From Giardia intestinalis (lineage: Eukaryota), in the NCBI GenBank assembly GCA_000002435.2, contig CM018792.1: a stretch of DNA of 64,000 nt. One strand, written 5' to 3'. The notes under the pieces are model-generated. The model saw only the letters and a program-made list of their open reading frames with translations, searched no databases and was not told where the DNA came from. Of the stretch, positions 1 through 64,000 are shown piece by piece. Position numbers and translations under genes: made by a program. Position 1 is the first letter of the stretch; each line of letters opens with the position of its first letter.

Positions 1-15
1 TTTACTTGTGTTTCT

Positions 16-870
16 ATGGTAATAAGACTCTATAGCAAGTCAGTTCCAGACTTCCTGGACCACCCAGAGGTGGTGGGGTTCTTCATTGTCACCTTCACGG
101 ACCATGGTTTAAAGCGCTTGTATACGAAGAAGAAGGCAGAGTTTGTTGCGGAAATAGCTGCTATTTGCCCTAACTACGATCCAAGTCAACAAATATATCA
201 ATGCAACAATCTCATGTTTATAGACTTGCATACGGCGGACATTTATATAGACGACTTCTCGAGCCTCCTCATAGATGCCGAAAAAATTATCAATCCTCAT
301 GTGAGCCAGATGCAGTACCTGCTGTGGTATCACGGATTTCTTCAGTGCGTCTTCAGGCAGTATCACGACAAAGTTCTTCGAACCATGGCTGCATCTAAAG
401 CTTTAGAAGATATCTATACCGCAATGATCTTTAGAAAGAAGGATATGATAACCTATGATGTCTACTCAAGGCACTTGCAAGATGCAGAAACTGTGAAAAG
501 GGTCAAAAATAAGGTTGTTCTGGGTCTCTTTTATGACATCAGTGGAGTGGCTGTGGACGCCACGTATCTGTCGCTGAATGTAACCCCGAGTGTGGGATGT
601 AAGCGCGAACTGGAAGACTCGGGAGCTCTCCTTGCATACTACCCCCAAGCAAACACCTTGAGCTTGGCATACAGTGACGCCTACTACACTACTAAAGACA
701 AAGCTGAATTCATTGCTGTCTCGATTTATTCCGAACTGGAACAAAAGGTACTATTCCCATTGCTTATCAGCGTCACTGTCCTCCTGCTGCTCTTTACGCT
801 CCTCAAAACAATTTTCAGGAGAACACCTGTAGCGTATCGACTGCGCTTGCATCACGTAACTGGCCGGTGA
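16..870 (+). CDS. Hypothetical membrane protein with a hydrophobic segment about 20 residues from the C-terminus (tail-anchored-like). The 5' end may extend upstream of the window, because there is no in-frame stop in nt 1-15.
   Basis: ATG-initiated 284-aa ORF. Predicted TM helix LFPLLISVTVLLLLFTLL near the C-terminus. No recognisable catalytic motifs. Confidence 0.55.
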   Translation: MVIRLYSKSVPDFLDHPEVVGFFIVTFTDHGLKRLYTKKKAEFVAEIAAICPNYDPSQQIYQCNNLMFIDLHTADIYIDDFSSLLIDAEKIINPHVSQMQYLLWYHGFLQCVFRQYHDKVLRTMAASKALEDIYTAMIFRKKDMITYDVYSRHLQDAETVKRVKNKVVLGLFYDISGVAVDATYLSLNVTPSVGCKRELEDSGALLAYYPQANTLSLAYSDAYYTTKDKAEFIAVSIYSELEQKVLFPLLISVTVLLLLFTLLKTIFRRTPVAYRLRLHHVTGR

Positions 871-2670
871 CTACTTGCTTTCTTCTGTAACGCTTTCAGT
901 GGTAATGGTATCGGAGTCATAAATGAGTCTATCGCTTTCCTTTTCTACGTGGCGTTTAGCAGCACGTCTTAGCCTGCATCTCCTAAGCATCAGGAGGGAA
1001 ACGAGTATCAGAGTGATAACGAGGATAATACCGAAAAGGGACGAGATGATTATAGCTGAAAGGAACCTGTTGCTCGCATCATTCTCCCTAGTGGGCATGT
1101 TGTCCTTTATGTACGTGCGAAGTAGATCCCCCATTGTGACGTTTTCGCTGACATTGCCAGTGGCATCCGACTCTACGTAAATAGTCTTTGGAACATACGA
1201 CTTCGACGAGTCACTGACATTGTGACACGGCCCTCCTCTGCCCATCGCCAAAGTGATGTATCGCGATTCGTAAGATGTCAGGATGATATTATAGCATGCG
1301 CCCCTGTCCATGCTAGAGATATCCTCCTCAAGCAGAATCAGCGGTGCACCCTGGTTTCCAGTCCCCATGCTGTTCATATAGTTTACGACGCACGAAAGCT
1401 CGTCGTAAGTGACGTTGTTTAGGTAGCTCATGACGTAGCGAAAAGGGAATATCGTGTACGTATCATCTAGCGTTATATTCCCCGCATACAAGGACTCTCT
1501 AAAATAACCTGATACGGAGGCGACTAGGGGCCTGCATGTCTTGTCAAAGATGTCCAAGGAGAAGAGCTGGGACGGAACAACGTCCTTGATCCACAAAGAG
1601 TAAAGTGAACTGGAGGAGTCATATGGCGGGGCAAGGTTGTATTCGTGGGGTGAGTACCCTATTACAGTCATGATGTTCAGCGCGGCAACGTACATCTCAA
1701 TCTGCTCCTGAATAGCCAGGCCGTTCTTTGTCAATAAGGCATTCTCTGGTATGTTAAGGCGGAGAGCGGAGTTAGCATACGTGAAGTCGGTGGGGAGGTT
1801 TGGCACGATCTTTGCCATCTGAACGCCTTTATGAATCTCCCCATTGCTCTCATAGTCAACGTCCAAAAACATGTATTCCACGTGTTGCAAGTGCTCTAGG
1901 TAGCAGCCTGCCTCAACCATGTAGCACTGGGTGGCGTTGGGAAAGGGACATTCTTGATTGACCAATATGTGGCTATGGGACGCCAGGAGCAGCATCGGGA
2001 TAGTGTAGTTCTGAGCGTCATAGTAGCTTCGAAAGGCGGCGTAGATTTCGCTCCACTCTGAGTCCCCAGAGGCCATGTGGTTGTTCACTACTAGAACATC
2101 TACACTGTACTTATAAGAGTCAAGAATATCCTGGACGGCGCTGCTCTTAATGACCTGCGCTGGGGGCTTCGTGTGGCCATACTCATAGAGCATCCCGTGA
2201 AAGAGGAAGGAGAAGACCATTGCACGGATGCCATTCTTGAAGGTTAGGTACTTATGTGTGTGCTGAATGAGTGGTGCGCCGTCGCTGTTCCTGTAAGTGT
2301 TAGTAGAAATGAACCTGTCTCCAAAAAGGGTGTCTGAGTGGTCACTGAGGAAGGCTGCAGAATCGGCGTTGTCCATGTCATGGTTACCGATGGTCATGAT
2401 ATCGAAGGGGAGACGCGAAGCAAGGCTATAAATGATCTCCCCCCTAACATCTGTAACATCTGATAGGCCTGTCCCCTCGATGATATCTCCCCCATCAATG
2501 GCTAAGACGTCTGCTGAAGGATCTCTGGCTGCTGCATTATGCATATGCTCAATGTATGAGACTAAAAGACCGTAGTTCCCAATGTCGTGCTGATGAGCAT
2601 GCCCATAGACCCATCCGTGGGTGTCCGAGACAGATAGGACATGGAGAGTGCGGATACCCTCCGCAGGCAT
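871..2670 (-). CDS. 5'-nucleotidase-family calcineurin-like metallophosphoesterase with a C-terminal transmembrane anchor.
   Basis: Motifs VSDTHGW, GGDIIEGTG and GNHDMDN match the DxHG / GDxxxG / GNH(D/E) metallophosphoesterase signature of the 5'-NT/UshA family. C-terminal TM helix IIISSLFGIILVITLILVSLLML. The ORF-track start at 2871 is a TTG and would overlap the divergent gene, so I trimmed to the in-frame ATG at 2670 (codon 68). That ATG is preceded by the A/T-rich initiator AATTATTAAAATG. Confidence 0.65.
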   Translation of the reverse strand: MPAEGIRTLHVLSVSDTHGWVYGHAHQHDIGNYGLLVSYIEHMHNAAARDPSADVLAIDGGDIIEGTGLSDVTDVRGEIIYSLASRLPFDIMTIGNHDMDNADSAAFLSDHSDTLFGDRFISTNTYRNSDGAPLIQHTHKYLTFKNGIRAMVFSFLFHGMLYEYGHTKPPAQVIKSSAVQDILDSYKYSVDVLVVNNHMASGDSEWSEIYAAFRSYYDAQNYTIPMLLLASHSHILVNQECPFPNATQCYMVEAGCYLEHLQHVEYMFLDVDYESNGEIHKGVQMAKIVPNLPTDFTYANSALRLNIPENALLTKNGLAIQEQIEMYVAALNIMTVIGYSPHEYNLAPPYDSSSSLYSLWIKDVVPSQLFSLDIFDKTCRPLVASVSGYFRESLYAGNITLDDTYTIFPFRYVMSYLNNVTYDELSCVVNYMNSMGTGNQGAPLILLEEDISSMDRGACYNIILTSYESRYITLAMGRGGPCHNVSDSSKSYVPKTIYVESDATGNVSENVTMGDLLRTYIKDNMPTRENDASNRFLSAIIISSLFGIILVITLILVSLLMLRRCRLRRAAKRHVEKESDRLIYDSDTITTESVTEESK

Positions 2671-2693
2671 TTTAATAATTACTTCCAGCTCGA
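2671..2693. promoter_or_regulatory. Putative bidirectional A/T-rich initiator shared by divergent genes whose ATGs lie at 2670 (-) and 2694 (+).
   Basis: The 23-bp spacer TTTAATAATTACTTCCAGCTCGA lies between two start codons. A/T-rich initiators adjacent to the ATG are the known core-promoter architecture in Giardia. Confidence 0.45.
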
Positions 2694-4070
2694 ATGACGA
2701 ATGATGTGTTTCTACAGGCTGCAGACGTAGTAAGGGACTTTCGCGCTGGAAAAGGCGGCCTAAAGGCTCTGTGTTATGCTCGAGCCAGCCAGCCGGGGCC
2801 TGTCTATGCCCTGGCCTTGCGGGCCTTGGGACACGCAGATCCGTTGAAAGACACCATTTCACGGCTGGCAAATGCAGACGATACTACACTAGAGCACAAT
2901 CATGTGCTTGTGATGGCCACAGAGGCACTTTTAGGGGACGGAGTACCTCATAGAAGAAGGCGCTTAGAAGGATCCACAAGAGACGCCCTTCGCATAGTCA
3001 AAACTCACATGCCTGAGTTTGCGTGTCTGCTGAAGAAGCCAGACGCGACTAGCGTGAAATCTCACAATGCTACAAGCGCTACACCATACCTACCTCGTGC
3101 ATTTAGAGTTAACCTAGATAAGCGTGAATATCCGGAAATAAACGACGAAGCAGACAGGATGCGACTTACTCTGGAGGCAGAAGAGCAGTGTGTTCTACGT
3201 GTTCAGGATCAATTACAAAACGAACTGCCTCCAGAAGCAAAGCTCACCAGACATCCCATCCTTAAAGATTTTCTGCTGATTTCTGCTCCTGATATGAAGA
3301 TTCCATTCCACAATCTCTGGGTGGTCAAGACAAACCAGGCTGTCATGCAGTCGCTTGCTTCTGGCCTGCCTCTGGCTGCACTTCGCGAGGCCGCCATCAA
3401 GCTATTCCCGTCCCTGAAAAATGTCTGTGTACTCGATGTCTGTGCTGCTCCCGGCTCCAAGACATTCCAAGCCTGCAACTATTTTTCCGGCGTCCACGCT
3501 AATGACCTTGACAGACGTCGCTGTGAGATCATTCTTCGTCGGGGTAAGGAGCTAGTCAGTACAAAAGCTGTGCGGTCTGCAAATGTCGTTGCTGGCCTAC
3601 CAATTAACTCTCTTGTGATCACAAGCAATGACGCTCTCAGACTCAAGGACACTGGTTGCCAGATTATTGTCTGTGATCCCACATGCTCATCCTCGGGCAT
3701 ATACAGTAACAAGGATGCTTCACTCGCGGAGGCGGCGGGGGTGGCGAAAACACACGCTGACCCGGCTGAGCTCAGCCAGTTTCAGATAAAGCTTCTTACT
3801 AAGCTTCTCACGAAGTTTCCCAGTGCGCTGCTAGTGTCGTACAGCACGTGCAGCATTCATTCCGTTGAAAATGAAGACGTCGTGGCGGCGGTTATGGAGG
3901 ATGAGACAGGGATTTCTAAGGAGTGGGAGCTGTGGAACGCGCTTCCAGAGTGGCCACTGCGAGGAAAAAAGCCATACACTTGTTGTTTGCGGGCAGACAA
4001 GCGACAGAAGACTGACGGGTTCTTTGCTGCGATTTTCGTCAGAAAGTCTCTACTCAAAAGGCCCTCATGA
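2694..4070 (+). CDS. NOL1/NOP2/Sun-family RNA (cytosine-C5)-methyltransferase.
   Basis: Signature motifs VLDVCAAPGSKT (SAM binding), CDPTCSSSG (motif IV Cys) and YSTCSI (motif VI Cys). 458 aa. Confidence 0.8.
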   Translation: MTNDVFLQAADVVRDFRAGKGGLKALCYARASQPGPVYALALRALGHADPLKDTISRLANADDTTLEHNHVLVMATEALLGDGVPHRRRRLEGSTRDALRIVKTHMPEFACLLKKPDATSVKSHNATSATPYLPRAFRVNLDKREYPEINDEADRMRLTLEAEEQCVLRVQDQLQNELPPEAKLTRHPILKDFLLISAPDMKIPFHNLWVVKTNQAVMQSLASGLPLAALREAAIKLFPSLKNVCVLDVCAAPGSKTFQACNYFSGVHANDLDRRRCEIILRRGKELVSTKAVRSANVVAGLPINSLVITSNDALRLKDTGCQIIVCDPTCSSSGIYSNKDASLAEAAGVAKTHADPAELSQFQIKLLTKLLTKFPSALLVSYSTCSIHSVENEDVVAAVMEDETGISKEWELWNALPEWPLRGKKPYTCCLRADKRQKTDGFFAAIFVRKSLLKRPS

Positions 4071-5519
4071 CCACTTGTCAACCTCTTCTATTAAGGATTG
4101 TAGCTCGCGTGTCAGAGAAGAAGCATGACCCATTACATTCTGCATCTGATGAATGAGCTGTTCTTTCTTGGCGTCTTGAAGGCTTCGTAGCTTGCTAATC
4201 GTGTCTTGGTATGCACGCATCATGTTCAGCTGGTCCGCGGTGCACTGCTCTAGCTCCTGGTTCTTCTGGGCGAACTCTGCAAGTAGAGCGTCATCTCCTT
4301 TCCGCTCCTCTTCCAACTCCAGTATGCGCTGTCGCTGCTTGACATCTGCCTCCTCTAGCTTTTGGGCTCTGGCCAGCGCTGAATTGAAGTTGTCGACGGT
4401 GTTATTTGTGTGGCTCATTAGTCGATTGGCTACCGCAACAGATGCAGCCCGGTCGATCTGGGCCTCGTGGAGCCCTTCTGTAACAGCCTTTGTTAGTAGT
4501 GAAAGAGCAGCTCTGACGTACCTAAGCTGTGTGGCGGTCGCCTCATCCGTTGCACAAACAAGCACAGACAGTAAATCCACTCGACGAGCTTCTTTGGTAA
4601 GGTAGCCTTCCGAACTGCCATCTATGATGAAAATACTATGGTAAGTGTCAAACATAAGAATCTGTGGAGGTTGCAGAGAGAATGTAAGCCTTGCCTCTGC
4701 ACACATGATGAGCTTCGGGGCTGTGTCAGTAAGTAGGTAGTGTATGGTCAATGCTAGATGTCCATGGTGTCGTCCTAGGAGTACAAGAAACCCTTGGTGA
4801 AGCAGGAGTCCTTGTAACACCAGTGTGTTTTGATTCATATGGCCATCCGGGGTGATACGTATCAACTCATAATGCGGATAGCGCAAAAGATATAAGCCAC
4901 TGGGAAGCAGGTTAGCTGAGTTCTGTGTTACAGTAGTCTGTACAGACAAGAGTGCAATGTGTTTTGACTGGCATAGTATCTTCATTTGAGTTGCGCTTCC
5001 TAGCATATGGGCCCTTTTGTTTTCGATTATGACACATGCGGTGCTGCCAGACAGCTCTTCACTACCCAGAAGAAGTATCGTGCTGTCCTGCAGACTGCCA
5101 GAATCTCCTTGCCAACAGGCAACGTCACTAACTTGTTGTATCGGAAGATTGGACGTGACGGGAAAGAGAGAAGTCAAGGACAAGTCTTTTGCAGAGACAC
5201 GATAGAAGAAGATGCCCCTCTCTGCATGCGGACTGTTGCCATCAAGAGAAATGGGTATAGATGTAACCAGCAACATACTGGATGAAGTAGCGGTACAATA
5301 AGCATGCCACCACCTTGACTCTGTCGTACGAATAGATAATGGCCGGCGCATCCGGGCCACAAACACAGTTCGCATTGCAATCTTGTAGGTTCTAAGCTCC
5401 ATACTCAACTCGTCCTTCAGTGCAGTCACAAGTAAAGCATGCTCCTGGGCGCAGACGCGAGTATTCCGAAGCGCATCTAAGCTTACTGAACACTTCACCC
5501 TCTCAATCATCGTTTTCAT
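4065..5519 (-). CDS. Hypothetical protein with an extended C-terminal coiled coil.
   Basis: 484-aa ATG ORF. Heptad-rich C-terminus (KLEEADVKQRQRILELEEERK...LQSLIEEVDKWS). No TM segment. Confidence 0.65.
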   Translation of the reverse strand: MKTMIERVKCSVSLDALRNTRVCAQEHALLVTALKDELSMELRTYKIAMRTVFVARMRRPLSIRTTESRWWHAYCTATSSSMLLVTSIPISLDGNSPHAERGIFFYRVSAKDLSLTSLFPVTSNLPIQQVSDVACWQGDSGSLQDSTILLLGSEELSGSTACVIIENKRAHMLGSATQMKILCQSKHIALLSVQTTVTQNSANLLPSGLYLLRYPHYELIRITPDGHMNQNTLVLQGLLLHQGFLVLLGRHHGHLALTIHYLLTDTAPKLIMCAEARLTFSLQPPQILMFDTYHSIFIIDGSSEGYLTKEARRVDLLSVLVCATDEATATQLRYVRAALSLLTKAVTEGLHEAQIDRAASVAVANRLMSHTNNTVDNFNSALARAQKLEEADVKQRQRILELEEERKGDDALLAEFAQKNQELEQCTADQLNMMRAYQDTISKLRSLQDAKKEQLIHQMQNVMGHASSLTRELQSLIEEVDKWS

Positions 5520-5584
5520 TCAAGAAGGAGTTTACAGGCGGTTGGCTGCGCTACAGTCAACAGGGAAAAAGGATTGAAAAAGTA

Positions 5585-7585
5585 TCATTCAGAAGGCCTA
5601 CTTAAACTGCGAAGATAACTACGAAGACTACTGTCCCTAGATAACAAATCAGCAGACAATCCCCTGCTATCTTTGATGTCATATTCATAGGGGGCCAATA
5701 CACGCGCAATCTCATTGTGGTTTAGCTTCACTGCCATGAGAAGCGCAGTGTTCCCATTACAATATTGGTCAGTCAGGAAATCTGATGACGTAACCATCCG
5801 TGTCTCTAGGGGCGCCAAAAGCTGCACGAGGTTTAGGTAGTTTTGGACAGTAGCAAACATCAGGGCAGTCCAGCCATATTTGGTCTTGGATCCTACCTCA
5901 CCCTTATAGTTTACGAGCAGCTGAGCGCACTTTTCATGGCCACAAACGACTGCATGCATTAGGGCAGTCCCTGGAAGTAGATATCGCCCGCAGCTCCGTA
6001 ACATGCCGGCCTCCTTCGGGGCCAAAAGAGGAATTGCATCTGCATAGCCCAATTCTGCTGCATACATGAGCGCTGTTTTACCGGAGCGGTCCTGTTGGCC
6101 ATAAAGGCTAGATAGCTGGCGGATGCGTTCCAAGTCGTAAGCAAGCACTGCAGTGACAAGCTCGTTGTGCAGCGAGTCTTCGTATATGAATGGTGGTGTT
6201 AAAGAATCACGCAGATTGGCGTCGTCAAACTTCAGGTTATTACCAGGGGCAGCCTCTGTGGAAGGCGTCGAAGGAGTGACAAGGCAATTGCTAGACATAG
6301 ATACAGGTTGAAATGAATAGTCTCCAGAGTGGTGATCTATTGTGACCACTACATAAGACCACGCGTCAGAATCAAATGGCATGAGAGGTTGAGGACTAAT
6401 GTCCAGTGAAGTAGATGACTCTGACCCATAGAAGCTTGTTGTCTTCATGCCAGTACAATCTGGAGAATGATAGCTGGTAGAAACAACGGACTTAGGTTTA
6501 GATTTAGTAGTAGATAATACAATCGCAGTTTCTTCTGTGATGGTGGATACATCAGAAGTGGTTACACAAGTCTGGGAACTTGCCGAGACTGTAGCAATGG
6601 GACACTGGGTCTGCACATAGGCATCTACTATCTCTGGTTTCTCTCTGGAACTACGAGTTAGTTCTAATAGCTGGGAGGTCTGCTTTGTATAAGCCAATCG
6701 GGATGCTTCTAATTTTTTCTCTAACTCTGCTACCTGGGTCTCTAACTCTGCTATCCGAGTGTTCGTTTTAGCAGATACCAATAAAGATAAGGGAGGTAGA
6801 GCCGGGGGGTTTCGAATCAAAGGTGTTGTTAGGATGACATTGGGATTAGTTGTTGAGCTGCTCTCCGCAAACGTGTCAGTGTGTTTCGTGTGTTGACGAG
6901 AGCGAGGGACCTCTGTGGAAAAGGATCGACCGACTTTGGGAGAGGCTGAAAAAGACATACGGGGCACGGTTATTAAAGGTGTAGTGTTAAATTTGTCAAT
7001 GGACACAGGAGAGGATAGCTTCTCTGAAGACTGGAGTATAGCCTGTAGTTCTCTAGTCACTACAGCATCGGGCTCCTTCTCAACACACCAAGCCAGAGCG
7101 TTTGTCAGTTGGTCAGGTAAGTACCTAATGCTTTGTAATGCTGAAACAGCAAGTTCGCTTCTTGGAGAGCTCAAGATCACCTGGAGGCTGGATCTTCCTA
7201 ATGAGTCATACTGGCAGCCCTGGATGGAGATGAGCTCCATCGTTACTCCCTTATCAAAAGGATCCATCGACAGCGCAACGTCGAGGGCTGTGTACCGCTT
7301 ATCCTGTCCTAGAAGCAGGTCGAATTCTAGCCGTCCCAGGACTCGTACAAACGAAAGATTAAGCCGTAGAACCGCCTCAAGAAGAGCGCTGCGTCCAGTA
7401 TTATCAACGAAGCCAGCTTCGTGTTGAGCAAGCAAAATGACAAGGTGCATGTGACCAAGTCGGGTGGCTGTCATGAGCGCCGTGGCCCCGTTTTCGTTCC
7501 GCTGACCCTTCATCGTCTTGATAGCTTTCAGAACATACGCCAAGTTTCCTGATTCTACTGCAGAAAACCATGCTGCCGTATCCAT
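5585..7585 (-). CDS. Ankyrin-repeat protein (Giardia 'Protein 21.1'-type) with a central coiled coil.
   Basis: N- and C-terminal ANK repeats (GATALMTATRLGHMHLVILL; GKTALMYAAELGYADAIPLL; GWTALMFATVQNYLNLVQLL). Central IAELETQVAELEKKLEAS coiled coil. Confidence 0.8.
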   Translation of the reverse strand: MDTAAWFSAVESGNLAYVLKAIKTMKGQRNENGATALMTATRLGHMHLVILLAQHEAGFVDNTGRSALLEAVLRLNLSFVRVLGRLEFDLLLGQDKRYTALDVALSMDPFDKGVTMELISIQGCQYDSLGRSSLQVILSSPRSELAVSALQSIRYLPDQLTNALAWCVEKEPDAVVTRELQAILQSSEKLSSPVSIDKFNTTPLITVPRMSFSASPKVGRSFSTEVPRSRQHTKHTDTFAESSSTTNPNVILTTPLIRNPPALPPLSLLVSAKTNTRIAELETQVAELEKKLEASRLAYTKQTSQLLELTRSSREKPEIVDAYVQTQCPIATVSASSQTCVTTSDVSTITEETAIVLSTTKSKPKSVVSTSYHSPDCTGMKTTSFYGSESSTSLDISPQPLMPFDSDAWSYVVVTIDHHSGDYSFQPVSMSSNCLVTPSTPSTEAAPGNNLKFDDANLRDSLTPPFIYEDSLHNELVTAVLAYDLERIRQLSSLYGQQDRSGKTALMYAAELGYADAIPLLAPKEAGMLRSCGRYLLPGTALMHAVVCGHEKCAQLLVNYKGEVGSKTKYGWTALMFATVQNYLNLVQLLAPLETRMVTSSDFLTDQYCNGNTALLMAVKLNHNEIARVLAPYEYDIKDSRGLSADLLSRDSSLRSYLRSLSRPSE

Positions 7586-7674
7586 TCAGGGATTTGTATA
7601 AATGTGCTAAAAAGGACAGAATTGTAAATTTTTGCTAGATAGGAGGCTTACTCGGTCCTATTTTGCTCTGAGAC

Positions 7675-9846
7675 ATGGACGTAGAATCATCCAAAGAATG
7701 GTTTTCAAGCATCTTGCACGAGGACGTAGAAGCTGTTCAGAAAAATGCCGAGCAGCGGGCCGGAACCAAGACAGAAGACGGTGACACGGGCCTATTGTTA
7801 GCCACGAAGTCTGGATTGGTTAAAGTGGTTTCTGTTCTTGCGCGTTATGAAAGCGGGCATCGCGATGCAGCCGGTCTCACTGCGCTTGCCATTGGGATTC
7901 TTGAGGGAAAACTTTCTATCTGCAAGCTTTTAGCGCCGTATGAAGCCTGCGTACCTGTGCTTTTGCATGGCGAGGAAAAGGCACCCATGGTTTTGGCATT
8001 GGAAACGGGCTGTCTCGACGTCGTGGCCACCATATTGGAGTACGTTGATTTGAGTGCTGAAACTAATATGCATGACCAATACATTGTAGCAGCGGTCTCA
8101 TCTGGCCGACTTGACGTTGTGAAGTATGCACTGAAGCACTGTGCTGCGGACCTTAAGAGCATAGAGCGCGCCTTGCCTATTGCAACCGGGGAAATAGAAG
8201 CGTATCTCAGGAAAATACACGAGATTCTCTGCATAAGCACGTGTCCCGTGTGCGGGCATGTGAATTTAGCCAACTTTTCCGTCCTTCCATTGCATTTGAT
8301 GACTTCACACTCACCAACAGAGCCTGGCTCCTCTTCCATCGTATCTGCAGATTCCCTTGAAAAGGACAAAATAATACTCAATCAGAAGTTAGAGATCGAA
8401 AGGCTACGCAAGAAGCTTGCTGAGTTCCGTGTCTCTCTTGACAGTGCAGGCATAGAGCCTACTGGAAATAACGAACACAGTGATCTATCATGCTTTTCGG
8501 ACTCATCTCAGTTACGAGATCTCTCAACGATGAACCATCTAGATGCTCAAGACAAAGAAATGCAATTAAGTAGTCTTGAGGAAGAAACTCTGGGCAAGGA
8601 GATACAAATCAATATTATAGATGCCCTAGCTGATGATGTTCACGCGCCAGCAGCATGTTCAGTTGACCCAGCAATCTCTACCTGCCAGCGATCATCCTCC
8701 ATGCCCAACATCTTTCCAGAGCGGTTATTAGCAACGTATGCTGACGATTCCGAGACTCATTTAAGAGACTTTGTAAGCCAGCAGTTGCACAGGTACAGAA
8801 CCATCCGTATTGAGCAGGTCGGTAACGCTGAAGTTGACATGCACCTGGTTAAGGAGATGCAGGAGAAACCATTTGATACACCAGCTAATCTAAACGCGTA
8901 TGCGCACTACTACACAGAGTCTTCAATGACGAACAGTGCTCTCGAGCTTCCCAGTGCGACAACCTCCAGCACGACAAGTTTAGCAAACTATGATGCAACA
9001 GAGTCCATTCAAGTTCCTGATCCAGTCGAGAAGTATGTCTATGTGCGCTTGCGCTTTGACAGCTACGAGGATTGTCTCTATGGGACAATAGCGGAGCATA
9101 TCCTTCCCGTTACTCTCTGTCGCATTTCTGAGACAAGTGATGGTGCATTGCAAGAGTCCATTACTACTACGGGGCTGTTCCGGAGAGGACATGTTGGTCA
9201 GAAGCTATCTTCCTCGTGTTCAGAAGACATAGCCGACAGGACCCCACTCATGGTGGCTGCCGCAGCAGGTGATCTTGAGGTCTGCCGAAGCCTCCTGTTT
9301 GATCACGTCGGTAAGCGTACTAATAGTGGAAAGACTGCGCTTATGTTTGCAGCCGAGGGAGGTCATGCAGATATTGTGAGGCTACTCCTGGAGAAAGAAG
9401 CAGGAAAAATCGCAAACAGTAGAAATCAGGTAGCTCCAGTGACTGCACTGCAAACAGCCGCATTGTACGGCTATGATGCCATCGTTAGCCTTCTCCTGGA
9501 TGCAGAGGGAGGAATGCAAGACAAGTATGGCTTCACAGCTCTAATGTACGCCTCAGCAAACAACAACGTAGCGTGCATCAAGTTACTCCTATCTAGGGAG
9601 GCAGGATTATTAACAAATGCTAAATTTGTGACCGGCCAAGGCATGAGCGCCTTGGTTATTGCAACTGCGAACAACAATATTGAAGCAGTGAAGCTTTTAC
9701 TTCCAGCAGAAGAGTACATGCCTCGAGTACGCTCTAGGGCTATCGCATACGGGGCTGGAAACGAGTGTGTTGCATATATAAAAGCAGTTGAAGAAAAGCG
9801 CTTAGCTAAACTTCGGGCTTGCAGTGCAGTTAACAACAAGAGTTAA
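7675..9846 (+). CDS. Ankyrin-repeat protein ('Protein 21.1'-type).
   Basis: ANK repeats at both ends (GDTGLLLATKSGLVKVVSVL; GKTALMFAAEGGHADIVRLLL; GFTALMYASANNNVACIKLLL). Cys/His cluster CISTCPVCGH. Divergent from the previous gene with an 89-bp spacer. Confidence 0.8.
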   Translation: MDVESSKEWFSSILHEDVEAVQKNAEQRAGTKTEDGDTGLLLATKSGLVKVVSVLARYESGHRDAAGLTALAIGILEGKLSICKLLAPYEACVPVLLHGEEKAPMVLALETGCLDVVATILEYVDLSAETNMHDQYIVAAVSSGRLDVVKYALKHCAADLKSIERALPIATGEIEAYLRKIHEILCISTCPVCGHVNLANFSVLPLHLMTSHSPTEPGSSSIVSADSLEKDKIILNQKLEIERLRKKLAEFRVSLDSAGIEPTGNNEHSDLSCFSDSSQLRDLSTMNHLDAQDKEMQLSSLEEETLGKEIQINIIDALADDVHAPAACSVDPAISTCQRSSSMPNIFPERLLATYADDSETHLRDFVSQQLHRYRTIRIEQVGNAEVDMHLVKEMQEKPFDTPANLNAYAHYYTESSMTNSALELPSATTSSTTSLANYDATESIQVPDPVEKYVYVRLRFDSYEDCLYGTIAEHILPVTLCRISETSDGALQESITTTGLFRRGHVGQKLSSSCSEDIADRTPLMVAAAAGDLEVCRSLLFDHVGKRTNSGKTALMFAAEGGHADIVRLLLEKEAGKIANSRNQVAPVTALQTAALYGYDAIVSLLLDAEGGMQDKYGFTALMYASANNNVACIKLLLSREAGLLTNAKFVTGQGMSALVIATANNNIEAVKLLLPAEEYMPRVRSRAIAYGAGNECVAYIKAVEEKRLAKLRACSAVNNKS

Positions 9847-9907
9847 TCTTTCCCTTGCAGTGTATATTCTATTTCCTTGGATTGAAACGATTGCATTTAC
9901 AAAAAGG

Positions 9908-12856
9908 ATGCTGGAAATAGCTAAGTTTGAATGTACCGGGCGCACGAAGTTAATGAACGCTGCGCTTCGGAACGACCTTTCTGGAGTGACAAGATACAGT
10001 GAGCTGAGGGGACAGACTGATGCCCGAGGGCGGACAGCCCTGATGTACGCAGCTGAGAAGGGTCACTTAGAAAGTGTCAAACTGCTTCTTTCTGAGGCCT
10101 GTCTGTTGGACCATACGGGGTACACAGCTTGCTGGCTGGCCCTGCTTAACGGGCACCATGATTGTGCCGAGTGTCTCCTGAAAGCTGAGCAACAGGTTTC
10201 TAAGCTAACTAAGCTTATGCTTGCTGCAGCCAACGGAGACGCCAACCAAGTAAAGAAGCATCTAGGCAAGCGGTGTAAGCGTTCAAGCTGCAATGGCACA
10301 GCACTAATGTTAGCTGCAAGTAATAATCACGCCGATTGCGTTGCCCTCCTATTAAACGAGAATGGACTAACTGACCATAACAGGTTTACTGCTCTATTGT
10401 ACGCTGCCATGCATGGCCACAAGGATGTTGTGGAGCTACTTCAAGAGCATGAGCTATCTTCATTGACCCTACGTGGAGAGACGGCGTTGATATTAGCAGC
10501 TAAGTATGGACACACTCAGGTCGTAGATGTAATAGTAAAGAAGCAGCACGTTCAGTCTACTAATAGCAAACAGACAGCGCTGATGTACGCCGCGTTTATG
10601 GGGCATGCCGAGTGTGTCAAGCAGCTTAAACATCTCCAATGCGGCCAGCAGGATGTTGATGGTCGGACCGCGCTCTGGTTTGCAGCTATGAAGGGCCACG
10701 TGTCTTGTGTAAGAGAGCTGAAGGACCAAGAGATACACATAGCCGACTACGATGGGGTAACTAGTCTGATGACAGCAATTGAGAATGAAAACACTGACTG
10801 TGCACTGGAGCTACTGCGTGAAATAGGGCACATAGCTATTGATGGCAGCACTGCGCTGGAAATGTCTATCAACGTAAGAAACTACCGCTGCGCCAAGGAG
10901 CTCGTGCGGAAGGAAGCGTACCTTGTTGACTACCCTTTTGAAATCGTCACCGCAATATCAGAGGACTTCTCATGCATGTATGATGTCTTGTATACTTGCA
11001 CCCATAACAGGCCAACAGATAGAAATGGAAAGACAGCCTTAATGCACGCGGCACGTGCTGGAAACATCAAGGCTGCAGAGTTCTTTCTATGGCAGGTCGG
11101 AGCCAAGGATAACTATGGGTACACGGCCCTCATGACCGCGGCTAGAGCCGGCCACTTGTACATTACTGCCATGCTTGCACAGTTTGAAGAAGAACGGACA
11201 GCGCAGGATAGCTTCGGAATGGGCGTACTTTATCACGCATTAATTGGAGGACATACCGATACAATCCTTTTGCTAAAGCAGCTGATGGGAGACAACAGCA
11301 AGGTTACAGATCTTATGGTGTCTGCGGCAATGGGTAACTATCAAGGCATAAAGGAACATATATCACAAGCAGGTCAAGGAGACGTTCAGGGCGTTACTGC
11401 ACTGATGTACCTGGCTATGACAGGAGGACGAATCAGTAAGAACTGTTTGAGACCTACACGGTACTGGAATACGAGTGAGTACACAATAATTACGCAGGCC
11501 GATACACTGGACTACATGTCTCTAACAACTGAAGAAGTTCAAATCCAGCAAATGTTGATTTCTCTGGAAAGTAAAATGCAAGATAATTATGGTAACACCG
11601 CGCTTATACAGGCAGTGCTCCAAAACCAATTTGAAATGGTGCAGATCTTGCTCCCATACGAGCTGTCTATAAAGACCACAGGGACAGACGGTGGACGGTC
11701 TGCTCTGGACTTTGCCATCGATAATAATCAATCTCATATTGTCAGGCTTATAACAGATCATCTTGTGAGGGCAAAGGAAGTACTGTGCATGCGACAGAGG
11801 GAACCCAAAAAAGCTATCGCGCATACAACGGATTTGATGAAAGCAATCGCTGATGATGACTTAGTAGATATGTCTGCATACATTGATGACATAGGAGTAT
11901 TTTGCACAGATCTATTCGACGGAAAGGGTGGCACAGCGCTCCACATTGCCGCCTCCATGGGAATATCGGAGTACATACTCTCTCTGTTCCCAGAGTTGGG
12001 GATATATGGAGAACACCGGTACACTGCTCTGATGGCTGCCTCTGAGAATGGCTGCCTAGAATGCATAGATATCCTGCTGTGTGAAATGACTGTTCAAACG
12101 AGAGATGGGATGACGGCTCTAATGTATGCTGCTCGTGATGGCTACACGGACATCGTGGCCGTCCTTGCGTGCTTTGAGGCAGGCCTTGCTGATAACGACG
12201 GAAAGACTGCAATGATGTATGCAGCCGAAAGAGGATATGTAGAGTGTGTGAGGATTCTGGCTCCCTATGAACAGAAGCTTCAAGATGCGCACAGCAATAC
12301 AGCACTAATATACGCTGCAGAGAACGGATATTCGGAATGCGTGGCAACTCTTAATAAGGTGGAAGGGCATATCCTATCAGACCTGGGTGTCACAGCACTG
12401 ATGGCGGCGGCAATGCACGGAAGACCAGAGTGTGTGTCGATTCTATTGAAAGACCTGCACGCGATGACGGATAATTCTGGATATACTGCGTTGATGTATG
12501 CTGCCACAAAAGGGTACACTGCGTGCGTTGAATTGCTAATCGATGCCGAGGCGGGGGAAGTGAACCTGGATGGAGAGACAGCCCTTATGATGGCTGCACA
12601 GAACGGACACGAACAGTGCGTACAGCTTCTGGTACCTTTTGAACTTAAGATCCAAGACGACATGGGATGGACAGCTCTAATGAGTGCCGCACAGGCAGGC
12701 CATCTGAATTGTGTAAAGCTTCTGTTGGGTGAGGCTGAGATATACAATAGTGAGAACTGCACTGCCCTAGATATAGCCCTAATAGAGAGAGGTAAAGAAA
12801 GTAAGGTGAAGAACCTCAATGACTGCATAGTTGCTCTGCGAATGGCCACAACTTAA
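9908..12856 (+). CDS. Large ankyrin-repeat protein ('Protein 21.1'-type) with more than 20 ANK units.
   Basis: Near-continuous GRTALMYAAEKGHLESVKLLL-type repeats. The track start at 9824 is a GTG and overlaps the upstream gene, so I trimmed to the ATG at 9908, which is preceded by CAAAAAGG. Confidence 0.8.
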   Translation: MLEIAKFECTGRTKLMNAALRNDLSGVTRYSELRGQTDARGRTALMYAAEKGHLESVKLLLSEACLLDHTGYTACWLALLNGHHDCAECLLKAEQQVSKLTKLMLAAANGDANQVKKHLGKRCKRSSCNGTALMLAASNNHADCVALLLNENGLTDHNRFTALLYAAMHGHKDVVELLQEHELSSLTLRGETALILAAKYGHTQVVDVIVKKQHVQSTNSKQTALMYAAFMGHAECVKQLKHLQCGQQDVDGRTALWFAAMKGHVSCVRELKDQEIHIADYDGVTSLMTAIENENTDCALELLREIGHIAIDGSTALEMSINVRNYRCAKELVRKEAYLVDYPFEIVTAISEDFSCMYDVLYTCTHNRPTDRNGKTALMHAARAGNIKAAEFFLWQVGAKDNYGYTALMTAARAGHLYITAMLAQFEEERTAQDSFGMGVLYHALIGGHTDTILLLKQLMGDNSKVTDLMVSAAMGNYQGIKEHISQAGQGDVQGVTALMYLAMTGGRISKNCLRPTRYWNTSEYTIITQADTLDYMSLTTEEVQIQQMLISLESKMQDNYGNTALIQAVLQNQFEMVQILLPYELSIKTTGTDGGRSALDFAIDNNQSHIVRLITDHLVRAKEVLCMRQREPKKAIAHTTDLMKAIADDDLVDMSAYIDDIGVFCTDLFDGKGGTALHIAASMGISEYILSLFPELGIYGEHRYTALMAASENGCLECIDILLCEMTVQTRDGMTALMYAARDGYTDIVAVLACFEAGLADNDGKTAMMYAAERGYVECVRILAPYEQKLQDAHSNTALIYAAENGYSECVATLNKVEGHILSDLGVTALMAAAMHGRPECVSILLKDLHAMTDNSGYTALMYAATKGYTACVELLIDAEAGEVNLDGETALMMAAQNGHEQCVQLLVPFELKIQDDMGWTALMSAAQAGHLNCVKLLLGEAEIYNSENCTALDIALIERGKESKVKNLNDCIVALRMATT

Positions 12857-12861
12857 GCTTC

Positions 12862-13620
12862 TTATATGCAGTTATTGGGAGGGCCTAAAGATAGATAAAT
12901 GTTACCGCAAACAGCCGTGAGAAGCGCGGGACTGGTATCTCCCCACTCCACCAGCTTGTAGAGGACTCCATAGCTGTCATCAGCATATGTAATAAAGGAC
13001 GAGCTATGTGATGGAAGCTTGGTGAGATGTACATGGTACCTTTCTAATGGACAAAGTGGATGCCTGGTAGTGTCACTCTCATCCTCTACAATTGGTGTTC
13101 CAGCTGCTTCCTGGATACGCATTGTGACACCATAAAAAGCTTCTGAAAGGATGCCTAGAGTAAATATTGGTGCTTCTTGACCCTCAGAAGTCGCCCTATT
13201 GATAAGTACTAAGAGCGCGTTGCTCAGGTGGGAGATCGTGACCCGTGTAGCAACTATCGGACCCTTAGTTACCACGCTAACGGCCAGCAGCAGAGTTGAA
13301 ATGCATCTATCGTACATGAGGACAGAACTTTCAGTTACTAGACTTTGTGGAATGACTGCTTGACAGATCTTTGATAGAATGTCCTCCCAGCTAGTCTTAA
13401 GCCACTCGACTGTTGTAGGTGGAATCTGCGGACAATCCTTCGCGGCATCATTTACGTTACTAGTGTAAAGAGACTCCCTTTGATTTGTTAAACAAAGCTC
13501 TAAGATTTCCTCCTGAACTTTCTGCATGCGTAGGAGGATCTCCTTACGTGCAGCATCCATTCCTTCTCTGGCTAGAAGATCAAGAACATCCGTTTCAATA
13601 ATATACTTATCACTCTCCAT
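12862..13620 (-). CDS. Hypothetical protein.
   Basis: 252-aa ATG ORF. Tightly packed: convergent with the upstream gene at a 5-bp gap, and divergent from the next gene with the two ATGs 7 bp apart. No recognisable domain. Confidence 0.55.
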   Translation of the reverse strand: MESDKYIIETDVLDLLAREGMDAARKEILLRMQKVQEEILELCLTNQRESLYTSNVNDAAKDCPQIPPTTVEWLKTSWEDILSKICQAVIPQSLVTESSVLMYDRCISTLLLAVSVVTKGPIVATRVTISHLSNALLVLINRATSEGQEAPIFTLGILSEAFYGVTMRIQEAAGTPIVEDESDTTRHPLCPLERYHVHLTKLPSHSSSFITYADDSYGVLYKLVEWGDTSPALLTAVCGNIYLSLGPPNNCI

Positions 13621-13627
13621 AAATTTA
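13621..13627. promoter_or_regulatory. Seven-bp A/T spacer (AAATTTA) between divergent start codons at 13620 (-) and 13628 (+). This would be a minimal bidirectional promoter.
   Basis: Sequence CCAT-AAATTTA-ATG. Both flanking ORFs are long and in-frame from these ATGs. Confidence 0.4.
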
Positions 13628-16087
13628 ATGTCCCAATCAGTGTCGGACCCGGTCTATCTAGGCCCTCAGTTATCGGTAGCCCATGTCGCGCTGGTGAAGT
13701 TGCACAACGAAGTCGCGCGTGCAGGTCTTTATAATTCTGCATCTTCGACTCTTTACAGTGGCGGTCTGGATGGAAAGCTCTATGCTTGCACAGTCAGGGA
13801 AGGCGTTGCTGATGCTCTTGAGAACCCAATGGAAGTGACAAGTGTTTCGGGAATTTCTGCACTTTGCCTGACAGCCAGTGGCGTAGTCGTTTGTACAATG
13901 GATGGGATCGTTTTTCATTACAGAAACGATGACTCTATAGACTTGCTCCAGCCCAAACCCCAGCAGAGCTGTCGCATAGCAGCAGTGTGCTACGACGAAG
14001 TTAATGATACGCTGATATTTTCAGATTGGAGCGCAGAGATACACGTTATCGAAAACGCATCTATACCTATTAGGAAAAGGCAAACCAGCATTTCTCTCCC
14101 AATGTTCACCTTTACCGACGGATCTCAGAAGGAAAACTCTTGTCTGTCTATGGCCACCAGGGATGGTCTCCTTATAGCTGGGTTTGCAAGTGGTGAAATA
14201 AGGGTTTACGATATAGATACTCTTGTAACCATAAGCAGCTTTGATTGTTCACTGATCACCCTCCGGGCCCATCATCGGCCAGTGCGGTCTATAGAGCTTG
14301 TTGACGTTGTATTGCTGAAGCGGCTTGCCCCTAGAATCTTATCTAGTCGTTTCCCAGAGAAAATAATGCCTCTTTTCTTTAGCACAGGAAATGACGGCTC
14401 TGTGTTCTTTCACTATCCGGAGTCTTTGACCCTTTACCGCTCTCACAAGCTTTCTTCGGCACAGTTAACGGATCAGTATCTTTTCCGAGCCAAGCTCTTT
14501 ACACTTGGCACTGTTGATAAGCCACGAGTCTACCTTGCAGTGGGTGGCTGTGACCTGCAACTATACATATATGATTGCACGCTTCTTCTCTCCACCGCCT
14601 TGACAGGCTCACTAATCGTTAACCAGACCTTGTCTTCTTCGGAACCTATCAATAGTTTGCTACGGGCGAGCTTTCCTGTTTCTGCCGATGTGTGGGATAT
14701 TTCTGTTGTTCATTTGAGCACTTCTTCAGACACCGTGCATCTGATATTATCGCTAGAGTCTGGGGAGCTTCATGCTCTCCAGGTGGTCTCAGGAGCTTTA
14801 TCAGCATCTCAGCAAGTAGCTACGATGGCCTTCATCAGGGAAAGATTTGGCCCATCAGTTTTGATACCTTCTAGCCGAGTCACTGGTACCCATAACTCAT
14901 TCGTCCCGCCTAAAAACGTCTACTGTAAGTCACCCAGTGATCTGCCGCGTGACACAGGTAACAAATCCACTCAGTCGTTAGCTGGTCGCATTGCGGTAGT
15001 GTTGCGCAAAGAGGCACCTGCAATATACATTTATGTCAATAGGAGCTGGGTTTTCTGCGGATTGGTTAAGCAGAACACCCCTGCTGTGGAGGGCGACAAG
15101 AAGGCTGATTCTACAGGGAAGCTATGGGACCTGGCGCTCCCAGTACAGAACGATCAGACAGGTGGAAGTTACACTCTGTTCATGAATATCGATGAGGACC
15201 CTTGGGTGGTCGCGGAGCGCTTCATTTTAGGGACAAATATAATAGAAACAGATAGAAACGACATCAACTACTACAAACGTCAAATATATGACTTTATAGT
15301 GAGCAACATACCGAAAACTGATGTTTTACCGGTGTTCCAGGCAGGTTGGGAGGATCCAACTGATTATTCACTGCAGATCAGGCCAGAAACAGGGTATACT
15401 ACGTGTTTGATTGACAGGAGCACGGGCACTTCTATTGAGAAACCTGCTCCCAAAGAGATCACAGAGGAACTACTAAAGAAGTGCGTCACGCTTTTAACTA
15501 ACTCTTCTGAACAGAACTTGCAATATGCTTTGTTCCTCAACGATATCGGCTCTACTACTCTGTGGTTGCAAAATACTGATTGCATGAAGCTATTATCTGT
15601 GAGGTTTACTATCCTCTTGCAAGATATACAGAAGAGCAGTACGAGTCACATTGGAGTGTCACAAGAGACTTGGAAGCTTCTTGGTGCACACTTTGTTGTC
15701 TTATCATACATATTCTTGAACTTCTCTAATAGTACGCCCGTTATCAATCTATACAAAGCCGTGCTGCTTCTTCTTAGGGGCACTTCTCTCTCCTCGATAT
15801 ACACACAGCTGGCTACCGGCACCTTGGCAGAGAAGACCGTCGGTGTGTTCTTCTTCCGTTTTATCTCGGCACTAATACTGTTTGAAGACACGGCTATGGC
15901 TGATGTCTTTGTATGGTTTAGCGATTTGGTAGACGCTGCTCACGGGCCTGTATTGGGACAGTTTATTACCCAGGAAGATCATCAGTATTTAGAACATGTT
16001 TGTGAGCACGCGACAAACAGACTTGCAGGACAACGCATTGGCACGTTTTTATCATCTCTTGGTGGCAGGATTGGCACGGACCCATGA
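13628..16087 (+). CDS. PLAA/Doa1/Ufd3-like protein with N-terminal WD40 repeats, a central PFU domain and a C-terminal PUL-like (armadillo-like) domain.
   Basis: WD-like N-terminus (LYSGGLDGKLYACTV...). The PFU-like segment YTLFMNIDEDPWVVAERFILGTNIIETDRNDINYYKRQIYDFIVSNIP matches the NPYxAAxxF...YxxQIxxFI pattern. Helical repeat C-terminus. The track start at 13526 would overlap the divergent neighbour by 95 bp, so I prefer the in-frame ATG at 13628, which is preceded by TAAATTTAATG. Confidence 0.6.
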   Translation: MSQSVSDPVYLGPQLSVAHVALVKLHNEVARAGLYNSASSTLYSGGLDGKLYACTVREGVADALENPMEVTSVSGISALCLTASGVVVCTMDGIVFHYRNDDSIDLLQPKPQQSCRIAAVCYDEVNDTLIFSDWSAEIHVIENASIPIRKRQTSISLPMFTFTDGSQKENSCLSMATRDGLLIAGFASGEIRVYDIDTLVTISSFDCSLITLRAHHRPVRSIELVDVVLLKRLAPRILSSRFPEKIMPLFFSTGNDGSVFFHYPESLTLYRSHKLSSAQLTDQYLFRAKLFTLGTVDKPRVYLAVGGCDLQLYIYDCTLLLSTALTGSLIVNQTLSSSEPINSLLRASFPVSADVWDISVVHLSTSSDTVHLILSLESGELHALQVVSGALSASQQVATMAFIRERFGPSVLIPSSRVTGTHNSFVPPKNVYCKSPSDLPRDTGNKSTQSLAGRIAVVLRKEAPAIYIYVNRSWVFCGLVKQNTPAVEGDKKADSTGKLWDLALPVQNDQTGGSYTLFMNIDEDPWVVAERFILGTNIIETDRNDINYYKRQIYDFIVSNIPKTDVLPVFQAGWEDPTDYSLQIRPETGYTTCLIDRSTGTSIEKPAPKEITEELLKKCVTLLTNSSEQNLQYALFLNDIGSTTLWLQNTDCMKLLSVRFTILLQDIQKSSTSHIGVSQETWKLLGAHFVVLSYIFLNFSNSTPVINLYKAVLLLLRGTSLSSIYTQLATGTLAEKTVGVFFFRFISALILFEDTAMADVFVWFSDLVDAAHGPVLGQFITQEDHQYLEHVCEHATNRLAGQRIGTFLSSLGGRIGTDP

Positions 16088-16442
16088 GACGTGGAATGTT
16101 ACATGCTATTAAGAATGGTACAAGCGTGGCCGTTCTGTTATCAGAAACTGTTCTCTTTACGGTCTTGTTTACGTAGAGTCTGTCACCATGGGTGTTACCA
16201 CAGTGCAAGAGCACCTCTTAGATTGGATGGTTCTCGCAAAAAAGGCGGACTTATGAAAGTAGTTGCACTCTTGACATTTAACTAAAAGCGATTTGACAAG
16301 TGATTCTTATAAGCCTCGTCACAATCTAGTAAATTATGCTCCCTACACCACCCAGGCGAGTGCCAAACTTCACAGAGAGCAGTTTCACTTGATTTATAAG
16401 ATTCGGGTGGGCGGAGTAAATTGCGTTAAAATTTAGATCCTC

Positions 16443-19400
16443 ATGACGGACGACGAATGGTTTAGTGCTGCCCAGCGCGGCGATGTGGGAGTTATAGAAG
16501 CACTAGTTACTGAACATGCCGGCAGGAAAGACGACAAAGGACGAACAGCACTTATGATAGCAGCGAGATCGGGCCACGAGGATATAGTCATGCACTTGCT
16601 TGAGTACGAAAAGGGGGCGGTTGATATGGACGGCTCGTCAGCTCTTGTTCACAGCTTTGAACGCGACTTGCTAGGCATATGCCTTGCTCTTGCTCCTTAC
16701 GAGCATAGTGTTTTGGATGCAGATGGCCGTTCCCCGCTCTCCATCGCAGCTAGCGAAGGCGCGTGCAACTCGGTTACTATTCTACTGCAGTACTATGATG
16801 GCATGGAGGATAGATCTGGGCGAACTCCCTTAGATTATTCTGCCCTATCTGGACAAACACACTCTCTGGAAATTTTACTAAGGTCTAGCCTTTTTGGCAA
16901 ACAAGCAATACTAAACACCATTCAACGTCTCAATGAGACCTCAAACCTTTCACTTGAGTGTACATATCTGCTGGAGCAGGAGCTTCGGCGCATCGGAGAC
17001 ACAGCAGAGCAAGATCACCACGAGGATGCGGCAGTACTTACTACCAATCTTTCTAATTTTCCCCTACCACTATGTAACCAACAAGCGGGAACAGAAAGAG
17101 ATGATGAAGGTAACGACAGCTTGCTAGTTGACGCGTTTTCGAGCTCTCAGGATCGTCAAAGCGGAAACCAGTCTCCAGACCATTTAGATCATCAATTGTC
17201 CTCTCAGCAAAGTCTAGCAAATGAGCAGGAAGATGGGGCCCTTGACGAACCCTTCAATCAGTTTGATCCCATTCCTCAGGAAAACGGACTAGATTCTATC
17301 AACGATTCCATAGATTCAGGGCTTAACTTTGTCTTACCCCCTTCTCTTACGGCGACAGCTGAAGCTATTGACGAGATGCCCCATATACCAGAAGACCTCC
17401 CAAATAACTGCAGTAGCTACAGCGCCTATGGCGTGACTGTCGGTGCAAGTAGTCGCTACACAGAAGAAGACCTTGCAGAGCGCGATTTTGGGGATGCTCT
17501 CTCCAGGTCTTCTAATGATGTGAGTAGCTATTACATGACCAAAGGAGACGGCAACGTAGACGACGATACAACTGGGCCACTTGACTTTCAAACGCCAAAG
17601 CATTGCGCCGGCAGTAGAACCCAGGTCCTGGATAGCAAATTTGAGCTCGGAGCTACTAGTGTTACAATGTCTCTTAATGAGCGAGTTCTTGACAGTATAA
17701 TGCGCGAGGATTTTAAGCTGAGCGAATCCGAGTTCTTTCTGCGGTCGCTAAACATATCCGGGGGAGCTGACATAGTTTACAATGCCACGACATACCTCAA
17801 GGAGCTCGAAGAGAGCTTAAAGCGTTTGCAAGCAGATGCAGGAGCAGAAGAGCTGAGTGATAGTAGGCAACTTGCCTTAAGATCGGCCATTATCGAAAAT
17901 TTGCAATCACAGTTGAGCATTTTCAAAGAGACCACGGAGCGCCTGGCAGGGCTTATTAAAAAAACAACTGCCGACCTATCAGGATTCCAATCTGAATTGC
18001 AATCTAGAGATAATTTAATTGAAAAGCTTCGGGAACAAATCCTTGAGCTTAAGCCTGCAACCTGTAGCATAGGGGACTCTTGCCGAGATGATCGCCTAAC
18101 TTTTACCTTGCATATTGCAGACAGGGACACTTGTCCGTTAGAGACCAACGAGCAATCTTGTTTGTCAGACCAGGTAAAGAATTACCAAAAGGAAATCGAA
18201 CTATTGAATCAAAAACTTTCAATGCATGTTGTTCAGTTGACAACTGTTGAAAACCTGTTGGCCAGGCAGGTGGAGGAGTTGTCAACCTTTCACAATCAAG
18301 TCCAGCAGGGTCTTCCCCAACATCGCCCAACGTTTGAGCCAATTACTGTGCTAGAGCGGCGAGTTTTAGAGTTGCTACAGCGCAACGACGAACTGAAGAA
18401 GGAAAATACTAAGCTTATGGACACGTTGGCTAGCGAACAGAAGCATGACATAGAAAACTCAGCCGATAATGCGACTAAGCTGCAGCGAATAGCGGAACTG
18501 GAGGAGCAGTTGTCTTCTTTGCAGCAAATTTGCGTCGACTATGAGGAACTTAACGCTAGGCTAGAGTCGAAGTCGGCTGAAATATCCTGTCTTCATGAAG
18601 CCCTCGAAGCGATGAAGAATGAACAAGAAGAGAAGAACACAATTATTCAGGAACTCAAAGATCAACTTGCTGTGTACCAGCAAAACGTGCAGAGCCCTGA
18701 AAACAGCGAAACAGCTGACGTCATTAAACGGCAGCGTGACGAGATCTCCCGCCTTGATTCCCTTCTAGTGGATAAGAATGAGGAGCTTAAGGTCCTCACT
18801 TTGCGCCTGGCAGATTTAGAATTCAAGCTGACAGAGAGTGAGCTCATGCGAACCACGGCGAAAGAGGCCGACATCGACGGGCCCTCTAAAGAGGATGATG
18901 CTACTGACGCTAGTGCAGTTGTTGCAGCGCTGCAGAACATTGAGCTGACTACACTCCTCCGACAGACAGAGGCCAGTTATTCTAAGCTGCGACAGGAGCA
19001 CAAAGCTCTTCAGAAGCAGCTGTCAGATCTGCATGCCAGCGAAAAGGCTTCTTCCTGTTCCAAATGCAAGCTCCTTATGGCTCAGAATACGGCCCTGACG
19101 CGTGAGAACGAAGCTCACAGAGCAGAGGTGACGCAGCTCAAGTACGAAATACGAGCGTGTGTAGAGCAGATAACTGCTGCGCATGCCACAGCAACATCGT
19201 ACAAGTCGAGACTAGGCTCAAAAGAGAGGGAGATACTTGATTGCCAGAAGGAGATTGACCGATTGCTCCGTATCAATAGCCAGCTCAATGAGCGTCTTCT
19301 GCAACCTCCCCGATCGCGTGTAAGTCCATCCACGCGCCATAGCTACAGTAGCATGGGTTCGTATAGCAACTACGTTCACCCAGCGGATATTGCTAATCAA

Positions 19401-19808
19401 CATTCTTCGACCTTTATTCACAATAGTTACAAATCTCGGACGCCTTCCTACATGCCCAGTTCTAGGTCATCTCCGCGCAAATCTGGAAGCCCACAGACGC
19501 GAAACATTCTGCCAAGCATGATAACGACGCAGTATGCTGCTCAGCTCAGCGAAACAAAGAGCTACCATCCCACGATGGGGCTGTTGCCAAAACGCGAGTA
19601 TGACCGTACAGGGCCGGGTATTGTGCCAACAAGTTATGTCGACCTCAGCATACCTCGTCACAACGACAAGCCGAGCCCTTCCCAGGCTCACCCAACAGCC
19701 CGTCCAAACCTGTATGAGTCCAACAAGCGGATCATGAACGCGTCCCTCCTTGATGCGCTAGCTATGTCTGGCTACACGAGTGAGAACCTCCGCAACGCTG
19801 GTTATTGA
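16443..19808 (+). CDS. Ankyrin-repeat plus long coiled-coil protein with a C-terminal S/P/Y-rich low-complexity tail.
   Basis: N-terminal ANK repeats (GRTALMIAARSGHEDIVMHLL). About 500 aa of heptad coiled coil (LQSQLSIFKETTERLAGLIKK...). ATG preceded by GTTAAAATTTAGATCCTC. Confidence 0.75.
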   Translation: MTDDEWFSAAQRGDVGVIEALVTEHAGRKDDKGRTALMIAARSGHEDIVMHLLEYEKGAVDMDGSSALVHSFERDLLGICLALAPYEHSVLDADGRSPLSIAASEGACNSVTILLQYYDGMEDRSGRTPLDYSALSGQTHSLEILLRSSLFGKQAILNTIQRLNETSNLSLECTYLLEQELRRIGDTAEQDHHEDAAVLTTNLSNFPLPLCNQQAGTERDDEGNDSLLVDAFSSSQDRQSGNQSPDHLDHQLSSQQSLANEQEDGALDEPFNQFDPIPQENGLDSINDSIDSGLNFVLPPSLTATAEAIDEMPHIPEDLPNNCSSYSAYGVTVGASSRYTEEDLAERDFGDALSRSSNDVSSYYMTKGDGNVDDDTTGPLDFQTPKHCAGSRTQVLDSKFELGATSVTMSLNERVLDSIMREDFKLSESEFFLRSLNISGGADIVYNATTYLKELEESLKRLQADAGAEELSDSRQLALRSAIIENLQSQLSIFKETTERLAGLIKKTTADLSGFQSELQSRDNLIEKLREQILELKPATCSIGDSCRDDRLTFTLHIADRDTCPLETNEQSCLSDQVKNYQKEIELLNQKLSMHVVQLTTVENLLARQVEELSTFHNQVQQGLPQHRPTFEPITVLERRVLELLQRNDELKKENTKLMDTLASEQKHDIENSADNATKLQRIAELEEQLSSLQQICVDYEELNARLESKSAEISCLHEALEAMKNEQEEKNTIIQELKDQLAVYQQNVQSPENSETADVIKRQRDEISRLDSLLVDKNEELKVLTLRLADLEFKLTESELMRTTAKEADIDGPSKEDDATDASAVVAALQNIELTTLLRQTEASYSKLRQEHKALQKQLSDLHASEKASSCSKCKLLMAQNTALTRENEAHRAEVTQLKYEIRACVEQITAAHATATSYKSRLGSKEREILDCQKEIDRLLRINSQLNERLLQPPRSRVSPSTRHSYSSMGSYSNYVHPADIANQHSSTFIHNSYKSRTPSYMPSSRSSPRKSGSPQTRNILPSMITTQYAAQLSETKSYHPTMGLLPKREYDRTGPGIVPTSYVDLSIPRHNDKPSPSQAHPTARPNLYESNKRIMNASLLDALAMSGYTSENLRNAGY

Positions 19809-19966
19809 CTATTGACTGGAGTGTAAGCTACACTTCTACAACTGACCGATTGCATGTATGAATGTGAACGCTTTGTATGCTCTTGGGCCTCTGTCCCTGT
19901 TTAGTCTGCACTAGCTGCCAAGTGCTTGCGTTTCGGGTGTCGGTGGTACGTTTTCTAGAGTAAAAA

Positions 19967-22900
19967 ATGCCACCGCCAAGACCAGAAAGCAAGTCAAAGC
20001 GCTCCGAAAAGCGGCGGAAAAGCTTCTGTACAGACACGCAAGCCACTACGTTAGGTTCTGAAATGATCGAAGCTCTTCCAGCCCAGCCCTTACTTGAACC
20101 TAGCGCTCACAGTGATGCCTTCTCGAGCGCAACGCCCAGCACGTCAGTCTTTCTTTCACAAGGAACTATTGAACCACAGAGCACTCTTGTTGCATTTGAG
20201 GCAGATCCTTCTGTAGGCTTGGCCAATAAGCGGGAGAAGAAACCGAAAACGCCAAAACTTACAAAGGAGGAGAAGCGTGCTGCATCACTCTCTGCTCGGA
20301 CAGCTAAGAGCAAGAAACACAAAGACGGGGTAGTAGCACCTGAACTTCTCAAGACATCTGGCACCCTTCCCGTTGAAGATCCAGGCCGCTCTGCAACGAC
20401 TTTACCCGGATCGAGACTTGATATCAAGTTAGTGCCAATAGGATATGAGCCTACGCACATGCTGTCCCGCCCCCTGAGGGCGTATACACGACGGTACCAA
20501 CCGACATCCCCCCAGCCCTTGCTAGCCCTTTCGGGAACAAGCCCGCTGTCTGCTCAGCAGCATATTTGTCGGCCAGCACTTTCGGTTCATCAACCCCCAA
20601 CTAGCTCCACACCTCCGTCGTCGTTATTATTTTCCTACCAGTCCAGTGATCCTAATGTCACCTTTCCTTCTACTGTATCTATATCTGCTGCAAAGCCTAA
20701 CCCCCCTCCGCGTAGAAAGGGCGCCCTTTTCACTCTTACTTCTGTTTCAGCAACAGGGTCTGCCCACAATTCTCACGACCCAGAAACAATTCTTCATAGA
20801 AATCTTTCCCATTGTTGTGCACTCCCTACTGCTACTCATCCGGAGGCTTTAACTGAATCTCGTACAAGGCATTCATTTAGCACCCCCATTACTCCTATAG
20901 GTAGAATTCCTAGGCCAGTATCGGAAGAAGATGACACTGTTCCCATATTCAGGACCAGTGAGCGTGATGAACGATCGGATAGCCAATTCATCACCCTGGG
21001 CTCACCCTCCCAAGTTTTCAGACCCTCTCTCTCAGAACAAGAAGGAGCTTCGCTATCTCTCCACACAGAGTATTTAAACCTACAGAACAATAGCGACGTG
21101 ATTGCTCCTAAGATTTCTGCCAGGAGGCCACGGCCAATGAGCACTACTACTGTCATCCCCCTGCCGCAGCCTTCTGTTTTTGCAGGAATGGATCCGGCTA
21201 GACCGCTTGAGCAGGTTCCTTCGACAATCTTAAACGTTCATGACTCTGCAGATAGGTTTGCTCTTACTGCTTACTCCTCTGCTGCAATGGATTGTCAAAC
21301 CACCCCATTGTCAAATAAGCAGACAAGTACCCTCGAGGTTCATTGCTCCCAAGCGACAACTACGAGGACTTCACCTCATGTACAGCCAAAGTCGCAGGTG
21401 CTGCACGTCATGCAGAACCCTCGAGTATCGTGGGATATGCCGGACCAAGGTTCGATTTCGGCTGCTCTTGGACTTACAGACCCCAATCTTGAACATAATG
21501 CTCTTGGTTGTTCACCTGTATCGCGTCATCAGCAGGACCTGCTTGCGTATGAGCATGCCCTGGACACAGAGTCAGCAATTACTGATGTCATTAATGTAGA
21601 GAGCAGCAGATTTGGACAGCTAGCATCGAGCAGAATCCGTGACATTCTTCTTGAAAGGACACGGTCGATCCCAGAAGGAACTAGTCCACGAGATGTCTAT
21701 CGTCTGGTCCGAAGCCAGCTTAGTTTGATCGACGTTGGTCTCCGCGATAACGCCTTCTCAAATTCAATGATCTACGACAACCACTCAAAGTCACGCACTG
21801 TATCTCCTGTGATACTACACGCTGTTGCCCGCAGCGAAAGCAAATCCAAACGTCAGCTACGGACAGAGGCACCAGATAAGGAAACAGACAAGGAAACAAC
21901 ACTCACAACCGTACGCGACTTACTACCTTCAAAAAATGTCTGTGAGGCTGAGGCTCTGGTGTTGGACACTTCAGAACCTCAGCCATTAAGTTGCCTACTT
22001 GACGACGTTGTCGTTACAACTGCTGACCATGTCGTCGCATCACCTCGAACTGTCTGCACGGATGAAGAACCAGTTTCTTCGCCAGTCTATTATTGTACAA
22101 GAACATACACCACAGAAAAAGGAGTGTTGCAGAAGGTCTCTCAAGAAACTTTAGCGTCTCCGTTAGATAGTCCACAAGAACAACGGAGCATTGTACACAC
22201 AGTGGGCACATCTAGAGACAGTGCTGATCAAATCTTGGAAACTCCGTCTCCGGAAAGGTCCCTCCCTAGTACATCTTCAGAGACCATTGGTAGCACGCAT
22301 GAAAAATCTTTGACAGCATCGTCTCTTCGTCAATCTATGCTTGAACCGTCAGTAGAGCGTAAGTCATTTGACTTTAGTGCAAACCTGCTATCCAGGCATG
22401 ATTTTACTCCGGGAGGTACTGTGACAAATCTTGGTCAATCAGAGTCAGTTTCTACCAACGACTTAATTCTAGGAGACGAGACTTACTCTGGCCGGCTGAG
22501 CTTTGTCCAGCGCGTAATCTATGATTCAGCTGCATGCTCATTTGATAACGGCTCTCAAACGGTAGTTCCTTACCCCCTTATAGCGATGGATTACGATGAT
22601 CTTAGGTGTCTTCTCGTTACTGTAGCAACCGACAACGTCGTGCGCATCTATAACACGCCCCTTCTGGAGCCTGATCAGTACGATGAGCTGAGAAAGGCAC
22701 TAGTTGATGACTCTTCTTCGTTAGCGGCCTATAATATTAGCGAGCCGATGGCTTCATATCTTCCTCAGCATGCACGGACCTTTCCGAGTGCCTCCCCAAC
22801 TGTCATACGACTGGGGCCATCCTTGTTATCTGTGGTAGGCTATGACGACGGTTACGTGTCAGTGTTTGATCTGCAGTCAATGGTCGAAATAGCGTACTGG

Positions 22901-23659
22901 CGCACCCAAGCACAGACAGCCATAATCGACCTCTGCTTCTATGTCTCTGATGACTCCAAGAGCTCCCTATCTCTTTCTCTAGACTCTATCTTCTCTACTA
23001 ATGCCAGCAAGCAATTAGTGCAACAGTTCAACTTACAAGGAACAACTCTGCCGACGCTGTCCGCTCCATTAAGTATCAATTTATTCATTTGCACACAGAT
23101 AACTCTTAGCACATACTCTATTTCACAGGACAAGGAACACGTAATCGATATGTGTACCTACATCCATGAGGACGAGGACGTGTGGTACTCAGCACTTACA
23201 CAGAACAAGGAGAACCCCAGAGAGATATATGTAGGCTGTGTCGGAGGAACTGTCTTTAGGCTATTTGATTGCGCTCCTCAGAGACGAATTTCTCTCTCGC
23301 AGGTAGACAAGGTGACTGCTCTTTCTGTCCATGACAACACTCTCATTGTCGGTTGCAATATGGGGATGACAATTGTCTTTGATGTTCACGCCCTGCAATC
23401 CTTCTATCGACTGAAGAGCTACAAGGACTCGCCTGTATCGGGGGTATATTGTGATAGAAACAAAATTGTTATAGCAAATGCCAGTGGAGTCTTCACTATT
23501 TGGGACAGAAGGAGCCATCTACGATGCGTTTATAGTAGTCTAGTCCATGCGGCTTCCGTTACCAGCCTTAGAGTTGCTGGAAATAGAATTCTCACCTCTT
23601 CGGCTGATGGTTATACGAATTGTTTTGAGTTTTGCAATAGCCGCCTCCAAAGTCCCTAG
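19967..23659 (+). CDS. Large hypothetical protein with an S/P/T-rich low-complexity N-terminal half and a WD40-like beta-propeller C-terminus.
   Basis: 1230-aa ATG ORF. Initiator GAGTAAAAAATG. C-terminal WD-like strands (LIVGCNMGMTIVFDVHA; VFTIWDRRSH; ILTSSADGYT). Confidence 0.7.
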   Translation: MPPPRPESKSKRSEKRRKSFCTDTQATTLGSEMIEALPAQPLLEPSAHSDAFSSATPSTSVFLSQGTIEPQSTLVAFEADPSVGLANKREKKPKTPKLTKEEKRAASLSARTAKSKKHKDGVVAPELLKTSGTLPVEDPGRSATTLPGSRLDIKLVPIGYEPTHMLSRPLRAYTRRYQPTSPQPLLALSGTSPLSAQQHICRPALSVHQPPTSSTPPSSLLFSYQSSDPNVTFPSTVSISAAKPNPPPRRKGALFTLTSVSATGSAHNSHDPETILHRNLSHCCALPTATHPEALTESRTRHSFSTPITPIGRIPRPVSEEDDTVPIFRTSERDERSDSQFITLGSPSQVFRPSLSEQEGASLSLHTEYLNLQNNSDVIAPKISARRPRPMSTTTVIPLPQPSVFAGMDPARPLEQVPSTILNVHDSADRFALTAYSSAAMDCQTTPLSNKQTSTLEVHCSQATTTRTSPHVQPKSQVLHVMQNPRVSWDMPDQGSISAALGLTDPNLEHNALGCSPVSRHQQDLLAYEHALDTESAITDVINVESSRFGQLASSRIRDILLERTRSIPEGTSPRDVYRLVRSQLSLIDVGLRDNAFSNSMIYDNHSKSRTVSPVILHAVARSESKSKRQLRTEAPDKETDKETTLTTVRDLLPSKNVCEAEALVLDTSEPQPLSCLLDDVVVTTADHVVASPRTVCTDEEPVSSPVYYCTRTYTTEKGVLQKVSQETLASPLDSPQEQRSIVHTVGTSRDSADQILETPSPERSLPSTSSETIGSTHEKSLTASSLRQSMLEPSVERKSFDFSANLLSRHDFTPGGTVTNLGQSESVSTNDLILGDETYSGRLSFVQRVIYDSAACSFDNGSQTVVPYPLIAMDYDDLRCLLVTVATDNVVRIYNTPLLEPDQYDELRKALVDDSSSLAAYNISEPMASYLPQHARTFPSASPTVIRLGPSLLSVVGYDDGYVSVFDLQSMVEIAYWRTQAQTAIIDLCFYVSDDSKSSLSLSLDSIFSTNASKQLVQQFNLQGTTLPTLSAPLSINLFICTQITLSTYSISQDKEHVIDMCTYIHEDEDVWYSALTQNKENPREIYVGCVGGTVFRLFDCAPQRRISLSQVDKVTALSVHDNTLIVGCNMGMTIVFDVHALQSFYRLKSYKDSPVSGVYCDRNKIVIANASGVFTIWDRRSHLRCVYSSLVHAASVTSLRVAGNRILTSSADGYTNCFEFCNSRLQSP

Positions 23660-23721
23660 GATAAAAGCCTCAGCATCCTAACAGATGAATAATCTAGTTA
23701 GGAAGCAATTTACTTTTATGC

Positions 23722-24888
23722 TTAACGTTTTGGAGCATACAGGTCAAGATGATTTATCACGCCCCACTCAGTGCCATCAGCATCTCCCCCAATACACGCG
23801 GGCTTTGTGGAATGTGAATCCATAGAATTTATGCAGCCAAACGTAGCATGTCTGGGGATTTCATAGCCGTATCTGCTCTTGCGCATCTTCTGAGTATTTG
23901 TCAGCGTAGTGGCATCCAGGCATCCCCGGTCATCAAATCCGCAAGATTGCACGACTTCCTTGACTGAGAGCTCTGTCTTATCTGAGGGCGCTCCACAGAC
24001 AACGTCGCTGGAGGGACCAAACGACGACGTCCCGGCTGGGAGGTCATTGTTTATTGCCCGGGTGGTCTGTGGCATGCGATGGATTGACCTGTATTCGTGG
24101 GCATAAGGAAGGCTATCGCGGGCGCCATTGATGGATCGTACACATGCTTCGGTTGTGTCGGTAAACTGCTTTTCATTTCGTATGCCAAAGCGTTCGTTTG
24201 GGTTAAAGGAGTTGGAGTATCCTCTATCAATCGTGGACTCTAGAGCCGTACGTTTGGGGTCCTGTTTCTGGAGGGGTCCTATGTTGGTGTAGTGATTGTA
24301 AAATCGCTTGTTGTCTTGCGCCACAGTCTCTGCCAAATCGTTCATTGATCTGGTTGATTGGCTTGTGCTTGACGGTCTATATGTATCGTCTAATTGTTGA
24401 GACAATCCAGTTGAGCGTAGGAATCGTCGTGGGTCAGAGGAGGTCTGCAAGGGCGGGGCTCTATGGACAGGCTTGAGGGTATCTGCTGCAGATAGTCCTT
24501 TCTCTTCAACCCCACCAAACACATGGTTCTCATCGAAAATGACGGGATTAAGCTCTTCTGGCTTTCTTATAACTCTGGATTTCTCCAGTGGAAAGCCATG
24601 CGAGAAGTAGATTTTGTCTTCATGGGCAGTCTGCTCAAACAATTCGGCAGCTGTTGAGCTGCGCTCAGGCTGTACCACGTTTGTCATTGGGTACTCGTTT
24701 GGAGCACTGTGTATGCCATACCGCCACTCAGGTGGTGGCAGATCTCGGGGCTGATTAAACCGAGCATACATGCCTAGGGATGGGCACTCTGGATGGCGTG
24801 AAAAATCAAGCGCTTCACGTACTTGGTTAGACGAACGCAGCGCACTTGCTTGGGAAGTGGGTAGATTGAATCCACGAGGGTCAGTCAT
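23722..24888 (-). CDS. Hypothetical protein.
   Basis: The track start at 24948 is a GTG, so I trimmed to the ATG at 24888, which is preceded by TGTAAATTAATCCTC. No recognisable domain. Confidence 0.55.
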   Translation of the reverse strand: MTDPRGFNLPTSQASALRSSNQVREALDFSRHPECPSLGMYARFNQPRDLPPPEWRYGIHSAPNEYPMTNVVQPERSSTAAELFEQTAHEDKIYFSHGFPLEKSRVIRKPEELNPVIFDENHVFGGVEEKGLSAADTLKPVHRAPPLQTSSDPRRFLRSTGLSQQLDDTYRPSSTSQSTRSMNDLAETVAQDNKRFYNHYTNIGPLQKQDPKRTALESTIDRGYSNSFNPNERFGIRNEKQFTDTTEACVRSINGARDSLPYAHEYRSIHRMPQTTRAINNDLPAGTSSFGPSSDVVCGAPSDKTELSVKEVVQSCGFDDRGCLDATTLTNTQKMRKSRYGYEIPRHATFGCINSMDSHSTKPACIGGDADGTEWGVINHLDLYAPKR

Positions 24889-24996
24889 GAGGATTAATTT
24901 ACAAACTTTAGTTTTTGCCCTTGACACCCGGAAGACGTGCCGAAGCACGGGGATGAAGGATTTACTTAGATCATAAAAATTAAAGAGGTTGCGCGC

Positions 24997-27657
24997 CTAC
25001 TTTGTCAGCGACGCCAGAAAAACGATGCCTGCATCAGACGGGTGCTCTGGACCTGGAGCAACAGATGTGCTAGCGCTCACTTCGCTGTAATCACCGCGGT
25101 AGATATCGTCTGCCATAATAACCACGTGGTCCTCGGGCTTGTTAGCAGTGCGAGGACCAACGCGGTTGTTCTGTACGTTTGCATACGCCTTTGTGCCCAT
25201 GACTTGGCCACCCACGGGAGCATTACTGGGTTTGCTGACAGGGGCATTATGAGATGACGACTCACCACTTATCTTAACTCCTGGGTCTGTGTTTTCGTGG
25301 CTGAAGGCAGACGGATCACAAAGGACAAATACGGGATCGTTCATACCTGTCGTGCTCACATTGGATGGCTCCCGTAAGTAGGAAACGGGATCATTTGCAA
25401 CAGCGCGTGCACGCTCCATTAGCTCCTCTTCTGTTGCACGCTCAATTGTATAGTTCTCTATCGGTTGAGGCACCTTTAGCTCCGACTCTTGAAGCTTCGA
25501 CTGGGTCATCTTCGGAGTAGAATTCTTGGACTCGGCGTTACTGCTGACAACCTTCGAGTTGCGCCTTCCAAACTTGGACGGCTCCTCTGACTTGTCTTTT
25601 GGAGTGAAGACTTTAGATCCACGTCTTTTAACTAGCTTGCTAGGGGATTCATCGTCAATATTAGACAGAGCGATCTTGGACCCACGGCGTTTCATCTTCG
25701 GTGTCCCAGCTCCTGTTGGGGCGGAAGCCTGATCATCCTGAATGGACCCTGTACTGTCTGTTCTCTCCAGGGAGACTTTGGAGCCCCTTCGTCGCATCTT
25801 TGGGGTACCCCCTACCTCCTCCAGTCCCGAGCCTGTGAGCCCTTGCACGAAGATCTTCGAATTACGTCTCTTTGGAAAGTTGTCCTTTCCTATGGTTGTA
25901 TACGTTTCGTTTCTCTCTGCATTGGGATCATATACAGTGTATTTGTGGTCGTCACTCTTTTCGATCTTACGAGGCCCACGTGCGGGGGCCCACTCGTTGC
26001 CATCTAGGGCACTTGTGGCGTAGTTAGATCGCGAGTAAGTGGACTCGTTGGTGGCAGAGTACTTGCTTTCTGGCCTGTGGCCCGTCGAGCCGGTGAAAAT
26101 GATCTCCTGGTCTCCATTGGATTGGGCACCGTGAATACGTGTCTCAGATACTTCATAGGCGGCGTGTGTGTCCTGCGGGTGACTGAGAATGTCTGGAGGC
26201 ACTCGTGCCATTCTTGCCGCAGCGTTCTCCTGAGATATGACGCCTCGCGCTGCATAACAGCCTCGTTGATCCTCTATGGCATCGACGAAGATAGAGCTGT
26301 CATGAGGTGTGTGTATATTTGGATTCAGCGCAGATACCTCAACATCTGATCGTGTTGATCTGACAGACTTTGTCGATCTGGCCGAGCGCGTCTCGTGCTG
26401 CATCTGCTCGGTGTCTGTGACGGTGCGGACATGTGCCTCAGTGAACATGGGCGTGACGGTGGACGTTAAGTTATAGGACTCGGGGACCTTCCAAGTACTA
26501 TCTCGAGAAATTGGGACAACGACAGTTCTCTGGCCTTTTTTCTCTTGCTTGCTGGCTATCATTATGAAGTTATCCCTTACCATGCTCTCACACTTCACCA
26601 TATCCCAGACAATCCTTGGAGAAAGTGTTTCTGGCTCGGCTGTATCGTTGTTGTACTGGAACGCGTTCACAATGGATCCACCACTTCGTTTCTCGAGCTG
26701 CTGCAACCACTTTTCGGGGAGATCACTGTCTGTGAAGGGAGTCTCAAAGTTTATCCCTAGAATAAGGTGTAGAGAAATGTCTGCCGCTGTAAGAGGTCTA
26801 CTATAGCCCAGAACTTCACAAAGAGTGTCGCTCGAGGTGGAACTGGCTTTTAAGGAAGTCATAGCCATATTCTGGCCGTCCTTATATCCACTGGAGGCAC
26901 TTCCAAGGAGATGCTTCCCAAATAAGATGCGCCCGGCTGAAAGGGCTGTATTGAAGAAGGCGGAGACCTTCTCATTGATCGCTGAGGGTGTCATAGAGGG
27001 AAAGAACTTGAGGACGATGAAGATGAGCTCCGCAACGCTAGGAGTGATAAAGGACTCCTCCTTAATGTAGGTTATCCAGTCATCTTCTGTGTTGAAACCC
27101 TTTCCGGGGGCTAGCTTCATAGATGGAAAGAGGATAGGCTTTTGGCATAGTGTCCTGGCAGCGTTGACAAGTGTGAAGAGGCGAAGCGTCAGGTTCCTGA
27201 GGGAGAGAAGTAAGACAGTAAGATCATGTCGAGAGCCTTGGGTGCCGGACAAGGAGCCGTTGATATTTGCCTTACACTTCTCACGCGCCGCAAAGAGCTC
27301 TTTATATAGTTGGTGATAATAGCTTAGAATAGCAAGACGATCGATGTATTTATTTAGGAGCTTAGAATCTTCGATGACCTTCATGTAGGCATTGTCTCGC
27401 TCTCCCGGAGGAATCCCTAGAGAAATCCAGAATTTAGAGAGCTCTGCAAGATCGTCGTTCTTAACATTCGCTGCAGACTCCTCATATCCAGCCGGAACGC
27501 TTGGATGGTAGATCCCATCATCGTCGACAGAAACCGCGGCCACAGTGCGCGGGTGATGCCTCGCTAACTCGGCCCTGTGTGTTGTCAGCATCCCTGGGGC
27601 TCCGTAGATGGCCACTTCAGAGTCTAGCTCAGAGGGCTGATAGACATCCGGACTCAT
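24997..27657 (-). CDS. Hypothetical protein carrying a tandem array of basic (K/R)RR(G/N)SK motifs.
   Basis: 886-aa ATG ORF preceded by GGGGAAATTAAATTGCC. Internal repeats KRRNSK / RRRGSK / KRRGSK / KRRGSK / GRRNSK, spaced 20-30 aa apart. Confidence 0.7.
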   Translation of the reverse strand: MSPDVYQPSELDSEVAIYGAPGMLTTHRAELARHHPRTVAAVSVDDDGIYHPSVPAGYEESAANVKNDDLAELSKFWISLGIPPGERDNAYMKVIEDSKLLNKYIDRLAILSYYHQLYKELFAAREKCKANINGSLSGTQGSRHDLTVLLLSLRNLTLRLFTLVNAARTLCQKPILFPSMKLAPGKGFNTEDDWITYIKEESFITPSVAELIFIVLKFFPSMTPSAINEKVSAFFNTALSAGRILFGKHLLGSASSGYKDGQNMAMTSLKASSTSSDTLCEVLGYSRPLTAADISLHLILGINFETPFTDSDLPEKWLQQLEKRSGGSIVNAFQYNNDTAEPETLSPRIVWDMVKCESMVRDNFIMIASKQEKKGQRTVVVPISRDSTWKVPESYNLTSTVTPMFTEAHVRTVTDTEQMQHETRSARSTKSVRSTRSDVEVSALNPNIHTPHDSSIFVDAIEDQRGCYAARGVISQENAAARMARVPPDILSHPQDTHAAYEVSETRIHGAQSNGDQEIIFTGSTGHRPESKYSATNESTYSRSNYATSALDGNEWAPARGPRKIEKSDDHKYTVYDPNAERNETYTTIGKDNFPKRRNSKIFVQGLTGSGLEEVGGTPKMRRRGSKVSLERTDSTGSIQDDQASAPTGAGTPKMKRRGSKIALSNIDDESPSKLVKRRGSKVFTPKDKSEEPSKFGRRNSKVVSSNAESKNSTPKMTQSKLQESELKVPQPIENYTIERATEEELMERARAVANDPVSYLREPSNVSTTGMNDPVFVLCDPSAFSHENTDPGVKISGESSSHNAPVSKPSNAPVGGQVMGTKAYANVQNNRVGPRTANKPEDHVVIMADDIYRGDYSEVSASTSVAPGPEHPSDAGIVFLASLTK
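25507..25872 (-). repeat. Intragenic tandem repeat encoding five (K/R)RR(G/N)SK units, each a basophilic-kinase RRxS consensus.
   Basis: Periodic repetition of the (K/R)RR(G/N)SK motif at the protein level (aa ~596-717, five copies). The nucleotide-level periodicity was not checked. The antisense shadow ORFs at 25526-25732 and 25742-26023 translate to complements of the same repeat. Confidence 0.6.
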
Positions 27658-27812
27658 CGACCTGGCAATTTAATTTCCCCGGTTAGTTTATTATTTTGGA
27701 GGTAATGAAGCTTGCTAGGGGAGAAAATGGACGGGCGTGTAGTCGCAATGCAAGCACCCAAAGAGCAAAAAACACGCGGTTTACTCGACAACAGCATAAG
27801 GCCCGCGAGATG

Positions 27813-28580
27813 TTACAGGACACCCACTCCCGTGTAGATATTACGTTCTAAGTACTTCATAACCGTCTCCAACTCACGGGTAAGCATGCCGGCGTTCTCG
27901 GTGAACTCTGCCCTCTCCTCCTCAATTGCGCGATTAAGGTCGGAGAACCCAGCAACAATCGTCTCGCGGCACTCAAAGAGGCCACGCTTGTGTCTCTCGA
28001 CAAGGGACTTGATCTCATCCTTGTACGACGCAATCACGGAATGGTAGGCGCGCTTCGATGACTCAATGGACTCAATGAGGCGCATAAAGTCCTTCTCAAA
28101 CTTCCCCCTGATGTTGTCCACACGTAGCTCGCGGTCATCGATTGCGGCGTTGAGCTTCTCAGCGAGGCCCTCCATCGCGGTTCCATACTCTTTGCGGAAC
28201 TCCTCGATATCCTGCTGCCTGCGGAGCACCTGCTCGTTGACCGCGTCGTAGAGGTGCTGGTACCTCTCGAGCATCGCCTGGAATTGAACCTGGGTCTCGC
28301 TCGTGTGCTGCTCGATCAGATTGTTGAGGGCAGTGACGTGATTTGTGATGTGCTCATCCAGCATCTTGTCCATTGCGTGGCTCGCCTCGGCGCGCTGGAG
28401 CGTCTGCTTCTGGATGAGGATGTCAAGATCCTTCACGGCCTGGTGGAGCAGCTGGAGTCTCGATTCTAGGGTATGTTTCTGGTCGTTGTACGAGAGCTCG
28501 AACTCTACCATGAACTCGGAAGTGTGCGAGTCGATGACATTGAGCCTAGACTTCGTGGGGTCGGCGCGGACGGAGAACAT
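27813..28580 (-). CDS. SF-assemblin / giardin-family striated-fibre coiled-coil protein (delta-giardin / SALP-1-like, not beta-giardin itself).
   Basis: 255-aa all-helical protein. The segment AVKDLDILIQKQTLQRAEAS aligns with the beta-giardin segment AIAHLDRLIQTESRKRQAS. Length and segmented coiled-coil layout are typical of SF-assemblins. Initiator GGGAGTTAAAAATG. Confidence 0.55.
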   Translation of the reverse strand: MFSVRADPTKSRLNVIDSHTSEFMVEFELSYNDQKHTLESRLQLLHQAVKDLDILIQKQTLQRAEASHAMDKMLDEHITNHVTALNNLIEQHTSETQVQFQAMLERYQHLYDAVNEQVLRRQQDIEEFRKEYGTAMEGLAEKLNAAIDDRELRVDNIRGKFEKDFMRLIESIESSKRAYHSVIASYKDEIKSLVERHKRGLFECRETIVAGFSDLNRAIEEERAEFTENAGMLTRELETVMKYLERNIYTGVGVL

Positions 28581-28733
28581 TTTTAACTCCCCCCGAAAAA
28601 GGCGGAAGCGGATTTTAATGTAATTTGCAAATCGTTATACTTATCATTCTACTTACGGTTTTATTCCAACTTGCTCATTAAGTGGAAAGCTGGAATTAAT
28701 TGCCACCGACCATTCCACACAGTTTGCTTGTTC

Positions 28734-30119
28734 ATGCCGATCGTTGCTCGAACGGTGGTTCTTGACACCAACGCTTTCCTGCGCCGAATGGCCTTCTGGG
28801 AGATCGGCGAATCTTTTGTGACGACCCCTGGTGTTATGGCAGAGGTATGCGATCCAGAAAGCCAGCTTTGGATATCCAATCTTCCCATCACAATCACTGT
28901 GAGCACACCTTCTAAAGTGTCGATTGGGCGGGTCCGTGCCTTTGCCAGGGCAACGGGAGACCTGACAAGCCTCTCTGAAGAAGATATTGAGGTTATAGCT
29001 CTAGCTCTGGATTTAGACGTCACAGCTCATGGAGACGATAGTCACATTCGCCTCGAGCCATCATTTAGAGATCCAACTGCGCTCAAGGTGTTCACCAGCG
29101 AAAAGCACGTTGCTAGCACAGCACCACTCGGGTCTCATGGTGACAACAAGCAGTACAGAGATCGGTACGGCCAGCAAAATCAACGGACTCGTGTTGGAGA
29201 AGTCACCCAGGAGATGGAGCAGAAGTATGCAGCATATAAGCAGAGTTTATTTGAGGATGACATGATGGAGCTGCTTAGGGATAGTAGGTCGGCACCTGTG
29301 GGTCAAGCTACCGCTAACAGCGTTGCTGGAGAAGAGAACTCACATGAATGGATTGATGTTGCTTTGAAGCGGCCAAAGAATCTTAGGGGCCAGGAGATAG
29401 GTTACACCAGGCCCGCGGTTCTAGAAGCCAAGGTGCAGGATGCTATTATAGAAGGTAGCGCATCGCAGCACAGTATGAGCATCGCCGCTGAGGGCGAAGG
29501 CGACTGGGTCACTTCAGAAACCCTGATGGAAGATACCCTGGCAACGCTCAGAGAGGCTAAGGACGCTGTCCCCGTTGCCATATGCACTGCTGATTACTCG
29601 ATGCAGAATGTAGTCATGCAGATGAATCTGCGGCTAGTCTCACCACAAGGAGTCATTAAAGAGATCAAGCGGTACGCAGGAAAGTGCTCTGCCTGTTTGG
29701 CCATTAGCCCAATATTAGCGTCTCCCTTTTGTAAGAAGTGTGGCAACAAGACAATGATGAAGGTGGCAATGTACATCAAAGAAGATGGGACAGCGACCTT
29801 TTCAACTGGAGTCAAGCACTTTAACCTACACGGAACCATCTTCTCCTTGCCTGCCTTTGCGTCCAAGAAGTACCTTGGTAGAGCAGGAAGGCGCACGATT
29901 GTCCCTATTGCGTCTGAGAATGATCCCAATGCCAAGTACATCCTCAGCTTGCAAGGAAAGGGCCGCAACATGGGCAGCGTGACCGGAGCTCAGCACTTTA
30001 TGGCAGACATAAAAGGACCTGCATCCACGAAAGGCAGCGCTATCACTGTTCCGCATTTCCTGAAACGAAATCCGAATGAGTCCAAGCGAGGAAAGAAGAA
30101 GTATAGTCACCATCTTTAG
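28734..30119 (+). CDS. NOB1: Nob1-like 20S pre-rRNA D-site endonuclease (PIN domain plus C-terminal zinc ribbon).
   Basis: PIN-domain start VVLDTNAFL with acidic residues downstream. C-x2-C...C-x2-C zinc ribbon (CSACLAISPILASPFCKKCGNK). The track start at 28671 is a TTG, so I trimmed to the ATG at 28734. Confidence 0.65.
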   Translation: MPIVARTVVLDTNAFLRRMAFWEIGESFVTTPGVMAEVCDPESQLWISNLPITITVSTPSKVSIGRVRAFARATGDLTSLSEEDIEVIALALDLDVTAHGDDSHIRLEPSFRDPTALKVFTSEKHVASTAPLGSHGDNKQYRDRYGQQNQRTRVGEVTQEMEQKYAAYKQSLFEDDMMELLRDSRSAPVGQATANSVAGEENSHEWIDVALKRPKNLRGQEIGYTRPAVLEAKVQDAIIEGSASQHSMSIAAEGEGDWVTSETLMEDTLATLREAKDAVPVAICTADYSMQNVVMQMNLRLVSPQGVIKEIKRYAGKCSACLAISPILASPFCKKCGNKTMMKVAMYIKEDGTATFSTGVKHFNLHGTIFSLPAFASKKYLGRAGRRTIVPIASENDPNAKYILSLQGKGRNMGSVTGAQHFMADIKGPASTKGSAITVPHFLKRNPNESKRGKKKYSHHL

Positions 30120-30286
30120 GGAGTCGTGACTAAGAGGTTGTGGCCTTTCCCGCTCCTGTGGCTCAGATAGTCCCTCTTCGGATCTAGCTGGACTGCAATC
30201 TGTTCAAAAAATATTCTATTGAGACGCTGATTATTTTATCTGGTATCTTCCGTAAATTTTAAAGACACTGTCTGTATTTAGCCTCT

Positions 30287-30303
30287 ACACGTGATGCACG
30301 TGT
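30287..30303. promoter_or_regulatory. 17-bp palindrome ACACGTG-ATG-CACGTGT (two inverted CACGTG E-box cores) 57 bp upstream of the ATG at 30360.
   Basis: Perfect 7-bp inverted arms with a 3-bp spacer, read directly from the sequence in a 240-bp intergenic region. Confidence 0.3.
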
Positions 30304-30359
30304 AAATTTTCCTCGCCACTTGGACGTTTGGATTTCCATCGTGCCTTGTTGTAATTAAA

Positions 30360-31478
30360 ATGGACGACGAAGGTACAGCCGTTCTTATCCCCTTTACTGT
30401 TAAGTTGGACATCACCAACAGCCAGCTCCTCTGCGGGCCCGAGGACTTGGCCACTCTCTTTATCTGTACGTACGACGGAATGGTCCTTTGTGCAGACATA
30501 CACCTTAGCAGTGCAGAGCCTACGTTTTCCTTTCCGCTCCCGGTCTATGTGGCCTCTGGAGGTGTTGCCTACTTGTCAGGAAGCTTTATCAACGACACGC
30601 AGTACGTTGCTCTTTGGTCCTATGAAAGTGAGCTTGTTTTCTTGACTCGAACGTTTGTACCATCCGTGGACAACTTAGCGAAAACGACCCCCACAGTCTC
30701 CCACAGGGTAGTTCCCTTTGGGAACGGTCATCGAAACATTTCATCTCTTGCTTTCCGGTCCCAAACAGAGCTGTGCTTTGCGGGTACACACGATGGACTA
30801 CTTTATACTATCAATGCAGCAACAGGGGAGATTCATAATTGTACTTACGAGCCAGGGCTCCCTATTACACAGATTTCTCACTTCGATGACAATGTTTACA
30901 CCCTCAATCAGGGTGGAGCTCTTCAGTGCCGCGATGAAACACTCGTCCGGGCAGCTATAAACTCGTTTGTTATCGGAAAGCAGTACATAGTCTATGGTTC
31001 CTTTTCAGTGGTTGTTTCTATGAATAGCAGGGCCGCTCTAGGAGATACAAACTCCACTAGTTTAGATATTGCACTGGATAGCCCGATCTCCACTATAACA
31101 CAGCTTAATTTACAGTCGCTGTCTAGCGACATAGAGACGGAGTTGTTGAAGCGCTTGAAAGTTCCTACATGTTTCACAGAAGTGATCCCAGATCCCACAT
31201 ACCACAGAGACTATGAGCACTTTCTGATAGGAACTATCTCTGGCAGTCTCTTTGTACTTCAGGTATGCCACTCTGCCCGAACAAAGAAGCTTAGTGCGGT
31301 GTTGCATAAAGTTCCTATTCCTGCAGCTGTGGCACACGAAAGAAAAATAACACAGATATTAGGCTACACGAAGAATGGCTTAGTTACTTTGCTATTTGAC
31401 GATTCATTTGTGGCCAGGTACTATCTTGTGAGCACTTGTGAGGCCCAAAGTAACCATGAAATTATGCTGAGCTTATGA
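30360..31478 (+). CDS. Hypothetical protein, possibly a beta-propeller.
   Basis: 372-aa ATG ORF with the classical initiator GTAATTAAAATG. Beta-strand-rich repeats (AGTHDGLLYTINAATGEI). Confidence 0.6.
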   Translation: MDDEGTAVLIPFTVKLDITNSQLLCGPEDLATLFICTYDGMVLCADIHLSSAEPTFSFPLPVYVASGGVAYLSGSFINDTQYVALWSYESELVFLTRTFVPSVDNLAKTTPTVSHRVVPFGNGHRNISSLAFRSQTELCFAGTHDGLLYTINAATGEIHNCTYEPGLPITQISHFDDNVYTLNQGGALQCRDETLVRAAINSFVIGKQYIVYGSFSVVVSMNSRAALGDTNSTSLDIALDSPISTITQLNLQSLSSDIETELLKRLKVPTCFTEVIPDPTYHRDYEHFLIGTISGSLFVLQVCHSARTKKLSAVLHKVPIPAAVAHERKITQILGYTKNGLVTLLFDDSFVARYYLVSTCEAQSNHEIMLSL

Positions 31479-31504
31479 GTAGAATATCTGGCTATGAAAA
31501 TCAA

Positions 31505-33559
31505 TTAAGACCGTTGGAACTCAGAGACTTCATTCTGTGAGAACTGATTCTTTAGACATGCATGGGCAAATATCCCTTCCATGGTTATGCGGTCTTTGGG
31601 AGAGTGCTCTAAGCATAGCAGTATAAGTTCTCTTAGCTCTGGAGAAACGTGCAGGTCGTCAGCCTCTATGACATACCTCTTTTCGGCCACAGTATTCAGC
31701 AGTGCCAGTGGGTGGTTATCTACGTACCTATCCAACGGGTGGTATCCAGCAGCCATTTCAAACAAGATACACCCGATGCTCCAGACATCTGCGACTCTGT
31801 GAAGTTCTGTCTTCTTATTATCCATAGTTCTACCAATGGTAAGCATTATCTCCGGAGCCATGTACTTCGGAGTGCCAGCTATGGTGTCTGTGACGGCACA
31901 GGTTGTGTCCTGTTGCATTGCTTTGGATATGCCAAAGTCAATAAGCCTCAAGCGGCCCTTGTAGAACATGAAGTTCTGGGGCTTAAGATCGCAATGTATA
32001 TAACCCTGCATATGCATCCTGTGAAGTACTGTTATCATGTCATAGAGAAGAGAAAGAATCTTGCTCTCAGGGAGCAAGTTGCAAGGGTGTAGGGGTCCAA
32101 CAACTCTGTCCCTTTTTACAGATTTAAATTCCTTCATAAAGCTTCTTAAATCTGTGTCTCCCAGCTCCATTACGATCAGGGCATACCGTCGCAGAAAAGG
32201 ATTGTGTTTAGTAACTACTTGACAGTCCACTAAATCTAGACATATTCCCTTTCCTTTCAACCGCTTCATAATCTCTATTTCATCTATCATTGCTTTATAA
32301 TTGGTCTTTTCTTCTTTTTCATTATAATTGTTCCCCTTTTGACTCCACAGCAGCTTGATGGCGCAGAGCTTCCCGCTGGGTTGCAATGCCTTATAGACAT
32401 GCCCGTACCCGCCAGCACCAATCTGTTCTATTACAAGGTGGACCTTCTTATTTATATAAAGTATTTGGACAGGGATCTTTCTGAATAAAAGGGCTAGTGA
32501 GCTCATATACTTTTCAAGAAACTTCAACGCTTTTGTGTAATCAGGGTCGTCGATGTCATGGACGCGCGCGACTGTTCCGTCGGAGTTCTGACGGGTTGAA
32601 GGCGCAGTAATGGCCGCTCGAGACTCGCCTGCCATGGTTGGTTGGTTTGAAGTAGTGTATGTTACATTTTGGCTCGTTAGACTGACCATTGGAATACGAT
32701 ACTGCTGAGAACCAGTGTTGACGGGCTGCAAGTCTGGTACCTGCGGCGCACAAGGGTAAACCACTTGCTTTGTTGGCAGCTTTTCTAAAACCTGCCCAGT
32801 AACGGGGGGAAGAGGGATATTTGTATTGGCGGCGTCGCCAGATTGAAAATCAATTGTAGTGTTGTAGTTTATGTCTGTTTGGCCGAATATTCCCTTGCGA
32901 AGAGATTGACTTGGTTTCTTTTGCACTGCAGCTGATTGGGGCGTTGAAGAAGTGGGCACCAGCGGAGTAAGTACTTCAGATGGAGGTGTTGTGGCCACGA
33001 CGACTTTTGTTTCTGACTTTACCTCTGTGGACCCGAGTGTTTTGTTATACTGGAACTCCTTATTATCTAAGATAGTCATCTGCTGTGTAAGCCCTAAAAC
33101 TTTAGTTGCAGCTGTATCGATGGTCTGAGGAGATGCAGACCTTTTGGTTGATTGGTCATTAGACGATCTCTTGCTACTTGTGCTGTAGCTTGCATAGTTG
33201 AGTTTCTTCTGTGGCGGTTCTTCTAGAAAGATTGGACTTTTCTTAATCACAGTATTCTCTGCCTCTTTCTTTAATGGTGCGACCACGTGCTGCACAGAGC
33301 TGTGCTGTCGTTGTAAATGGCTCGGCTTTGGAGGATGAGCAACACCTCTGACTTCATTCTGTCCTACAGGAGTTACACAGGCCTTTGTATCGGCAAGTGA
33401 GCTACTACTCTCCTCTTGGTCGCCCTCTGTAGCATCCGGAGTTGTTGGGACCTCCTTTGCAATATCACGGGTCCAGTTGAAGTAGCCTCTCATTGGCCGA
33501 TACCCCCTGTCTGCTGGCGGATCTCCGTCTTTGGGGACGCTCCCCGGTGCACCAAACAT
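31505..33559 (-). CDS. MPS1: Mps1/TTK-like dual-specificity protein kinase, with a low-complexity S/T/P/Q-rich N-terminus and a C-terminal kinase domain.
   Basis: [10 protein letters not shown] Gly-loop, AIK Lys, HCDLKPQN catalytic loop. The [30 protein letters not shown] activation segment closely parallels the Mps1/TTK hallmark [42 protein letters not shown] follows. Confidence 0.65.
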   Translation of the reverse strand: [684 protein letters not shown]

Positions 33560-33719
33560 AGATTGGTCAAAAGGAAAGAATCAATGGCAACTTGTAATTA
33601 TTAAAGTAGTTCGGAAGAGTGCTTCATATTCTCTCACGCTAGAGGGAAGCGAGAACATAGTAAGCCAGCTTAATAAGCCCGACTAAACAAACGCGGTCAA
33701 ACAAAAAACAAAAAAAGGC

Positions 33720-36347
33720 ATGCTTATTACGTTGTCGTTCGCGGTGACCTTGCTTGCAGAATGCCGCATGCCTTACGCGCGGGCGACCTACCCCATTTCG
33801 TCTGCAAGAGGATGCATTGAGGCTCCGCTTCTCACAGAGGAGGTCTTTTATCAGACACAGGAGGCTCTTGAAGCCATGCTCCCCATGAACGTCTTCGTTG
33901 ATATTTGTAAGAAGCCACCAGCGCCGTACGAACACCTAGCTACAGACACCGAGGCCAGTCTTTCTCTCATACGCGAGAAATATTCCAAGCTCATCGGAAA
34001 AGCAACTGCCTGGGAATACCACGAGGCATTGGCCAAGACTTTCCGTGACTTAAAGGATGCGCATAGCCTATATGTCAAGCCGTCATTTTTTGGTCATTTC
34101 CGATTGGCCTTTCCTCTGGCTTTCAATGTCAGTAAGACTGGGTCGGTGACGTTCACCGATCTTCCCACATCTGTACGGTATATTTCTGAGTCATACACTC
34201 AGATGTTTTCGGTGAATCTTGCCGATTATATAGGCGCAGAAATACTAACAATAAATAATGAGAAGCCGCTTCTTTACCTGGCCAAGTGGGCTGACAAGTA
34301 TGTTTATTCGACAAAATCGTCCCATGGCCGCCTCAACTCTTTGCTGTCAGGTGATTTTTATGCTAGGTCTCTCAAGGTCTTCGGGCTGCCGGAGCAGGGT
34401 GATGAAAACCTTGTGTTCACTCTTGTTGACGGCAGGAGCGTTATTCTTCGCTTCTCAATCTACTCTGACACCATCTTTAACTCCGAGGATGATGCCGTCC
34501 GGGCGTACATGCGCTGCATCTCGCTTAGCACCCCCTACACTCTTTCAGGAGACAACAATGCTTCTGAGCCTACTGCTTTTGAGAAGTTACAGAGTGAGGA
34601 GACTGCTGGGTACCTGATAGGCGTTCGTGATGCCATACTTCGTGCTACGCGTGGAAGGGGGCTTAGCCACCCCAGCGACTACAAGGCATATGCCCGATTT
34701 ATGGACGAGGAAGTATCCAGGTCAGGCATACAATACTCGAAATACTCTCACACTTCATTGGCGCACTTTAGCTATAACAGTTCGCAGAGATCCGAGTCAG
34801 AGTATGAATATATCAAGGGTGACGATATGTTCTCACTTTACAAGTATACATCAAAGAGCACTATTTCTAACCAGGATAATGTGTACATCCTTGCTGTTTA
34901 CTCCTTCAGTCCGATGGATATGGCAACCACCATTAACAACATCGTCGATGCTCTGGATATTCTCCGCGAACGTCCCATCTCTCAGCTGATGGTCGTTCTG
35001 AATGGGAACGGTGGAGGCATCGTCACCATGGGCCATCTTCTTGGTCGTGCGCTGTTCCCTAGCAACTATCCCATCTACGGAGCATACAATATCAGGGCCA
35101 ACCGGATTATGGACGCACTTGTCAAGGCAAAGTCCTGGTTCACTCTCATGCATCGCACTGACCCGTGGTCTGGGGCTAACATGACCATTGGAGACAGCGC
35201 CACAGATACAACTGACTGGTACTTTAAGAACCAGGAGACGTATCCGGAGATCGATGAGCTCGTTTATAACGGACGCCGCACAGCAAGATTCAGCCAGCGA
35301 TTTGCCTTTGATGACGATCTTGAACCGGATCTTCAGCAGTCATTGCTGCGCTTCTATAAGTTTAGAGGTTTAGACCTATCTCCTGATAGGGTTGCTATAG
35401 TGACAGACGGAACCTGCGGGTCCACGTGTGCGACATTTGCCAAACATCTTCTTGAAGCCAAGAGGTGCCTTGCTATCGGACTTGGTGGGACCACAGGACT
35501 ATCAGAGTACAGTGATGATCCATACGATGTGGCGTCGTTCTCGGGAGGCACAGTTGAGGATTCACAATCTCTGCAGTTCGCAGTTGAGGAACTTATCATG
35601 AATCCTCCAGAGGACGGTCTAGACAACATGGACGTGCTCACAAAGCTCCGCATACCAACGGACGCGTATGCCAGATTTGCGTTCCATCAGCTCTTCAGCT
35701 GGGATATCAAGACGCACGACTGGAAGAGCTATACGCCCCTCGAGTACACACCGGTTCCGGTGCACGCTGTTCTTCCTATCTACCCCACAGTTGAGAACTG
35801 GCAAGGGCTTGAAGGCATCGACACCTTTGCTGAGGATGTGTATGTCCTCATGCGATCAATAGAGGAAGCCAGTCGCACTAGTAACTGCACCAATGTCCCC
35901 ACATCGCTGTACCATTTTTCAGGCAACGAAACAGCGAGCGCTGGTGCTTGCCCATATCTAGATGACTCCACTCGTGGGGCCTTTAACTGTAACAACAGCT
36001 GCGTCTTTTACGACTGCAAGGTGGGCTTTTATCTCGATCCACTTGCGTATGAAAGAACTAAGCTATGGGAGTGCCAGATGCGCACAGACGTCCACGCTTG
36101 GGACTCATACATTCCTCCTCCAGAAGATCATAGCATGCACTTTGCGCACTACTTGCTTCTCCTCATATTTCTTTGCACTATAGCCCTCTTTGTGTTTATT
36201 ATCATTGCCTCAAAGCGCCCTGACCTCATTAAGAAGTGCATCGCCAAGATGACACCAAAGAAGAAAAAGATGGCGGGAAACAACATAGAAACCGAGATAG
36301 GCCTGCTCTCCCATGAGTCCAGTGAAATAAAGAGCGACACAGTCTAA
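33720..36347 (+). CDS. S41 (C-terminal-processing/tail-specific) peptidase-like type I membrane protein.
   Basis: N-terminal signal-like MLITLSFAVTLLA. VVLNGNGGGIV matches the S41 DLRxNxGG motif. DGTCGSTCATFAKHLLEAKRCLAIGLGGTTG aligns with Prc NRFSASASEIFAAA...GEPTFGKG, but the catalytic-Lys position reads TTG rather than FGKG. C-terminal TM helix LLLLIFLCTIALFVFIII plus a basic tail. Very A-rich upstream (AACAAAAAAACAAAAAAAGGC). Confidence 0.5.
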   Translation: MLITLSFAVTLLAECRMPYARATYPISSARGCIEAPLLTEEVFYQTQEALEAMLPMNVFVDICKKPPAPYEHLATDTEASLSLIREKYSKLIGKATAWEYHEALAKTFRDLKDAHSLYVKPSFFGHFRLAFPLAFNVSKTGSVTFTDLPTSVRYISESYTQMFSVNLADYIGAEILTINNEKPLLYLAKWADKYVYSTKSSHGRLNSLLSGDFYARSLKVFGLPEQGDENLVFTLVDGRSVILRFSIYSDTIFNSEDDAVRAYMRCISLSTPYTLSGDNNASEPTAFEKLQSEETAGYLIGVRDAILRATRGRGLSHPSDYKAYARFMDEEVSRSGIQYSKYSHTSLAHFSYNSSQRSESEYEYIKGDDMFSLYKYTSKSTISNQDNVYILAVYSFSPMDMATTINNIVDALDILRERPISQLMVVLNGNGGGIVTMGHLLGRALFPSNYPIYGAYNIRANRIMDALVKAKSWFTLMHRTDPWSGANMTIGDSATDTTDWYFKNQETYPEIDELVYNGRRTARFSQRFAFDDDLEPDLQQSLLRFYKFRGLDLSPDRVAIVTDGTCGSTCATFAKHLLEAKRCLAIGLGGTTGLSEYSDDPYDVASFSGGTVEDSQSLQFAVEELIMNPPEDGLDNMDVLTKLRIPTDAYARFAFHQLFSWDIKTHDWKSYTPLEYTPVPVHAVLPIYPTVENWQGLEGIDTFAEDVYVLMRSIEEASRTSNCTNVPTSLYHFSGNETASAGACPYLDDSTRGAFNCNNSCVFYDCKVGFYLDPLAYERTKLWECQMRTDVHAWDSYIPPPEDHSMHFAHYLLLLIFLCTIALFVFIIIASKRPDLIKKCIAKMTPKKKKMAGNNIETEIGLLSHESSEIKSDTV

Positions 36348-36435
36348 GCTCTATTCTCAGTATCTATGTTGGGAAACAAAAAACAAAGCAAGCCAGTAAA
36401 TTCGTGTTGACTCGTCCTTACTGACAAGGCTGCAC

Positions 36436-39400
36436 ATGCGACTCTGGCTGGCGGACTACCATGTTGTGTCGCTGGTATCACAAACTCCATTTTCTAGCAC
36501 CCATAGGGTTACTTCACGTGACACTAAACAGAATTTCCTTGCGGAGACGATCGACATGCGGAAGTTATCCTCTGATGAGCAGCACCGCTTTCGGGAGTAT
36601 GTCGAACTATATCGGCGCTGCAATTGCAACAACCTTATGCGGATTTACAAGATTGTTGAGAATAAGAACAAGCAGCGAATAACAATCGTAATGGAGCAGT
36701 ATGGAACGGTGACCCTTGCAGACATATATGAGTCTTACAAGAAGGCGGGCCTAGCGGTTCCCGAGCCTGTCCTCTGGAACACTGTAGCCCAAATAACAGT
36801 CGCCCTCAATGCGCTGCTAGAACAGGATAAGTCCTTTCAACATGCAAATATACACCCTTCTAACTGTTTTATTGATCAAAGCACGGGGATCCTACGCTTG
36901 GGGCTCTTCCTACCATTTTTGCTGAAATATGAGAAGGAAGAGCAGAGCACTAGAGAAAGCATTACGGGGTTAATAGAGCGGGTGCAGAAGAAGCTGCATG
37001 GAACTAGTGTAACCCATGCTAGCTGTGTCCAGAACTTTGCAGACTACGGTCAAAGACTGACGCTTGTCTTGCCCCCAGAAGTGTTCCAAGGCCAAGGAAT
37101 ACTTCCTGTCTCTGACATGTGGATGCTTGGGTGCTTGTTATTTGAGGGCTGCAACGGCTCAAATCCGTTTTTGGAAGGGGTCAGCACTATTTCTTCCGTG
37201 ACCAATCCGCCCTATAACAAAAGGTGTGATGAAGCATCAGAATCATTTGCTAAATATAATGGTGCCATAAGTGATCACACACAGTACTTCATCTCAGAAC
37301 GTCCAAGTGCACTGTTAGAGCTTAATTGCAACGCTAAAAGCAAGGGGGTCCATGATGATTGCCCCGATATCACCCTGGTGGATAGTCAGGATACTCCTCG
37401 ATCAATCCCTACTGTTCCCCACACCTCTTTAGCATCTATGGCTATTCTCCCGTCTATCAGCTTTGCCACAGCCTCTATGAACAAGGATACTAGTTTTGAG
37501 AGCATGCTCACTGAGACGTCACATGCTCAATATAACTTTGAGCAGTTTGTTCAACACGTGCTTACTGGAAAGAGAGCCCCAACGAATCCCGCTTACTCTC
37601 GAAATCTCCAGATGATGATAAATCTTTGTCTAAATCAAAATATAAAAACACGCGTGACGTTAGACACACTCTGTCGACATCCACTAATAGTCAAATTTTT
37701 GACGAGCTCTCGAGATGAAATGGTAGCCCGAGGCAAACTGGTTCTGTATACTGTACCTCAAGACCAGCTCCGAACGACAAAACGAATTAGTATCTCAGAC
37801 CTCAAGGAGGAGGCTTCTTCGGAACAATTTCTGGATAACATGAGACAGTCAGAGTCATTGATGCTCTGTCCCATCACAGAACCAGATGCTTCTGATTTTC
37901 CTTCAAGAGAGCTTAAGCACTTGTTTATAGAACGGAATTCAAGGATCAATGGCTGGAATAATGTTGGCCAAAAGGCGTATCTCACCGAACCGGATGATCA
38001 GGAGGAGTCGAGTGATTTATTTCCGGATGAGTTCGAGGCTCTGTGTACCACAAATCTCAGCACAACAAGCGATTCATGCACACAGTCGGAGAGCAGCAAC
38101 GAGAATAATGTTGTTTGTGACTTCGACAACCTTATTAGTGGGAAGAAAGAGGAGGAACCCTTTACAATACTCATGATTGCAGCCCTTAAGAACGACATAG
38201 ACCTTATCAAAGAGAACCGGAAGAGCGACCTTCGTAGGCGGTGCCCATCAGGAAAAACTGCTCTGATGTTTGCTGCGCAACAAGGACACACAGAGGCCGT
38301 TCAGTTGCTCCTCAAGGAAGCTGGGATGAAAAAGCGTAGCGGGAAGACCGCCCTCATGATAGCTGCTGAGCTTGGTCACCACAGTGTCGTCTCTCTGCTG
38401 GTTAAGGTTGAGGGAGGAATCCAGGACAAGGATTTGTGGACAGCCCTCATGAGGGCGGCCTGGTTTGGCCACTCTCTATGCTGCGAATATCTTGTGACTG
38501 AAGAAGGAAGATTTACCCGGAGAAACGGATGGACAGCGCTTATGTGCGCTGCATACCGCGGGCACGCAAACGTATGCAGAGTCTTGGCCCCACGAGAAGC
38601 AGAGATGTATACAGACGCTGGTTACACCGCTCTCATGTACGCTGCTCGCTACGGGCATTACGAGTGCTGTAAGGTGCTTGCTCGCTATGAGACTGGCATG
38701 AAGAATAGGCATAGGCAAACAGCGCTAACAATAGCTGCAGAGCGCATGCACGGAGACATTGCTATGCTCTTGCTAAATGCAGAAACAGAAGCTTGTGAAC
38801 AAAGGGATAGGTCCCTCCGACTTTCACAATCCAAAATGAGTCACTGTACTCCCTGTGGATCTATTCGGAACTCTCCACACGGTGGTTCAGTCGGGCCTAT
38901 GACACCCTATAGACCCTTTGGAACTACATCCAAACAGGGAACAGAACCAAGCAACACATCGATAGAAAGGGACAGACTACACCTTTCAGATCTGTACAAA
39001 AGCGAAACTGCAGTAACTCGTTCGGACACACACCGGAAAAAGGAGACGGGAGATTCAGCATCTTATGTGTCTTCTATGGAAAAGGCGTCATCTCTCTCCC
39101 TCTCTGTAAAGAGCTCCTTTGTTGGCGGATCCTTCTATAAATCTGATAGTGCAGCAAGTAGTAGAGTCGTTAGTAGACCTGAAAGTGCAGACAAGAGACT
39201 TACAAAGTCAGTGTTATCTACACCCACCTTACGGTTGAACTCTCTATTGAGCGGGCATGTAAAGCCCACTCTAAGACAGAGAAGCGATTTCCGGACCAAC
39301 TGTACAATTCTCACAAAGCAGTCAGAAACTTATACAGAAATGATGACAGCTGCTCTGAAAGAGGATTTGCGGGAGATAAATAGACTGATATCGCGACAAG

Positions 39401-39876
39401 CTGCCATTCAAACAGAAAGGGGGAGAACATGTCTCATGCTCTGTGCAGAGAAAGGGCTAGCCCATTCTGTAAGATTGCTAGTCGGACGCGAAGCAGGAAT
39501 GCAAGACAACTCTGGTTGGACAGCGCTCATGAATGCCGCAGTTTCTGGAAAGGAAAACGTGGTCCCCCTTTTGTCAACTTCAGAAGCCAGGATGCAGGAT
39601 CACGTGGGGAATACAGCGATGATGTTTGCCGCTCGCTATGGCCATATTAACATAGTCAAGGCTTTGATGTGCTATGAATTAGGAATAAAAGATAGAAATG
39701 GATGGACAGCTCTGCTGCACGCCGTGGATGCAGATCAGTTGGAGTGTGTGAAGCTACTAGTTGGAGGAGAGTTTAGTATGTGTGATAACTATCAGTCGTT
39801 GGCTATAGATTACTGCAAAGAAGGTCCCGTAAAAGACGTCCTACTGAACCATTACATGTGCAGCCTACAAACGTAG
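36436..39876 (+). CDS. NEK-like pseudokinase fused to two blocks of ankyrin repeats.
   Basis: N-terminal kinase-like fold lacking a Gly-loop, VAIK and HRD (reads ANIHPSNCF) but retaining LPPEVFQGQGILPVSDMWMLGCLLFE. ANK blocks (GKTALMFAAQQGHTEAVQLLL...; GWTALMNAAVSGKENVVPLL...). Confidence 0.7.
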   Translation: MRLWLADYHVVSLVSQTPFSSTHRVTSRDTKQNFLAETIDMRKLSSDEQHRFREYVELYRRCNCNNLMRIYKIVENKNKQRITIVMEQYGTVTLADIYESYKKAGLAVPEPVLWNTVAQITVALNALLEQDKSFQHANIHPSNCFIDQSTGILRLGLFLPFLLKYEKEEQSTRESITGLIERVQKKLHGTSVTHASCVQNFADYGQRLTLVLPPEVFQGQGILPVSDMWMLGCLLFEGCNGSNPFLEGVSTISSVTNPPYNKRCDEASESFAKYNGAISDHTQYFISERPSALLELNCNAKSKGVHDDCPDITLVDSQDTPRSIPTVPHTSLASMAILPSISFATASMNKDTSFESMLTETSHAQYNFEQFVQHVLTGKRAPTNPAYSRNLQMMINLCLNQNIKTRVTLDTLCRHPLIVKFLTSSRDEMVARGKLVLYTVPQDQLRTTKRISISDLKEEASSEQFLDNMRQSESLMLCPITEPDASDFPSRELKHLFIERNSRINGWNNVGQKAYLTEPDDQEESSDLFPDEFEALCTTNLSTTSDSCTQSESSNENNVVCDFDNLISGKKEEEPFTILMIAALKNDIDLIKENRKSDLRRRCPSGKTALMFAAQQGHTEAVQLLLKEAGMKKRSGKTALMIAAELGHHSVVSLLVKVEGGIQDKDLWTALMRAAWFGHSLCCEYLVTEEGRFTRRNGWTALMCAAYRGHANVCRVLAPREAEMYTDAGYTALMYAARYGHYECCKVLARYETGMKNRHRQTALTIAAERMHGDIAMLLLNAETEACEQRDRSLRLSQSKMSHCTPCGSIRNSPHGGSVGPMTPYRPFGTTSKQGTEPSNTSIERDRLHLSDLYKSETAVTRSDTHRKKETGDSASYVSSMEKASSLSLSVKSSFVGGSFYKSDSAASSRVVSRPESADKRLTKSVLSTPTLRLNSLLSGHVKPTLRQRSDFRTNCTILTKQSETYTEMMTAALKEDLREINRLISRQAAIQTERGRTCLMLCAEKGLAHSVRLLVGREAGMQDNSGWTALMNAAVSGKENVVPLLSTSEARMQDHVGNTAMMFAARYGHINIVKALMCYELGIKDRNGWTALLHAVDADQLECVKLLVGGEFSMCDNYQSLAIDYCKEGPVKDVLLNHYMCSLQT

Positions 39877-39890
39877 AGTGGCACCAGCCT

Positions 39891-42800
39891 CTATTTGTCC
39901 AAAGCTGCTGTTACTACTATGGGCACCTCCTCATCTGGCTCCACATTCTCTGTCAAGTTCTGTGGAAGTGACACAAAGTCCTCTCCTTTCACAGAATATG
40001 GCAGGCATACCATTGTTGGTTGCATGCTGACCAGCGGGTAGGCCACACTGGGAAGCTTCCAGGCGTGCATCTCTTCTGGGGCACGAACAAGACAGTCTGA
40101 GATGTATACTGATTTATCTGACTCTAAAGGGGTTGAATCCGCATACGTCTCAATGTTATCTATCGCATATACTAGTTGTAGTATCTTACTATTTGAAGGC
40201 TCTGCTTCTCTAGTACACAAGCTTCGCTGAAAGCTTCCAGGAGATGCGGATAAGCTTGCTGAAAGACTTGGAGATCTTCTGCTAGCCTTCAACTTATATG
40301 CAACCCCAGTAGAGGAGACGCCGATAGAAGCCATAGCTCTACCACCAATACTGGTTTCTCTGCGCAATATAGAAAAGACCCTATAAAGCTCACGCATTAG
40401 AATTAGCACCGCTCCCACCTCTGCCCGTTGGATACTCACAGCAGTTTCCTCGAATGCATCAATAAACGGGATAGGCACAGATCTATACTGATAGCTATCT
40501 CTTGCGAATTTCAACGCACGCTTGATGTTCCCAAGTTGGATGTTCGCCGATTTTGGGCATGGATCAATCGGCGTTAAAGTTAGTTTAAAGATTTCGCTCA
40601 CTATCTTACACAGTCCAACTCCATCCCTAAGAAAGTATGCAATGTCTACTATCTTCATGTATGGCTCGGGTAAACAATCCAGTGAATACAGCCAATTACT
40701 CAAGGCATTTTCTAGCTTCTTGTATTGCTCAGCTTGCTTAGTATAGTCTGTCATATGGGCTGCTTCCAATGCAGAAAAGTACGATATGATTTCCTTTTCG
40801 TCTTCTCCAACATTGGCTAGGTTGGTGCTTTGGGGGGTGTTACTGGTTGTAGCCATGCTCATGCTTTTCTGGAGAGAGCTTATAGAACTGGCTCGCTTAG
40901 AAGGAGCCAGCGCCTGCGGTATTTGAATGGGCTGCACACCAGACAAGCTACTGAACAGCTTTCTGGCTCTGTTGGGACAGAGCAGCACGCTATAGCATAT
41001 TCCATTGATTCGAGAAAGCTCATCCTTTGTTCGTGGGATAGGTTTTGGCCCGCGTTGTGCTTGGAGTAACTGGTCTGTCTTCGGTCCATACAGGTCTACT
41101 ATCTCCGAAAGAAGGGCGCTAAATTCCTGAAGACAAAGATCGTCAATAGATAAACCGTTGGTAGATCTTTTGGCTACCTCTCTCCTTGATTCGAAAATTT
41201 GCCGAAGGGCATCAAATAGGTAGAGCAGGAGGAGAAGGAACTGAAGAGAGCTAAAGTCTCCTTGGACAAGTGCATCTGCTGTTGGAAGCAGACCGGATGG
41301 AACAGACTCAGTAGCAGCTAGCTTTCTCAGAAGAGTATTATTGTTGTGTATACAATCAGAAATATTGATTGGAGCCTGATGTCGCGGAAACAGCAGACCT
41401 TGGTCCTTGGTTTGAGCTAGCTGGAGGCCGTAGTCCCCAGTAGCTATATCCTGGGTTCCAATACCTCTCGCACTTTCTGAAGAAATAGATGCACGCAGAG
41501 AGTTAGAGCGCGGCCTCACAGCGTCACTAGACTTCTCAGTCTGGCGTGTCACTCGGCCAACAGTAGAGTAGCATGCATAGAGATCGTCAGTGAGGCTTAG
41601 TCTCATCCGCATTTCTCGGAAAAAGTCGCTCTTGTGATAAACGAGATTGAAGATTTGTATGACTGCTATTCCATTACGATAAGGATCATAGATTGGCGAC
41701 TCAACAGAGACTTCTGAGGGCGGAATACAACCGCTCCCGCGAAGCCAGTTCTCAATGATAAATGTCGCCTTCAAAAGAAGATTTTGTCGCGTTATGTTGT
41801 ACGTGCTTGCTACACTTGCCGACAACTGAAGAATCGATTGCAGCTGCTTTACCTGCTCATTGAGAAGCCTGCTCTCCTTGTCTTTAGCAGCAGACTCCAA
41901 AAAGGATGCATGTGCTTTCATCTTCGCCTCAATATCCTGAGAAGAAAAACCCAATCCAGAAGAATCGAAAGACAGAACATCAAAAAGTATCTTCCTATAT
42001 TGTTTGCTAAAAAGGACGAGATCTGCTTGCGTGACAACTCCTCTTGATGTAGATACAGATGCAGTTGTTCCAAAGGCTAGGGTTTGGCCAAGGCAGCCCA
42101 CTGTAAAGCTAGTATCGGCGCTACCTATGGAGTCTCGTGCCAGCGAATCTATCGAGAAGCTAGTTGCATCGGTGAATGCAGTGAGAAACGAGTGTAACTG
42201 ATGCTTGTTCGCATTGAATGCTTCGAGCAGATTTTCATATGTTATGACTCCACTGCGTTCAAGACGGCGTAGAGCATCCAATGAGAGCTTGTTGCGGACA
42301 GTTGGTGGAAGGTCGTCGGGTTGGAGCCTTTTGAGGACTGTTCTTATGGCTGTCTCACTTAGAGTTTTGCTCCTGTTGGGAGTTGATGTGGGTCGTTTGG
42401 TACTTGGAGTCCGGGCAGATAGTGAGCGGTCTGACCGTGGTGTTCCAGGAGCCGATAAAATCGAACTGTAGGCTGTGTTGCTTACGCGCCGGAGGAGGGA
42501 CTCGCGGTCCATCTCTTTTTGTTCCCTGTTCCTTTTGGACAAATCGTTAATCAACGCCAAGTTATCTTTGTGGTAATCTTTCTTAGAAGGAGTTGACGGT
42601 GTCAACATGCTTTTCACATCATCCATTGTCACCGAGCCTCTGCAAACAGGGTTGCAAAAAGATTGACTTCGTGTGTTAGGCTGAGATGGAGTGCTCTGGG
42701 CAGTTGGTGTGACATTGCGTGTGGAGACTAGGACTGCTTTTTGAGGAAGATTAGCACACGCCATAGACCGGGAATTTGCATATAAATTATTCAGTTGCTT

Positions 42801-43649
42801 GATGCTGAGTGGTGTTGACATTGAAGCTTTGCAGAGCTCATCCAGTAGAGCAAGTTCTAGGCAGGTGTGAGTGAGGACCAAGCCAGTCCCGGTAGCTGCC
42901 CGATGAAATTCGTGGAGGACATCGAAAAGTAGTTGAACGTCTGAACCACTGGCTAGCTCACGACCTTTGAAAAGTAAATCAATGTTAAAAGTAGGGAGAA
43001 GGCCAAAGACTCTCATACACTTCTCCCAATTAACATATCTTTCTGTGCTATTACGAGGGTTGTGATTAATTACTTCCAAGTACAACTCACTCTTTGTGGT
43101 CGTTATGTGGTCGAAGTGCTTGAGAGCCAGCGCAAAAGGAACTCCGGACGACAATGCAGGGGCAATCTCTTCCTTTGTCACTAGCTCATAAAAGGAGAAG
43201 TGCCCTGTTTGCTTGTTTGCGTCTGACAACACCCCGTTGGTACCTGCACGCAAGTGATGTCGCGCGTCGTCTCCCCCCATGATTTCCAGCCAGATCAGAT
43301 CAATTATCTCAGTGTCTGCAAGAGACCTTGACGGTAACCGAGTGTCTGTTGTATTCTTTATATGCGAGATAGCCTGCTTTGCCTTTGCAAGGGATAGCTG
43401 AATCAGACCCTCTTCCGGGGCACGCCGCTTTGCCGAAGCTCCACGCAAATTGCTGGAAGGATGCACTTTGCTCTCTCCTAGGTCAGCAAGGGTTATAGTA
43501 GACCCAAGCGAAAAAGTAGCCAACTGTTTTGTGTCGCAGATTTGTCGAATAGCTTTCAACGCCTGAGGTTTGAAATCGTCCACGTTTGGAAAGAAAAGTA
43601 GCGGATCATCCTGCCATGGTTCGCGCCGCTCTGAGTAAACCTTACTCAT
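39891..43649 (-). CDS. Large hypothetical protein with possible calponin-homology-like modules near both termini.
   Basis: 1252-aa ATG ORF preceded by CTGGAAAATG. Segments LSNWLYSLD...YFLRDGVGLCKIV...NIKRALKFAR and ...IDLLFKGRELASGSDVQLLFDVLHEF resemble CH-domain cores. This is a weak assignment. Confidence 0.55.
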   Translation of the reverse strand: MSKVYSERREPWQDDPLLFFPNVDDFKPQALKAIRQICDTKQLATFSLGSTITLADLGESKVHPSSNLRGASAKRRAPEEGLIQLSLAKAKQAISHIKNTTDTRLPSRSLADTEIIDLIWLEIMGGDDARHHLRAGTNGVLSDANKQTGHFSFYELVTKEEIAPALSSGVPFALALKHFDHITTTKSELYLEVINHNPRNSTERYVNWEKCMRVFGLLPTFNIDLLFKGRELASGSDVQLLFDVLHEFHRAATGTGLVLTHTCLELALLDELCKASMSTPLSIKQLNNLYANSRSMACANLPQKAVLVSTRNVTPTAQSTPSQPNTRSQSFCNPVCRGSVTMDDVKSMLTPSTPSKKDYHKDNLALINDLSKRNREQKEMDRESLLRRVSNTAYSSILSAPGTPRSDRSLSARTPSTKRPTSTPNRSKTLSETAIRTVLKRLQPDDLPPTVRNKLSLDALRRLERSGVITYENLLEAFNANKHQLHSFLTAFTDATSFSIDSLARDSIGSADTSFTVGCLGQTLAFGTTASVSTSRGVVTQADLVLFSKQYRKILFDVLSFDSSGLGFSSQDIEAKMKAHASFLESAAKDKESRLLNEQVKQLQSILQLSASVASTYNITRQNLLLKATFIIENWLRGSGCIPPSEVSVESPIYDPYRNGIAVIQIFNLVYHKSDFFREMRMRLSLTDDLYACYSTVGRVTRQTEKSSDAVRPRSNSLRASISSESARGIGTQDIATGDYGLQLAQTKDQGLLFPRHQAPINISDCIHNNNTLLRKLAATESVPSGLLPTADALVQGDFSSLQFLLLLLYLFDALRQIFESRREVAKRSTNGLSIDDLCLQEFSALLSEIVDLYGPKTDQLLQAQRGPKPIPRTKDELSRINGICYSVLLCPNRARKLFSSLSGVQPIQIPQALAPSKRASSISSLQKSMSMATTSNTPQSTNLANVGEDEKEIISYFSALEAAHMTDYTKQAEQYKKLENALSNWLYSLDCLPEPYMKIVDIAYFLRDGVGLCKIVSEIFKLTLTPIDPCPKSANIQLGNIKRALKFARDSYQYRSVPIPFIDAFEETAVSIQRAEVGAVLILMRELYRVFSILRRETSIGGRAMASIGVSSTGVAYKLKASRRSPSLSASLSASPGSFQRSLCTREAEPSNSKILQLVYAIDNIETYADSTPLESDKSVYISDCLVRAPEEMHAWKLPSVAYPLVSMQPTMVCLPYSVKGEDFVSLPQNLTENVEPDEEVPIVVTAALDK

Positions 43650-43724
43650 TTTCCAGACCTTAAGTCTTAAAGGAAAAATTTTAGGGCAGCAGTTTTTGAA
43701 GGATCAATTAATTATTATATCTTG

Positions 43725-45350
43725 ATGCCAAGCAAACGCAAGGAGATGAGCCACAGGCTTACCCTCAGGGAAAAACACCACCGGCTTAAGAAGGCGAAGG
43801 AGAGGGCGGAGCGAGCAAGGAAGAAGGAGCGGGAAATGGCCCGGAGCAACCGAACCAAACGTGATCCCGGAATTCCTAATCTCTATCCATTCAAGAAGCA
43901 GATGCTTGAGGCTATCCTTGGCAGTGACCAACATATACCGACCAAGGAAGAACTGGATGCCCGAATGCGCCAACAGGCCGCTGCCTACGTGTCTGCTCAG
44001 CAACTCCAGCAAGATCTCGCCAGTGCACCGTCTGGGATCTCCAATGCATATGCAAGCCTTTACGATGCAACGCGCGACGCTACTGATCTCAGTGAGAAGT
44101 CTATTCGACGGGGTGCATTTAAGCAAGAACTTCAGCAAGTAATCGAACAAGCAGACGTTATAATGGAGGTCATTGACGCCAGAGACCCCAAAGGCACACG
44201 CTGTCCGGAGATAGAGGACATCTGTGCTGAGAAGCGGAAGCCATTCGTGCTTGTCATGAATAAAGTGGATCTAGTCCCTCAACAAGTGGCTCGTGCGTGG
44301 TTAGCTTACTTTAAAAACCACGCCGTCCCATGCATTGCATTCAAGAGTTCAACACACGTTCATAAAGGTCATGAGGTTAACTTGTCTAAGTTCGTTGATG
44401 GAGAGACAGGCAACAAGCACGCTGAGGATCGTCTTAGCCGAGCGCTCCATGATCCCCGAGCCATCATCGGTGCTAGCGAGCTTAAACACCTACTTCATAA
44501 GATCGATGCCCGGAAGGCGGCTGCTAGCACTCCTGAGGCTAAAGATGCCGCGATGCGAACTAAGATTGTTGCTGCTGTAGTAGGCATTCCAAACGTAGGA
44601 AAGTCGTCTATTATTAACTCCTTGTCATCTCGGAACGCCGTCGGAGTGGCCCCAATTCCTGGATACACAAAGAAGATTTCGGAAATACACATAGACCTAA
44701 GGCTGCGGATTCTCGACTCGCCCGGTGTTGTTCTTAATGAGGGAAGGAGTGTTATTTTACGTGAGGAGAAGCTTGTAGATCCCATAGGAGAGTGCACCAG
44801 GATGCTCAGCATGATGAAGGATTATGCTGCAGTGTTTCGGGCCTTTAATGTGTTTGACGACGTTCTCAAGCGTGCCGAGTCGAGCGCTCCCGTTGCTGAT
44901 TGTCTCAGAAGGGCAGACGAACTTCTCTCACAACCAGTAAGTGATGAGATAGCATTTGGTGACAACCAGGGCCTCTCTGCAAGGGAGCGCCTACTTGCTG
45001 AGCTTACTCGAGAGCTCCTGGTTTGTGTTGCGCGTAAGAAAGGTAAGCTTCTGCCTGGTGGCATCCCTGACTTGGACTGGGCTGCGCGGAATTGTATTCG
45101 TGACTGGAACAGGGGCACAGTTCCATTTTACAAGGCACCGCCCACCCAGGACGAGCTTGCTAAAGAAGAGGCTCTCCGCTCCGAGCGGCAAGCTGGTATC
45201 CAGCGTATGAATGAGCTGGGTGTTGGGGAGGGAAATCGCATCTTGACAGAACTAGCACCTGAGCTCGACATCGACGCCCTTTTTGCGTTGAGCACGGGCA
45301 TTGTTGGGACCGCTGAGGAAGACCTTGGAAACTATGCCGTTTTACGGTAG
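43725..45350 (+). CDS. Circularly permuted nucleolar GTPase of the GNL3/nucleostemin/Nug1 (YlqF/MMR_HSR1) family.
   Basis: Basic N-terminal Grn1-like region. Permuted G-motifs in the order G4 NKVDL, then G1 GIPNVGKSSIINSL, then G3 DSPGVV. The track start at 43722 is a TTG, so I trimmed to the adjacent ATG at 43725. Confidence 0.75.
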   Translation: MPSKRKEMSHRLTLREKHHRLKKAKERAERARKKEREMARSNRTKRDPGIPNLYPFKKQMLEAILGSDQHIPTKEELDARMRQQAAAYVSAQQLQQDLASAPSGISNAYASLYDATRDATDLSEKSIRRGAFKQELQQVIEQADVIMEVIDARDPKGTRCPEIEDICAEKRKPFVLVMNKVDLVPQQVARAWLAYFKNHAVPCIAFKSSTHVHKGHEVNLSKFVDGETGNKHAEDRLSRALHDPRAIIGASELKHLLHKIDARKAAASTPEAKDAAMRTKIVAAVVGIPNVGKSSIINSLSSRNAVGVAPIPGYTKKISEIHIDLRLRILDSPGVVLNEGRSVILREEKLVDPIGECTRMLSMMKDYAAVFRAFNVFDDVLKRAESSAPVADCLRRADELLSQPVSDEIAFGDNQGLSARERLLAELTRELLVCVARKKGKLLPGGIPDLDWAARNCIRDWNRGTVPFYKAPPTQDELAKEEALRSERQAGIQRMNELGVGEGNRILTELAPELDIDALFALSTGIVGTAEEDLGNYAVLR

Positions 45351-45368
45351 TCTATTCACTGAGGTAAA

Positions 45369-46688
45369 TTAGTAGCTCAGAAACTGTGCAAACCAATGGA
45401 TTAGTACGAGACTAGCCGCATCCTTCCCGTTTGCTCCAATGATCCCCAGGTGCTCTCCCTGGCGGTACTGTATCGCGACAATCTGGTTCCTGGCACTGGA
45501 TCGTGTGAATAGGTTTGCTTTCCCTTGATAACTGTCTGTCATGTGTGCAAGGATCGGCAGCAATGGCCCCGTGACTGTGTCATCGTAGGCACCCAAGAAA
45601 AGGATGGGCGTGGTTCGACTTAGAATCGCAACGGCCTCCAAGCAAACAGCAGAAGGGAAGATAAGATCGTAGTAGTCGTCAAGAGACTGGGATGGGACAA
45701 CTAACCGTGCAAATACCTCTCGATCAAAATCCTGCATGGTCCGAAGTGCCTGGTTCTGAAGGATCGAGTCAAAATCTATCTCTCTGCCTGTCCTTTGTGC
45801 ATACACCTCCAGGGCGTCCTTGTTTTTTGCAATATACTCACGCTGGTAGGACCCGATGGAGATATGTGTCTTCAGATTTTTAAGATAAGCCTGCCGTTTA
45901 TCTAGATTTGCAAACAAAATAGCCACGCTCGTTATAGCCTTGTAAATCTTAGTTACTAACTTTTTATCCTTTGAAGCCATCTGGACCAGATTAAGTCTTG
46001 TGAAATACTGTTCGTAGAGAGTAGAGGCATCATGATCCACTCCCTCCTGAGAGCCGCTCACCAGACCTGCTTTAAGAACCAGGTCGCCAATAAAGTGGCA
46101 AATCCTCATGCCCCCCAAGGAAAATCCCACCAGGTGAATTGGTAGATCTGAGTTTTGCGAGAGGTCATAGACCGCCTCGTAAATGTCCTGGATGTTTAGA
46201 TACTCGTCCAGGTACTGTTCCTGTGCGTCGCTGTCCAAAATGGTTCCACCGTATCCTCGAGAAATCAAGACGTAGCAGTTGTGTCCTTCTGCTGTTGCGG
46301 CCGAGACAAGCCTCTTGACACAGGGCGCACGTGCAGACGCAGCCATGGGTGTACATATCAATATATTGGATTGCGCATCAGGTACGAGAACCTGATCCAT
46401 TGAAACGCTTCCCAGACCATCGAAAAGCTGTGGCGGAAGGCTCCGACGCTGATACTTAACGTCAGGAACACCAAGAGTGTAGGATAGAACAGCGTAGTCC
46501 GCTGGGCCTCTGGCCGTTGGCGGAATTGTCAGGCGAATGCGCTGCACAGCCCTCACAAACGGCTGCTGCTTTCTGCTGGACCACTCTATGAATCGGATTG
46601 TATATCTGCGAGTAAAGTGTGTTGTATAGAAATAGAGAGAGCACAGGGCTAGGAACGGGAGAATATATCCAAAGATAACTGCAAACAT
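45369..46688 (-). CDS. Alpha/beta-hydrolase of the ABHD1/3 / YheT type, with an N-terminal signal-anchor.
   Basis: GFSLGG nucleophile elbow (GxSxG). ISRGYGGT resembles the YheT RGcGG motif. N-terminal TM MFAVIFGYILPFLALCSLYF. The first ATG at 46733 would overlap the upstream gene's stop by 17 bp, so I prefer the ATG at 46688. Confidence 0.7.
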   Translation of the reverse strand: MFAVIFGYILPFLALCSLYFYTTHFTRRYTIRFIEWSSRKQQPFVRAVQRIRLTIPPTARGPADYAVLSYTLGVPDVKYQRRSLPPQLFDGLGSVSMDQVLVPDAQSNILICTPMAASARAPCVKRLVSAATAEGHNCYVLISRGYGGTILDSDAQEQYLDEYLNIQDIYEAVYDLSQNSDLPIHLVGFSLGGMRICHFIGDLVLKAGLVSGSQEGVDHDASTLYEQYFTRLNLVQMASKDKKLVTKIYKAITSVAILFANLDKRQAYLKNLKTHISIGSYQREYIAKNKDALEVYAQRTGREIDFDSILQNQALRTMQDFDREVFARLVVPSQSLDDYYDLIFPSAVCLEAVAILSRTTPILFLGAYDDTVTGPLLPILAHMTDSYQGKANLFTRSSARNQIVAIQYRQGEHLGIIGANGKDAASLVLIHWFAQFLSY

Positions 46689-46716
46689 TCCTTCATTTAA
46701 AGTAAAGAGTAGTTTA

Positions 46717-48867
46717 TTATACTCCCCACACATTGACCTCGCCAGAGTCGTTACCTGTTACGCAGACTGCGCTATTGCGGGAGAACTGAATGGACTCTAC
46801 AACTCCATTTGTTTTGACTGTAGTATGCACCTTTCCCTTAGTTACTCCGAGAATTCGTAGGACCGAGTCTGAACACGCGGCGATAACGCCATCGCTGCTC
46901 CTGTCAAAACAAAGAGCAGTTACTCCCGCTTTCTGGCCCAGGTCCAGCTGTACAAGTGGTTGCATCGCACGCATGTCATATACAACTACGTGGCCGTCCA
47001 CGTCTCCCATTGCAATTTTACCAGAGTCCAAAGACCAGCATGATTTGCATGCGTTTGTGATATTGAAGCTATAGCTACGCACACATGTAAGTGTACGCGG
47101 GTCCCACACCTTAATCTTCTTGTCAATAGAACTAGAGAGCACTAAATTGCCAAATGGCTCGTAGCTAACAGATAGCACAGGTCCCATATGTCCACGGAGA
47201 CTTCCAATGCAGTAGCCCAACCCTGGCTTAGTTTTCTTTTGGGGCGCTTGCTGAGCACCACTTATCATACTGAAGCCTCCCGTCATACTTGTCATGTTAC
47301 CGGCTCCTAAGGTATCATCTGTGTCCTCAACGCCCACGTTTAAGATGGAGCCCTTTTCGTCAGCTAACATGCCTAGAGTGGTGGTGATGTCCCAGATCTT
47401 AATAGTGGTATCCTGTGAACACGTAACCACAGAAGTTCCCGTGCAATGCCAGCAACAATCCCATATTATACTAGAGTGTTCTGCTAATTCGAGGACCTGT
47501 TGCTGAGTGGCGATGTTCCAAAGTTTGCAGGTAGTATCCGCTGATGTTGTGGTAAGCAGTGTCTGCCCATTAATTACAGGGCAAAAGCGGGCGGATGTTA
47601 CAAAATCTGTATGGCCAGAACCGCTTAAGATTAGCTGCCCTGGAGCTGTTTGTGCGTCGTGGTTACTGAACACCTTCCAGCTTCCATCGATACTACTAGT
47701 TGCCATGACCTGCCTATTCTGATGAAAGTCCACGGATGAGACAGTGCTTTCGTGAGCGTTGATGGTTAGGATTGTATTTAGAGTTAGTCTAGAGTCAGCA
47801 ACGGTTTCAAAGTCTGATAACTCTAGCTTGTTCTGAATGAGCGGGTTCAATCTAGCTAGCTGAGCGTCACTCGGAAATGCTTTGGACTTGATAGTTTTTA
47901 TCAAACTGGCATCCATCTTAGAACTTGATTGACCAGTCAACTTCGTGAAATGACCTGGATTGCTTAAATCCTGATATGTCCCCTTGGTTTTCGGCACTGG
48001 TTGCGTCTTAATGATGGACTGGACTTCTACCTTTTTGCCGTCTGCTCCAATAATCTTCCCAAATTTCAATCCACTCTGAACCTTTGTGAACACACGAATC
48101 AGTTCGTCCACATCATAGGCGCTATCCCCACGCATAGCATTAATTGTTTCCTCCAGTGCATTGACTCTAGATTCAAGTTTATCGCGTTGAAGAGCAACCA
48201 TCTGCTTTGCCCGATGTATGGAGTCGTGCCTCTCAGTAAGGTCACGGATGAGAGGCTCATAAAGGGCACAATGGTCCCGCAAGCGCCGTAGATCATTGAG
48301 GAGAACCATTTTCTCTTGGTAGGCACGCCTGTGTTTTGATTTGTGGAAATCTCTGTCCTTTCGAAGGAGCTCGTATTGATCCCGCGCCTTCTCGGCGCTG
48401 TTTTTCAAGTGCGCGTTGATTTGTTCTAGATCAGAGATTTTCTTGTGTAAGTTTCTGTTTTCGACAAGAGCGTCTGGAATAGATGCCACAAACTGGGATG
48501 TGGCAGGAAGATTCCCTTGAGCATTAACCTCGAGCCACTCACTCTGAAAGCATTCAAGGGTCTTCACCAGTGAGGCTTGCGCCAAAAAATTACGGACATA
48601 GTCTTCAATGCTGGATGTGTTCAAGTCTGCCTTAGGTAACACAGTATCTACGTGCCCAGGTCTGCTCTTCTCCAGTTCACGGACACGCTTTTTCGTGACT
48701 TCTAAGCTAATGGTGTCAAAGTCCTCGTCGACACCAAAATCCAAAGAGTCTGGTAGAGCCTCCTGGCCCCGCAGCTCTTCTGGCATGGGGATATCATCAG
48801 CATCGTAATTAGTCCCTAGAATCCGCGCTATTTCTGGAGGAAGCTCGTAGCGCTGAGAGACATCCAT
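46717..48867 (-). CDS. LisH-like / coiled-coil / C-terminal WD40-repeat protein. It resembles a PF20/SPAG16- or LIS1-type axonemal or microtubule regulator.
   Basis: LisH-like IEDYVRNFLAQASLVKTLECFQSEW. Coiled coil over about aa 140-260. Seven or more WD repeats (GSWKVFSNHD, CKLWNIATQQ, IKIWDITTT, IKVWDPRTL). The first codon in the track is a GTG, so I trimmed to the ATG at 48867. Confidence 0.7.
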   Translation of the reverse strand: MDVSQRYELPPEIARILGTNYDADDIPMPEELRGQEALPDSLDFGVDEDFDTISLEVTKKRVRELEKSRPGHVDTVLPKADLNTSSIEDYVRNFLAQASLVKTLECFQSEWLEVNAQGNLPATSQFVASIPDALVENRNLHKKISDLEQINAHLKNSAEKARDQYELLRKDRDFHKSKHRRAYQEKMVLLNDLRRLRDHCALYEPLIRDLTERHDSIHRAKQMVALQRDKLESRVNALEETINAMRGDSAYDVDELIRVFTKVQSGLKFGKIIGADGKKVEVQSIIKTQPVPKTKGTYQDLSNPGHFTKLTGQSSSKMDASLIKTIKSKAFPSDAQLARLNPLIQNKLELSDFETVADSRLTLNTILTINAHESTVSSVDFHQNRQVMATSSIDGSWKVFSNHDAQTAPGQLILSGSGHTDFVTSARFCPVINGQTLLTTTSADTTCKLWNIATQQQVLELAEHSSIIWDCCWHCTGTSVVTCSQDTTIKIWDITTTLGMLADEKGSILNVGVEDTDDTLGAGNMTSMTGGFSMISGAQQAPQKKTKPGLGYCIGSLRGHMGPVLSVSYEPFGNLVLSSSIDKKIKVWDPRTLTCVRSYSFNITNACKSCWSLDSGKIAMGDVDGHVVVYDMRAMQPLVQLDLGQKAGVTALCFDRSSDGVIAACSDSVLRILGVTKGKVHTTVKTNGVVESIQFSRNSAVCVTGNDSGEVNVWGV

Positions 48868-49064
48868 CACTTCACAATAATTTTAAGTTTTTCAGCTGTG
48901 AGGGCTACTGAGACGCTATGCGAGTACTCGTGTTGAACAACTGCGTTAATTAGGAATAGTTGTAGGCTACGCACAACGAGATCTGCAGCCATGTATGGTT
49001 GACTCGTTACCTATCCCAAGTTTTAAAAACCTTATCCGTGCAATCTTTAGTCTTTGGCCTCAAC

Positions 49065-50138
49065 ATGGCTGCCCCAAATGAGATAGATGTACTGAGACGC
49101 GAGGTAGCACGCTTGCTCCACGAGAAAATTAACGCTTACATGGAGCCAGTTCATTTGGACAAGTATACACTGGGGACTGATCTTGCAACCATTGAAGATA
49201 TGTATACGGCAATATCGTGCCTGCGTCGTCATGTACTCGAGGTAGATGCCCGCACCAATGAAAGGATAGAAGAGAATGCACAACAACTAGCTGCAGACTA
49301 TCGGTTATTCAATGAGCTGGCATCTCGGGCCAAGGATACCATTTCTGCCCTTACTGCCCAAAAGGAAGAAGTGGACGCACGCGAGGCTACACTGTGCACA
49401 TTAGAAAGCACTCTCCTGAGCCGGCTTCTATCTACTGAGGCGTACCTGACCGCTAGAGCAAAGGTGGCCGAAGCACTCGAAAGCGCCTATAAAGAGCAAT
49501 TTACCGGAGTAATAGAAATGTATGCAACTCTCTTGGGATCCTTTCGTGCTGCAGAGAAGAAGTTAGAGCGTCTCTCCTATGAAAATGCGCTGCTGCGTTG
49601 CGATAACCGGAATCTTATGAATGAGGTTGCCATGCTACACACGGATCGTGATGCAGCGCAAGAAAAGGCCGCGAACACAATGACTATGTATAGCGAGCTA
49701 GGAGGGCGGCTATCTACGCTGTTAAATCAGTGGTCGAATTATCGCACACAGGATGGCTTTAGTGTTCCAGACACGGCTGCGAAGTTACAAAGCATAAACA
49801 GCAATGTTGAAGAGCTGCGAAGAGAGGTCGCTATTGTAGTGTCAGATATGCAACGCACCATTACAGATCAGGAGGCAATTATTGCCGCTCTGACAAAAGA
49901 GCTGGACGAATTGCAGAACAAAGGGCTGGAAGCGAAGATAGAGACTACTAAGCTAAACTTCTTAGAGACAGAGAACAGCAGACTAATGAAAGAGCTAGCG
50001 TCTGCAAGGTGTTCCTCAATGGACTCTGGATCCTCCCATATGCATTTGAGCGTCGCCAATGCATCAACTCAGACCACAGAGCAATCAAGAGCACAGCACA
50101 CAGATGACAATTGTGGTGCTGTCGATGTTGTCTCATGA
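49065..50138 (+). CDS. Hypothetical coiled-coil protein.
   Basis: The track start at 48999 is a TTG, and the first ATG is at 49065 (MAAPNEIDVLRREVARL). Continuous heptad repeats throughout. GTTTTAAAAACC element about 40 bp upstream. Confidence 0.6.
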   Translation: MAAPNEIDVLRREVARLLHEKINAYMEPVHLDKYTLGTDLATIEDMYTAISCLRRHVLEVDARTNERIEENAQQLAADYRLFNELASRAKDTISALTAQKEEVDAREATLCTLESTLLSRLLSTEAYLTARAKVAEALESAYKEQFTGVIEMYATLLGSFRAAEKKLERLSYENALLRCDNRNLMNEVAMLHTDRDAAQEKAANTMTMYSELGGRLSTLLNQWSNYRTQDGFSVPDTAAKLQSINSNVEELRREVAIVVSDMQRTITDQEAIIAALTKELDELQNKGLEAKIETTKLNFLETENSRLMKELASARCSSMDSGSSHMHLSVANASTQTTEQSRAQHTDDNCGAVDVVS

Positions 50139-50834
50139 GTATTTGACACCATCATGAATATAGGCAATGTATGGAGCCGGCCACGCTGTCGCGCAAACAA
50201 GACAAGATAAATTATCGTCATGAGAAAGTAGTTGACGCACGCAGTCAAAGTGTGCACACGCTCCGCAAGGGCAGACGACTCCAAAGCCGACGTTGGTATT
50301 ACAATATATGCAATTACACCTTAAGGGTTGTCTGTCCAATATATAGTCTTGCATTTCTAACAAGAATCTAAGAGTAGGAAAACAGTGTGGGTGTCTGAGT
50401 CTATCCAGTATTTCGTGGTTTGGTAACACAATATTATTCTCTCCAGTAAACGACGCATTCAGAAAATGCGATTGCGTCAATTCGAGAACTGCGTTCGTTA
50501 TCTCAGGAGTGATGATAAGCAGGGCGGATGGTAATGAGTCAAGAAGTTTATCGACCAATGCTTTGACATCGGCTTTTATGCACAGCCATGAAAGCTTTCG
50601 AATATCCGAAGACAGTAGTATATTATTGGAGCTACCATCCATATTGATAGGATATTTTCGTTGCTGAATAAGCACAACTAAGCGCTGCTCGGGACCAAGA
50701 TGGCTGGGGGGCTCACTGACCACTTTGGCTACATATCCCATTAATTGAAGTGCCTTATTTGCTTCTTCCACATCACTTTCGGTGTAGTTATCCATGTTAA
50801 GAGAGCCTAGCTCTAAAAGATAACGGGCTAACAT
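50133..50834 (-). CDS. Small protein with a C-terminal C4HC3 (PHD/RING-variant) zinc finger, Nse1-like in layout.
   Basis: C-x2-C-x9-C-x-C-x4-H-x2-C-x14-C-x2-C arrangement in CNCIYCNTNVGFGVVCPCGACAHFDCVRQLLSHDDNLSCLVC. Its ATG directly abuts the stop of the upstream gene. Confidence 0.5.
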   Translation of the reverse strand: MLARYLLELGSLNMDNYTESDVEEANKALQLMGYVAKVVSEPPSHLGPEQRLVVLIQQRKYPINMDGSSNNILLSSDIRKLSWLCIKADVKALVDKLLDSLPSALLIITPEITNAVLELTQSHFLNASFTGENNIVLPNHEILDRLRHPHCFPTLRFLLEMQDYILDRQPLRCNCIYCNTNVGFGVVCPCGACAHFDCVRQLLSHDDNLSCLVCATAWPAPYIAYIHDGVKYS

Positions 50835-53800
50835 TTATTCCCTCTCCATCTCCCCTCCCTCCTGGAGGCCCAGAAGAGCGGCGAGGACGTCGTCGAAGGC
50901 GAGGCGTGTGTGCGTCGGGTCGGGGAGCTGGGAGCGGACCTGCACGGGCCCCTCGGCAAGGCCTGCCTCTCCGCTGCCCAGCCCCGAGACGGTGATCGTG
51001 TGCCCGGCCAGCGCCAGGCCCTCGACGGAGCCCAGCGTACGGTACCGCCGCTCTCCGTGTGCAGGGAGTAGTCGGGCCCGGGACGGAGCCCACAGCCCCC
51101 GCTCTAGCGTCACAGGGGGCACATCAGTGTGATTTCCGTAGTTAATCTGATGGTAGGCCTCCCAGAGCACCTTAGGTCCGTAGAGGTGAGAAGCCCACAT
51201 CATCGGTGTCACCCTAGAAGGCCCGGGGGCTAGGGTGGGCTCTGCTCTGATGGCCTCGAGCGCCTCCGCTGACTGGATGGCCATGGCCCGTAAGGGATCG
51301 TTAGAAAAGCCCTCCAGCGCAAGGACGTCTTCTGCAAGCATTACCCTTCCGGATGCACGCCCTCGCCTCCGCCGCTTCCGTGTTGAAGCATGGGCATTTG
51401 CGACCAACGGCTCGTGCTCCAGTAGTCGGTCACGTAGCCGCTGCAGACCTGCCTGTACCCGTCGGAGGTGACGTGTGTGCTGGTAAGTGTTTTGCTGTGC
51501 AACAAAGTCAAAATCGCGGCTGCTCGTCAAGGATTGTACCCTATGGATGCACGACGGGATGTATTCTATTATCTCGGTTTGTCCTAAGTTAAGCTCATCT
51601 AGGCCGTCCCTTGGATTATTGCCCCGAGTGTGTCTGTGAGGAGCCGCCGTCCAGCCACGCTGAGTCCAGCCTTGCCCGGAATCCATCCCCGATGATGATA
51701 GCGCGCTGCTATGGTTATCTTCTGAATCAGAAGACAGCTCAGCGACAGATAGCTTTGGGTTGCGGCGCACCTGGTGCTTACTAGGGGGTATAGATATCAA
51801 GTCCATGGATTGGCTGAAGATGGTTGCGATCCGTTCCCTCAAGCGCGTTTGTAGAAAGCTACAGACAAAGGCCCGCACGGAGCAGTCTGGAAGAAGTGTG
51901 AGATAAATAAGGAGAGCGTGCTTCATTGAGAGCCTTCGAGGTAGATAGCCGTCCAAGCTTCTAATCTTGCCCTCTACATTACCATCCAGGGAAAGCTTAA
52001 GGAATTGAAGGTTATGTTCTGAATCGTTTTCTTTTGACAAGAGCGCCTCTTCTATGTGATCGGTTGATAGCAATGGTGTTACATTGGATCCCATGCTTTG
52101 TTTGGCCAATCCAATAAGGCGCAAGATAGAAGCTTCAGCTACGAGGTTGTCTCGTCTGTTGGGTGTTTCCTCGCCCAAAAACGATGCACACAAATCTCTA
52201 TAGCTTATAGATAGCGTCGCCCCTGCAGACGCTTGCTTTGTGTCCATCTTGCCAGCTTGCATATCGGTGGTAGATTGCGCTTTAATAGAGCTTCCTCCGG
52301 ACTTGCATAAGCATGCCTTGCATGTTGAATATGCACGGTCTACACAAAGATCTGTTTCATCCATAGCGACCATATTGCAGAAGTAACAAGGACACAGTGG
52401 CCTGATCGTCAACGACACAGTAGAAGGGGTTCCATGTACACAGCCCTCAGGCCAAGTACAGGACGCGACAAACGATACCGATCTCGCCTCCATGCCGTCA
52501 AGAAGGAGTCCGTTATGTTGTGCCTGAGAAGTGCGCAGGAGAATGTTATTGAAGCGCAAAATCATCTGACAAATAGCTTTGTAGTATGCGTGCGCAGATG
52601 GAATATCCAAGCAAACATGATCATGAGTTTGGAGAAGAGTCTCCTGAGTGCATGCTCGCATGTGTTCTAAAAGGGAATCATAAAAAAAGGTAGCTGTAGT
52701 GAAGTGCTGGTAGGTATAGAGTCGATCTAGCACGAGTGGCATAAGATAGCGAAGCTTTTCTTCCATGGAAGTAAGTGTGTAGAATGCATGGCTTCCACCC
52801 TTTAACTCTATAAGAGCCCTTATCGCATGAGGAAAGTTACTTTCGAAGCCAGTAAGTTTCATCCCTGGACCTGTAGTAAGAGGAGGGTGGCAAAACAAAT
52901 CAGAAAATTCGTTCATACACCTCTGGGCAACAGCTTCTAAGATTCTTGGTGTAGTTGGCGCTGAAAATACTTGTTTGTTTGGGATGTCCTTTTCAAGGCC
53001 ACCGACCTGGTCCTGCTCCGGCAACGATTCTAAATCCAAGAAACCAGGTTGAGCGTCTTTTAAATTATAGACTCCTTTTTCAGCGAGCTCATAGACTGAT
53101 GTGGGTTTAGCTGTGTCTACATGGAAAGACTCCACAAAGCTAGATTCTTTTCCTTGAGCATCCTTGGCTGTGAAGACATCCACAGCAGAAAGAATATCAT
53201 GCATGCTCTTTGAAGCACTGATCGCCTCATTGATTTGTCCTAAAAGCTCGTTTGCTGGTAGTTCTGGCAATGCTGTGACATTGCCTCCAAAGCTGTTGAA
53301 GACATCACAGACAATCCCCCTGATCCCGCAAGTTAGTGACTGGGCCAGGTATACGTCTTCTGGTGTAGCAAAGTGCTCCTGGGATAGAGACCCAAATACT
53401 TTGCACTCTATAAATTGTGAACAAAGTCGTAGAAAACTAGCAGACTTGGACCAGGGTCCCATGAAAAGCTTTTCGATAACATCGAGCCAGTGCTCGTATG
53501 CTGAGTGGACGTAAGTAAACATCGTCGAGGTAAGCAGTCGGTGGGAGGCATAGTTTCGAACGGTGTCGCAGGCTTCCATATCCTGAGTGTAATTCCTAGA
53601 CCTCTTAGAGCCGTATTGCTCTGCTCCTTCCTTTGCATGTTCTTCCCGTTGGACCCTTGACAAAGCGCCATACGCCTTGTGCTCAGAGATGTCATCAGCT
53701 ATGACATAAATATCGCTAGCATAACGAGCAAAGTATTCTGGTTCAGGGTAGATTGTGACCATCACTCTGCGAGTGCTAGGATCTGGCAAGACAAAGTCAA

Positions 53801-54521
53801 AATGGCAGAATCGCGTTTCTATTTGAGGACTCAAAAGCCTTACAAACTTTCCAGAGAGAAGAAATGCACTTGCCGATGTACTGTGCTCATAATAGTATGT
53901 CGTTCTATCTTGAGAAAGCTCCTCACTACTTAGAGACAAGGCATCCTCAATTGCGGAAAAAACTGAAGCGTTAAGCCACGTGTCGTCCATATGAGTTGCA
54001 AGACAAGAAACCGGCGCATGCACTCTTGACGATAAGGAGTGTGCAGCACTGTGCTCATGTATCCGCTCGAGCGCTTCCATTATCACATGACGCCGAATGA
54101 ATGCTGCATCGGAAATGTCCTCCTCTGACGATTCCGAGTCCTCATTAGCCGCTTTTTCTTCCAGAAGCTCCAGAAAAAGAGGCGGTGAACATGATAACTC
54201 GGCAGTCAAAAATCCAGAAAGGCAGCGCCTGTAAGCATGGCCGTCTAAGCACGGGTCTGACGAAAAAATATTCACTCCCTTAGGCAAACAACCCCTAGGA
54301 TCGTCAAAATTCAGCCGCACTCGATGACTAGAATCGAAGCCACTGCTGTACATGAACTGCTGTGCGTACTTAAGACCAAATAAAGGAACATAAATCAGAC
54401 TGCTGGGTTCTGTTTCATTGCTTGGTAAAGTAGAGTCACCTAGCGCCATCCCGTGATTTGTAGGGCTATGCATCGGTGCTGCAGGCACTAAGGTATCATG
54501 GAAACCACTTTGTGGGCCCAT
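50835..54521 (-). CDS. Large hypothetical protein (1228 aa) with a GC-rich, R/A/G/L-rich C-terminal 220 aa.
   Basis: ATG-initiated long ORF with no recognisable catalytic motifs. Internal Cys cluster CPCYFCNMVAMDETDLCVDRAYSTCKACLC. Confidence 0.7.
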   Translation of the reverse strand: MGPQSGFHDTLVPAAPMHSPTNHGMALGDSTLPSNETEPSSLIYVPLFGLKYAQQFMYSSGFDSSHRVRLNFDDPRGCLPKGVNIFSSDPCLDGHAYRRCLSGFLTAELSCSPPLFLELLEEKAANEDSESSEEDISDAAFIRRHVIMEALERIHEHSAAHSLSSRVHAPVSCLATHMDDTWLNASVFSAIEDALSLSSEELSQDRTTYYYEHSTSASAFLLSGKFVRLLSPQIETRFCHFDFVLPDPSTRRVMVTIYPEPEYFARYASDIYVIADDISEHKAYGALSRVQREEHAKEGAEQYGSKRSRNYTQDMEACDTVRNYASHRLLTSTMFTYVHSAYEHWLDVIEKLFMGPWSKSASFLRLCSQFIECKVFGSLSQEHFATPEDVYLAQSLTCGIRGIVCDVFNSFGGNVTALPELPANELLGQINEAISASKSMHDILSAVDVFTAKDAQGKESSFVESFHVDTAKPTSVYELAEKGVYNLKDAQPGFLDLESLPEQDQVGGLEKDIPNKQVFSAPTTPRILEAVAQRCMNEFSDLFCHPPLTTGPGMKLTGFESNFPHAIRALIELKGGSHAFYTLTSMEEKLRYLMPLVLDRLYTYQHFTTATFFYDSLLEHMRACTQETLLQTHDHVCLDIPSAHAYYKAICQMILRFNNILLRTSQAQHNGLLLDGMEARSVSFVASCTWPEGCVHGTPSTVSLTIRPLCPCYFCNMVAMDETDLCVDRAYSTCKACLCKSGGSSIKAQSTTDMQAGKMDTKQASAGATLSISYRDLCASFLGEETPNRRDNLVAEASILRLIGLAKQSMGSNVTPLLSTDHIEEALLSKENDSEHNLQFLKLSLDGNVEGKIRSLDGYLPRRLSMKHALLIYLTLLPDCSVRAFVCSFLQTRLRERIATIFSQSMDLISIPPSKHQVRRNPKLSVAELSSDSEDNHSSALSSSGMDSGQGWTQRGWTAAPHRHTRGNNPRDGLDELNLGQTEIIEYIPSCIHRVQSLTSSRDFDFVAQQNTYQHTRHLRRVQAGLQRLRDRLLEHEPLVANAHASTRKRRRRGRASGRVMLAEDVLALEGFSNDPLRAMAIQSAEALEAIRAEPTLAPGPSRVTPMMWASHLYGPKVLWEAYHQINYGNHTDVPPVTLERGLWAPSRARLLPAHGERRYRTLGSVEGLALAGHTITVSGLGSGEAGLAEGPVQVRSQLPDPTHTRLAFDDVLAALLGLQEGGEMERE

Positions 54522-54808
54522 GTGTTTCTTACCTGAGACTCAGCTTTTTGATTCTGCGCTCAGTTGTCTCCTCCCTATTTGAATGGAGCCATGACTCTCT
54601 AGAATACCAAATTAAGAACAGCATTGGCTTTAGCTCTGTCTAGGACTGGTTGAATTCTAACAGTCATGGTCTTTCTAACATTTAGAGCTCTATAGCCTTG
54701 AACAAATTCTCGCATGTCTATACAACGGCCTGAAGATGAAGGACCATATACTATCTTGTTCGAGTTAAGTAATTCCAATCACTAATCCTGATGATCTCTA
54801 TTTGTTAG

Positions 54809-57349
54809 ATGTTGAATATACGTAGGTATCAGCGGCTGTTTACTGTAGAGAACAAAAGCAGATACAAAAAGCTATCGAGCCACATGTTATTGTTGTTGCT
54901 ACTTGTTATATCTATCTTGACAACTTCTGAAAGAGGAGAGCTCTGCCTTTTAGAATTACGGGAGGGGTATCAGTTGGACTCCACGACACTTGATCCAAAT
55001 TTTGTACGAGATCTTGGGGTTTTGGACTTGAAGGTTTTTGATTGTTATCACGAAATAGCTGACGAGCTCCAGGCTCATCCCGAACTTGAAAAGAGTTTAA
55101 AAGAGCAATACTTACAACATCTTCGAAGCCAAGCTGCTGTCAATAAAGTTTATTGTGACGACTTTTTCGATACAACAACTCTCCTTTATCATATTAATGA
55201 CCAAACAGAGGACGCAGAACCACTAGATCATCTTCACCTTATAAACATCTTTCGATCTGATAACCTTACGTTAATTCATCCTGATGTCACCGGCCGACGA
55301 ATTAAGCTTTCGTTTCTGAACTCAGGGATTTCTAGGACATGCACCCAACTAACTCTCAACGAAGAATATTCCATAAACTGTGGCGGCTTTAATGCATCTC
55401 TCTTTACTGAGGATGCACCCGGGACAATTGCGTTAACCCTTGCTGCAGCCCACATGTCTGGAGGCACCAGTGGGGTAGCGAGAAACGCTCAGGTCATTGA
55501 GAGAACGGTGTTCAGACCTAAACTGGTTGATTCGGAGACATCTTCTGGGATGGTTGCTAGCTCAGAGTACGAAGCATCGTTTATTGATGTCTTGGAAGGA
55601 TATAGCATAAAGGGCGCATCATCCCGCTTCATGAACCTATTAGTTTGTATGTATGAGATTCCATTCGCTGCTCATCTAAGGGCTAAGAACTCTCTCTTGG
55701 AGTCTTTGGTTCCTCTTCTCAGAGATGTAATGGCAGCATCAGATGTTAAAGACTCTTGCAACGGCGATTTCATCCCTATTTTTAGTACAGGTGTAGGCGA
55801 AGAAGACGTCAATCTGTTAAATTATTTGCAATCCTCCGTAGCTGTGTATGTACAAAGCGTCATCCAGCAATCTCATGGAGAGGCTAACACAGTACTCACT
55901 GTCACCTATCCTAGCTCCAGAATCGGAGCGAATATCCTATTCAGCACCCCGTCTGGAACAGAAGACGCGCCATTGGTCGCCTTTGGATTTGATGACGTTG
56001 TTGCCCCCGTCGCATATGGGCCTGGGTCCGCCCTATCTATTGGAGCAGCTGCACTTGCACTAGTGGCCGATGCGTTTGCAGCTCTAGGGTATCAGATGAG
56101 CTTTTCTGATTTGCTTAACGTGATCGCCGAGACAGGGAGACACACAGAGCTAGGGCTTAACTCATCATACCTCGGCGACGCAAACGACTGGAAAAGAAAC
56201 GCTGCTGGATACCTCTTCTCGAATACATACGGGTTTGGACTGGTGGATGTGAATGCCTCCCTCTCTTATGTTAAGGCGCTTCGTCACATATATGGTTCAG
56301 AAAAAGACTACATGAGCCGTCAGGCTTGGGAAGAGCGATGTGGTAACTCTTGTAAGAAATTCCTGGGCTGCACAGGGGTGATTATTGATGATGGTGGGGA
56401 GTGTGCGGAAAAGTGTGGAGTCCATCGAATAGCAATCGATCGTTACATCCCTGATCGGATCACCCTCCAGAAGAAGCTATCTGTCGTGCAAAATAAGCGC
56501 ATAGAGAAAATAGGACTCCGAGTTGTTGCTTCAAACGGGTCGAATCTAAAGGAGCTGAGTATACTGGTGCAATCGCCAGAGGGAACCAGAGGCACGATGA
56601 TCCAGCCAGATTCTGTGACGACAGAAGATATTGAGGGTGTGTTTTTCTACTCCTACCTGTTCTACGGAGAGAACTCCGTTGGAGACTGGACTATTAACAT
56701 CCTTGACGTAGGATACCATCAGTCCATCTTCATCGAGTACATTGACATAGTGATCTTTGGGATCGAGTCTCACCTTACTATTGCATGGCCTAGTAGCATT
56801 GCCTTTAGAACGAATCCAGAAGAAAACGCAGAGACCGTTATGGAGAGGATGATGCGTACGCTTGGCTACAAGCGGCGCACAGCTTCTTCTTCAAACACTC
56901 TGTACTACACTTGCACAGTGCATCCTGTCACAAAAAGGTATACCCTGTTTTATCTGAGTGGAACGCAGACTGCTTGGAGAAGCGCACCTCAAACTCCTGT
57001 TACGATTGCCACAGATATACAGTTCAGTTGTACAGGCCCGAAGGTTAACGGAAAAGAGTTTGGTTTGACGCTAACAGGGCTAGTCGAACAGGAAGCATTC
57101 AGCGGCCAAGGGAGGCTTCTCTTTGTCCCGTCTGGGATTACGGAGCTCGACCGTACCACACTTCGCGAAGATGTGTTTGTCTCAAACAGCATCAGGGTCA
57201 CATATTCACCAGAAGAGGACGGGGGTTTGCCTGATGAAGAAGGCGACGTGTCCTCTGAGGCTCGATACAGACCCCGCTTGCTAGCTGCTACTGTGACAGG
57301 CCTATGTGTGCTAGCTGCCGCCTTTCTTGGGGGAGCATTCAAGGAGTAG
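54809..57349 (+). CDS. Kexin/subtilisin-like proprotein-convertase-like protein with a P-domain-like C-terminal region and a C-terminal membrane anchor. The catalytic motifs are divergent.
   Basis: YGFGLVDVNASLSYVKAL matches the subtilase C-terminal YGFGllDA motif. PGSALSIGAAALALV aligns with GTSASAPLAAGIIAL (the catalytic-Ser region). AHMSGGTSGVA may be a degenerate His box. WTINILDVGYHQSIFIEYIDIVIFG is P/Homo-B-like. N-terminal MLLLLLLVISILTTS signal, C-terminal TM LLAATVTGLCVLAAAFLGG. The in-frame ATG at 54884 is an alternative start. Confidence 0.55.
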   Translation: MLNIRRYQRLFTVENKSRYKKLSSHMLLLLLLVISILTTSERGELCLLELREGYQLDSTTLDPNFVRDLGVLDLKVFDCYHEIADELQAHPELEKSLKEQYLQHLRSQAAVNKVYCDDFFDTTTLLYHINDQTEDAEPLDHLHLINIFRSDNLTLIHPDVTGRRIKLSFLNSGISRTCTQLTLNEEYSINCGGFNASLFTEDAPGTIALTLAAAHMSGGTSGVARNAQVIERTVFRPKLVDSETSSGMVASSEYEASFIDVLEGYSIKGASSRFMNLLVCMYEIPFAAHLRAKNSLLESLVPLLRDVMAASDVKDSCNGDFIPIFSTGVGEEDVNLLNYLQSSVAVYVQSVIQQSHGEANTVLTVTYPSSRIGANILFSTPSGTEDAPLVAFGFDDVVAPVAYGPGSALSIGAAALALVADAFAALGYQMSFSDLLNVIAETGRHTELGLNSSYLGDANDWKRNAAGYLFSNTYGFGLVDVNASLSYVKALRHIYGSEKDYMSRQAWEERCGNSCKKFLGCTGVIIDDGGECAEKCGVHRIAIDRYIPDRITLQKKLSVVQNKRIEKIGLRVVASNGSNLKELSILVQSPEGTRGTMIQPDSVTTEDIEGVFFYSYLFYGENSVGDWTINILDVGYHQSIFIEYIDIVIFGIESHLTIAWPSSIAFRTNPEENAETVMERMMRTLGYKRRTASSSNTLYYTCTVHPVTKRYTLFYLSGTQTAWRSAPQTPVTIATDIQFSCTGPKVNGKEFGLTLTGLVEQEAFSGQGRLLFVPSGITELDRTTLREDVFVSNSIRVTYSPEEDGGLPDEEGDVSSEARYRPRLLAATVTGLCVLAAAFLGGAFKE

Positions 57350-60300
57350 AGAAACCCATATCTTATACTGAGAAAGGCCGAAGAGAGGGTCTCAGATGCA
57401 GGTGAAAGGACCCTTCCTTCAAAGATACTCTAGTAACACTGGCGTAGACAGAAGCCAAGAAGGCTGAATCTAATTTGGATAGTTATGTCATTGTAACACC
57501 ACCCAATAGCTTGCTGAGAATTAGGACTTTGCCAGTGGGGTGTGTGGTTGTGCTTGAATTTGAGCCACCCGGAGTTGATGGTTAGACTACAAAGTAGTCG
57601 AGTTGAAGCTGTTACAACTCCAGCGTATGGGAAGAATGCAAGTGGGCGAGTTGATCACTCGTTAGCTGTTCTATCCTTGGCCAAACCACTTGGCCGTTCG
57701 CGTTCATCCTGTATATAAGATAGTGAATGCGTATGTAACCCTCAAGAAATGCTTTATGGGAGAAGCAGTGTAAGCGCATCGAGGAACAGAAGCACGGAGA
57801 CTTCTCTTAGCTACATCAAGCAAATGCTAAAGAGGGCTGCTAGTCGGAGAGTGCTTTTGGATCTGCAGTAGGATGACGAGCAGGCATCTCTCTTGTGGAG
57901 CCGTGTGATGCCCGTTATTTGGCATGCAAAGAAGATACCATCAGGCTTAGCCAGAAACAGCCGAACAGCCTTTCATATGGTCTACCGGAGTCATTCAATA
58001 CACAAAGACGAGGCACTGTCTCATTACCACAGCGGTCTTGACAGACCCAGGCGTGCAAATGCCAACAATGCAAGCGGGACAAGTACCATATCGATAGAGA
58101 CTTGGATCTCAAAAGCAAACAGAGAGCACCGACCGCTACAGCGTGTGCTTATGCTGTCATGTATCTAACACCAGTAAGTATAATTAGTAACAGGTCACTT
58201 GTAGGGAGTCATTGAATGCGGCGTAGCAGTGAGCGAAGGATCTAGCGTCTGCTGCTTGTGATGCTCAAATGGTGTAAGTGGTGTTCCTAGTCAGTAGACC
58301 TCCTCCAGAAATGGCAGATACCGGAGAATGTGTGACTAGTCGTGGAGGCCACGAACCGTGTACAGAGGCATCAAAGTTAGAAGACAGGCGTCTATGAGCG
58401 ACTCTTGTGAGTGTATCAATAAAGGAAAGGGCCAGGACACTGCTGGGTCTACCTGATGCGTCTAAGGCAGGAGAGATGGAAGAGCTGATAAGCACGTGGC
58501 TCACTACAATAAGTACGGCAGACATAGTGCAGTTCAAGAGGATGCAAACTACTGCTGCATATGCTAGGCTGTGGAGTTACGCCTATGAGCACCCTGTGAA
58601 CCGAGAGCTTGCATCTCTTCCTACAGCGTAGCGGGTGGAAGAGGCACGAGCTTGAGCAAGGCCAGAATGCTAGGGCCACAGAACGAGCGGCAGCTGGGAG
58701 AGAAGCTTGTGGAGGGTGATGCATAGCTCTCTGCTAGCTAGGAAGCGGCGTGGCCCACTGACGGGACGACTGGACGTAACCACGTTAAGCTTGATAGGCA
58801 CGTTGAGCGCAGCGTTTTATGGCCTCTGAATACCGCACTGGTGTATGTGCTAGACAAGGTTTACCGGTATACCTTGAAGACAGGACTACTTGGTTGGCTG
58901 AAGCTGGGAAAGCGACCAATCCATTCCCATCAGAGGTGAATGCTTCCCCATGGATACACCTGAGACCGCACCCTCCTGTGGCCGGACAGGAGAGCAGACA
59001 ATCGTGGAAACGTGTGCGAACAACCCATGGGTGCTGTCCAGCCATCTCTCTAGAACACGGTTATTTGCTAGCAGGCGGTACAGCGGGGAAGGAGACCGCC
59101 GTGCGTTGCTCCTGCCCGGCTAGATACGTCCCTTGCTCGCGGCACGGGCCCTGAAGGGGGCGTTGTCATGTGGCCTCTCGCTGAGCTAAAAAACTAGGTA
59201 TGTCTGTGATCGTGGCTATCTCCCCAGAGTAGCACCTCCGTGCACAGGCCCTATTGTGTTCGTCGCTTAGCCCGCTAGACAAGGGGCTCAAAGGCCTTTT
59301 GAAGCGTCTTCTAGCCTCTGACATATCGCAAGTACTATAAGCACGAACAGCACACGGAACGACGGTGGCACACATGGACAGTGTACTATGTGCGTAGAAG
59401 AGAGCAGCCGTCCTCACATGTGCACGATGACACTAGCCAGTACGCCTTAGCTATTTTGCCGGCGACCATTTCCCCTTGTGCTTGCCACGATGGGAGAGCA
59501 AATGCACCTGGCGGGTTGGCAGCTGCTGTGCTGGCCTTCTTGAGCACTAGGCACATCCCTGCATGATGTTCAGTGCGAGCCAAATCCCACGATTGGGACT
59601 ATCGTTATTAGCAAGGCGAGGTAGCTCGTTACAGCGGGCGCGCCTTTGATCACGTCCGCGATCTCTGTGCATACAGATGCTCCCCTACGCCTGCTGGCGA
59701 TAATCGTGCACTCAGACAAGTACCACAAGGCGCTCCACTGTCCTCAAGGGAGACCAACGGCTTATGCATACGGCGCAACGGAGGCCTATGCGGTGAGTGC
59801 TACAGGGCCAGCTACTGACCAGTCTGGATCACAGTCCGCTCCTCAAGTACCCTTATACGTGCTTGCGTGCTCGTTGCCAGTGTTGAGCGAGACTGCAAAG
59901 GGTTTTGCTTCGTTGTGCTTATCTTACAGTGCTCAGTCCTTGGAGTACGCTTCACCGAAGGGGGATGTTAACTAGATGTGCAGAAGGTTGGCCGTGCACA
60001 GAGGTTTCTAGAAAGCCGGTTCACACAGAGGAGGCAGGGGCGATAAGCAGGCCAGCTATGTAAGACTAGCGTTAGAGGGGCTAGCTGCCAACCAAGATTG
60101 TAGCGGGATATCTGTAGTGCCTGATGGCTTCTAAGCATGGCAAAGCCGTGAGGCCTACGGACAAGCTGGAGGCTGCTCTTTGTTTTTATGCATTTGTAGC
60201 AGAACAGGTTCTTGAAAGTCTGCTCATTCCGGAGCTGAAAGAGTCCATCTCCTCTCCCCACATGGCACGGGGCTCCATTGTAGATGTGTACTATACAAAC

Positions 60301-63023
60301 CGATAGCAGCCAGCGTATCTGCTGTCCAAACGAACCTGGCTGCGCCTTCCTGTGGCAGGCGGGCCACTATCGAACCTCTCAATCTGCACGACTGCCCTGT
60401 ATCACCGTGTTGAACAGTCTTTTCATCTTTGGTCAGAGGATTGCTACACGTGTTACAAGCTTGGCTCGTCCATCAACCAGGTGGTGGCTCAGCGCTCGCT
60501 CTTGCTTGTCTCCCAATCCAGACGCCAACGCTTGCCGTTGTACTCAGATCAGTATCACCTATACATCTGCTTCCACCATCCTTCAGAGCACATGCTCTAC
60601 AGCCGAAGGCCGATGCCCCCTATTACGAAGAGGAGTGTCCCCCGACTTACTCCACCTTAAGTAGGCCTACTAGGCACACTCTTGTCTGCTTCCTTACCTT
60701 CCTGCCTGCAGGCCGCCACGTGGTTCTCCTTCGTCGCTCCGCTTCACACATGTGTCGCGTCATCGAGCGTTCGTGACCTCAAGTGACCACCCGGAATCAG
60801 ACCCTTCGCACTATACTACAGGCAGCTCAGCATAGGCATGACCCATAAGCAACGCTGGTCCTCTTGGCGCGCCCACCAGCTGAACGCTGTTACTCTGGCC
60901 CAACCAGCCAGCAAGAGGCCTTAGCTCGTGCTCCAAGCTATCCACGAAGCATGGCTACTCTAGGGGGTTCCCGAGCACAGTCAACAGCCACAACGTATCT
61001 CAATCGGTCACAGGGTAGCCACTTTCATCGGAAATCCATGTGGGGGACACATCTTTGGCAGCAGCTGATCACCTTTATCTTCGAGTCTCTACTAGGCCAT
61101 AGCTAGCACCAACCGGAGTGGCAGGGTCAGCACGGCCTGGCCCAGCAGTGCCATCTGTCCTCACCGGCCCATAGAGTGTGCTCGACTCCACAACCTTATG
61201 ACTAGTTCTATAGCACGCTCTGGGTCCGATCGGTCAGGTGGCAGGACTATCAACTCTCGGGTGGCTGTGCTAAAACCTACTCTGGAGCGAGGCCACTGCA
61301 GCAGGGGCTAGATCCATCACACCAGAAGCGATCACCGGCTTCTCATCTACCGGATGGAAGCTGCAATAATGGCTGGGTAAGGAAACCAGCCTGGCAAGGT
61401 ATGACCGGCGGAGCGGATCCAAGCTCATCAGCAATCTACAATGCACACCACTCAGGCTCTATGGGTAGGCATAGCATTCGCTTGGTTCATGGTGATGGGC
61501 ATCGGTGGGTGTCCTTACGACACAAGGACAGTGACTAATGGACCACAACGGCTGTTCATTCATGTGACCCTCTAGCCACTAACATAGGCAGGCCTTCTAC
61601 AAGGCCCTTGCCTGGATCGTATCCGAGATATGTCCTTGCGGTATCTCTTGCTGTCCAGGTGCGTGTGACTGGACCTTCTACTTTTCACACTGGCTCGTGG
61701 ACGTCGGCGCTTTGGCCTCTGGTGGAGCTATAATAGAGATCTGGCATAGGGTGTGGTGCCGTTAGCTGAGCCTTATCATGCTCCCATGCACGACGGGAGA
61801 GAGCCGGTCCTCCTTGCACTGTGCAGGGAGAGAGGGGCATCGAACTACACTACACTCTATACCGTGTGGCGCGGTTTGCAGTGCAAGGGACAGAATGCCT
61901 GTACTGAGTGCCCATTTGTCCAGGCCAGCTACAGATCGGGCTGGAGGTGACAAGCGAGCGCTGCTCGATTCCTTATTAGCAGGTGGGAGCCTGACCGCCC
62001 TAATACTTGCATGAGGCCAAAGGAGCGCCGGATCATGAGCCTGGCCAACACCTGGCGGACCAGCATAGACACCTCGAGCTCCTATTCCTTCTCATTGACG
62101 ACAGCTTGATACGGAGAGTCTTTGTCGTCCCGCACACACAGATGCTCCCATTAGCGATAGCATCGGGGTGATTTGGGAGTAGTAGTGGAGTTCTCATTCA
62201 GCTGGCCCAGAAGACACACAGTTTGAGCAGCGTTTCCTCCTTGTTCAAGTTGAGAGAACCGACCTACGCCTTCGAACTCCATCTGGTACCTTTCATGCAC
62301 TACGGGATCTTGATAATATTCACTGCAAAGGGTTAGAACTGGAGCCTGTGTGCCCACCAGGTGGAAGCATTATACACGCTAGTCAATACCGATTCGCGCA
62401 TTCACGGACCTTGTGATCTTCCCAGGCCCCGCAAAGATCCACCTACGAGTGTCCTTCACCAGGTAGTCGGGCAACAGGCGTGACCAAGGGATAGGGATGC
62501 TGTATGGGCATCGGTGCATGGGCCAGACCCGCACAGAGAGGGCACAGGGGCTGGCTCTTCAGGGGTGCAGAGGTACTGGGAGAGGAACTAGTGGCAGACC
62601 TGCCACAAGAGGCCGGGTTCCCTCGATTCTGCAGGAGGCAGGTACACAGGGTTGCGTCGCTGTCTGTTTCTGGACTTTTTATCTATGCCTACACAGTGGA
62701 ATGATAAGTTTTTAGTCAAACTACGTTAGAAAGTCCCTATAGGTGTAAGCTATATACGCTACATTAAAGTACACATGATAGATACATTTATTACTTAAAT
62801 GAGTGCATGTGCTTTCCTTTTGCAGACGAATTTCCAGTAATTCTATGACATGTTAACAGAAGAGACAATCATCATTCAATCTAAAGTTAACTTCACATTA
62901 TGTTTCATTCCTCATATATTGCCAATTACATGTGCTGATTTCTATGAGCTGGATGTCTTTTGAAGATATGCAGCACTGACTCACAGCTCTACATAGATCG
63001 TTACTTGGCTACTCTTAGTCTCA
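57350..63023. other. ORF-poor block of about 5.7 kb (longest ORF 126 aa) between the subtilase-like gene and the VSP/HCMP gene. It is moderately GC-rich internally, with an A/T-rich final 320 bp.
   Basis: The six-frame track shows only short, mutually overlapping ORFs with no domain content. Everywhere else in the window, intergenic spacers are 355 bp or less. Confidence 0.5.
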
Positions 63024-64000
63024 ATGTTTGATAAACTCATTTTTGCGAGCTTGGCTTTACAATTAACTTGGGCAACACAAGTAAAGCGGATGGTGAGGTC
63101 TGCCACATGTGATTCAACTACCAGTGGATCAACCAAATGTGCAGCAGAAAAGTGCAATGTATGGATTGGAGGAAAGGATTATTGCTCGCAATGCTCTACT
63201 GATGCTGAGCTTCTTATTGATGGAGGATGTGCCCCAACTACTTCAGACCTAGCCAAAAAGTGTATAAGTGATAACAAAGGTAAATGCAGTTCCTGCGGAG
63301 ATGGCTACTTTCTTCACAAAGGTGGGTGCTACAAATTTGGTACTGCACCAGGAAATGCCGTGTGTACTGAACCATCTGCACCCGGAGATTCTCTTCCCGC
63401 AGGGGTGTGCACAACTTGTGGATCAGGGTACTTTAAGAATCCAGCAGAAAGCGCGGCAAGCACACCGCCATGTATTGCTTGCAATGACACAGCTGGCAAT
63501 AGCGGAAACACTGGACTCGTTGGATGCGGTACTTGTGACCCTCCTGTTTCTGGACAAGCAACATGCACATCATGTCTAGATGGATTTTTTGGAATAGGTG
63601 AGGGCACTGTTACTTGCACTGAATGCACAGGAGAATGCAAAACATGTAAGGGTGGTGCAGACCAATGTACATCTTGTAAAACATCATCAAAATACTTGAA
63701 AATTACAGACTCCGTCGCTGAAACCGGCGAATGTATTGATCAAGGACAATGTACAGAGACTCATTTCGCTATGGTAGATGGTGGTATAAATATGTGCTAT
63801 CTCTGTAATACTACTGATAAAGGTGGGAAAGTTGGATGCAGAACATGCACAAAAAGTGGTACAGTAACATGCAAGACGTGTCTTGATGGATTCTTTGGTA
63901 CTACTGATTGTGTAGCGTGCCATGAAGACTGCTTGACATGCAAAATCGAAGCAGCAAAATGTACTTCTTGTAAGGCAGATACTAAGCCATACTTTAAGGA
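63024..64000 (+). CDS. Cysteine-rich surface protein of the VSP / high-cysteine-membrane-protein type. It is 5'-complete and truncated at the 3' end by the window.
   Basis: ATG at 63024 followed by the signal peptide MFDKLIFASLALQLTWA. More than 25 CXXC motifs (CSQC, CSSC, CTTC, CTSC, CKTC...), GGCY and repeated GFFG motifs. Reading frame open to the window end, so it is absent from the ORF track. Confidence 0.7.
   Translation, partial: MFDKLIFASLALQLTWATQVKRMVRSATCDSTTSGSTKCAAEKCNVWIGGKDYCSQCSTDAELLIDGGCAPTTSDLAKKCISDNKGKCSSCGDGYFLHKGGCYKFGTAPGNAVCTEPSAPGDSLPAGVCTTCGSGYFKNPAESAASTPPCIACNDTAGNSGNTGLVGCGTCDPPVSGQATCTSCLDGFFGIGEGTVTCTECTGECKTCKGGADQCTSCKTSSKYLKITDSVAETGECIDQGQCTETHFAMVDGGINMCYLCNTTDKGGKVGCRTCTKSGTVTCKTCLDGFFGTTDCVACHEDCLTCKIEAAKCTSCKADTKPYFK

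What the first reader, a model, noticed from the sequence alone, without database searches (positions are those of the whole stretch)
50838..51490. Abrupt GC-rich segment (~220 codons) forming the C-terminus of the 1228-aa ORF
The last ~650 nt of the minus-strand gene 50835-54521 are conspicuously G+C-rich, with runs such as GGGCCCCTCGGCAAGGCCTGCC and CGGGCCCGGGACGGAGCC. They encode an R/A/G/L/P-rich tail, whereas the rest of the gene and window sit near 48-50% GC. All three overlapping frames stay open longer than usual here, for example the shadow ORFs 50797-51093(-) and 50908-51132(+). The tail could be a compositionally distinct domain of foreign or recent origin. Alternatively, it could be a separate downstream gene fused into the ORF call, or a recombination/gene-conversion tract.
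Basis: seen in the sequence. Interest (0 to 1): 0.5.

Follow-up and report, generated by a model that had tools for sequence, protein, structure and literature searches.

The report
GC-rich gene end at duplication edge
The GC-rich last 650 bases of this Giardia gene are genuine, ancient coding sequence whose DNA became GC-enriched in place, right up to the edge of an old inverted gene duplication. This most likely records GC-biased gene conversion, not foreign DNA or a mis-joined gene.

Summary
Window 50838-51490 is 65.4% GC against 48.4% for the window (z = 5.2, the highest 650-nt stretch in 64 kb).

The window is Giardia intestinalis WB, and the gene is GL50803_0015084, a hypothetical protein. 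The tail is real coding sequence:
- It is in frame and under purifying selection in two other G. duodenalis lineages. Shifted frames look neutral and the shadow ORFs are not conserved.
- Its motifs are present in the G. muris orthologue and in more distant relatives. It is therefore neither foreign nor recent, and not a fused gene.

The GC step is shared by all G. duodenalis lineages examined and is absent in G. muris. It affects all codon positions, synonymous codon choice and amino-acid content. Third-position equilibrium GC is still about 0.67 in the tail against 0.49 in the body, so a GC-favouring fixation bias persists.

GC collapses from about 0.7 to about 0.37 within 50 nt. This is exactly at the outer edge (window 50842) of an inverted duplication of at least 7.8 kb (15084/9948 and 60596/32097). 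The duplication predates the assemblage split, yet its copies are identical within a genome, which indicates concerted evolution.

Best reading, at moderate confidence: GC-biased gene conversion acting at the arm edge. Interest is modest.

The parts
50838..51490 (-). GC-rich coding tail (codons ~1011-1228) of GL50803_0015084
   Evidence: 65.4% GC; GC1/GC2/GC3 are .74/.51/.71 against .52/.43/.46 in the body. dN/dS is 0.16-0.31 in this frame only.
51491..51800 (-). Ramp zone where GC rises from baseline (0.47) to 0.53-0.57
   Evidence: 200-nt and 150-nt profiles. The same ramp is seen in L001, and more weakly in L004.
50835..54521 (-). GL50803_0015084, a 1228-aa hypothetical protein (whole gene including stop)
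   Evidence: Exact match to KAE8303587.1 / XP_001708293.1. Orthologues: P0002 (71-72% identical), G. muris P0005 (33%, E 1e-64), and weaker P0006-P0009.
51087..51212 (-). Most conserved block of the tail (aa 1104-1145, VTPMMWASHLYGPKVLWEAYHQINYGNHTDVPPVTLERGLWA)
   Evidence: 82-84% identity among G. duodenalis lineages. Invariant columns are shared with G. muris. A related motif occurs at the C-terminus of P0006 and P0007.
50842..58635 (.). Minimum extent of one arm of an inverted segmental duplication; the outer edge is at 50842, 5 nt before the stop codon
   Evidence: Contigs carrying the paralogue GL50803_0032097 are 100% identical to the window from 58635 down to exactly 50842 and then diverge. 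The paralogue pairs 15084/32097 and 9948/60596 are in the same WB contig.
50133..50834 (-). GL50803_009952 (233 aa, RING-like C-terminus); its ATG abuts the TAA of 15084; unique flank of copy A
   Evidence: The TAAATG junction is conserved in L001. GC is 0.43.
54809..57349 (+). GL50803_009948 (846 aa, weak proprotein-convertase P-domain hit), divergent neighbour lying inside the duplicated arm
   Evidence: The paralogue GL50803_0060596 is 100% identical over 821 aa.
54051..54131 (-). PEHE-like motif (SSEEDISDAAFIRRHVIMEALERIHEH), below the Pfam threshold
   Evidence: PF15275 E = 0.016, 16.2 bits against a cut-off of 34. The same weak hit appears in 4 of 6 homologues.

Best explanation
**What it is.** The GC-rich segment is the genuine, ancestral C-terminal module of a diplomonad-specific protein, GL50803_0015084 of Giardia intestinalis WB. 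Its DNA became GC-enriched in place, in the G. duodenalis lineage, after the split from G. muris and before the assemblages diverged.

**Nature of the enrichment.** It is a regional nucleotide-level pressure. It raises GC at all three codon positions, shifts synonymous codon choice for every amino acid, and has dragged the protein towards Gly/Ala/Arg/Pro and away from Phe/Tyr/Met/Ile/Asn/Lys.

**Why it persists.** The pressure still operates as a fixation bias at synonymous sites: AT-to-GC changes are favoured and GC-to-AT changes disfavoured.

**Where it stops.** The tract ends to within 50 nt at the outer homology edge of an old inverted duplication. The arms of this duplication are kept identical within a genome by gene conversion.

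**Most likely mechanism.** GC-biased gene conversion concentrated in the last 0.7-1 kb of the arm. Conversion cannot extend past the edge of homology, which would explain a ramp on the inside and a cliff on the outside.

**Shown:**
- the tail is real, ancestral coding sequence;
- the enrichment is lineage-specific;
- all codon positions are affected;
- synonymous-site rates remain GC-biased;
- the duplication exists, is old, and shows concerted evolution;
- the tract edge coincides with the duplication edge.

**Inferred:**
- the bias is caused by conversion rather than by selection;
- conversion is focused at the arm edge.
For: **1. Real coding sequence.**
- dN/dS in the tail is 0.31, 0.16 and 0.16 for the three pairs. 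Shifted frames give 1.0-2.1.
- Alternative frames are interrupted at different places in each lineage.
- There is no Rfam hit, and the RNA fold z-score is -1.7.

**2. Ancestral.** G. muris P0005 aligns through the tail with many invariant columns. The motif is also present in P0006 and P0007.

**3. The step is conserved in G. duodenalis and absent in G. muris.**
- Tail against body GC is 65/47% in WB, 63.5/47% in L001 and 59/48% in L004.
- The G. muris tail is 49-54% against 51% for its gene.

**4. Nucleotide-level pressure.**
- GC3 rises for every amino acid.
- Arg CGN:AGR is 20:5 in the tail against 30:23 in the body. Leu CTN:TTR is 27:2 against 72:37.
- At columns aligned with G. muris, GARP/FYMINK is .40/.10 in WB against .27/.23 in G. 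muris in the tail. The two species are equal in the body. Directional replacements are 14:3, p = .013.

**5. Ongoing fixation bias.**
- Synonymous divergence between lineages is large (dS 0.6-1.7), yet GC3 stays high in all three.
- Polarised third-position rates, tail against body: W>S .52 against .32 (p = .0009); S>W .26 against .33 (p = .036).
- GC3* is .667 against .491, and .63-.70 on each branch.
- Recent within-assemblage-A changes are AT-biased in the tail (5 S>W: 2 W>S), as in the body (9:3). The mutational input is therefore not GC-biased.

**6. Link to gene conversion.**
- The paralogues 15084/32097 are identical over 1225 aa and 9948/60596 over 821 aa in WB.
- Both DH copies share all 3 A2-specific differences in the 420 nt where they can be compared.
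- The same junction (tail end joined to the 567-aa gene flank) is seen in lineages 20-33% divergent, so the duplication predates them.
- The homology edge has moved about 35 nt in the B-like lineage.
- GC drops from .68-.78 to .34-.40 at the edge in both copies.
- The tail is about 3x more variable than the body within assemblage A (1.69 against 0.59%, p = .011).

**7. Literature.** Giardia genes inside gene-conversion tracts are GC-enriched, median .541 against .488 (PMC12669663). In WB, 6.9% of the genome is duplicated, with multi-gene duplications up to 20 kb (PMC7000408).
Against: - The rest of the duplicated arm (gene body, 846-aa gene; at least 7 kb) sits at baseline GC (.47). Arm-wide conversion alone therefore does not raise GC, and the focus on the last 0.7-1 kb needs an extra, untested assumption: a break hotspot at the edge.
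- In copy A the homology edge coincides with the end of the gene. The cliff could simply mark the gene end.
- All-position parsimony counts give tail GC* of only .43-.53, with an S>W excess at positions 1 and 2. This may reflect known parsimony bias in GC-rich, saturated sequence, or a real decay of the GARP shift.
- SNP-direction counts are tiny (7 polarised changes in the tail).
- Near-identity of the copies in lineages other than WB and DH is inferred only from contig breaks and 30-36-nt overlaps.
- The inverted orientation is inferred from protein accession order.
- This is one locus. No genome-wide test was possible on whether other duplication edges carry GC tracts.
Confidence: 0.5

Rival explanations
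1. Adaptive composition. Selection on the protein favours an Arg/Ala/Gly/Pro-rich C-terminal module, and translational selection favours GC-ending optimal codons in this part of the mRNA. The position next to the duplication edge is coincidental, because the gene simply ends there.
For: - All 26 optimal codons of G. duodenalis end in G or C (PMC8393687).
- The tail is under purifying selection and contains a strongly conserved block.
- In copy A the cliff coincides with the stop codon.
Against: - Codon selection acts per gene, through expression level, so a switch within one mRNA is not expected. The body of the same gene has GC3 of .46.
- A nearby gene with high codon bias (27813-28580) has GC3 of .77 but overall GC of only .55 and normal GC1/GC2, unlike the tail.
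- The G. muris orthologue keeps the same conserved motifs without the GARP shift, so the composition is not needed for the fold or motif.
- dN/dS is not lower in the tail than in the body (0.16-0.31 against 0.12-0.15).
Confidence: 0.2
2. Local GC-biased mutation. An error-prone or biased repair, replication or transcription-associated process at this spot produces more AT-to-GC mutations, with no fixation bias.
For: - The enrichment affects all codon positions.
- Within-assemblage variability is about 3x higher in the tail than in the body, p = .011. This would fit a mutational hotspot.
Against: - Polarised recent changes in the tail are mostly GC-to-AT (5:2), as in the body (9:3).
- The long-term S>W rate at third positions is lower in the tail than in the body (.26 against .33). 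This fits a fixation bias better than a pure change in input.
- The 50-nt cliff at the homology edge in both copies is hard to explain by a diffuse mutational process.
- Counts are small.
Confidence: 0.15
3. A nucleic-acid-level function. The GC-rich stretch is kept because the DNA or RNA itself does something. Candidates are a nucleosome-positioning or insulating block between the 15084 gene and the abutting promoter of the next gene, a 3' mRNA structure, or an antisense transcript.
For: - The stop codon abuts the next gene's ATG (TAAATG). The next promoter and the 15084 poly(A) signal must therefore overlap coding sequence.
- The tract is conserved in position in three lineages.
Against: - No Rfam family matches.
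- The RNA fold is not unusual, z = -1.7.
- There are no internal repeats.
- No alternative-frame or antisense ORF is conserved.
- Synonymous sites in the tail have turned over (pS .43-.67), so what is kept is composition, not sequence.
- Copy B has a different downstream gene and a 118-nt spacer yet the same tract.
Confidence: 0.1
4. Foreign or recently acquired domain, or a separate gene wrongly fused into the ORF.
For: - The composition differs sharply from the rest of the gene.
- Databases contain stand-alone 'genes' made only of the tail: P0004 (125 aa) and P0012 (179 aa).
Against: - The tail is homologous to the C-terminus of the G. muris orthologue and of more distant relatives.
- There are no hits outside Giardia.
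- The ORF is continuous with the same end in the divergent L001 orthologue. The only interruption seen is a 1-nt deletion in L004, far upstream of the tail. Purifying selection acts in frame.
- P0004 lies at position 50 of a DH contig that starts inside the tail. P0012 comes from an 869-nt contig of the old WB assembly. Both are assembly fragments.
Confidence: 0.03

Closest known systems
GC-biased gene conversion (gBGC) tracts and hotspots, as described in yeast, mammals and birds, and in multigene families evolving in concert (established knowledge, cited from memory)
   Same: - GC is raised at all codon positions, including synonymous sites.
- Amino-acid content is dragged towards GARP.
- W>S fixation is favoured over S>W while the mutational input stays AT-biased.
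- The tract is kilobase-scale with a gradient.
- It is associated with sequences that undergo gene conversion.
   Different: - This tract is one-sided: a ramp inside and a cliff at the homology edge.
- It is confined to the last 0.7-1 kb of an arm of at least 7.8 kb that is otherwise at baseline GC.
- It occurs in a tetraploid, binucleate protist in which meiosis is debated.
- The bias of conversion itself was not measured here.
GC-enriched genes inside AI-to-AII gene-conversion tracts in Giardia duodenalis (PMC12669663)
   Same: - Same organism.
- Reported link between GC-richness and non-reciprocal gene conversion (median gene GC .541 against .488).
- Tract sizes of a few kb.
   Different: - That study concerns exchange between sub-assemblages and whole-gene GC. 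Here the signal is intragenic, older than the assemblages, and tied to a paralogous (inter-arm) duplication edge.
- I did not check whether 15084/32097 is among its 89 genes.
Multi-gene and inverted duplications of the WB genome (PMC7000408: 6.9% of the genome duplicated, duplications up to 20 kb, inverted VSP pairs)
   Same: - A multi-gene duplication of at least 7.8 kb, with 100% identical copies in WB.
- It was collapsed or fragmented in older assemblies.
- A Cys-rich VSP-like gene lies nearby (from ~62997).
   Different: - The paper does not describe this pair, its age, or any compositional feature at its edge.
- Here the same junction is traced in five divergent lineages.
PEHE-domain scaffolds (MSL1/KANSL1), considered for the protein as a whole
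   Same: A short acidic-Ser / 'SDxAFxxRH' helix motif near the N-terminus gives weak PF15275 hits in 4 of 6 homologues.
   Different: - All hits are below Pfam's gathering score (12-18 bits against 34).
- The motif is N-terminal rather than C-terminal.
- No other domain of those proteins is detectable.
- It has nothing to do with the GC-rich tail.

Membership tests
gBGC tract | GC enrichment at synonymous as well as non-synonymous positions, independent of amino acid | tested here: met
   GC1/GC2/GC3 are .74/.51/.71 against .52/.43/.46. GC3 is higher in the tail for all 15 amino acids tested, and the Arg and Leu codon families shift.
gBGC tract | Substitution process favours W>S and disfavours S>W relative to neighbouring sequence (equilibrium GC above the local background) | tested here: met
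   Third positions: W>S .52 against .32 (p = .0009), S>W .26 against .33 (p = .036), GC3* .667 against .491. Caveats: parsimony was applied to saturated sites, and all-position GC* is only .43-.53.
gBGC tract | Mutational input not GC-biased (polymorphism more AT-biased than fixed differences; W>S alleles at higher frequency) | tested here: inconclusive
   Polarised recent changes in the tail are 5 S>W: 2 W>S. The direction is right but n = 7. No allele-frequency data are available.
gBGC tract | Co-location with demonstrated recombination or gene conversion | tested here: met
   The tract lies inside, and ends at the edge of, a duplication whose copies evolve in concert. That conversion is more frequent in the tail than in the rest of the arm was not shown.
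Segmental duplication with concerted evolution | Two copies in one genome with distinct flanks | tested here: met
   GL50803_0015084 and _0032097, and _009948 and _0060596, are on the same 2.76-Mb WB contig. Both junction types are present in DH, in contigs 10 and 30.
Segmental duplication with concerted evolution | Paralogues within a genome more alike than orthologues between lineages that share the duplication | tested here: met
   - WB copies are identical (1225/1225 aa and 821/821 aa).
- DH copies are 419/420 nt identical and share 3 of 3 A2-specific sites.
- The same junction occurs in lineages 20-33% divergent.
- For the non-A lineages, copy identity is inferred only from contig breaks.
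Segmental duplication with concerted evolution | Inverted orientation of the two arms | not testable with these tools
   Inferred from the order of protein accessions: KAE8303587 and 588 on one side, 591 and 592 on the other. The second arm lies outside the window (no repeat within 48-64 kb), and the PacBio copy could not be fetched.
Horizontally acquired / foreign domain | Absent from sister lineages and similar to sequences of another clade | tested here: not met
   It is present in G. muris and more distant homologues. There are no hits outside Giardia.
Fused or mis-called ORF | Orthologues show a stop, frameshift or separate gene at the junction | tested here: not met
   The ORF is continuous in L001, DH, L013 and G. 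muris. The 1-nt deletion in L004 lies far upstream, at gene column 2231.
Overlapping or antisense gene, or structured RNA | Conserved alternative ORF, or RNA family or structure signal | tested here: not met
   Stops fall at different places in each lineage. Shadow ORFs match the codon-shuffle expectation. Rfam gives nothing at E <= 1. The fold z-score is -1.7.
PEHE-domain proteins (PF15275) | Score at or above Pfam's gathering threshold | tested here: not met
   16.2 bits against a cut-off of 34. The homologues score 12-18 bits.

The most novel reading that the evidence does not exclude
The tract is a fine-scale, one-sided footprint of GC-biased gene conversion pinned to the outer homology edge of an inverted duplication. 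That duplication has been kept identical within genomes throughout the radiation of G. duodenalis assemblages. If this is general, and other duplication edges in Giardia show the same ramp-and-cliff profile, it would have two consequences. First, it would show that conversion is GC-biased in a diplomonad. Second, it would provide natural recorders of ectopic conversion activity in an organism whose sexuality and recombination are debated.
Probability: 0.3. Interest if true: 0.55.

Novelty: new member of a known kind. Interest (0 to 1): 0.33.

Why it matters
- **Annotation.** The gene model is right. The tail is not an artefact, not foreign DNA, and not a second gene.
- **Giardia genome biology.** The locus combines three things in one place: an old duplication homogenised by gene conversion, a homology edge that has shifted between assemblages, and a sharply bounded GC tract with an ongoing GC-favouring fixation bias. 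If the link holds genome-wide, it would be direct evidence for GC-biased conversion in diplomonads. It would also offer a handle on how much non-allelic recombination goes on in a parasite whose sexual cycle is unresolved.
- **Protein evolution.** It is a clean example of nucleotide-level pressure reshaping the amino-acid content of a conserved protein module.
- **Caveat.** As a single locus, it is of modest interest.

Tried and rejected
- **Pfam.** The whole protein gives nothing at E <= 0.01. At E <= 1 the only hit is a sub-threshold PEHE match.
- **Solved structures.** A sequence search against the PDB found none.
- **Structure prediction.** AlphaFold2 on aa 958-1228 with a 3-sequence alignment gave pLDDT 38, which is unusable, so no fold search was run.
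- **RNA.** Rfam over 49.5-52.5 kb at E <= 1 found nothing, and the RNA fold is not unusual.
- **Repeats.** No tandem or dispersed repeats explain the composition.
- **Tail-only homologue search.** It found only a DH contig-end fragment misnamed as a kinase.
- **'Translocation in A2 isolates'.** I first read the loss of synteny at 50842 in DH this way. I rejected it once WB itself proved to carry the paralogue 32097 and DH proved to carry both junctions.
- **P0013 as an A1/A2 mosaic.** I suspected a breakpoint at the start of the tail. At nucleotide level it is a third A lineage with its own private changes. The A1-like to A2-like ratio does differ between body (4:8) and tail (8:1), but this is too weak to call recombination.
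- **Second arm.** It is not inside the window. The PacBio copy of the paralogue could not be fetched.
- **SNP density, A1 against A2 alone.** The difference is not significant (7/649 against 14/3031). It becomes significant (p = .011) only with a third lineage added.
Full report
**1. Observation**

Window 50838-51490 is 65.4% GC. The 64-kb window is 48.4% and the rest of the gene is 47.1%. Among all 650-nt windows (mean 0.484, sd 0.033) it is the maximum, z = 5.2, and the runner-up is 0.574. In 200-nt windows GC peaks at 0.75 (50900-51099).

The quoted GC runs, the R/A/G/L/P-rich translation and the shadow ORFs are all there.

The profile is asymmetric. Going 5'->3' along the gene (minus strand), GC ramps up from about 51800. 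It then collapses from 0.68-0.78 to 0.34-0.40 within 50 nt at 50842.

The long open shadow frames are a by-product of composition. Codon-shuffled tails give the same open lengths (81 +/- 12 codons against 84 observed). The alternative frames carry stops at different places in each orthologue. There are no tandem or dispersed repeats.

**2. What the locus is**

The ORF 50835-54521(-) is an exact match to GL50803_0015084 of Giardia intestinalis WB (KAE8303587.1), a hypothetical protein. Its neighbours are GL50803_009952 (233 aa, 50133-50834) and GL50803_009948 (846 aa, 54809-57349).

It has no Pfam family at threshold and no relatives among solved structures.

A full HMMER scan finds only six relatives:
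- a 72%-identical G. duodenalis orthologue (P0002);
- the G. muris orthologue (P0005, 33%, E 1e-64);
- four weak diplomonad-like homologues.

**3. The tail is genuine, ancestral coding sequence**

I obtained orthologous DNA from two divergent G. duodenalis lineages:
- L001, 74% nucleotide identity, probably B-like;
- L004, 71% nucleotide identity.

The evidence that the tail is coding in the annotated frame:
- The reading frame runs through the tail to the same end in L001, and to the end of the contig in L004. L004 has a 1-nt deletion about 270 codons upstream of the tail.
- Tail dN/dS is 0.31, 0.16 and 0.16 for the three pairs, against 0.12-0.15 in the body.
- The two shifted frames give 1.0-2.1.

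The G. muris protein aligns through the tail. Invariant residues are clustered in PMxWAxHLYxPxxxWxAYHxxNYxNxxD...LWA and in LPD. Similar C-terminal motifs occur in P0006 and P0007.

A tail-only search finds nothing outside Giardia.

The two stand-alone 'tail genes' in databases are assembly fragments:
- P0004 sits at the start of a DH contig that begins inside the tail.
- P0012 (old GL50803_32097) comes from an 869-nt contig.

'Foreign or recent domain' and 'fused gene' are therefore refuted. No RNA family or unusual RNA fold is present.

**4. The composition shift is lineage-specific, nucleotide-level and maintained**

Tail against body GC:

| Lineage | Tail | Body |
|---|---|---|
| WB | 65% | 47% |
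| L001 | 63.5% | 47% |
| L004 | 59% | 48% |

In G. muris the homologous stretch is 49-54%, against 51% for the gene.

In WB, GC1/GC2/GC3 are .74/.51/.71 in the tail against .52/.43/.46 in the body. GC3 is higher in the tail for every amino acid. Arg CGN:AGR goes from 30:23 to 20:5, and Leu CTN:TTR from 72:37 to 27:2.

At columns aligned with G. muris, the WB tail has GARP .40 and FYMINK .10, against .27 and .23 in G. muris. The body is equal in both species. FYMINK-to-GARP replacements outnumber the reverse 14:3, p = .013.

Synonymous sites have largely turned over between lineages (dS 0.6-1.7), yet GC3 stays high in all three. Whatever raises GC is therefore still acting.

Polarising changes on the three terminal branches gives these third-position rates:

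| Rate | Tail | Body | p |
|---|---|---|---|
| W>S | .52 | .32 | .0009 |
| S>W | .26 | .33 | .036 |
| GC3* | .667 | .491 | |

Parsimony is known to over-count common-to-rare changes in biased sequence, so this estimate is conservative. All-position counts give only .43-.53, with an S>W excess at positions 1 and 2. I cannot separate that excess from this bias.

Recent changes among three assemblage-A lineages (WB, DH, L013) are AT-biased in the tail (5:2), as in the body (9:3). The tail is about 3x more variable than the body (1.69 against 0.59%, p = .011). The pattern is AT-biased input with GC-biased fixation. That is the signature of biased gene conversion or selection, not of biased mutation. 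The SNP counts are small.

**5. The unexpected context: the tract ends at a duplication edge**

Contigs from DH and another A2-like sample match the window at about 99.3% down to exactly 50842, 5 nt before the stop. They then continue into a different gene of 567 aa.

This is not a translocation, for three reasons:
- WB itself carries the paralogue GL50803_0032097 (1239 aa). It is identical to 15084 over 1225 residues and has the alternative C-terminal extension.
- Next to it lies GL50803_0060596, which is 100% identical to 9948.
- The gene order (15084, 9948 ... 60596, 32097) implies an inverted duplication.

WB-like short-read contigs carrying copy B are 100% identical to the window over at least 7.8 kb (50842-58635). 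DH has both junctions. Its two copies are 419/420 identical and share all three A2-specific differences from WB in that stretch.

I traced the orthologues of the 567-aa flank gene in four more lineages (64-80% amino-acid identity). Every contig starts 100-150 nt upstream of that gene, with about 30-36 nt of tail end. This is the behaviour of a k-mer assembler at a repeat edge:
- L012's start overlaps L004's end by 36 nt.
- L011 and L015 have the same junction position as assemblage A.
- In the B-like L010 the shared sequence extends about 35 nt further, through the stop codon and the first 27 nt of the 233-aa gene.

The duplication is therefore older than the assemblages. Its copies are nevertheless identical within WB and near-identical in DH, which indicates concerted evolution by gene conversion. 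The homology edge has also moved in one lineage.

G. muris has neither this synteny nor the GC step.

The WB genome paper reports such multi-gene duplications in general (PMC7000408). A 2025 study reports that Giardia genes in gene-conversion tracts are GC-enriched (PMC12669663).

**6. Mechanism**

The best-supported reading is GC-biased gene conversion acting in the terminal 0.7-1 kb of the arm. Conversion between arms cannot pass the edge of homology, which gives the cliff. Variable tract lengths give the inward ramp.

Weak points:
- The remaining 7 kb or more of the arm is at baseline GC, so a focus at the edge (for example breaks in the adjacent AT-rich promoter region) has to be assumed.
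- In copy A the edge coincides with the gene end.
- This is a single locus.

Rivals:
- Adaptive composition plus codon selection. Optimal codons are GC-ending (PMC8393687). However, a within-mRNA switch, the GC1/GARP shift, and its absence in G. muris despite conserved motifs all argue against it.
- Local GC-biased mutation. The SNP directions argue against it, weakly.
- A DNA- or RNA-level element. No supporting signal was found.

**7. Verdict**

This is a new example of a known kind of phenomenon. Its position at the edge of an old, concertedly evolving duplication is neat and testable. Interest is modest unless the pattern generalises across Giardia duplication edges.

Noticed in passing
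window 57350-62997: About 5.6 kb with no ORF of 150 aa or more, in an otherwise extremely compact genome. GC is .53-.59. The open stretches have no Pfam hits and there is no Rfam family. It lies inside or next to the duplicated arm and could be degraded pseudogene or retroelement material.
   Followed up: partly
window 62997-64000 (+): A Cys-rich (CxxC-type, VSP/HCMP-like) ORF starts here and runs off the window end. The WB genome paper notes that VSPs often sit in inverted duplicated pairs.
   Followed up: no
window 50832-50837 (TAAATG on the minus strand): The stop codon of 15084 directly abuts the ATG of GL50803_009952, with no intergenic base. This is conserved in the B-like L001, where the second in-frame ATG is not conserved. 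The promoter of 9952 and the poly(A) signal of 15084 must therefore lie in coding sequence.
   Followed up: partly
L010:1-30 compared with L001:6327-6360; junction at window 50842: In the B-like lineage, the sequence shared by both copies extends about 35 nt further than in A, L011, L012 and L015. It runs through the stop codon and the first 27 nt of the 233-aa gene. The homology edge has therefore moved, as expected from a conversion event that overran the old edge.
   Followed up: partly
window 54051-54131 (-), 52356-52403 (-): Conserved family motifs elsewhere in the protein:
- an N-terminal PEHE-like helix (EEDISDAAFIRRHV), with weak sub-threshold PF15275 hits in 4 of 6 homologues;
- a central RPxCPCYFCN Cys motif shared by all homologues.
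This is a possible lead to function (an MSL1/KANSL1-like scaffold?), untested.
   Followed up: partly
L005:50-427 (DH contig AHGT01000010.1): The DH protein P0004, named 'Serine/threonine protein kinase, partial', is only the last 125 residues of the 15084 orthologue at the start of a contig. The old WB gene GL50803_32097 (179 aa) was likewise a fragment of copy B on an 869-nt contig.
   Followed up: yes
L004 around 2876 (gene column 2231): A 1-nt deletion splits the orthologue into 786-aa and 412-aa ORFs in this Logan contig. It is either an assembly error or a pseudogenised copy. The downstream part stays open and conserved.
   Followed up: no
window 50838-51490, compared with L001: Synonymous divergence between WB and L001 is lower in the tail (dS .64) than in the body (1.33). 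It is not lower against L004. This could reflect shared strong GC3 preference or a more recent common ancestry of the tail.
   Followed up: no
window 51294-51402 (L013/L014): A third assemblage-A lineage has 4 private changes within 108 nt of the tail, as many as in the entire 3-kb body. Its A1-like to A2-like site ratio differs between body (4:8) and tail (8:1). This is suggestive of mosaic ancestry but too weak to call.
   Followed up: partly
window 27813-28580 (-): A 255-aa gene with GC3 of .77 but overall GC of only .55. This is ordinary expression-type codon bias and a useful contrast with the all-position enrichment of the tail.
   Followed up: no
GL50803_15084 (literature): The protein was detected with a single peptide (MASCOT 22) in a mitosome-enriched fraction (PMC3044749). 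This is too weak to infer localisation.
   Followed up: no
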